Shown here in pieces: positions 1 through 28,572 of a DNA stretch of 28,572 bases (position 1 is its first letter; every line of letters starts with the position of its first letter). Source of the stretch: an uncultured Gammaproteobacteria bacterium (GTDB taxonomy: Bacteria; Patescibacteriota; Microgenomatia; UBA12405); NCBI GenBank assembly GCA_964434125.1, contig CAYSTF010000001.1, positions 1-28,572 on the forward strand, given 5' to 3'. Made by a program: the position numbers and the translations under genes. The notes under the pieces were generated by a model, which saw only the letters and a list, made by a program, of their open reading frames with translations, was not told the DNA's origin and searched no databases.

Positions 1-378
1 GCTGATACTTGTTGGGAAGAACAAGCCAAAAAGGCTGGATTTGATACCAACAAAATTACTGAGTGCTTCAACACTCAAGCAGCTGAGTTAATCGACAAAG
101 AAATTGCTCTAACCACTCAGTATAAAGTTCAAGGTTCTCCAACTTTAAAAATTAATAACGCGGATTTCCCACCAGAAGCCGCCTACACTTCTGACAACAA
201 AGGTAGTCTAAAAATTGGTAAAAAAGTCTTTACTCAAGACCAATACCGAACTTCAGAAGCTATCAAAGAAGCCATTTGTGCCTCGTTTAACAAAGCTCCA
301 AAGCAATGTAAAACAGTACTTGAAATGCCTAAAAACGAAAATGGTCAAGTTCAAGGTGCCGCTCAAGGCGGATGCTAA
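1..378 (+). CDS. 3' part of a DsbA/thioredoxin-fold-like protein (5' end outside window)
   Basis: Frame 1 is open from base 1 to TAA at 376-378 (ADTCWEEQAKKAGFD...YKVQGSPTLKIN...ICASFNKAPKQC...AAQGGC*). The V-x-G-S-P-T-L-x-I-N cis-Pro motif is typical of DsbA-like proteins. Followed by a terminator. Confidence 0.6.
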   Translation, partial: ADTCWEEQAKKAGFDTNKITECFNTQAAELIDKEIALTTQYKVQGSPTLKINNADFPPEAAYTSDNKGSLKIGKKVFTQDQYRTSEAIKEAICASFNKAPKQCKTVLEMPKNENGQVQGAAQGGC

Positions 379-393
379 TTCATTTTAAAACTC

Positions 394-430
394 AAAACCC
401 CTCCCAAATTAAAAGGAGGGGTTTTTGTTT
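394..430 (+). terminator. Rho-independent terminator
   Basis: Stem AAAACCCCTCC (394-404) / GGAGGGGTTTT (415-425) with a T-rich tail, 15 nt after the stop codon. Confidence 0.85.
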
Positions 431-552
431 GGTAAAATACCATCATCACAAAATAATTAATTTGCCTTAAAGATAAAAAATATTTTTTAGCTTACATAAA
501 ATCTTGTAAAGCAAATTCACATCTAATGAAAATAATTTATTTTTTTAATCTA

Positions 553-768
553 GTGAAACTCAATTCACATCAGATCCGAAAAAATTTTAATTTTATTTCT
601 TTATTATCTTTCATATGAAACTCAATTCACACCAAATCAGAAAAAATTTTAATTTTATTTCTTTTTTATCTTTCATATGAAACCCAATGCACACCAGATC
701 CGAAAAAATGTTAATTTTATTTCTTTTTTGTTTTTCTTATGAGATTAAATTCACATCAAATTCGAAAG
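553..768 (+). repeat. Three tandem 62-bp repeats plus a partial fourth copy forming the first 10 codons of the SpoU gene
   Basis: Units begin at 553 (GTG), 615 (ATG), 677 (ATG) and 739 (ATG of the CDS), an exact 62-bp period. Consensus is close to ATGAAACTCAATTCACAYCARATCMGAAAAAATTTTAATTTTATTTCTTTTTTATCTTTCAT. A degenerate fragment (AATTCACATC) lies at 514-523. Confidence 0.95.
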
Positions 769-1278
769 AGTAGGGAAGTGGATGCCAAAAAATTACAAAC
801 CGAAATCAAACGTAACCCTTTAGTTTTAGTTTTAGACAACGTCTTAGACACCTACAATATTGGCTCTTTTTTTAGGTTAGCCGATGCTCTTGGTGCCCAA
901 AAAATTTATCTTTGTGGTCCCATTGTCACTCCACCAAACATAAAAATACACCGTTCATCAATTGGCACCTGGAAATGGATACCTTGGGAGCAATTCGACT
1001 CAACTGTTGAATGTCTCCAACACCTAAAATCACAAAAGTATCAAATAATCGCCTGTGAGCAAGACAAAACCAGTGTCAATTATAAAAAGGCTACATATAC
1101 TACCCCTATCGCTCTAATCGCTGGTAGTGAATCTAACGGTGTTTCTCCCCAAGCTTTAAAAATGGTCGATCAAATAGTTGAAATCCCTATGTATGGGATA
1201 AATGTTTCGTTAAACGTTTTAGTTGCAACTGCAATAATTGGGTACGATATTCTTTCAAAAATATTGCCCGAAAATTAG
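739..1278 (+). CDS. SpoU/TrmH-family RNA 2'-O-methyltransferase (SPOUT)
   Basis: Motifs LVLDNV-DTYNIGSFFRLADALG, LIAGSESNGVS and IPMYGINVSLNV match SpoU motifs 1-3. Substrate cannot be determined from sequence. Confidence 0.9.
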   Translation: MRLNSHQIRKSREVDAKKLQTEIKRNPLVLVLDNVLDTYNIGSFFRLADALGAQKIYLCGPIVTPPNIKIHRSSIGTWKWIPWEQFDSTVECLQHLKSQKYQIIACEQDKTSVNYKKATYTTPIALIAGSESNGVSPQALKMVDQIVEIPMYGINVSLNVLVATAIIGYDILSKILPEN

Positions 1279-1360
1279 GTAATATTTTTACCAAAAATTG
1301 TCTAAAAATTTTAATTTAAATTAAGACAAATAATCCCTGTAATTCCACATAATTTGCTTA

Positions 1361-1389
1361 TTGTAAAGCTATTTAGGCTCTGTTAGAAT
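1361..1389 (+). promoter_or_regulatory. Putative sigma70 promoter of gyrBA
   Basis: TTGTAA (1361-1366), 17-bp spacer, TAGAAT (1384-1389) with a TG extension at 1381-1382. Confidence 0.55.
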
Positions 1390-1468
1390 GAATCTGTTCC
1401 TAAATTAAGTATAAATAATTATTTTTTTTAAATTTTTATAAATTAGGACTTAGAAATTAGATTTTTGA

Positions 1469-3421
<1,953 letters not shown>

Positions 3422-3505
3422 ACATATGAAACTTAAAAAAATATTAAAAATTACCAAAAACAATGTTCTCTCTTGTCAAAGAGAGAAATAAAGAGAGATT
3501 GATTT

Positions 3506-6214
3506 ATGGCTGAAGAAAAAAATAAAATTGTCACCGACGTTGTCAGAACAAATACCAATATTGGTCAAGTCATTGATATTGATATTGTTCCTGAGATGGA
3601 AAGGTCATATTTAGACTACGCCATGTCAGTTATCGTTTCTCGGGCTTTACCTGATGTCAGAGACGGTCTTAAACCAGTTCATCGTCGAATCATTTATGCC
3701 ATGGATCAGATGGGTCTTGGTAGCGGCAGAAATACTAAATCAGCCAAAGTTGTTGGTGAGGTATTGGGTAAATATCATCCTCATGGCGACTCGTCAGTTT
3801 ATGGAGCCTTGGTTCGTTTGGCTCAGGATTTTTCTCTACGTTATCCTTTGGTAAAAGGTCAAGGAAATTTTGGTTCAATCGATGGTGATCCTCCAGCCGC
3901 AATGCGTTACACCGAAGTCAAAATGGACAAAATTTCTCAAGAAATGATTGTTGATATCAACAAAGAAACAGTTGATATGATGGACAATTTTGACGCTACT
4001 ATCCAAGAACCAACTGTTTTACCATCTCGAATACCCAATCTTTTGATGAACGGAGCCGACGGTATTGCTGTCGGCATGGCCACTCGAATTCCACCACACA
4101 ACCTAAAAGAACTATGTAGCGCAATTGATATTATTTTGGACAAAAGTAATCTAGAAATTATTGAACCAGAAATTGAAATTAACAATCTCCTTTCAGCACC
4201 TAAAAACACTCAAGAACTAGTTCTTCGTCCAGTATATGAAATAGAAAAACAAAAATATAATTTTGAAACCAACGCTACAATTGACGAGTTGACAAAAGTT
4301 ATCCAAGGCCCAGATTTTCCTACCTATGGTGAAATATACGGTAAAACCGGAATTTTAGAAATGTACAATACTGGTCGAGGAAAATTTGCTGTTCGAGGTA
4401 AAACTAATATTGAAGAAACAAAATCTGGCAAAATTAGGATTATTATTACCGAACTACCTTATCAGGTCAACAAAGCTGAATTTGTCAAAAAAATTGCCGA
4501 TTTAGTTCATGATAAAAAAATTATTGGAATTTCCGATCTTCGCGATGAATCCGACAGGCACGGTATTCGTGTTGTTGTTGAAATTAAAAAAAATGGTAAA
4601 CCCAAATCAATTCTAAACAAACTTTATAAATATACCGCCCTCCAATCGTCTTACTCGGCAAACATCTTAGCATTGGTCAATGGAGTCCCTCAAACCCTAA
4701 ATTTACGCCAAATGTTACTATTATTCTTACGTCATCGAGAAAACATTATTCGTCGCCGCACAGTTTTTGATCTAAAAGGCGCCATGATGCGAGCTCACAT
4801 TTTAGAAGGTCTCAAGAAAGCCCTAGATTTTATCGATGAAGTAATCAAAACTATCCGATCAACCAAACCAGACGAAGATGCAAAAACTCGTCTAATGGAA
4901 AAATTTGAATTTACCGATCTTCAAGCTCAAGCCATTTTAGATATGCAACTTCGCAAACTTTCCGGACTTGAACGCCAAAAGTTAGATGACGAATTTAACC
5001 AAGTCCAAAGCACAATTAACTACCTAACCTCAATTTTGACTAAATCATCAGAAATGATCAATGTCCTAAAATCAGAAAATAAAGAAATATCAGAAAAATA
5101 CGGCGATTCTCGTAGAACAAAGATATATGTCCGAGGGTTAGAAGATTTTAGTGAAGAAGATCTTGTCCCCAACGAAGCTGTTTTGGTAGCACTTACAAAA
5201 ACCGGATACATCAAACGAGTTCCAAAAGATACTTATCACACTCAAAAACGAGGAGGAATAGGTGTTGTTGGCATGACCACCAAACTTGAGGATGAAATCG
5301 AATGTATGTTGTCAGTTGATACTCACGATGATTTGTTATTTTTTACCAACAAAGGACGAGTCTTCAAAACCAAAGTTTGGGATATTCAAGAGGGGACTCG
5401 GCAAGCCAAAGGTCAGGCCATAATTAACTTAATAAACATTCTTCAGGGAGAAATTGTCCACACCGTTCTCCCAATTAACAAAGAAAGTACGTCAAAATAT
5501 ATTCTATTAGCCACCAAAAAGGGAGTTATCAAAAAAACCTCAATTGATAAATTCAAAAATATTCGGCAAACAGGCTTAGCTGCAATTAAGCTAGACTCAA
5601 ACGACCAACTAACTTGGGCAAAACTTACTAACGGAGAAAACCAAATATTTTTAGTTACCAAAAATGGGAAGTGTATTCGTTTCAACGAATCGGATGCTCG
5701 AGCTATGGGTCGACACACACGAGGCGTTAGGGGTATTTTATTAAAAGAAAATGATTATTTGGTTAGTATGGATGTAATCCCTTCAACTATAGAAAAAGCA
5801 AAGGACAAAACTAACACAAAGTCCTTTCGTCATTTACTAGGTGTAACCGAAAATGGAGTTGGTAAAAGGACCGATGTTTATTTATATCCAATCCAAAAAC
5901 GAGGCGGAATTGGGGTAAAAGTTGCCAATCTTACACCCAAAACCGGAAACATTGCTGCAGCTCAAGTAGTTTCAGAAAATGATGATCAAGTGATTTTAGT
6001 TTCAAAAAAAGCAGTCACTATCAAGCTTCCACTAAAGAATATTCCCACTCTCAAAAGAAACACAAAAGGAGTAATATTGATGCGTTTTAAATCAACCGAC
6101 GATAAACTTAACGCTATGACCATTTTGCAAAAAAATACTGAAACATCAGATCGTGTTGAATCACCGCTAGAACCTAAAAAACAAAAACCATCAACACAAA
6201 CAAAGACATTATAG
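3506..6214 (+). CDS. gyrA: DNA gyrase subunit A
   Basis: [23 protein letters not shown], catalytic AAMRYTE and a GyrA-box (QKRGGIG) in the CTD, which indicates gyrase rather than ParC. Confidence 0.97.
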
Positions 6215-6332
6215 GAAATGTGTAATTAATAAGTACAAATTAGCAAACATACAATACTATTGCTAACAAGTCAGTAAAATCTAGTTTATCCCTAAAATAG
6301 GACAAAATATACTTATTGATACTTACAATAGT

Positions 6333-6360
6333 AGTAAATCATTGTTTACTATGATTTACT
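6333..6360. repeat. 28-bp palindrome (10-bp arms, 8-bp centre) downstream of the xer gene
   Basis: AGTAAATCAT-TGTTTACT-ATGATTTACT; the arms are exact reverse complements. Function is inferred only. Confidence 0.7.
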
Positions 6361-6425
6361 TGTTAAATTACCCCTACTATAGGACAATGTGGTTTTTTTT
6401 ATAAATCTAGAAGGGGAGAGGTGAC

Positions 6426-7358
6426 TTATTTATTTCCACTGTGATATTTTTCGTGAATTTCTCGCAATCTAGCATTAGTCACATGAGTATAAATTTGGGT
6501 TGTAGCAATATTTTTGTGACCCAAAATTTCCTGTACCGATCTAATGTCTGCACCATTTAACAACAAGTCAGTTGCCATTGAATGGCGAATAGTATGAGGA
6601 GTTGCCGCCACGGGTAAATTTGCCTGACGAACATATTTTTTAACCATTCTTTGAATCGATCTGGCGGTAAGTCTAACTTTTTCTTCTTCTAATACAATTT
6701 CATTTGGCTTAAGACTTCTTATAAAAAGCGGTTTATATTTGTCTAATCGTGATTTTATATATTTATCTACCCAACTAGCCGCCTGGTGGGAAATAAAAAC
6801 TATTCTTGACCTCCCCCCTTTTCCAATTACCCCAAATTCCCTAGTGTTTAGATTTATTTGTTCTCGGTCAAGGGACACTAACTCTGAAACCCGTAACCCC
6901 GTCGAAAACAACAACTCTAAAATAGCCCTATCCCGAAATCCAGTTTTTGCAGAATTTAATGGCTGATTTAAAAGTCTTTCAATTTGTTGGCCATCTAAAA
7001 ACTTTAATGAATGATCTCTATTCTTAGGTACGTCAAGTTTTTCTGGCTGCAACACTTTCATGTCGTTTTTTATCAACCACTTGAGAAACGATCTTATTGA
7101 AATTACATAATACCCCTGTGTGACCAACTTCATCTCTCCCTTAGTTCCTTTTTGCCTAGACAAAAATAATCTAAAATTTCTTACTGTTTCAGAATTAACA
7201 TCTTCTGTGGTTGGATTTGTTTTTCCATGATCAATTAGATATTTTATAAAAATGCTTAAATAATGTTCGTAATTTCTAATAGTTAATTTCGAACAGTTTT
7301 TCTCAATTTCTAAATGTTCCAAAAACCTTCTTTTTAACAATTGTAAATCATTATCCAT
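6426..7358 (-). CDS. XerC/XerD-family tyrosine recombinase
   Basis: N-terminal SAM-like domain; catalytic set intact: R (GLRVSEL), K (GKGGRSR), H-x-x-R (HTIRH), H (LGH), Y (TQIYTH). Confidence 0.95.
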   Translation of the reverse strand: MDNDLQLLKRRFLEHLEIEKNCSKLTIRNYEHYLSIFIKYLIDHGKTNPTTEDVNSETVRNFRLFLSRQKGTKGEMKLVTQGYYVISIRSFLKWLIKNDMKVLQPEKLDVPKNRDHSLKFLDGQQIERLLNQPLNSAKTGFRDRAILELLFSTGLRVSELVSLDREQINLNTREFGVIGKGGRSRIVFISHQAASWVDKYIKSRLDKYKPLFIRSLKPNEIVLEEEKVRLTARSIQRMVKKYVRQANLPVAATPHTIRHSMATDLLLNGADIRSVQEILGHKNIATTQIYTHVTNARLREIHEKYHSGNK

Positions 7359-7364
7359 ATTTCC

Positions 7365-7373
7365 ATATTACCA
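7365..7373 (-). promoter_or_regulatory. Extended -10 promoter of xer (probably leaderless)
   Basis: Minus strand reads TG-G-TAATAT-GGAAAT-ATG, so the -10 ends 6 nt before the start codon. Confidence 0.5.
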
Positions 7374-7586
7374 CTTAATACTTAGATAAATTAACTCAAA
7401 ATAGACGATACAATATTCGCAAATAATATTAAAATCATTTCTAGGGCATTTAGTGACGTCATATACATTTTATACCTATTTTATGGCATATTTATCATTT
7501 TTTATAAAAAATAACTTATCCGGCCAACTATTAAACCTTTGTCAGGGGAGACAGACTATCATAGGGGAGTCAAGGCCCAAAAAATA

Positions 7587-7609
7587 TGCCTAATAAAAAA
7601 TATTAGGCA
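7587..7609. repeat. Perfect inverted repeat / hairpin
   Basis: TGCCTAATA-AAAAA-TATTAGGCA (9-bp arms). Confidence 0.7.
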
Positions 7610-7926
7610 GTCAAGACAAAGAAGAGAAATATCGAAATTTATTTAATATTCAAAAAATATAAAAAACCAAAGACTTAATATAAAAGAGAAAATACAATAT
7701 TTATAAAAACATCCAAATGTCTCCCCCCCTCTGTTCAAAAAGTAACATACGTCGTAAAAGATACATTGTGCGACTCTATATTTTAACTTACCTACCACTA
7801 GGGAGATATCGTTATATTTTAATTTTCTATCAACCTAATTTAATCTCCATTAGAAATTGGTAATTAGAAATAATTAATTAAATCAACCCCTATCCTTCTC
7901 TTCCAGTCCTTCTCCCTGTGTACACT

Positions 7927-7972
7927 TTGATATAGTCTACGAAGCTAAACTTATCCACAGAGACTATATCAA
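7927..7972. promoter_or_regulatory. 12-bp inverted repeat enclosing a perfect DnaA box
   Basis: TTGATATAGTCT (7927-7938) and AGACTATATCAA (7961-7972) flank TTATCCACA (7951-7959). Confidence 0.55.
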
Positions 7973-7992
7973 TGTATATCATTATTTTGGAC

Positions 7993-8046
7993 CGTGAAAA
8001 TTATAGGATATATCGTGAAAACTATTATAGGATGTATATTATAGGA
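7993..8046. repeat. Short direct repeats: ATTATAGGA x3 and CGTGAAAA x2
   Basis: ATTATAGGA at 8000, 8024 and 8038; CGTGAAAA at 7993 and 8014. Confidence 0.8.
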
Positions 8047-8257
8047 CTCTCCCCTCCCTCACCAAGCCCTAAGTCTTTTTTTTTATACTTAAATCCAATT
8101 AATTTAGCTTCAAAATTAACTTTATTAGGTTTAATACTGTCAATTTATATATAAATACTTTAGGCTGTTTTGAAAGCACTACGCCAACTACCCCTCACTT
8201 CCCTATTTATTATAATTTTTATTACCTATTTACCTATTAAGGGAGAAACCTTACTAC

Positions 8258-10018
8258 TTACTTAATAAATCCACCGACTTGTATACCCCAAAGCTTACGA
8301 TAAATCCCTTTTTTGTTATTGATTAATTCGCTATGAGTTCCATCCTCAACAATTTTTCTTTTAGATAAAACTATTATCCTGTCTGCTCTTTTAATTGTTG
8401 ACAGTCTGTGAGCGATTATTAGGACTGTTTTGTTTTTCATCAAATTTGTTAATGATTTTTGAATATACTTCTCCGATTCAGAATCCAAACTTGAAGTTGC
8501 CTCATCCAAGACTAATATGGGCGAATTCTTTAATATTGCCCTAGCAATTGCCACCCGTTGTCTCTCCCCACCAGACAATTTTATTCCCCTATCACCAACC
8601 GTAGAATTGTAACCATCTTTTAATTTGGATATAAATTCATCACAATACGCCAGTTTTGCTGCCCTTATAACTTCCTCATCAGAGGCATCAACCTTACCGT
8701 AGCGAATATTTTCCATCAGACTTCGATGAAATAATATCGGATCTTGTGGTACTAAGCTAATATTATTCCTTAAACTGTCCTGAGTAACACTGATAATATC
8801 ATTACCATCTACCAAAATTCTTCCACCAGTAACATCGTAAAGCCTAAGCAACAATTTTGTTATAGTCGACTTACCCGATCCCGATAGCCCCACCAAGGCA
8901 ACTGTTTGCCCGGGATTTATAGTTAAATTTAAATTTTTTACCACATCTTGACTATCTTCATATTTAAAGCTCACGTTTTCAAATCGTATTTCACCACGCT
9001 TTACCCTCAGTTTTTTGGCGTTATTAGAGTCAACTATTTGATGAGGAAGTTTTAAAATTACTGTCATTTCTTCAGCATCAGCCAAACGTTCATATATCTT
9101 CATCATTATTCGACCAAAATCCCACACCAACATCACTGCCGAAAATAGATATGACTGAATCAATACAAAATCACCCACGGTGAGCATGTCTTTTTGCCAC
9201 AATCTAACAGAAAAATACAAAATCAACACCTCAAGAACCAACATCAAAAAAGATTGAACTCCATAAAAAATAGCTCCCATATCCCAAGTAAACTTTCGTA
9301 TTTTGTGCAAGTTCAAAGACAAATTACCATACGTATCGCTTTCATAAATATACCCATTAAACAATTTTATATTAATATTATTACTTATTGTGTCAGATAA
9401 TAGTCCGCTTGTTGCCGTTTCCGCTTCACTTCTCTGGATGTCAAATTTAAGTTTGTATTTGGTAAACCACCAATTAATTAACAGAAATACAACCATCCAG
9501 CCAAACATCCCCCACCCTAAAAATATATTTACTTTGGCTAAGACAAAAATCATTACTATTACACTTACAATTCCGGGGATGATTTCAAAAAACAATTGAT
9601 CAACTAGAAACTCAAAAGTATTAATAAAACTTTTATGTTTTTTGACAATTGATCCAGGAAAATTATTTGAAAAATACGAAAAAGAATGTTTTTGTAAATA
9701 ATCAAAACATTGTCGACTCAAATCAACCATCGATTTTGATTCAAAAAAATTGATAGTGAAAGATGCGATTCTCCACAATAGCCAACGAATAAACTTAATT
9801 ATCGCTATAAACACTAATATTTGCATTAACCTCGTCAAAACCCTATCTTTTACTCCCCCATCATACAAAACATTAAAAAAATTTTTTGACAATATCGGAA
9901 CAATCGAATCTAAAATCGCCCCAAAAACCACCCCCAAAGCCAGAATCCATCCAGTTACTTTGTGGTTAATCATCGCCGCCCAATAATATTTGAGGGTATT
10001 TTTGGTATTATCTTTCAT
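8258..10018 (-). CDS. ABC exporter, fused permease/ATP-binding subunit (MsbA/MdlB-like)
   Basis: N-terminal multi-pass TMD, Walker A GLSGSGKST, signature LSGGERQR, Walker B ILVLDEATSSLD and H-loop IAHRLST. Confidence 0.93.
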   Translation of the reverse strand: MKDNTKNTLKYYWAAMINHKVTGWILALGVVFGAILDSIVPILSKNFFNVLYDGGVKDRVLTRLMQILVFIAIIKFIRWLLWRIASFTINFFESKSMVDLSRQCFDYLQKHSFSYFSNNFPGSIVKKHKSFINTFEFLVDQLFFEIIPGIVSVIVMIFVLAKVNIFLGWGMFGWMVVFLLINWWFTKYKLKFDIQRSEAETATSGLLSDTISNNINIKLFNGYIYESDTYGNLSLNLHKIRKFTWDMGAIFYGVQSFLMLVLEVLILYFSVRLWQKDMLTVGDFVLIQSYLFSAVMLVWDFGRIMMKIYERLADAEEMTVILKLPHQIVDSNNAKKLRVKRGEIRFENVSFKYEDSQDVVKNLNLTINPGQTVALVGLSGSGKSTITKLLLRLYDVTGGRILVDGNDIISVTQDSLRNNISLVPQDPILFHRSLMENIRYGKVDASDEEVIRAAKLAYCDEFISKLKDGYNSTVGDRGIKLSGGERQRVAIARAILKNSPILVLDEATSSLDSESEKYIQKSLTNLMKNKTVLIIAHRLSTIKRADRIIVLSKRKIVEDGTHSELINNKKGIYRKLWGIQVGGFIK

Positions 10019-10076
10019 TATTTTGTCTTTGATTATACCCTATTTTAGGACTTATATTTAATATATAATTGTCTTT

Positions 10077-11012
10077 ATGAATGAAATCATTAAACAAATA
10101 TTTATAAAAGCTAAGTCTAACCCAAAAAGAATTGCTTTAGCCGACACCCATGACCCTCGAATCCAATCAGCCGCCAAAATAGTTAAAGAACAAAAAATCG
10201 CCAACCCAATCTTACTAACCAACGAATATATCCATGATAACAATGAAATCCAAAAAACCCTTTCACGGCACCTATTTGAATTGCGGAAAGAAAAAGGGAT
10301 TTCTTTGTCAGATGCCCAAAAACTAATAACTCAACCTATTTATTTTGGCACTATGATGGTAAAAAATGGCCTCGCAGACGGACTTGTGTCCGGCGCCGCC
10401 AGTACAACTCATGACACTTTTAAGCCTGCACTTCAAATACTTAAAACAGCCCCCAATCAAAAAATAGTATCCAGTTTTTTTGTTATGGAATTTACTAATC
10501 AAAAAATCGGTCAAGAAGGAATAATGATCTTTGCCGATTGTGGGTTAAATATTAGTCCAAATAGTGAGACTCTTGCCCAAATTACCTCTCAATCGATTGC
10601 CAGTTTTCAGCTTCTAGTTGGGTCCACTCCCAGAGTTGCCCTCCTGTCTTACTCGACTGACAATAGTGGGTCTGGACCCAGCGTTGACATAGTAAAACAA
10701 GCAACCAATATCGTAAAATCGCAACATCCTAACTTAATTATCGAAGGAGAAATTCAAGCTGACGCCGCCATTAGTCCCCTAGTTTCATTTCAAAAAAATC
10801 CTCAAAGCGCTCTTGGTGGTAAAGCCAATATCCTTATTTTCCCTGATTTAAACAGTGGAAATATTGCTTATAAATTAGTTGAAAGATTATCAGGAGCTAA
10901 AGCCTATGGACCGATATCACAAGGGATTTCACGACCAGTAAACGATCTCTCCCGCGGTTGCAGTGTTGATGATATTGTTGCCACAATCGCAATTACGGCA
11001 GTCCAATCTTAA
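10077..11012 (+). CDS. pta: Phosphate acetyltransferase (short PTA_PTB type)
   Basis: ADGLVSGA, FADCG, LSYST, GEIQADAA, FPDLNSGNIAYKL, GPISQG and NDLSRG motifs. Confidence 0.9.
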   Translation: MNEIIKQIFIKAKSNPKRIALADTHDPRIQSAAKIVKEQKIANPILLTNEYIHDNNEIQKTLSRHLFELRKEKGISLSDAQKLITQPIYFGTMMVKNGLADGLVSGAASTTHDTFKPALQILKTAPNQKIVSSFFVMEFTNQKIGQEGIMIFADCGLNISPNSETLAQITSQSIASFQLLVGSTPRVALLSYSTDNSGSGPSVDIVKQATNIVKSQHPNLIIEGEIQADAAISPLVSFQKNPQSALGGKANILIFPDLNSGNIAYKLVERLSGAKAYGPISQGISRPVNDLSRGCSVDDIVATIAITAVQS

Positions 11013-11017
11013 ACAAT

Positions 11018-11809
11018 CTAGCGCCAGCTAGTGGTCATTAATATTCCTAAAACAACAGAGAAAGTAATCCAAATAAATGTTATCCAATTTTTTTTAAACA
11101 ATCGACTTCTTAATTCCAATTGAATTAAACTAGCAACAATATATACAAAAGCCACCAAATAAATTGATCCCTTAAAAATGCCAACTGGCCAAAAAGAAAA
11201 AACCAATCCAAGCTGAGCTATTAAAAATGATGGGATTAAAACATAAGCCCAAAAGTTTTTCTCCTTACCATCATCTGCCAACTCTATAGTAACACTATAA
11301 AAAATATACATAAAAATTACTACCGATACTAAAAACACATAAATCGTATTTAACCAATAAATTAATTTAAAGGAAAACAGACTGTCGAACAAAAAAAAAG
11401 CGGTTATCAACACAATCATAAAACCAACAGTAAACGCTGCCCTATACAAAGGCGGTGTTCTGTTTCCAATAGCTACTAAAAATAAGTTTTCTACTAGAAA
11501 AGTAACATAAGCCATTACCCCAAAAAATAAACTAGTTAAAAATACTGTCAAAAAATTTTGTGGTAATAGAGCAGCAAACAATCCGAACCCCACAAAAAAA
11601 CCAACAGGCAAAACTACTGACATTAATCTTATATATAGACTTTGGCTAAAGATGATTCCTAATCCAAACCAAAAACAAAAAGCCACCAATACAATCCCAA
11701 CCAACAATCCGTAATAATGTGAAGAATAAGGTAAATTAACAAACAAATAAAACCCTACTGATGCCACCAAAGAGGAAATAAAATATCTAATTTTTTTAGG
11801 CATAATCAA
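11018..11809 (-). CDS. Conserved-looking integral membrane protein, unknown function
   Basis: About 8-9 hydrophobic segments; start overlaps the yebC stop (an ATG at 11803 is an alternative start); codon bias matches neighbours. Confidence 0.75.
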   Translation of the reverse strand: MIMPKKIRYFISSLVASVGFYLFVNLPYSSHYYGLLVGIVLVAFCFWFGLGIIFSQSLYIRLMSVVLPVGFFVGFGLFAALLPQNFLTVFLTSLFFGVMAYVTFLVENLFLVAIGNRTPPLYRAAFTVGFMIVLITAFFLFDSLFSFKLIYWLNTIYVFLVSVVIFMYIFYSVTIELADDGKEKNFWAYVLIPSFLIAQLGLVFSFWPVGIFKGSIYLVAFVYIVASLIQLELRSRLFKKNWITFIWITFSVVLGILMTTSWR

Positions 11810-12510
11810 TTATAATCAAAACCCGCAAAAACCCCAAGAACATCATCGTTATCTTCTAATTCTTCAATAAAATCCATAATCTTATTAAAGTCATTTTCAT
11901 TTTTTATTTGGATTGGATTTTTGATTCGATACACTACTTCTGATTTAACCACCCTAAGACCCGATTGTTCTGTTTTTTTGACAAATTCGTTAACCAAAGA
12001 TGATTCCACTATGGCAATATTTTCATCAAAGTCAATTGCCCCAAAATCAATCAAATTTAGCTGGTCTTCTTCGGTAATCTTTTCAAACTCCACTTCACCA
12101 ACCCTATCAAATTGGAACATCACAGAATTAGTCTCACCCAACGCACCTTCATAATTTTTAAAAATTAATTTTATTTCTCCCAAAATTCTGTTCTTATTGT
12201 CTGTTTCGGCTTCAATTATGACTGGCACTCCAAAAGGACCATAACCCTCCAAAATTACTGCCACCAAATTATCTTTTCTTTCTTCAAATCGAGCCAACAA
12301 TCTCTCAATGTTCTCCTTAGGCATATTGGCCTCTCTTGCTTTATCTATCGCCACTTTCAAAACTCCATTAACATCTGGATCACCAGACCCACCACCCAAA
12401 CGAATTGCTGTCAGTATATTTTTTGAAATTTTAGTAAAGGCCTCACTTCTTTTTTTATCTTGAGCCCCTTTTCTATTTTTAATATTATTCCATTTAGAAT
12501 GTCCTGACAT
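11806..12510 (-). CDS. yebC: YebC/PmpR family protein
   Basis: N-terminal MSGHSKWNNIKNRKGAQD, plus MPKENIER and EGYGP motifs. Confidence 0.95.
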   Translation of the reverse strand: MSGHSKWNNIKNRKGAQDKKRSEAFTKISKNILTAIRLGGGSGDPDVNGVLKVAIDKAREANMPKENIERLLARFEERKDNLVAVILEGYGPFGVPVIIEAETDNKNRILGEIKLIFKNYEGALGETNSVMFQFDRVGEVEFEKITEEDQLNLIDFGAIDFDENIAIVESSLVNEFVKKTEQSGLRVVKSEVVYRIKNPIQIKNENDFNKIMDFIEELEDNDDVLGVFAGFDYN

Positions 12511-12517
12511 AAATTAT

Positions 12518-13321
12518 TTATTTCATGTAACTAGGATATTCTATCATTCTTGAAAAATTACTATCAAAATAAATTTCAATCTCGTTTCCATTTAAATCAA
12601 AATTTTGTTGGACATCACAGTTTAATATTTTCTTTATCATAGACAAAGAAAAAGTTGTACTGGCCTCCTTGCCATATCGTATCTGACAATTTTTCTTTTG
12701 GTCGCTAAAATCATTACCAACTGAAACAACCGAAAAGCCAAGTCGTTCAAGCCTTTTAGACATAAAAGAAGCTAAACCAGTGACATCAGTAGTATTTATT
12801 ATCGATAATTTAACATCTTCATAGATAATTTTTGTTTCGGCAAAATCTCTTACAATTATCTCATCGAGAAAATCATCACTCAAATCTATGTCTTTTTTAA
12901 CCAATTCTTCTTTTACCAAAAAATTATTATAAAAGATCAGTTTCCACCAATACACATTTTTCCAATCATCAGTCTTATTTAAATATAAAAGTTTATCTGC
13001 TTTGTATCCGAAATTAAAAAAAATAATATCGCTTAACAACCCTACCTTTTTCTCTTGGTATAGAATTTTTTTTAATGCAACATTACGATACCAGCTTAGA
13101 CCACCAGGAATCCACACCTTTGCTTCCGGATCAACTTTTAAGACATTTATCATTTTTCTTTCTTTAGAAATTGATACCAAAGCAACACCATCGTCTGCCA
13201 AAATACCTAGTTTAAAATCACTTCCCTGGATTTCTTTATTTTTTAAAAAAATAAAAATTGTCAATCCCAAAAAAGATACAAACACCAAAAATATTAAAAT
13301 TATTTTATTATTGTTTTTCAT
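12518..13321 (-). CDS. Membrane-anchored protein with a LytR C-terminal domain
   Basis: N-terminal TM helix; C-terminal IINTT-x-x-x-GLAS...LERLGFSV-x-x-VGN...IEIYF pattern resembles LytR_C. Confidence 0.7.
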   Translation of the reverse strand: MKNNNKIILIFLVFVSFLGLTIFIFLKNKEIQGSDFKLGILADDGVALVSISKERKMINVLKVDPEAKVWIPGGLSWYRNVALKKILYQEKKVGLLSDIIFFNFGYKADKLLYLNKTDDWKNVYWWKLIFYNNFLVKEELVKKDIDLSDDFLDEIIVRDFAETKIIYEDVKLSIINTTDVTGLASFMSKRLERLGFSVVSVGNDFSDQKKNCQIRYGKEASTTFSLSMIKKILNCDVQQNFDLNGNEIEIYFDSNFSRMIEYPSYMK

Positions 13322-13982
13322 ATAGACTTAAATGTTGTTTCAAATCCTCTGCAAGCGGAGAATTAAATTTTAATCTTTCCCCTGTTTTAGGATCGCCAAT
13401 AGACAATTCATGTGAATGTAAAAATGGTCTTTTTAAAATATCAACTTCCCCACCATATAAACTATCACCGACCAAAGGCCATCTCAAATGACTCATATGA
13501 ACACGAATTTGATGGGTTCTTCCAGTTTTAAGATTAATATCTAACAAACTATATTTTTTATTATTTCTTACATATCTATCAATTAGTGTAAATTCCGTTA
13601 AAGCGTTTTTTCCATCAACATTTACCCCAAATTTTCCAAAACCAAACTTAGATCTTTCAATCGGCCAGTCAATCGATCCATCCATCGAAGTCTCACCTCC
13701 AACCAAACAATAATATTTTTTACTTACTAGTCTGTTTTTAAATTGTTGTTTAAAAAAAATTAGCGACTTATTGTTTTTTGCGATTAATACCAATCCCGAA
13801 GTACCTTTATCCAACCGATGAACAATTCCATTTCTTGGTAAATCATTCTGTTTGAATTCTATCAACCAATCTTCAAGTGTCCCTTCTTCGTTTTTTCTTT
13901 CTTTAGTAGTTGTCATCCCTGTAGGTTTATCCACTACCAAAAAATCTTTATTTTCAAATACTATTTTGACCTTTTGATCCAT
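13308..13982 (-). CDS. RluA-family pseudouridine synthase
   Basis: Motifs DKPTG, HRLDKGTSG (catalytic Asp), GRTHQIRVH and GDSLYG. The start is more likely ATG at 13982 (MDQKVKIV) than 14024. Confidence 0.93.
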   Translation of the reverse strand: MDQKVKIVFENKDFLVVDKPTGMTTTKERKNEEGTLEDWLIEFKQNDLPRNGIVHRLDKGTSGLVLIAKNNKSLIFFKQQFKNRLVSKKYYCLVGGETSMDGSIDWPIERSKFGFGKFGVNVDGKNALTEFTLIDRYVRNNKKYSLLDINLKTGRTHQIRVHMSHLRWPLVGDSLYGGEVDILKRPFLHSHELSIGDPKTGERLKFNSPLAEDLKQHLSLYEKQ

Positions 13983-14347
13983 ATTTGAGACAAAAATATT
14001 ATAATCCCTATTTGTATTATCCAATCTGCCAAATTATTATATATTATTCCTAATTTCCAATAATCTTTAACATAACCCAAAAATAGTCTGTCTACAGCAT
14101 TGACCCACCCCCCCACTACAATTAGGTTAAGTCCAAAATAATTATATTTCCACCAATATTTTGTTAACAAAATAACAAAAAAAACATTTAGAAAAACAAA
14201 AAACCAACCTTTAACGCCAAAACTAACACCATAATTTTTTACAACGTCCCCTAACGTTGATAACCAACAATGAAATCCTTCTATTATTAAAAATAAAGCT
14301 AAAGTTGCAACTATTTTAAGCTTCTTTTTCTTTTTGACATTTAACAC
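13961..14347 (-). CDS. lspA: Lipoprotein signal peptidase II-like protein
   Basis: NYGVSFG, GGWVNAVDR, GYVKD and NLAD match the NxG, GNxxDR, VvD and FNxAD motifs, with both catalytic Asp present; lspA-rluA synteny. GTG start is uncertain. Confidence 0.8.
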   Translation of the reverse strand: MLNVKKKKKLKIVATLALFLIIEGFHCWLSTLGDVVKNYGVSFGVKGWFFVFLNVFFVILLTKYWWKYNYFGLNLIVVGGWVNAVDRLFLGYVKDYWKLGIIYNNLADWIIQIGIIIFLSQIWIKRSK

Positions 14348-14702
14348 ACGTAGTTGCCAAGGGATTAATTGCTAACCTATCAGTATCAATCATTTTTCCA
14401 CAACTTTCACACAACCCATATTTACCGATTTTGATTCTAGTTAGCGCCTTTCTTAGTTGTACAATCCTTTTATTCAAAAATTTTGCTTTAACTTCAGTTT
14501 CAAAATGATCAATTTGTTCGTCCAAATCCTCTTCAAGTGAATTTTCTAATACTCTATTAGAATCCAAAAAGGGATCAGCCTTCTTTAAGTTTTTCTTAGC
14601 TCGTTTAGATTTTAACAATTCAGCCTCTAAAAAACGCCTAATTGGCGATAATAACCTTTGAGGAAAACTTATTTTAAATTTTTCTTGATTTTCTTGTTTC
14701 AT
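14316..14702 (-). CDS. DksA/TraR C4-type zinc-finger protein
   Basis: Coiled-coil followed by YGLCESCGKMIDTDRL...ATTCVKC. Confidence 0.9.
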   Translation of the reverse strand: MKQENQEKFKISFPQRLLSPIRRFLEAELLKSKRAKKNLKKADPFLDSNRVLENSLEEDLDEQIDHFETEVKAKFLNKRIVQLRKALTRIKIGKYGLCESCGKMIDTDRLAINPLATTCVKCQKEKEA

Positions 14703-15340
14703 AATTTTACTTTTTTTAGGATATACAATCCTACTCCCGAAATCAAACTAATAATTGAAGCTAATACTATACTTAATCGATTATCTTTAAGTATAATTAA
14801 AACAATAACTACCGCCAAAAAGAACAATAAGTTATTAAATAAAAGGACAAAACCCTTTCTGCCACTTTTATACCAAGCAAAAGAACGATATCTTTTTTTT
14901 AACCAATTAACAAAAAAAATATCAACAACCAACAGAGTCAAGAAAAGCATTGGTCTTATATAAAAATCCGACCTCACCCACTCATCAACCATCAATAAGC
15001 TAGAAAAAATCAATGTTGGTTTTACGATATCATCCAATAAAGATAAAAACTTCCACTGATTTTTATTTGCAACCATCAAAGTTACTAAGACTAATCCCAA
15101 ATAGCTGCCCAAGTAATTTGTTCCCGGCTTATTCCAAACCGACAACCAATCTAGCCAGGAGTTATTCCAAACACCCCAATTTACCAACCCATATACAATT
15201 CTTCCTCCAAACAAAAAACCCAACAAGGCAACCCAGGCATAATTTATTACCTTATCATCGCCATAATCATCTCTCAAATCCCTCCATAACAAATACATAA
15301 AAATAATTAACCCCAAGACTCTAAATATTCCTAAACTCAT
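14699..15340 (-). CDS. Divergent prolipoprotein diacylglyceryl transferase-like membrane protein
   Basis: N-half resembles Lgt (GGRIVY...W...G-x-x-Y-x-G) and lies in an operon with lspA, but the GRxGNF and HPxQLYE motifs cannot be found. Confidence 0.6.
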   Translation of the reverse strand: MSLGIFRVLGLIIFMYLLWRDLRDDYGDDKVINYAWVALLGFLFGGRIVYGLVNWGVWNNSWLDWLSVWNKPGTNYLGSYLGLVLVTLMVANKNQWKFLSLLDDIVKPTLIFSSLLMVDEWVRSDFYIRPMLFLTLLVVDIFFVNWLKKRYRSFAWYKSGRKGFVLLFNNLLFFLAVVIVLIILKDNRLSIVLASIISLISGVGLYILKKVKL

Positions 15341-15386
15341 AACTTATTTTATCATTATTTAACCAGCTAAAAAGTAATAATTAAGT

Positions 15387-15392
15387 TATAAT
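15387..15392 (+). promoter_or_regulatory. -10 element of the tRNA-Leu locus
   Basis: Perfect TATAAT 15 nt upstream of the tRNA 5'-fragment copy at 15408. Confidence 0.55.
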
Positions 15393-15407
15393 AAACTACT
15401 TTCCCGA

Positions 15408-15457
15408 GCCGAAGTGGCGGAACTGGCAGACCTGCCTGCCGGCAGGCAGGCGCGCAC
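15408..15457 (+). pseudogene. Duplicated 5' fragment (30 nt) of tRNA-Leu interrupted by a 20-bp palindrome
   Basis: GCCGAAGTGGCGGAACTGGCAGA (15408-15430) plus CGCGCAC (15451-15457) is identical to 15726-15755; insert at 15431-15450. Confidence 0.92.
15431..15450. repeat. Perfect 20-bp GC-rich palindrome CCTGCCTGCCGGCAGGCAGG
   Basis: Exact self-reverse-complement; absent from the intact tRNA copy. Confidence 0.95.
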
Positions 15458-15466
15458 AATATAAAC

Positions 15467-15721
15467 ATGTTTTATGTATACGTATTAAAAAGTCTGAAAA
15501 CCGGAACCTTCTATAAAGGACTAACAAACAATATAGAAAAAAGAATTAAACAACATGAACAAGGTCAATGTTTATCTACAAAAAACATCTTACCTATTAC
15601 ATTAATACATGTTGAGATATGCTCTTCTAGATTAGAGGCCAGAAAAATGGAAAAATACTTAAAATCTGGTTATGGTCGTGAGATAATAGAAGAACTCTTA
15701 GAAAGAAACTTAAAAATTTAA
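15467..15721 (+). CDS. Stand-alone GIY-YIG nuclease (84 aa)
   Basis: FYVYVL...FYKG motif pair, conserved Arg (KRIKQH) and catalytic Glu (ARKMEKYLKSG); catalytic domain only. Confidence 0.92.
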   Translation: MFYVYVLKSLKTGTFYKGLTNNIEKRIKQHEQGQCLSTKNILPITLIHVEICSSRLEARKMEKYLKSGYGREIIEELLERNLKI

Positions 15722-15725
15722 ATCA

Positions 15726-15809
15726 GCCGAAGTGGCGGAACTGGCAGACGCGCACGACTCAAAATCGTGTGGTAGCAATATCATGGGGGTTCGATTCCCT
15801 CCTTCGGCA
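15726..15809 (+). tRNA. tRNA-Leu (anticodon CAA); CCA not encoded
   Basis: Acceptor GCCGAAG/CTTCGGC, D-stem GCG/CGC, anticodon stem CACGA/TCGTG with loop CTCAAAA, long variable arm (TGGTA-GCAA-TATCA), T-arm GGGGG-TTCGATT-CCCTC, discriminator A. Confidence 0.96.
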
Positions 15810-15818
15810 CTTAAAATA

Positions 15819-17123
15819 TTACTTCTTCTCAATATCAAAGAAACTAACTTGTTTACCATTGAAATACAAATTAAAACTATTTGTCGGACCGTTTCGGTGT
15901 TTTTCAATACTGCAAGTAACCATTTCTCTAATTTCCTCATCTTCTCGATACAAAAACATCACCACATCAGCATCTTGCTCAATACTCCCCGATTCTCTTA
16001 AATCAGATAGCCTCGGTTTACCACCTCTTGCCTCCATCGCTCTTGATAACTGAGCCAATGCCAATATTGGAACTTTTAACTCTCTAGCTAAATTTTTCAA
16101 CCCTTGAGAAATTTCCGAAACCTCTTGAACTCGATTATCCCTAGTATTTCCGTGCATCAATTGTAAATAATCAACCACTATAAATTTTATTTCCTTGTCA
16201 ACTTGTAATCGTCGAGCCTTAGTCCTTAATTCAGTGACGGTTAAGCCTGGAGTATCATCAATAAAAAGAGGGGCGTCAGCCAATACCCCCATCGCTTCTG
16301 ATAAAGAATCAAAATCGCCCGAAGACAATTGTCCGGTTTTTAATTTCCAAGCATCAATCATTCCCTGTCTCACTAACAACCTGTCAACCAACTCCTCTTT
16401 ACTCATTTCAAGCGAAAACATACACACCGGCATTTTTTTTTCTACTGCAACATATCGAGCAATATTTAGTCCAAAGGCAGTTTTACCAACCCCTGGTCTA
16501 GCCGCCAAGATTATTAAGTTACTGTCTTGCATGCCAGCCAGAATACTATCCAAACCCTTAAATCCAGTTGGTACCCCTCTCAAACCAGTGCCTAGTTTTT
16601 GTAATTCATCAAGCCGATCAAAACTAGCAGTTAGAACATCCTTCAATGAAGTGGGAACTGATTTTAAATGTTTTTGAGATAAAGAAAAAATTTCTTGTTC
16701 AGCAACATCTAACAATTGATCAGCTGGTAAGGTCGAATCAAAAGCCTTTTCCGTAATCCTTCCCGCAGCTGATATTAATTCTCTTTTTGCAGACAAGGCT
16801 TTAATTATTTTGCCATAGCTTTCAACATTAGCCGCAGTCGGCACTTCTCCAGCCAACTTAGTCAAAAAGCTTTTCCCTCCAACTTTTTTAAGCAGTTTTT
16901 GTTCTTTTAATTTTTCTGAAACTGTAATTAAATCAAGGGGCATCCTCTCTTCATAAAGATCCATCATCGATTGATAAATCTTGCCATAATTTGAATTGTA
17001 AAAATGTTCTGATCGTAAAAATTCTGAAACTGCCAAAACAGCATCGTTGTCAATCAATATCGAGCCCAAAACACACAACTCGGCTTCTTCTGAATTAGGC
17101 GGTATTCGGATAATTTCCTCCAT
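15819..17123 (-). CDS. dnaB: Replicative DNA helicase
   Basis: N-terminal PPNSEEAE, Walker A AARPGVGKT, FSLEMS, DYLQLM and DLRESGSIEQDAD motifs. Confidence 0.97.
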   Translation of the reverse strand: MEEIIRIPPNSEEAELCVLGSILIDNDAVLAVSEFLRSEHFYNSNYGKIYQSMMDLYEERMPLDLITVSEKLKEQKLLKKVGGKSFLTKLAGEVPTAANVESYGKIIKALSAKRELISAAGRITEKAFDSTLPADQLLDVAEQEIFSLSQKHLKSVPTSLKDVLTASFDRLDELQKLGTGLRGVPTGFKGLDSILAGMQDSNLIILAARPGVGKTAFGLNIARYVAVEKKMPVCMFSLEMSKEELVDRLLVRQGMIDAWKLKTGQLSSGDFDSLSEAMGVLADAPLFIDDTPGLTVTELRTKARRLQVDKEIKFIVVDYLQLMHGNTRDNRVQEVSEISQGLKNLARELKVPILALAQLSRAMEARGGKPRLSDLRESGSIEQDADVVMFLYREDEEIREMVTCSIEKHRNGPTNSFNLYFNGKQVSFFDIEKK

Positions 17124-17126
17124 ATT

Positions 17127-17705
17127 TTAATTATTCTTCAATAATTTTATCTCTAAGCCATCAGGTAAATCATCTTGTTTTTCTAATTTTAACGAATCGG
17201 TTTTTTCTAGACCTTCCTCATCAGCTTCATCGAGAAATTTTTCTAAAGACTTATCGTCCTCTTCAATTGGTATTAAATAATTTGCTCCCCATTTTTTTGC
17301 CCAATCTTTAACTAATTTAAAACTACAACCGTCTCCAATTTTAGTTGGAGCCAAAAGAATGTCGGTTGAGTCAATTTTTTCGATTCTTTTTGGGGTTAAT
17401 TCTTGGTTTATCCTACCTAAAACAACTAATATAAAACTGTCTATCACAATTCTATAAACCGTGTTACCGTCTTCACCGTTTATCCCAATTATTTCAACCC
17501 CTCCAATTTCATATTCACCACCACCTCGGATAATAATCTTTTCATCATTAGTCAAACTCATTTGGTTAAAATCACCATTAGTATACACAATAATTCTTGA
17601 CGTATTCTTGTTTTCAATAATTTCTTTTTCAGTTGGATCAATTAAAATATTTTCCTTTTTCCCTTTCAAAAAAATAGTTGATTTATTCAAAAATTTTATT
17701 TCCAT
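17127..17705 (-). CDS. Metallo-beta-lactamase-fold-like protein lacking the metal-binding residues
   Basis: Pattern IKFL...IDP...GGEYEIGGV...NTVYRI...DILL-x-P...LIP fits the Lactamase_B_3-like family. ATG 17705 is preferred to 17723 because TG-C-TAGAAT lies 8 nt upstream. Confidence 0.6.
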   Translation of the reverse strand: MEIKFLNKSTIFLKGKKENILIDPTEKEIIENKNTSRIIVYTNGDFNQMSLTNDEKIIIRGGGEYEIGGVEIIGINGEDGNTVYRIVIDSFILVVLGRINQELTPKRIEKIDSTDILLAPTKIGDGCSFKLVKDWAKKWGANYLIPIEEDDKSLEKFLDEADEEGLEKTDSLKLEKQDDLPDGLEIKLLKNN

Positions 17706-17890
17706 ATAGACCCATTCTAGCATTTAAACCACCCCAAAACTAGCTCAGAAAACAGTCAATTTACAAACCAAACAATATTTTTCAGATATTTTCCATAAAT
17801 CTCCCCAATCGTACTTCACTACTGCTTCTCTAATATGTATTTGTTCTATCACAAAAGACATCCTTTTATGTTATTATCAAAGATAATCCC

Positions 17891-18343
17891 ATGATTAAAG
17901 AATTATTATTAGCAATTATTATTGGCGCCCTATTGGGTTTTGGTGTTACTGGCGGATACCTTACCTTACACCAAAAAAACCAAACTCAAGTGCCTGTAAT
18001 TATTAGCCAACCAACTACCATTCCTACTCTGACCGTTACCAATACTTCAGATTCAGGTATAGACAAAACAACCAACGACAAACTAACTATAGTTTCACCC
18101 GAAGACAATCTTTTAGTTTTCAAAGAAAATATAAATATCGCTGGCAATACCACAAACAATAGCCAAATAATCATTAATACTGCAACCGAAAATTTTATTG
18201 GACAAAGTGACCAAAATGGGGCTTTTGATATTCCTATTAAACTACAAGGTGGTTTAAATATTATTAAAATTAGTGCTATTGATGTTGATGGCAAGCAAAT
18301 AGATACCGAATTAAATGTTACCTATTCAACAGCTAAAATATAA
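17891..18343 (+). CDS. Membrane-anchored protein with an Ig-like (Glucodextranase-B-like) domain
   Basis: N-terminal TM helix, P/T-rich linker, and the pattern LTIVSP...INIAG-x-T...NGAF...L-x-x-G-x-N-x-I-x-I-x-A. Confidence 0.65.
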   Translation: MIKELLLAIIIGALLGFGVTGGYLTLHQKNQTQVPVIISQPTTIPTLTVTNTSDSGIDKTTNDKLTIVSPEDNLLVFKENINIAGNTTNNSQIIINTATENFIGQSDQNGAFDIPIKLQGGLNIIKISAIDVDGKQIDTELNVTYSTAKI

Positions 18344-18346
18344 ATA

Positions 18347-19057
18347 ATGAAAATTCTTTTATTTATTTTACTACCACTTTTTTTTGTAAATTCCATAAAG
18401 GCCCTTGAGCCAACGCCAATCACCGACGACAAAACAAAAGAAATTGTTGATATTGTTAAACAAATAGTAAGCGACAATATTACCCCTACTCCAATTATTA
18501 GCGACAAACCAAAGTCTTATTTTGGTAATATTACTAAAATTTCAGAAAACACTATAACTTTATCTTTTAAAAACCAATCCCAAATTATTGAAGTAAATGA
18601 TCAGACAACTTATATTGATATAAATAGAAGAAAAACAAAATTTGATAATTTCAAGGTTGGTCAAGAAGTTCTGGCAATGGGTTACCTAAAAGAAAACCAA
18701 ATCTTAGATTGTAAACGTCTTGTAATCACCGAATTAAAATCTATAGCTAACGACAATCAAACAATTACTGGTCAAATTGTCGATATCTCAAAAGAGGCAT
18801 CAATTTTTACTTTAACACCAAACTATAACAAAAATAACCCGTTCCAATTAAAAACCGACTCAAAAACAAAAATTGTCGACACTAACAATAAAACAATTGC
18901 TAACAATCAAGCCATTGTCAATGGCAACAAAATTATTGCTATTATTAAACCAGACTTAAAGCTAGCAAACACTTTTTATACCTCAAAAATAATTGTTTTA
19001 AATTTATCTGGAAATAAAACCTCAAAGGAAACTCCGACTCCGACCTTAAAACCTTAA
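18347..19057 (+). CDS. Secreted protein with two OB-fold/DUF5666-like repeats
   Basis: Signal peptide; G-x-I-x-x-I...T-x-x-I-D...FKVGQEVLAMG repeated in a second module; TPTP linkers. Confidence 0.6.
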   Translation: MKILLFILLPLFFVNSIKALEPTPITDDKTKEIVDIVKQIVSDNITPTPIISDKPKSYFGNITKISENTITLSFKNQSQIIEVNDQTTYIDINRRKTKFDNFKVGQEVLAMGYLKENQILDCKRLVITELKSIANDNQTITGQIVDISKEASIFTLTPNYNKNNPFQLKTDSKTKIVDTNNKTIANNQAIVNGNKIIAIIKPDLKLANTFYTSKIIVLNLSGNKTSKETPTPTLKP

Positions 19058-19093
19058 AAAAAATTCTTAGTCGGTAAAAATTATTCAATATTG

Positions 19094-19795
19094 TCAGTAG
19101 ATTTTTTGTTCGACTCCAATACCTCTATTAGGTTCAATCAAACTTTCATTTGTTTCGACAAACCCTTCATATTCCATCTCAGGTTCAATACAAACATATT
19201 TGTTATCAAATAATTTTTCTCCATTTTCCTCTTTCACCCCAGTCCACAATTTAGCTTTTTTAAAATTTTTTATTTGCCAAACAAGACGATTTTTCCCAGG
19301 AATTTCAAGTATATTATTTTTTTCTAAATTAATTTCTGGATTATCTATAAAACCCCCCGTAATATCATGACCATTTAGCCTAATTCCTTTCCAACCAAAT
19401 TCTGTATCCCAATAGTTGTGTACCGCCACATGAACTCTTTTTTTTTCATCACATACATTCCTTATCAATATTTTATGACAAAAGCCATCTTTAATTTCAA
19501 ACGATTGAGTTACAGACAATCCATCTATTTCCAAGTTTATGTTTATTTTACTTTTACTCTGATTTATCAATTTCCATTCACTATTTCGAAATGGACCATG
19601 AAACACAAACCCAAATTTTTCTACTCCCTCATTGGCAAAATTAGGAATACACACATGGGTATTAGCAATTTTTCCGTCAATTCTGTTATATGTTCCCAAT
19701 ATTTTATTATTTTCTTTTATCAAACTTACAATTCTACCCCCGTTCAAATCAATTTCCAGTAGCCAATTATCCTTCTTTATTTTTAATATATCCAT
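19094..19795 (-). CDS. Aldose 1-epimerase / galactose mutarotase-like protein
   Basis: GGRI, HGPFRN, HNYW and VCIEP motifs of the mutarotase family. Confidence 0.8.
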   Translation of the reverse strand: MDILKIKKDNWLLEIDLNGGRIVSLIKENNKILGTYNRIDGKIANTHVCIPNFANEGVEKFGFVFHGPFRNSEWKLINQSKSKININLEIDGLSVTQSFEIKDGFCHKILIRNVCDEKKRVHVAVHNYWDTEFGWKGIRLNGHDITGGFIDNPEINLEKNNILEIPGKNRLVWQIKNFKKAKLWTGVKEENGEKLFDNKYVCIEPEMEYEGFVETNESLIEPNRGIGVEQKIY

Positions 19796-19815
19796 AATTT
19801 ATCTTACCTCAATAA

Positions 19816-19844
19816 TTGACAACATTTATTGTAATAGATAACAT
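19816..19844 (+). promoter_or_regulatory. sigma70 promoter for the 19850 ORF (leaderless)
   Basis: TTGACA (19816-19821), 17 bp, TAACAT (19839-19844); ATG starts at 19850. Confidence 0.55.
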
Positions 19845-19849
19845 GTGGT

Positions 19850-20560
19850 ATGTCTGAACAAAATTTAAGTATAGAACAAGCAGTAGTCAAACCGATAAGC
19901 CCAGACAATAAAGCTACTCTAACCAAAAACGAAAACGGTCTTTATTTTGATGAATATACTGGTAATAATTATATATCTACCGAAGGCGGAAAAATAATAC
20001 CTTTTAGAGACCCGATGAGTGGTGGAATATTAACTCCAAATCCTGATGGCACGTTTTTAAGTGAGAGTACTGGGAGAAATTTCGTTTTACACAAAGAACA
20101 CTTTGTCCCACTATATATACCTGATAACACATTTGAACCAGCTCATGTAGACGAAAATGGCCGACTGATTGGAAATAATACAGGGAGATCATTTGAGATA
20201 GATGATAAAGGAACAGTCTTAACACCAGAAGAAATAGAACGTCAAAATGATTCGCGAGAAGTCACCAAAAAAGTTGACAATCTTGAACAAGAATTTGAAC
20301 AACAAATATTGGAAAAATTTAGAAATTTAGGAAAATCTATTCTGGATATAATTGAAGATCCATCTTTAACAGATGAACAACGAGATCAAAAAATCAAAGA
20401 ATTAAAAGATATGTACAATCAAGAATCAAAACAAATTGGGGAAAAGCACTTTCAATCTGTTATAGATACTATACGAGGGAAAAATAAACCAAAATCAGAT
20501 GTAGCGGAATCCGAATCAGAACCCAAAAACTTTCCTAAATTAGAGTCAAATCACCCTTAA
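19850..20560 (+). CDS. Hypothetical protein with three 37-aa repeats and a C-terminal helical/charged region
   Basis: 236-codon ORF with its own promoter; Gly at 30/67/104 and Thr-Gly at 37/74/111. Confidence 0.7.
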   Translation: MSEQNLSIEQAVVKPISPDNKATLTKNENGLYFDEYTGNNYISTEGGKIIPFRDPMSGGILTPNPDGTFLSESTGRNFVLHKEHFVPLYIPDNTFEPAHVDENGRLIGNNTGRSFEIDDKGTVLTPEEIERQNDSREVTKKVDNLEQEFEQQILEKFRNLGKSILDIIEDPSLTDEQRDQKIKELKDMYNQESKQIGEKHFQSVIDTIRGKNKPKSDVAESESEPKNFPKLESNHP

Positions 20561-20652
20561 TAATTTAGTAACAATTTGGTAAAAACTGTTAATTATAAAA
20601 ACAATTAACTTACAAAATACCTAATACCAGATACAAAATACCAGACCTCATG

Positions 20653-20661
20653 TGTTATAAT
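20653..20661 (+). promoter_or_regulatory. Extended -10 promoter of rpmE (leaderless)
   Basis: TG-T-TATAAT followed by 7 nt and then the ATG at 20669. Confidence 0.65.
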
Positions 20662-20668
20662 AAGCCTT

Positions 20669-20932
20669 ATGAAACAAGGAATTCATCCAAAATATTACAG
20701 CGATTGTCAAGTTAGTTGTGCTTGTGGTAACAAATTTACCACTGGTTCAACTATCGAAAAAATCGAAGTTGACGTTTGCTCAAAATGTCATCCCTTTTTT
20801 ACCGGTCAACAAAAATTTGTTGATATTAAAGGAAGAATAGATAAATTTAAAGAAAAAGTTGCCAAAGGTAAAGCCACCGCTGAAGCAAAAGATATTAAAT
20901 CTAAAGAAAAAAAATCAAAAAAATCAAACTAG
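20669..20932 (+). CDS. rpmE: 50S ribosomal protein L31 (Zn-binding type)
   Basis: [16 protein letters not shown] and [10 protein letters not shown] motifs. Confidence 0.97.
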
Positions 20933-20939
20933 TATCATA

Positions 20940-20980
20940 AAAAACCGCTTTAATTTTGAACAATTTGGCGGTTTTTATTT
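20940..20980 (+). terminator. Rho-independent terminator after rpmE
   Basis: AAAAACCGC (20940-20948) / GCGGTTTTT (20968-20976) with a T-rich tail. Confidence 0.75.
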
Positions 20981-21018
20981 TTGCTACTTACTAATTACTA
21001 TTTATTAATAACCAAACA

Positions 21019-21726
21019 ATGCCCACAATAAACCCCAACATAGCCATTATGGAATTTTACCCAGGTCCTGGTGGTCAAGAGGCCACTATTTGGTCAAATG
21101 ATCTAATGAATATGTATATTCGATACGCCAATAAAGTCGGCTGGAAAGTAAGCCAGATTGACGATCATGTTATTCAAATTTCAGGGTTTGATTCTTATAA
21201 TCAGCTTAAGTATGAAGCTGGTACCCACCGAGTTCAGCGAATTCCAATTACCGAAAAAAGAGGCCGAATCCAAACATCTACAGCCTCTATTGCTATTATG
21301 CCCCAAATTGAATCGAAGGAAGTAAATTTTAGTATGGACGATGTTGTTATTACTGCCTGTCGTGCCGGTGGTAATGGTGGTCAAAATGTAAATAAAGTTT
21401 CTACCGCAGTCCACTTAGTTCACCAGCCGACCGGATTGACCTTTGATGTTCGGACTGAGCGTTATCAACAAAAAAATAGAGAAATTGCTCTAAAACTTTT
21501 ACAAAATAAATTATGGCAAATAGAAGAAGAAAAACGAGCTGTTCAGGTTGCCGGAGGTCGCTCAAATATTAGTCAATCTACCAGGGCAGATAAAATTCGT
21601 ACATATAATTATCCCCGAAATCAAATAAAAGATCATAGGATTGACAAATCATTTAATAATCTTGACGAAGTAATGCAAGGGCACCTTGACGATATTTTGT
21701 TAGAATTAACGACTCTTGAAAACTAA
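21019..21726 (+). CDS. prfA: Peptide chain release factor 1, short form lacking N-terminal domain 1
   Basis: [19 protein letters not shown] (PxT, RF1-type), GGQNVNK and IRTYN motifs; rpmE-prfA synteny; only 235 aa. Confidence 0.85.
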
Positions 21727-22151
21727 GCACCAATTGAGGCATTAATTGCTCTACTAATTGGGTAAGAAAAATCACTATCATTAATATGATTTTGTAATAA
21801 CCTTTTTGCAATCATCACGGCCTCTCCCCCATCTTCACTTTCAACTATAAATATACCCTTATCAATCACTTTTTTAACAACAGACGGACTCGAATAACTT
21901 CCATCCATATCAAGAAGCCCCTTAAGCGCTATCTCTCTCACTCTTGGATCTCGATCCAAAGTGTAACTTAAAAGCTCTAAGGAAACCAGATCACCTCTGT
22001 TATACTTTTTTAAATTCGACAATCTAACCCCAATTTCATCTTCTCTTTTTAGATCAATACCCATCTGGTCAGTTTCTTTTTGTTTTACCAAATCCATAAC
22101 CTTACCGACATCCTGCATTATGATTCCAACAAGACCTAGTCTTTCTGACAT
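21723..22151 (-). CDS. Hypothetical protein with a HEAT-like motif
   Basis: [15 protein letters not shown] resembles a HEAT/PBS repeat; own TG-C-TATACT promoter 7 nt upstream of the ATG. Confidence 0.6.
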
Positions 22152-22199
22152 ACAAACCAGTATAGCAAAATCTAATTTATAATCAATTTTTTCTGCCTT

Positions 22200-23330
22200 T
22201 TAGTTCTTTTTTTCTAATATAATGTTTATTTCAGCTTCTTTTTTATCACGATAGTATTTTATCTTTAAGGTTTCACCAATTTTTTTCTGGTTAATAATCG
22301 AAACGATAGAGATATCTTTCATTTCAACTAGTTTGTTTCCATCAATTTCAGTAATTATGTCTCCTATCTTTAAACCAGATTTTTGTGCCGGGCTGTTTTC
22401 CAATATTGCTTGGACATACGCTCCTGCAGGAACATCGTTTAATAATGCCGCCTCTTTAGAAATCATTTGATAGCTTATTCCTAAATAGGGTCTATCAAAC
22501 TCACCGGTAACTTTAAAATTTTCTACCGACTGTTTAACTAAATTTATTGGTAAAGCAAACCCAATATTTTGGCCATTTTGTGACATTGCTACATTTACCC
22601 CAATGACCTTACCTGACGAATCAAAGAGAGGTCCACCAGAGTTACCTGAATTTATTGCTGCATCTACCTGGATTACGTCTTCAAGTTTTTCTGTAACCAC
22701 CCCAAATCCACCAGCGGTGATTCCTCTCCCAAGACCAGAAATTACTCCTTTTGTTACTGTCGACCTAAACTCTCCCAAAGCAGTCCCAATGGCGATTACT
22801 GTTTGTCCAACTTTTAATTTATCTGAATCGCCCAGTTCTACCGGCTTTAATTGTGTTTTATTTACTTTAATAATCGCTAAATCATTTATTGGATCACGGT
22901 AAATATTAACTACATCAACCGTTTCGTCTTTCCCTATCACTACTTTGTATTTAGCCAACAGATCGGACACCACATGTTTGTTGGTGACAATCAAACCATC
23001 TTCACTAATAATAAACCCAGTTCCAATATCTCTTTCGATGTTTTTCGTTGACACTTTTTCTTCTTTGAAACCAAACATTTGTCTAAATAAATCAATCGAA
23101 TTATCACTTACATCTTTGCTAATAGCCACTGTCACCACACTCTGATTTGCTTTTTCCACCACCCTAGTTACCACTGTCTCTTCATCAATAATTTCAGTTC
23201 TAGTTTGTATCTCTACTTTAGGTTTAATAAAATTTTTACTCACTAACACACCAACCACAACACCCCCACCAACCAAAATAAAAATTAAAACTAAAACCAA
23301 TAATAATGATCTAAGTTTTTGTGTTTTCAT
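22200..23330 (-). CDS. HtrA/DegP-family serine protease (TM + trypsin + PDZ)
   Basis: Catalytic triad motifs TNKHVV, DLAII and GNSGGP; C-terminal PDZ. Confidence 0.95.
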   Translation of the reverse strand: MKTQKLRSLLLVLVLIFILVGGGVVVGVLVSKNFIKPKVEIQTRTEIIDEETVVTRVVEKANQSVVTVAISKDVSDNSIDLFRQMFGFKEEKVSTKNIERDIGTGFIISEDGLIVTNKHVVSDLLAKYKVVIGKDETVDVVNIYRDPINDLAIIKVNKTQLKPVELGDSDKLKVGQTVIAIGTALGEFRSTVTKGVISGLGRGITAGGFGVVTEKLEDVIQVDAAINSGNSGGPLFDSSGKVIGVNVAMSQNGQNIGFALPINLVKQSVENFKVTGEFDRPYLGISYQMISKEAALLNDVPAGAYVQAILENSPAQKSGLKIGDIITEIDGNKLVEMKDISIVSIINQKKIGETLKIKYYRDKKEAEINIILEKKN

Positions 23331-23386
23331 ATTATTTAAACCACTATTAATTAATAATTAATAAATTATTAGTTTATTCTAACTAT

Positions 23387-24604
23387 TTAATTATTACCTA
23401 AGATCACTTCTTTTGCTTTTTCAAGCTGTAAATCTTTATCACTCGATTCAGTTGCCTCTTTTATTTCAACATCTGGCACTATCCCCTCTTTATGAATATT
23501 CTTACCACTAGGAAGTAACCATTTAGCTATGGTTAAGTGTAAACCGCTCCCATCGCTAAAATCCTCAGGTTGTTGTACAGTTCCTTTTCCAAAAGTTTTC
23601 ACTCCTACTAATTTTGCTCGACTATAATCACGTAAAGCCCCCGCTAAAATTTCAGAAGCCGAGGCGCTTCCCCCGTTTACCAAAACAACTAATTTGTCAT
23701 TCAAAAGATTTCCTCTGTTTTTTTCAACATTGTAGACTTCAGTTATACCTTTAGTTGATTGTTGTTTAACAATTACCCCCTCTTTGATAAAATCAGACGC
23801 AACCACAACACTCGCCTGCAAATAGCCACCAGGGTTGTTTCTTAAATCAAGGATAATTCCGCCATAACTATTACCCAAATTTTTCTTTTCATTATTAATT
23901 TTTACGACAATCTCATTCCATTTTGTAAATAAATCTTCACTAAATTTAGACATTTTTATCCAGGCGATTTTTTTATCTTTAATCTCTATCCACTTTAATT
24001 CAACCCCAGGAACTTCAATATTATCCCTTTTTAAAACTACTTCAAACCTTTTTTGGCTAGTTTCTCTATACATAGTTAGTGTGACTTCGGTACCGATATC
24101 TCCTCGAATTAAATTTACCGCCTCGGTTAAACTAATCCCATTTGTGTCTCTGTCAACATTATTTTTTACATCAACTATTTTTAATATTAAATCACCCGCC
24201 TTAATTCCCGCTTTGTCTGCTGGAGTTTGTGACAAAGGCGACATAACCGACAAGACCCCGTCCTTACTGTATCCCAAAGAGATACCAACCCCGCCAAACT
24301 CTCCAGCCAAATCCTCATTAGCACTTTTATTTTCTTCAGGTGGTAAAAAAACAGTATAAGGATCATCTAGGGCTGCGACCATCCCCTGGATTGCTCCATA
24401 TCTCATTTTTTCATTATTAATATTATCTTTTTCCAAAAAATCAGCGGACAACTTTTCTTTTACTTTCCACATCAAAGATAAATCAAATTGTCCCAAATTT
24501 GGAGGAATTATTTTATTTCCTTGACCAACCTTATAACTAACCAACGACACCACAGCTAATACCGCTAACCCCAAAAACAAATTTCTAATATTTTTCAAAC
24601 GCAT
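23387..24604 (-). CDS. S41 C-terminal processing peptidase (CtpA/Prc family)
   Basis: LDDPYT, PDZ GGVGI, DLRNNPGG, SASASEI and TFGKG motifs. Confidence 0.95.
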   Translation of the reverse strand: MRLKNIRNLFLGLAVLAVVSLVSYKVGQGNKIIPPNLGQFDLSLMWKVKEKLSADFLEKDNINNEKMRYGAIQGMVAALDDPYTVFLPPEENKSANEDLAGEFGGVGISLGYSKDGVLSVMSPLSQTPADKAGIKAGDLILKIVDVKNNVDRDTNGISLTEAVNLIRGDIGTEVTLTMYRETSQKRFEVVLKRDNIEVPGVELKWIEIKDKKIAWIKMSKFSEDLFTKWNEIVVKINNEKKNLGNSYGGIILDLRNNPGGYLQASVVVASDFIKEGVIVKQQSTKGITEVYNVEKNRGNLLNDKLVVLVNGGSASASEILAGALRDYSRAKLVGVKTFGKGTVQQPEDFSDGSGLHLTIAKWLLPSGKNIHKEGIVPDVEIKEATESSDKDLQLEKAKEVILGNN

Positions 24605-24607
24605 TAT

Positions 24608-25354
24608 TTATTCTAACACTAATAATAATCTTTCAAGACGAGAATTAACTAATATCTTTTTAGTCGATCCTTGGAATTTTAATAATTGTTCCCATGATTT
24701 TTTGTCTAATTTCAATAATGGCAATTCGGTTATCAAGTCATCCTCTTTTACATCGGTATCCGTGACCACACCAACTACACCAACGACTTCAGCTTTTAAC
24801 AAAAAACTATTAGTTAGGTTTTGGGTAAATAGTATTTTATTATTAAGACTCGAATTTAATTCGTTAGAATCATTGATTAATTTAAGATCGCTTTCCCCCC
24901 AAGACTTCCCTGCTACCAACCCTTTTCCTTTATACTCACGAGCCTTAAATTCCAGGACCAATCTGTCATCATCAATTTTTGAAACTATACTCCGTACTGG
25001 AGCGGCGATTTCTTTTTTTTTATCTTCTTTTGTCTCAATTTTTAAGTATCCAAACTCGTCAATTTCTAAAAAATTACCACTCATAGGGAAACAAATTTTC
25101 TTTGGAAATAACCCTCCAGCTAAACACATTAACTCCCCGCTATTTACCCACGCCCCACCTAGCTTTTGATTTATTTCTTTAATCTTTTTATCACTAAACT
25201 TACCAAAAAAATTTGACAAATTAATAGATTCAACCCTTCTTAAATTGGTTCTTATTACAACTTGGTCTTGCTGAACTATATCCCCTGGTTTAACCAAAAT
25301 TTCAGAGTCACTAGGAAACTTAATAATCCATTTTGCGGTAATCTTGGTTTTCAT
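24608..25354 (-). CDS. Hypothetical protein with barrel-sandwich-hybrid-like motifs
   Basis: LVKPGDIV...FPMSG and APVRSIV resemble biotinyl/RnfC-N half-motifs; operon-like spacing with ctpA. Confidence 0.6.
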   Translation of the reverse strand: MKTKITAKWIIKFPSDSEILVKPGDIVQQDQVVIRTNLRRVESINLSNFFGKFSDKKIKEINQKLGGAWVNSGELMCLAGGLFPKKICFPMSGNFLEIDEFGYLKIETKEDKKKEIAAPVRSIVSKIDDDRLVLEFKAREYKGKGLVAGKSWGESDLKLINDSNELNSSLNNKILFTQNLTNSFLLKAEVVGVVGVVTDTDVKEDDLITELPLLKLDKKSWEQLLKFQGSTKKILVNSRLERLLLVLE

Positions 25355-25377
25355 TATTTTTAATTATAACCAATAAA

Positions 25378-25409
25378 CCCCCTCAAAACCAAACATAGTC
25401 CTAAGGGGG
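25378..25409 (-). terminator. Probable terminator after rpsR
   Basis: Minus-strand RNA CCCCUUAGGAC-loop-GUUUUGAGGGG (with G-U pairs) followed by GUUUAUU. Confidence 0.6.
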
Positions 25410-25417
25410 CAATTTAT

Positions 25418-25669
25418 CTACTTAGTCAAAAAGGGCATCAAAGCCAAATGTCTCGCTTGTTTGATAGCTGAAGATAATTTTCTTTGGTGTTTAGCACAGC
25501 TACCACTAAACTGGGAACCAATTATTCTGCCTCTAGGAGATAAAAATTCTCCATATTTTTCATAGTCTTCCCAGCGTGGAGTTGTTTTTGTTTTACAAAA
25601 AGAACAGCCCCTCTCTTTACCTTTTCTTTTTGCTATTAATAAATTGTCTTTTTTGCTCTTTTTTATCAT
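25418..25669 (-). CDS. rpsR: 30S ribosomal protein S18
   Basis: CSFC...RGRI...CAKHQR...AIKQARHLALMPF; lies in the rpsF-ssb-rpsR operon. Confidence 0.95.
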   Translation of the reverse strand: MIKKSKKDNLLIAKRKGKERGCSFCKTKTTPRWEDYEKYGEFLSPRGRIIGSQFSGSCAKHQRKLSSAIKQARHLALMPFLTK

Positions 25670-25677
25670 AGTTATTA

Positions 25678-26202
25678 TTAAAATGGCATTTCGTCATTTT
25701 TTGCTTCTTCTGTATTTTTTGGTGTCTGATCAGCATCAATGTCGTCTGGAATGACAATATCTTCAATGTTCCCAGATTCCGAAACTACGTCTTGAGTAGC
25801 CTCAGTGGGGGCTTCACCAACAGCTAAATCAGCTCCCTCAACAACGGAATGTTCACTATTGTTACCCTTATTATCCAAAATAATCATGTCGTCAATAACA
25901 ATCTCAGAAATTTGTTTTTTGTTATTCTCGGCATCCATAAATTCTCGATATTGAATTCTGCCATCGACATAAACTCTTCGACCTTTTGACAATAATTGAG
26001 AACAAAGTTCACCCAACTTATTCCAAGCTACTATTCTGTGAAACTGAGCGTCCTCTTTCCTTTCTCCTTGTTTAGTTACCCAAACTCGATTAGTGGCCAA
26101 TCCAAATGATGCAACAGCCATCCCACCGGGAGTGTACCTTAACTCTGGGTCACGAGTTAAATTACCAATTAAAGTTACCCTATTAAGACATCTACTAGGC
26201 AT
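25678..26202 (-). CDS. ssb: Single-stranded DNA-binding protein
   Basis: NRVTLIGNLTRDPELRYT, VYVDGRI and acidic tail DEMPF. Confidence 0.97.
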   Translation of the reverse strand: MPSRCLNRVTLIGNLTRDPELRYTPGGMAVASFGLATNRVWVTKQGERKEDAQFHRIVAWNKLGELCSQLLSKGRRVYVDGRIQYREFMDAENNKKQISEIVIDDMIILDNKGNNSEHSVVEGADLAVGEAPTEATQDVVSESGNIEDIVIPDDIDADQTPKNTEEAKNDEMPF

Positions 26203-26244
26203 ATGATTTATCTACCCCGCATTACGGGGATCCCTCCATATTTC

Positions 26245-26532
26245 TTAAACTTTTAATATTAAATATCTAATAATATTTGCTTCTCTGTTTAATAAAAGAT
26301 TAAATTCCTTTAATTTTATTGGAGACTCTGACGATACCTCAAGAGACCAAAAATCTCCTTTATTGTTTTTTTCGACCTCATAAGCCAATTCTTTTAAGCC
26401 TAAATGGGTCTGATTAAACTCGATTTTTTTTGTTTCAAACCAAGTCGTTATCTTTTTTAAGATATTTTCTTTGTCTTCAATCTTAGGGTTTAAAACTAAG
26501 ATTATTTGATATTGATTTTTGTTTCCTTTCAT
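26245..26532 (-). CDS. rpsF: 30S ribosomal protein S6
   Basis: G-x-K-x-LAY-x-V and IIRYLI motifs; position upstream of ssb. Confidence 0.9.
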   Translation of the reverse strand: MKGNKNQYQIILVLNPKIEDKENILKKITTWFETKKIEFNQTHLGLKELAYEVEKNNKGDFWSLEVSSESPIKLKEFNLLLNREANIIRYLILKV

Positions 26533-26570
26533 GAACTCATTAGATTAACATAATATAATTGATTTAACAA

Positions 26571-27950
26571 TCACTTTATTTTTCTTATTTTACAGGAATT
26601 TTGCGAATCTTCAACCAGATAACCATTGTCTTCAATCATTTTTCTTAATTTATCAGATTCTTCCCAGTTTTTGTTTTCTCTTGCTTGTTTTCTTTTTTCA
26701 ACCAAATCTAGGATATTATCAGGAATTGATTCTTCTTGATTTTTTAGGTCCAATTTTAGACCTAATACTATATCAAAATCCAGAATAGTTGCTTTTTTGT
26801 CTTCATTTTTAATTTTTTCGTCTTTAGTTAATTTCCATATTAGAGCCAAAGCCTCGGAGGTAGATAAGTCGTTTGACAATAATTCAATAAATTTATTTTT
26901 ATAATCTTTATCTACCTGGCCACCATTGGGCCATTCATTTAACAATCCCCTTAATTTGGATAATGCCAATTCACACGATTTTAAAGATTCTAGTGAAAAT
27001 TCCAAGCCTTTTCTATAGTGAGAAGTAAGAACTAAATATTTGTGTGCCAAAGGATCATACCCCATTTCAACTAATTGTTGGGCAGTGTACCCATTTCCCA
27101 GACTTTTACTCATCTTTTCTCCACCCTTTAAAATCAACCAAGCATTGTGCATCCAATAGTTTGCCGTTTGATGTCCGAAAGCACCAAACCCTTGAGCTAT
27201 TTCATTAGTATGATGAACACCAATATGTTCAACCCCACCTGTATGGATATCAAAAGTTTGACCTAAATACTTTGTCGACATCGCAGTACATTCTAGATGC
27301 CAACCAGGAAAACCCTCGCCCCAAGGAGAGTTCCATTTCATTATATGGTTTGGTTGATTTGTTACCCATAACAAAAAATCCCAAGCATTTTTCTTGTCCT
27401 CATCAACTTTTACTCTTGCCCCCGAGTCCATCTCGCTCAACTTTAAATTAGCAAAACTCGCATACTCAGTAAACTTTGAGGTATCAAAAACCAATCCCGT
27501 ATTAGTTCTATATGCAAAACCATTTTTGTCAATTTTTTTAGCTAAATCTATCTGATCTTCTATATGTTCTGTCGCCCGACATAACACATCAGGAAAATGA
27601 ATATTAAATAGTTCTAAACTTTCAATAAATTGCTTTTCATATTTTTTTGCAATTTCCCAAGGACTCAAACCCTCTCTTTTGGCTCCTTTTTCCATCTTGT
27701 CCTCACCAGTATCAGCGTCTGAAGTTAGGTGTCCAACATCAGTCAAATTCATTACCCATTTTACTTTATACCCAACATAACGTAAAAAATTTACCAATGT
27801 TCCCCATTGTGTATAAGCATACATATGGCCAATATGTTGATTCCAATAAACAGTCGGACCACAAGAGTAAATACCCACTTCCCCATCTTTCACTGGTTTA
27901 AATTCTTCTTTTTTTCTTGTTGCAGTGTTGTACAAAAATATTTTGTTCAT
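26571..27950 (-). CDS. cysS: Cysteinyl-tRNA synthetase
   Basis: [30 protein letters not shown] and KMSKSLGN motifs. Confidence 0.97.
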
Positions 27951-27958
27951 ACGATATT

Positions 27959-28507
27959 TTAATCTATTTTACCACCCTTATTAAACTCTTGGGTTGCTGA
28001 TAATTGATCAGTATCTGGTTTGTGTTTTCTTTTGTTAGCAAAAGCACTTCCCCTGCTCTTTTTTTGTTTTGACGGATTTGTTGATTCTGCAGTTAAATCA
28101 AAATACTCAGACTGTTGTTTTTCTCTTTCTTGTCTTTGTTTTTCCTTTTGTTGTTCATAATACCTTTCTTTTTCTTCTTCTTGTTTTTCTCTTTGTCTCC
28201 TAAGTTCAGTCATTTCTTCCTCTACGTTTCTTGACCTGTCTTTTACTTTTTTTTCTTTACCACCCTGACCCTCCTCTGACACTTCTCCTCTTAGTTTACT
28301 TATTTCTTGCTGACTTTTTATTTCTTCCTGTTTTTTAAATTGCTCCAACTGAGAATCAGTCATTGTTCTTTCTAATCCTAAAAGTTCCTTCCCGGTTATA
28401 ATCGTCTCAATTATTTTTTGACCTTCTTCGGTCGCTTTTTCAACCGTCTCAATACCAAGATGGCCTAACCCCTTTACCACACCCTTTAAAATTTTGTCAT
28501 CTCCCAT
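27959..28507 (-). CDS. Hypothetical highly charged (E/K/Q-rich) protein
   Basis: 182-codon ORF abutting cysS, with a TG-A-TAAAAT promoter 8 nt upstream; coiled-coil/low-complexity composition. Confidence 0.7.
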   Translation of the reverse strand: MGDDKILKGVVKGLGHLGIETVEKATEEGQKIIETIITGKELLGLERTMTDSQLEQFKKQEEIKSQQEISKLRGEVSEEGQGGKEKKVKDRSRNVEEEMTELRRQREKQEEEKERYYEQQKEKQRQEREKQQSEYFDLTAESTNPSKQKKSRGSAFANKRKHKPDTDQLSATQEFNKGGKID

Positions 28508-28572
28508 ATTAATTTATTTTATCATTCTAGATGTTTCTTCTTCCAAGTAAAGCAATTTGATAAACCCAATTT

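Follow-up and report, generated by a model that had tools for sequence, protein, structure and literature searches.

The erm genes (ermC, ermB), which code for rRNA methyltransferases, are controlled by leader-peptide translational attenuation. The locus described here resembles them in having a short ORF directly before an RNA methyltransferase gene, but it lacks alternative stem-loops, a sequestered RBS, a conserved stalling motif and a conserved leader peptide, and its enzyme is a housekeeping-type member of the SpoU/TrmH family. A U-rich leader with a small ORF rich in Phe codons is also found in the pheA/pheST, trp, his and pyrBI attenuators; unlike these, the present leader has no terminator/antiterminator hairpins.

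Reinitiation at overlapping stop and start codons in the absence of an SD sequence is established in E. coli and in RNA phage systems. As at operon AUGA/UGAUG junctions and in the coat-lysis coupling of RNA phage GA (PMC2268962, PMC9955659), the stop codon of each ORF in the array overlaps the next start codon and a downstream SD is absent. The array differs from these cases in that its upstream ORFs, instead of being genes, repeat the first codons of the downstream gene in series, in that three or four of them are chained within a 5′ leader, and in that the dependence of the downstream gene (trmH) on them is only putative. SD-poor bacteria such as the mycobacteria (PMC4633059, PMC3898074; 70S scanning and leaderless initiation are reviewed in PMC9031893) offer another parallel, the genome described here being likewise dominated by leaderless or short-leader mRNAs and having short uORFs that begin at the 5′ end or close to it; in four of the related loci examined below (L101, L096, L040 and L147) the pseudo-start occupies the place expected of a leaderless AUG. 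Unlike uORFs of the mycobacterial type, those described here arose by duplication of the start of the main ORF, and a conserved regulatory peptide (e.g. Cys-rich) is absent. Finally, the constant period, the lineage-variable copy number and the mosaic unit types, which suggest unequal exchange, are those of loci evolving by slipped-strand mispairing or unequal crossing-over. Unlike in contingency loci, the unit is long (62 bp), the copies are diverged, the copy number is stable in four assemblies and nothing points to phase variation. The array is unusual but explicable as a tandem duplication that created coupled uORFs.

RESULTS

The start region of a SpoU/TrmH-family gene is repeated in tandem

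The window (the whole stretch of DNA analysed, 28,572 nt) contains, in this order, a DsbA-like gene, a terminator, a promoter, the array, a gene of the trmH family, gyrB, gyrA and, on the opposite strand, an xerC/D-like integrase gene (Table 1). The gene downstream of the array had been recognized as SpoU in an earlier note made from the sequence, and its product indeed covered the full SpoU_methylase profile (PF00588, E=5e-36). It scored below the NCBIfam cut-offs for the RlmB (Gm2251; 104.6 versus 160 bits) and TrmH (Gm18; 95 versus 227 bits) equivalogs. A search returned 3642 homologues, the nearest of them from Candidatus Shapirobacteria (CPR, Microgenomates), the group to which the source of the window also belongs. 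Genetic code 25 (TGA = Gly) was considered and rejected, since TGA ends four of the 27 genes in the window and is a genuine stop. A replication origin or DnaA-box cluster was likewise rejected, the cumulative GC skew being monotonic over the window and the best match to a DnaA box in the units, on inspection, being 6/9. Elsewhere in the window, a release factor gene (21019-21726; rpmE lies at 20669-20932) codes for only 235 aa. Its RF1 match (262 bits, below the equivalog cut-off) starts at about profile position 106, which indicates that the N-terminal domain is missing; an in-frame upstream extension was looked for and not found.

Table 1. Features of the array and its surroundings (positions in the window)
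Feature	Position	Strand	Description	Basis
DsbA-like gene	1-378		upstream of the array	
Intrinsic terminator of the DsbA-like gene	398..426	+	CCCCTCCC..GGAGGGG, then T-run	
Extended -10 promoter TGGTAAAAT (predicted)	430..438	+	conserved; predicted transcription start near 445	
Unit -1	about 442..505	+	oldest copy, heavily decayed; no AUG; weakest assignment of all parts	alignment by eye
Unit 0	506..552	+	decayed copy, 47 nt; ORF-dead in the unit frame (VKQIHI, then two stops); holds ATG 526	
First ORF of the chain	526..618	+	30 codons; in frame through GTG 553 and unit 1; TGA overlaps ATG 615	
Unit 1	553..614	+	GTG start; X type A	TRF and alignment
Unit 2	615..676	+	mini-ORF 615..680, 21 codons; X type A	
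Unit 3	677..738	+	mini-ORF 677..742, 21 codons; X type B	
SpoU/TrmH-family RNA 2′-O-methyltransferase gene	739..1278	+	179 aa; first 29 nt are a partial fourth repeat	

TRF detected a single array at 554-767, with a period of 62, 3.5 copies, 86% matches and 0% indels. Three 62-bp units lie head to tail at 553-738, and a partial fourth copy (739-767) lies inside the gene. Each unit comprises the start codon and the first 9–10 codons of the gene, plus a U-rich segment of about 32 nt, here called X. TRF and the listing of ORFs thus confirmed the central observation of the earlier note, namely tandem copies of the 5′ end of the methyltransferase gene chained by ATGA overlaps (615-618, 677-680 and 739-742). 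Its count of three units holds for the intact ones but missed two further, decayed copies at about 442-552, and of its three 21-codon ORFs only the second and third stand as described, since the reading frame of unit 1 extends back to ATG 526, the first AUG downstream of the conserved promoter. Unit -1 was aligned with the ancestral start region and with the other units, and is near-identical in a related lineage (L085, see below); the decayed unit 0 contains AATTCACATCTAATG at 514. Given a period of 62 (2 mod 3) and ATGA as the first letters of the gene, duplication produces the stop/start overlap automatically. The units abut directly, with no unique spacers (TRF, alignment); they do not form a CRISPR array, as had been noted before, and the constant period, the head-to-tail arrangement, the copy number that varies among relatives and the decay of older copies are those of a tandem duplication. 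Unit 3 alone has acquired, by substitution, ATGs at 687 and 708 that are out of frame and whose ORFs extend beyond the trmH start; the one from 687 (687-773) runs for 28 codons, past that start.

A 20-mer from the X half occurs three times in the window, against 0.12 expected. The possibility that X is a dispersed or mobile element was rejected: X motifs were found nowhere in the window or the 181 fetched loci except upstream of the trmH-family gene, and viral contigs gave no exact match. By eye, X matches the upstream promoter at 13/17 positions, which is suggestive as to its source. A 14-mer of the units, AAAAATTTTAATTT, recurs once in the window, at 1304-1317, where it follows the trmH stop by 26 nt; it may be either a clue to where X came from or a coincidence, and it was not reproducible in other lineages. 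On the minus strand, the unit junctions (590-619 and 652-681) carry the promoter-like motif TTCATA-18-TAAAAT (9/12), and the scan also reported the terminator hairpin, whose architecture is equal in relatives, on that strand. An antisense transcript of the leader is therefore conceivable.

Copies of the module differ in number, register and decay among related loci

About 180 related loci were gathered (181 fetched). No copy was present in about 130 of 142 unique loci, while the other relatives carry one or several. In the nearest repeat-free relatives (83–87% protein identity) the terminator is followed by TGATAAAAT, 12 nt and the ATG, a layout indicating that the array (about 300 nt) was inserted between a conserved promoter and the start codon. 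A comparison of orthologous loci for repeat number and ATGA overlap had been proposed earlier; copy number does vary (0, 1 or several), but the overlap is retained only in the clade of the window.

This clade comprises five lineages: the window, L085, L176, L181 and L180. The window has two decayed and three intact units, L085, L176 and L181 have two decayed and one intact unit each, and L180 has three decayed and one intact. In L085, L176 and L181 a 1-nt indel gives rise to a 9-codon ORF whose TGA overlaps the GTG (GTGA), whereas in the window the two frames are fused. The ORF of the proximal unit is intact in all five lineages, and in all five a chain of ORFs, each overlapping the next by its stop codon, runs without a break from the first leader AUG to the AUG of trmH, in spite of the differences in copy number and the indel. 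This continuity could derive from shared ancestry plus chance, since two of the three frames give continuity at the GTGA.

The X segments fall into two types. That of unit 3 (type B) differs from X of the gene-proximal unit of L180 at one of 32 nt, while those of units 1 and 2 (type A) differ from X of the L085 unit at one or two of 32 (one in the case of unit 2). The 4-fold sites of flanking genes show only 54–62% identity between the window and these lineages. The matching of two X types across lineages shows that the units are older than the lineage splits. The gene-derived (5′) halves differ within the clade at 4–8 of 30 positions. The region 442-552, which holds the decayed copies, differs from that of L085 at three of 89 A/T sites, compared with 99 of 233 4-fold sites (p=1e-13); the distal and middle parts of the L180 leader are highly diverged. 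L181 (SRR29243430) is a mosaic: its SpoU gene is L085-like (64/66 4-fold sites identical), while it equals the window in the 5′ end of gyrB (39/39 4-fold sites) and in the intergenic region before it. This shows recombination between co-occurring lineages, and the conservation of the leader could in part be gene flow. The trmH-gyrB intergenic region (1279-1480) is also conserved, with 93% identity to L085 versus about 55% at 4-fold sites; it includes a promoter-like block, TTGCTTATTGTAAAGCTATTT..GCTCTGTTAGAATGAAT at 1361-1389, that all ten lineages inspected have kept.

Outside the clade, L004 (duplicate L088), L094, L096, L086, L101, L040, L147 and L155 have a homologous module before the gene, with a pseudo-start, an A-run and a T-rich X. 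X is identical at 19/19 positions in L004, L094 and L096, and the leaders of these outside lineages are 76–84% identical, compared with 40–51% at 4-fold sites. The distance of the upstream copy from the -10 box is the ancestral one, so that this copy is the original start and the segment consisting of X and a new start lies downstream of it. Its start codon has been lost in L094 (ATG to ATA) and in L004 (ATG to ACA). In L096 its ORF ends at codon 7, with the stop 40 nt short of the main AUG, while in L040 the uORF overlaps the gene out of frame. The uORFs range from 6 to 29 codons among lineages (16, 19, 24 and 29 outside the clade), and outside the clade their stops lie anywhere from 40 nt upstream of the gene to 35 nt inside it. 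On an NJ tree of the 180-aa trmH-family protein, itself weak, the module is distributed patchily. This could reflect many losses, which recombination between direct repeats would make easy, or several gains or transfers; the tree is too weak to separate these options.

Insertions of other kinds were seen at or near the same place. In the close relatives L164/L165/L166 and L084/L168/L177 the interval between promoter and start holds insertions unrelated to the module, namely a GC-rich, hairpin-containing 88-nt leader and a block of GGCCAA repeats/‘GCCTCTGGCTGAG’; this interval is a general insertion hot spot. L009 (about 1941-2040) and L140 (about 2001-2060) carry an in-frame insertion in the SpoU N-terminus, at the same hot spot, giving 200-aa proteins; in L009 the insertion contains a GC-rich palindrome, GGCCTGCCTGCCGGCAGGCAGG, and behind it another KLNS-like segment. 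A further inserted element, made of two hairpins (CTCCC..GGGAG-AT-GTCCC..GGGAC, then AGARRGGTTT), occurs in the trmH leaders of L179 (about 205-270) and L112 (about 1950-2000), and also in the gyrB leader of L004/L088 (L004, about 1550-1600); it has no Rfam match.

Translation in this genome appears to start without SD sequences

An SD-like motif precedes only three of the 27 genes in the window, and none was found before any unit or before trmH. By comparison, an extended -10 box ends 3–16 nt before the start codon in eight of the 27 genes (0.66 expected), the motif TGnTAnnnT being enriched 12-fold at this distance in the window. Extended -10 boxes so near to starts imply that promoter-proximal genes are leaderless or nearly so. 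Genes internal to operons are tightly coupled, by 4-nt overlaps or gaps of 3–8 nt; two other gene pairs of the window overlap by 4 nt (11806-11809 and 14699-14702).

In 55 distinct gyrB leaders of relatives AUG was depleted about 6-fold, with six occurrences compared with 38.9 +/- 5.9 in shuffles; triplets of the same composition occurred 13–60 times. This suggests that ribosomes probably start at AUGs of unstructured leaders, in which case extra AUGs there would not be innocuous.

DISCUSSION

A start-module duplication that may relay ribosomes

The reading to which we give a probability of about 0.55 is that the array is a tandemly amplified start module of trmH whose mini-ORFs relay ribosomes to that gene, with selection acting on the nucleotides of X and not on the peptides. 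The 62-bp module would have been amplified by slippage or unequal recombination within a roughly 290-nt unstructured leader that lacks SD sequences and is probably transcribed from the predicted extended -10 at 430-438. Each young copy would bring with it the initiation region of the gene and so become a translatable mini-ORF, and the register would place the stop of every mini-ORF on the next start codon. Ribosomes would enter at AUG 526 and, through termination and reinitiation at 615 and 677, arrive at the trmH AUG (739). It is this passage of ribosomes that, as proposed, would make the duplications tolerable. The lack of SD sites, the mostly leaderless mRNAs and the AUG-depleted gyrB leaders of relatives suggest that the mini-ORFs are probably translated. 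Selection would act on X as the initiation region of the gene, and perhaps also on compatibility with the relay, while older, promoter-proximal copies would lose their AUG and decay to plain leader.

Several observations weigh against a relay. It is apparently not strictly needed, since gyrB of the window and trmH of L094, L004 and L086 have SD-less leaders of 60–105 nt that are free of uORFs and seem to be translated. Unit 3 holds the two out-of-frame AUGs described above, which an optimized relay should avoid. The uORFs of L096 and L040 do not fit it either, the first ending well before the gene and the second overlapping it out of frame. Moreover, the integrity of the ORFs is statistically unremarkable: in a neutral simulation with the observed number of substitutions, all three remained intact with a probability of 0.29.

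This last result is also part of the case for an effectively neutral repeat, which we regard as possible though not favoured: slippage duplications of the promoter-proximal region would have had no effect on the expression of TrmH, the ORFs, overlaps and silent differences would be by-products, and the copies would simply decay. The stop/start overlap comes for free from the period and the ATGA start, distal copies are decayed in every lineage, most of the unique loci have no copy at all and the middle of the L180 leader is strongly diverged. The synonymous excess reported in the earlier note points the same way, being non-significant within the window, where changes between units comprise five synonymous and six non-synonymous ones (22% synonymous expected; p=0.08–0.17). 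On the other hand, X is near-invariant between lineages whose synonymous sites are saturated, the leader at 442-552 differs from that of L085 far less than 4-fold sites do, and the depletion of AUGs in leaders implies that added AUGs are not neutral.

An adaptive variant of the preferred reading would have the conserved pseudo-start and U-rich X form a dedicated, SD-independent landing and relay leader for ribosomes in CPR bacteria dominated by leaderless mRNAs, amplified in a register that forces stop/start overlap so as to tune, in an evolvable manner, the translation of the trmH-family gene, or to rescue it after displacement from the promoter, with a copy number that is adaptive and not the result of drift. 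This is a tentative proposal. A copy number acting as a rheostat, as suggested earlier, is unsupported: the intact units number three in one lineage and one in others, yet the four assemblies of the strain agree.

It is rather unlikely that the module works at the DNA level, with a promoter and/or operator in each copy, so that the array multiplies sites and X serves as the promoter of a short-leader trmH mRNA. The parts would be a -35-like TTCACA (codons 4–6), an A-rich spacer of 16–18 nt and a -10-like TTTAAT/TAATTT in X. Conservation of X at the nucleotide level is in keeping with this, as is the finding, on inspection, of a -10-like hexamer 4–9 nt before the ATG in many lineages (TATTAT+5 in L101, TAAATT+5 in L155, TTTAAT+7 in L096 and L086), a geometry that would suit leaderless mRNAs. 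The scan also gave a match, TTCACA-16-TATTTT at 516-543, that ends 9 nt before GTG 553; a T to G change specific to unit 3 makes TGTTAATTT, extended -10-like, at 709-717, 21 nt before the trmH ATG; and the 62-bp spacing is about six helical turns. However, most of these candidate -10s lack the -11 A or the TG typical of promoters in this genome, hexamers of this kind are frequent in AT-rich sequence, the scan passed no plus-strand promoter within a unit, and no dyad symmetry is conserved across lineages. Further, all long-leader lineages have preserved the upstream extended -10 despite saturating divergence, and this speaks for transcription of the module as leader.

The earlier note had proposed that the peptides, or their translation, are under selection, either as regulatory leader peptides that sense tRNA or rRNA modification or as a cassette of small amphipathic peptides; a sensing of Phe-tRNA supply may be considered along with the first. 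That translation matters is plausible in an SD-less genome of leaderless type. Selection on the peptides themselves is not supported, and they are best seen as by-products; the model as a whole appears very improbable. In its favour are the short ORFs before an RNA methyltransferase gene, reminiscent of erm, a tail rich in Phe, Ile and Leu, and the proximal unit ORF kept in the whole clade. The synonymous bias also reaches significance when the L085 unit is added (8 S:8 N, p=0.015), but all of the excess comes from the gene-derived half (6 S:4 N, p=0.016), the X half showing 2 S:4 N. Where a unit differs silently from the gene, this is uninformative about the unit, because the gene side has been filtered by purifying selection on TrmH. 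In addition, the silent states seen in units are those of the real genes of relatives, as would be expected if units were re-copied or converted from the gene. Such conversion is a plausible source of the silent differences, although only one site covaries clearly (L180 has AAC in both unit and gene).

K-L-N-S is near-invariant in more than 100 orthologues, yet its residues are replaced in the units (L to P and S to A in unit 3, L to F and K to I in L085, K to I in L180). Conservation of the X half extends to all codon positions, silent sites included, with no codon pattern, which indicates a constraint on nucleotides and not on the peptide; in the distal copies and in those of L094, L004 and L096, starts were lost or stops gained while the nucleotides were kept, and uORF length, frame and stop position differ between lineages. 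That the tail is rich in Phe follows trivially from translating a T-rich tract. As for amphipathic peptides, the hydrophobic stretch of the tail (FNFISFLSFI) has 10–11 residues, short of the about 18–20 of a membrane span.

A multi-stage leader-peptide sensor would require alternative RNA structures, and none was predicted. The leader (442-800) folded no more stably than shuffles (z = -0.94), and nine single modules showed no excess stability (units -2 to -7.6 kcal/mol, |z| <= 1.5). In these folds of leader and units no alternative hairpin sequestered the RBS or the start of the methyltransferase gene. A hairpin between the A-run and the U-run, with possible G-C covariation by eye, was considered and found unsupported by the fold energies. 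The scan found no terminator or antiterminator after a leader ORF, the only terminator-like site being that at 398-418, upstream of the array. No Rfam family, and thus no known leader, matched inside the array; of two sub-threshold hits, both outside it, the one to Phe_leader (22.5 versus 55 bits) lies on the opposite strand, at the upstream terminator.

Tandem repeats are prone to mis-assembly, but an artefact, already judged unlikely in the earlier note, can be dismissed here: the array is identical base for base and in copy number in three other independent assemblies (L001-L003), its units differ from one another at 5–9 of 62 positions (8–15%) and share, on reading the sequence, no 31-mer, so that they can be placed uniquely, and related arrays come from other projects (L085, L176, L180, L181).

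Significance

The geometry of the duplication and selection on the parent gene can between them yield intact ORFs, ATGA overlaps and silent differences without selection on any peptide, and this calls for caution with arrays of this kind. If the relay is real, the locus would be a natural case in which a duplicated initiation region has built a multi-step chain of coupled uORFs, in an organism that lacks SD sequences and is dominated by leaderless mRNAs. The CPR/Patescibacteria have reduced ribosomes. The findings bear on how start codons are chosen in this group, and the depletion of AUGs in leaders suggests a rule by which the first AUG on an unstructured leader is used. Start-codon choice in CPR bacteria without SD sequences is in our view a more valuable lead than the array itself.

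Follow-up and report, generated by a model that had tools for sequence, protein, structure and literature searches.

An invariant 20-bp palindrome in truncated tRNA copies and its association with a small GIY-YIG nuclease

A perfect 20-bp palindrome (P) lies inside a dead partial copy of a tRNA gene, directly in front of a gene for a minimal GIY-YIG nuclease, in the 28,572-nt stretch of uncultured bacterial DNA analysed here (the window). The same sequence has inserted cleanly at many independent sites across phyla, and in some clades of the nuclease family nearly every gene is accompanied by it. We regard P as an independently mobile 20-bp element that is at the same time the cis-acting partner site of a GIY-YIG cassette, which duplicated nt 1-30 of tRNA-Leu(CAA); our confidence in this interpretation is moderate. 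A bolder proposal, which we can make only tentatively, is that P and the GIY-YIG gene form an unrecognised cross-phylum mobile element. In such an element, the bare Slx1-like domain would recognise the exact P, insert it where loops meet stems in structured DNA, and use it to lock its own cassette into tRNA genes; P would then be the smallest transposable unit known.

Table 1. Features of the P locus and their coordinates in the window.
Feature	Position	Strand	Remarks
Putative -10 box, TATAAT	15387..15392	+	About 15 nt 5' of the tRNA fragment; sequence inspection
Truncated 5' copy of tRNA-Leu(CAA), nt 1-23	15408..15430	+	Acceptor 5' strand, D-stem 5' strand, D-loop
P, CCTGCCTGCCGGCAGGCAGG	15431..15450	none	Inserted at the D-loop 3' end of the dead tRNA copy
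Rest of the truncated tRNA copy, nt 24-30, cgcgcac	15451..15457	+	tRNA homology stops here
Spacer of 9 nt, aatataaac	15458..15466	+	Separates the tRNA-derived segment from the start codon
Gene for the 84-aa GIY-YIG nuclease	15467..15721	+	Catalytic domain only, UPF0213/Slx1-like branch; Pfam PF01541, 4.3e-13
Intact tRNA-Leu(CAA)	15726..15810	+	ARAGORN; Rfam RF00005, 55.8 bits

P consists of two 10-nt inverted repeats without a spacer, and 18 of its 20 positions are G or C, compared with about 35% GC in the surrounding region. It matched the window only once, even with three mismatches allowed, and was absent from 100 dinucleotide-preserving shuffles; neither half-sites of P nor related GC hairpins were found elsewhere in the window. 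The site reads gccgaagtggcggaactggcaga, then CCTGCCTGCCGGCAGGCAGG, cgcgcac, aatataaac and the ATG. The intact tRNA-Leu(CAA) runs from gccgaagtggcggaactggcaga directly into cgcgcac and provides the empty-site reference. When P was taken out, its flanks matched 30/30 nt of this adjacent tRNA, so that P is a clean 20-nt insertion without target duplication. Nucleotides 1-30 of the tRNA are thus present twice, and the direct repeat itself (15407-15431 and 15725-15749) is 100% identical. Only 1 nt of the insertion point is ambiguous, C being both the first base of P and the next base of the tRNA. All this agrees with the original prediction, made from the sequence alone, of a perfect, GC-rich palindrome in AT-rich DNA, present once in the window, inserted precisely with at most 1 nt of ambiguity and placed 16 nt (15451-15466) before the nuclease start. 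A resemblance between the target, GGCAGA, and the end of P, GGCAGG, had also been pointed out. It exists at this site, but it is not a general rule; other insertion sites read GGTAGA^G, GGATA^G, GGTA^G, TAGC^T and GGCG^G (^, insertion point).

The TATAAT motif probably drives a single transcript comprising the fragment, P, the GIY-YIG gene and the tRNA, although this is an inference. A promoter consensus scan missed the motif because there is no match to a -35 box, but TATAAT lies at the same distance before the fragment in eight related loci. No terminator-like site was detected between 15250 and 15900, P lacks a T-run, and the only Rfam match at the locus was the tRNA, with no known RNA family covering P. 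P as an intrinsic terminator or a known RNA was therefore ruled out. The predicted fold of the leader was no more stable than that of shuffled sequences (z = -0.69).

P is widely dispersed. A scan of species-representative genomes (596 Gb) for the near-exact 20-mer, with the four end positions degenerate, yielded at least 120 stretches, and perfect P was present in at least about 105 stretches among the matches listed. These matches were examined as 8-kb stretches, not as whole genomes. Most of the P-carrying stretches among the matches listed had a GC content of 31-50%, and no conserved flanks surrounded the dispersed copies in this set. P occurs in at least eight phyla, which we list as Patescibacteria, Bacteroidota, Omnitrophota, Planctomycetota, Gammaproteobacteria, Desulfobacterota, Bdellovibrionota and Nitrospirota; cultured Bacteroidota with P include Winogradskyella, Flagellimonas, Longitalea and Flavivirga. 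A further 35 stretches came from viral contigs, one of which (29.5 kb) carries at least six copies of P and no GIY-YIG match. The original suggestion that near-identical palindromes are dispersed in CPR genomes was thus correct, and the distribution reaches well beyond the CPR. We found no paper in the literature that gives the sequence of P or describes a cassette of a GIY-YIG gene, a tRNA fragment and a palindrome.

Perfect palindromes can also originate from linkers or fold-back chimeras. However, it is virtually inconceivable that P arose by chance or as an artefact of sequencing, adapters or assembly. No match is expected in the window, and for a uniform composition an exact match to a 20-mer is expected on the order of once in 596 Gb, compared with the at least 105 observed, mostly in AT-rich DNA. 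Moreover, P is flanked by uninterrupted tRNA or coding sequence, independent NCBI, Logan and JGI assemblies have the site occupied with graded decay, and P is also found in isolate genomes.

The insertion sites of P are diverse. Fragments of tRNAs for Leu, Lys, Asn, Arg, Met, Thr and Val were hit, after nt 22/23, 11-15, 32, 34 or 39 and at the T-stem/T-loop junction; exact removal of 20 nt restored 30/30, 34/34, 46/46 and 51/51 matches to the tRNA, without any duplication. P also lies in frame in FtsK, GatB, ScpB, a sugar dehydratase and a PMT_2 glycosyltransferase, where it is always read as LPAGRQ. In FtsK it forms a seven-residue (seven-codon) insertion relative to ten close homologues, and in a further locus a conserved coding motif (..LVP^QDPND..) is split by the 20-nt insertion. 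In addition, P is found nested within further inverted repeats: 11.4% of the sites, but only 2.2% of control positions, are enclosed by a host stem of 7 bp or more. Two loci have P inside P, and in four P is embedded in tandem heptamer repeats. Target preference was weak among the matches listed, with A at -1 in 46/105 and at -3 in 46/105 sites and a depletion of A at +1 (8/105). That P is a local fold-back of its target can be rejected, because the same sequence sits in unrelated targets. P as an interrupter of otherwise whole tRNA genes was likewise ruled out: its deletion restored a whole tRNA in one real case out of 246 sites. The independent clean insertions into several tRNA types and positions, FtsK, nested copies and P itself support the idea of an ultra-short mobile palindrome, as originally predicted.

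To characterize the adjoining gene, the 84-aa open reading frame was compared with sequence and structure databases. It matched PF01541 with 49.8 bits (cut-off 22.6) over profile positions 1-73 of 78. Among 25 family members V4, Y5, Y16, G18, H30 and E62 were invariant and R26 was nearly so. By analogy, the conserved Y5, Y16, R26 and E62 would be the catalytic residues; nuclease activity itself is inferred. A profile search of PDB sequences retrieved 1zg2 (6e-13), 1ywl (3.8e-11) and SLX1 (7cq2, 3.5e-5). The AF2 model (pLDDT 94.8) has a beta-beta-alpha-beta-alpha-alpha fold (E2-9, E15-20, H23-31, E44-52, H55-66, H68-82), which contains the beta-beta-alpha-beta-alpha core of GIY-YIG enzymes, and its best Foldseek matches were 1zg2, Slx1 (7cq3; TMq 0.68, rmsd 2.5), I-TevI (1ln0) and UvrC (1yd5). 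Membership of the GIY-YIG superfamily is therefore established by domain match, conserved residues and core fold, and the nearest relatives in sequence and fold are UPF0213 proteins and the structure-specific endonuclease Slx1. Neither Pfam nor the AF2 model revealed a second domain or a DNA-binding domain. An exact database look-up of the protein gave no match, and public gene calls for the reading frame run on through P.

The association between P and this protein family was assessed in 80 metagenome loci (83 GIY-YIG ORFs, 284 kb) chosen solely because they encode a relative of the 84-aa protein. P was present in 35 of the 80 loci, and within 100 nt upstream of 27/83 ORFs, typically 11-36 nt before the ATG. 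All 31 exact copies lay within 300 nt of a GIY-YIG ORF; the remaining 215 kb contained not a single one (p = 8e-20). Its presence also followed the phylogeny of the protein: in clades 6, 7 and 8, 31/33 ORFs were accompanied by P, compared with 1/27 in clade 4 (p = 1.4e-13). The tRNA-associated clades 1, 2, 3, 9 and 10 carry other GC hairpins, not P. The dependence on clade is confounded with the type of target, as clade 4 does not reside in tRNA genes, and may also be confounded with host phylogeny. The link between P and the GIY-YIG genes is nevertheless strong. The original prediction would have been refuted by a palindrome that is unique, or distributed independently of GIY-YIG genes. Neither applies, given these counts and the copies in the genome and viral-contig stretches described above.

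In the reverse direction, a GIY-YIG gene was near P in only about 8 of some 155 P-selected stretches among the matches listed, and most P copies in this set are solitary, far from any GIY-YIG gene. All-against-all clustering of the ORFs within 2.5 kb of P in the 155 stretches disclosed no other partner enzyme, no family being present in more than four loci, and provided no positive evidence for action in trans. The association might be indirect. Unlinked machinery would move P into hairpin or tRNA-like loops, and P would gather beside GIY-YIG genes since only their cassettes create dispensable tRNA-like copies; cassettes with a hairpin interrupting the flanking direct repeat would also survive longer. 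We consider this possible, though unlikely. It would explain why about 95% of the P copies from the scan, among the matches listed, have no GIY-YIG gene nearby, why P is seen in non-functional tRNA copies only, and why cassettes without P have unrelated GC hairpins at the corresponding places, older fragments gathering several hairpins; besides, the P-less clade is also the one outside tRNA genes. However, no other protein family recurs near P in the 155 stretches, and the occupancy of a target of about 30 nt in 31/33 cases across three clades requires very strong targeting or functional coupling. The other hairpins of clades 1, 2, 3, 9 and 10 point to clade-specific pairing, and the exactness of P across cassettes whose proteins have diverged to 45-60% identity, together with its quick decay in resident copies, fits a site needed for the spread of the cassette.

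The anatomy of the cassettes bears on this interpretation. The upstream fragment is a near-perfect copy, 22-60 nt long, of the 5' part of the downstream tRNA, and P is found only in the truncated copy, never in the intact one. In four mirror-image cases, P lies in 3' partial tRNA copies. The nuclease gene is a cassette that invaded a tRNA gene and duplicated part of it, thereby making the fragment. A comparison with two related loci (L001 and L002) revealed recent horizontal exchange: fragment, P and spacer (15407-15466) are 60/60 identical to those of the window and the ORF is 95.3% identical, compared with 78.6% for the neighbouring lgt, 81.6% for a dksA-like gene and 84.0% for dnaB. Judged from these identities, fragment, P, spacer and nuclease gene travel from genome to genome as a single cassette. 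The gene meets, on the same comparative grounds, the criterion for a free-standing homing endonuclease, being located within or beside its presumed target and more similar than its flanks, with cleavage inferred. L001 and L002 also retain an older second fragment, indicating repeated invasion. In loci whose proteins are 88-90% identical to that of the window, P decays in situ, with one change in L003, four in L004 and about eight in L164. As resident copies decay, purifying selection that keeps P exact in place can be rejected.

P could also be merely a cis-regulatory or structural part of the cassette, such as a stabilising hairpin in the 5'-UTR, an autorepressor operator or a processing site, without being mobile itself. 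We give hardly any weight to this explanation. It fits the constant spacing of 11-36 nt before the start codon, the position of P as the dominant predicted hairpin of the nuclease leader, and the preservation of the stem by compensatory changes in L164; autorepression by an endonuclease at an operator is already known from I-TevI. It does not account for more than 100 solitary copies with unrelated flanks, including the in-frame copies in FtsK, GatB and ScpB and P in P, nor for the change in the position of P from one tRNA to another and its occurrence in 3' fragments located after the gene. P may still have a regulatory role in the cassette, but such a role cannot suffice as an explanation.

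How an independently mobile P and its cassette might work together can only be inferred; this applies to the GIY-YIG protein as the mobilising enzyme, the position of the cut, the copying and ligation of the 20-mer and the stabilising role of P. We propose that the nuclease, a bare catalytic domain of the Slx1/UPF0213 type, probably works in dimeric form, either on P with its two-fold symmetry or on the hairpin or cruciform of P. It would nick the loop-stem junctions of hairpin-forming DNA, both in tRNA genes (D, anticodon, variable and T loops) and in palindromes, including P. Such nicks would initiate the copying by which the cassette enters tRNA genes and would also open sites for the pasting of P. 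Once inside the duplicated tRNA segment, P would interrupt both the target and the direct repeat, so that the cassette could neither be re-cut nor be lost by recombination between the repeats. If spread were limited to cassettes with intact P, P would remain exact in spreading lineages and decay in resident ones. Solitary copies would be non-autonomous and moved in trans, related to the cassette in the way that MITEs depend on transposons, or REPINs on RAYTs. Several points speak against parts of this scheme. GIY-YIG enzymes are hydrolytic nucleases, and we know of no strand-transfer or ligation activity in the superfamily; therefore, copying and pasting of the 20-mer cannot be accounted for by a nuclease alone. 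The D-stem is weak, with only 3 bp, and would not obviously form a hairpin in DNA, and P is invariant although the associated GIY-YIG proteins are only 40-65% identical.

Alternatively, P might spread through RNA, as proposed for cyanobacterial small dispersed repeats, entering exposed loops of transcripts and becoming fixed by reverse transcription or RNA-templated repair, with the GIY-YIG protein a bystander or a mere maker of breaks. The insertion points do correspond to the four loops of the tRNA cloverleaf, and the fragment with P lies inside the predicted 5' leader of the nuclease mRNA. Moreover, although P has decayed in L164, its stem remains paired there: two base pairs show compensatory changes, and other positions are G-T combinations, for which pairing (as G-U) would be possible in RNA alone. 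Yet no reverse transcriptase recurs near P in the 155 stretches, and the insertions into coding frames and heptamer repeats are not obviously in structured RNAs. P also carries no strand information, since it is fully symmetric. We therefore lend little credence to an RNA route.

The original prediction likened P and its nuclease to REP/RAYT pairs. The analogy holds at the level of logic, but not for the class of enzyme. Like REPs and REPINs (PMC3116915), P is a short palindromic, hairpin-forming, dispersed and non-autonomous repeat tied to one adjoining nuclease-type gene, and in both cases the type of repeat follows the gene clade; the copy number of P within a genome is not established. In contrast, the gene beside P encodes a hydrolytic GIY-YIG nuclease and not an HUH/Y1 transposase resembling the TnpA of IS200/IS605; no TnpA-like family recurred near P when the ORFs of the 155 stretches were clustered. 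The P unit comprises 20 bp without an unpaired loop or flanking guide sequence, is identical across phyla, whereas REPs are species-specific, and is usually found on one side (5') of a gene that is itself a cassette lodged in a tRNA gene. In IS200/IS605-type single-strand transposition, a Y1 TnpA enzyme places the element 3' of a constant tetra- or pentanucleotide and causes no duplication; at the P sites no duplication was seen and the target preference was weak, and no TnpA was found among the ORFs of the 155 stretches. P differs from MITEs in lacking a target-site duplication at tRNA sites, in measuring 20 bp rather than about 50-500 bp, and in consisting entirely of two abutted 10-nt inverted repeats.

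P also has features in common with other very small repeats. The small dispersed repeats (SDRs) of Nostocaceae are reportedly 20-27 nt or so in length, form hairpins, insert cleanly, often lie in tandem heptamer repeats and nest within themselves. P shares the clean insertion of a tiny hairpin, the self-nesting and the heptamer-repeat embedding. However, SDRs are reported only from Nostocaceae and P occurs in at least eight non-cyanobacterial phyla, and SDRs have no known candidate enzyme, whereas P shows a statistical link with a GIY-YIG family as well as with fragments of tRNA genes. Rickettsia palindromic elements are said to be selfish palindromic DNA tolerated in frame inside housekeeping protein genes, as P is in FtsK, GatB, ScpB and others; they are about 100-150 bp long, confined to one genus and without a known linked enzyme. 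GC clusters of the GC42 type in yeast mitochondria are, like P, GC-rich palindromes in AT-rich DNA, and they multiply, fuse or nest within each other, and pass from species to species (PMC4478555). That paper also cites GC-rich palindromes adjoining Neurospora mitochondrial tRNA genes (Yin et al. 1981, as cited in PMC4478555). These clusters differ in being organellar, about 30-50 nt long and fast-diversifying, and some classes have putative target duplications. P, in comparison, is bacterial, 20 bp long and invariant, and causes no duplication at tRNA sites.

With respect to the enzyme, a close parallel is SegB of phage T4, a free-standing GIY-YIG homing endonuclease in a tRNA gene cluster that promotes the inheritance of itself and its flanks (PMC2330249). 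In both cases a GIY-YIG gene lies among or within tRNA genes, and the P cassette is far more similar between genomes than its flanks. Seg systems are not known to have a partial tRNA duplication or an accompanying palindrome. SegB and I-TevI carry an additional DNA-binding domain, in contrast to the protein in the window.

Very small mobile repeats such as the cyanobacterial SDRs, the mitochondrial GC clusters and the Rickettsia elements have been known for decades, but to our knowledge no enzyme or mechanism has been identified for any of them. P makes their movement directly testable in vitro and in E. coli: the invariant 20-bp sequence is a search handle valid across phyla, its statistically tight candidate partner has only 84 residues and is easy to express, and natural filled and empty sites exist in tRNA fragments and conserved proteins. 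P may be one of the smallest mobile DNA elements for which a partner enzyme can be identified. If the bolder proposal is true, P would be the first very small mobile repeat to have its enzyme identified, and its pairing with the nuclease the first equivalent of REP/RAYT based on a GIY-YIG protein. The pairing, if real, would represent a second, mechanistically different solution to the REP/RAYT theme. It would further flag systematic annotation errors, namely ORFs extended through P and seven-residue LPAGRQ inserts in housekeeping proteins, and would offer a compact sequence- or structure-specific nuclease as a possible tool. Finally, it would account for a recurrent lesion of tRNA genes, partial duplication plus a hairpin, in CPR and other genomes.

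The 20-bp element P (CCTGCCTGCCGGCAGGCAGG) in the tRNA fragment was found to be a perfect palindrome of 10 + 10 nt, as the original prediction had stated. It is the only match in the window even when up to three mismatches are tolerated, which bears out the claim of a single copy; none would be expected by chance, and neither half-sites of P nor related GC hairpins were found elsewhere in the window. P lies between gccgaagtggcggaactggcaga and cgcgcac. Since the intact tRNA-Leu(CAA) gene downstream joins both flanks, excising exactly 20 nt gives back 30/30 tRNA nucleotides. The target is not duplicated and only 1 nt (C) is ambiguous; the predicted clean insertion was confirmed, and the distance of 16 nt between P and the nuclease start was also correct: the 84-aa ORF located there matches the GIY-YIG catalytic domain.

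At this locus, read 5' to 3', a TATAAT box precedes tRNA nt 1-23, P and tRNA nt 24-30; a 9-nt spacer, the GIY-YIG ORF, 4 nt and the complete tRNA follow. The first 30 nt of the tRNA are directly repeated on either side of the ORF, with P in the truncated copy only, which makes the ORF a cassette lodged in a tRNA gene. Around it lie ordinary chromosomal genes (lgt, a dksA-type zinc finger gene, lspA, dnaB, and others). The nuclease gene created the adjoining tRNA fragment. In every case with a tRNA after the ORF, the fragment upstream reproduces the 5' part of that tRNA (Leu, Lys, Asn, Arg, Met or Thr) almost perfectly, over a duplicated stretch of 22-60 nt (e.g., 30/30, 34/34, 22/22, 23/23, 46/46, 51/51). 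P is most commonly found after linear tRNA nt 22/23 (3' end of the D-loop in our numbering), and otherwise after nt 11-15, 32, 34 or 39. In mirror-image cassettes the 3' partial copy is the one with P, which interrupts either its D-loop (L174) or the junction between T-stem and T-loop (L229, L233, L004). At least eight insertions of P beside GIY-YIG genes are independent, so the association does not go back to a single ancestral insertion. In public gene calls the nuclease ORF is 117 or 126 aa long rather than 84, because it is stretched upstream across the tRNA fragment and P; this is an annotation artefact of the open frame across P.

Coordinates of features in the window and in the compared stretches (L numbers)
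Feature	Stretch	Position
P	window	15431-15450
GIY-YIG ORF (+)	window	15467-15721
Intact tRNA-Leu(CAA)	window	15726-15810
Over-extended nuclease ORF call	window	15368-15721
Over-extended nuclease ORF call	L001	10001-10354
Over-extended nuclease ORF call	L003	3606-3986
P in otherwise complete tRNA-Met(CAT), viral contig	L153	2284-2303
P in otherwise complete tRNA-Met(CAT), viral contig	L130	8616-8635
Older extra tRNA-Leu 5' fragment	L002	2020-2150
Older extra tRNA-Leu 5' fragment	L001	9925-10039
Gene-poor region	window	7359-8257
Only ORF >=60 aa in this region	window	7972-8154
Heptamer array	L124	~1815
Heptamer array	L121	~3122
Heptamer array	L036	~1731
Heptamer array	L101	~346
Heptamer array	L179	2780-2960
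Heptamer array	L185	~2900
Imperfect hairpin related to P	L039	~445-500
Imperfect hairpin related to P	L221	~350-395
P-free clade-4 loci	L205, L222, L232, L236, L241, others	~3000 or ORF start

A scan for YYTRCCTGCCGGCAGGCAGG in one genome per species yielded at least 120 stretches. Among the matches listed, about 105 carry the perfect palindrome, most of them at 31-50% GC, and the hosts, going by record titles, include many CPR lineages, Bacteroidota (among them the cultured Winogradskyella, Flagellimonas, Longitalea and Flavivirga), Omnitrophota, Planctomycetota, Gammaproteobacteria, Desulfobacterota, Bdellovibrionota and Nitrospirota. By our own arithmetic, assuming uniform composition, exact P is expected by chance on the order of once in 596 Gb. 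It was also present in 35 viral-contig stretches. A comparison of the P flanks between stretches revealed nothing in common. P occupies sites typical of an inserting element: it lies in the loops of tRNA fragments, within other inverted repeats at their loop or centre (mostly abutting one host-stem strand), in tandem heptamer repeats, and in P itself (L028, L054). A host stem of 7 bp or more was found at 11.4% of P sites, compared with 2.2% of control positions from these loci. Six real genes contain P in one common reading frame, giving x-LPAGRQ-x (FtsK, GatB, ScpB, a sugar 4,6-dehydratase, a PMT_2 glycosyltransferase and one unassigned); in FtsK it forms a 7-residue insertion relative to ten homologues (71-84% identity), and in L072 exact removal of 20 nt rebuilds the conserved ..LVPQDPND.. 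motif. Only one real case gives a whole tRNA once P is deleted: a viral tRNA-Met(CAT) in which P follows nt 45 in the variable loop and might be tolerated as an extra arm. The target preference is weak: A stands at -1 in 44% of sites and equally often at -3, and is under-represented at +1. P is thus a real, cleanly inserting element that has spread over phyla.

Some further repeats were observed. Heptamer arrays (AATTACG, GTCAAAA, CACTTTC, TCTAAAA, CACGTTT, AGAAGTT) surround solitary P and also occur just upstream of the TATAAT box of cassettes. The putative viral contig IMGVR_UViG_3300037242_000417 (L149, L156, L157; 29.5 kb, ~60% GC) has at least six exact copies of P, three of them within a larger repeat (..P-gggcggcacaa..), and no GIY-YIG match was detected on its examined parts. 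A recurring imperfect hairpin, CCTGCCTGC-GGTA-GGCAGG, may be a sister element of P; one occurrence has exact P inserted, and the other stands in tandem with a degenerate P in a T-loop.

When the association is viewed from P, a GIY-YIG gene or remnant adjoins it in only about 8 of about 155 stretches among the matches listed (L049, L072, L096, L160, L122, L020, L051, L103), with P 19-37 nt upstream of the start codon. Within cassettes, P is confined to the truncated tRNA copy. The main rival explanation is an indirect association, in which P is moved by something else and accumulates in the only dispensable tRNA-like targets, survivorship favouring interrupted repeats; we consider it rather unlikely. 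Viewed from the protein, the association looks the opposite way round. For this view, 80 metagenome loci (284 kb) were chosen solely because they encode a relative of the window protein. P with up to three mismatches, mostly exact, was present in 35 of these loci and lay within 100 nt upstream of 27 of their 83 ORFs, typically 11-36 nt before the ATG. All 31 exact copies were located within 300 nt of the ORF, and none in the other 215 kb (p = 8e-20). In the tree of these relatives, 31/33 ORFs of clades 6, 7 and 8 have P versus 1/27 in clade 4 (Fisher p = 1.4e-13). The sites of clade 4 are non-tRNA, pointing to a different target class in this sister clade, and the small tRNA-associated clades 1, 2, 3, 9 and 10 mostly have other GC hairpins (YCCGCC-nnn-GGCGGR, TCCCGAT..ATCGGGA). 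P is linked in cis to a GIY-YIG cassette that invades tRNA genes, and the link is specific to certain clades. Clade-4 ORFs lie within genes whose products are four-helix-bundle proteins of the '23S rRNA intervening sequence' type, or come right after the conserved motifs CACCCCGTTAGATA or ACACTTGGCCTGTGAAATA.

Syntenic contigs, labelled Candidatus Shapirobacteria, contain the same cassette in the same place, and their P sites show graded decay. The site is exact in the window, L001 and L002, and reads CCTACCTGCC... in L003, TTTACCTGCC... in L004/L005 and TTCACCCGCCGTCAGGTGGG in L164, where two compensatory pair changes (T-A to C-G, G-C to A-T) keep the stem. As the nuclease proteins of loci with decayed P are still 88-90% identical to the window protein, resident P is not kept constant by selection; once resident, it decays. 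L004/L005 have a second P, this one exact, which occupies the T-loop of a downstream 3' tRNA fragment. The older tRNA-Leu fragment upstream of the present one in L001/L002 is homologous to the fragment of L004/L164 and contains two other hairpins, tcccgataatcggga and cacccgcc...ggtgggcg, the latter at the P position; it is the mark of an earlier cassette whose ORF has since been lost. These extra fragments indicate that the same tRNA gene was invaded repeatedly. Between the window and L001, the flanking genes are 78.6% (lgt), 81.6% (dksA-like gene) and 84.0% (dnaB) identical, whereas fragment, P and spacer match at 60/60 nt and the ORF at 95.3%, indicating that the cassette, including P, was recently exchanged between diverged genomes. 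The cassette therefore moves between genomes together with P. The gene-poor region of the window (~900 nt, 29% GC) gave no Rfam match, and the equivalent gap is likewise gene-free in L001 and L004.

P is exact across cassettes whose proteins share only 45-65% identity, and yet it decays in place, which implies base-specific recognition by a factor travelling with P. As with transposon ends, this combination is what a site that an element needs in order to spread should show. We infer that the factor is the GIY-YIG protein. The window protein consists of one GIY-YIG domain. Throughout the family, Y5, Y16, H30 and E62 never vary and R26 hardly does, and a family-specific motif, KSGxGRE, lies at the C-terminus. 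Among proteins of solved structure, the UPF0213 members BH0048 and EF2693 are closest to it, together with the nuclease domain of Slx1, a structure-specific endonuclease; the confident predicted model (pLDDT 94.8) fits these structures first, followed by I-TevI and UvrC. Unlike classical GIY-YIG homing endonucleases, it lacks a DNA-binding domain. Inferentially, the protein would cut loop-stem junctions, P in the duplicated segment would shield the cassette from re-cutting and repeat-mediated deletion, and solitary copies of P would have been moved in trans. A hydrolytic nuclease alone would not account for copying and pasting a 20-mer, for which host repair/ligation or an RNA route would be needed; we regard an RNA-mediated route for P as improbable. 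Of these readings we favour the one in which the GIY-YIG protein is the direct partner of P, at roughly even odds.

In its tiny size, its nesting and its heptamer repeats, P behaves like the small dispersed repeats of cyanobacteria, for which the pairing of heptamer arrays with tiny hairpin elements has also been described. These repeats have been reported only from Nostocaceae, and no enzyme is known for them. Rickettsia palindromic elements are a further analogue, and so are mitochondrial GC clusters (PMC4478555). REP/REPIN-RAYT pairs (PMC3116915) follow the same logic as P and the GIY-YIG gene, but their defining HUH transposase is absent here. A homing endonuclease of the GIY-YIG type is also known from a tRNA gene cluster, T4 SegB (PMC2330249). 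Full-text literature searches found neither the P sequence nor a description of a GIY-YIG/tRNA-fragment/palindrome cassette. We rate P as belonging with very small mobile palindromes and nuclease-associated repeats, both of which are known kinds; the finding supplies a candidate enzyme and simple tests.
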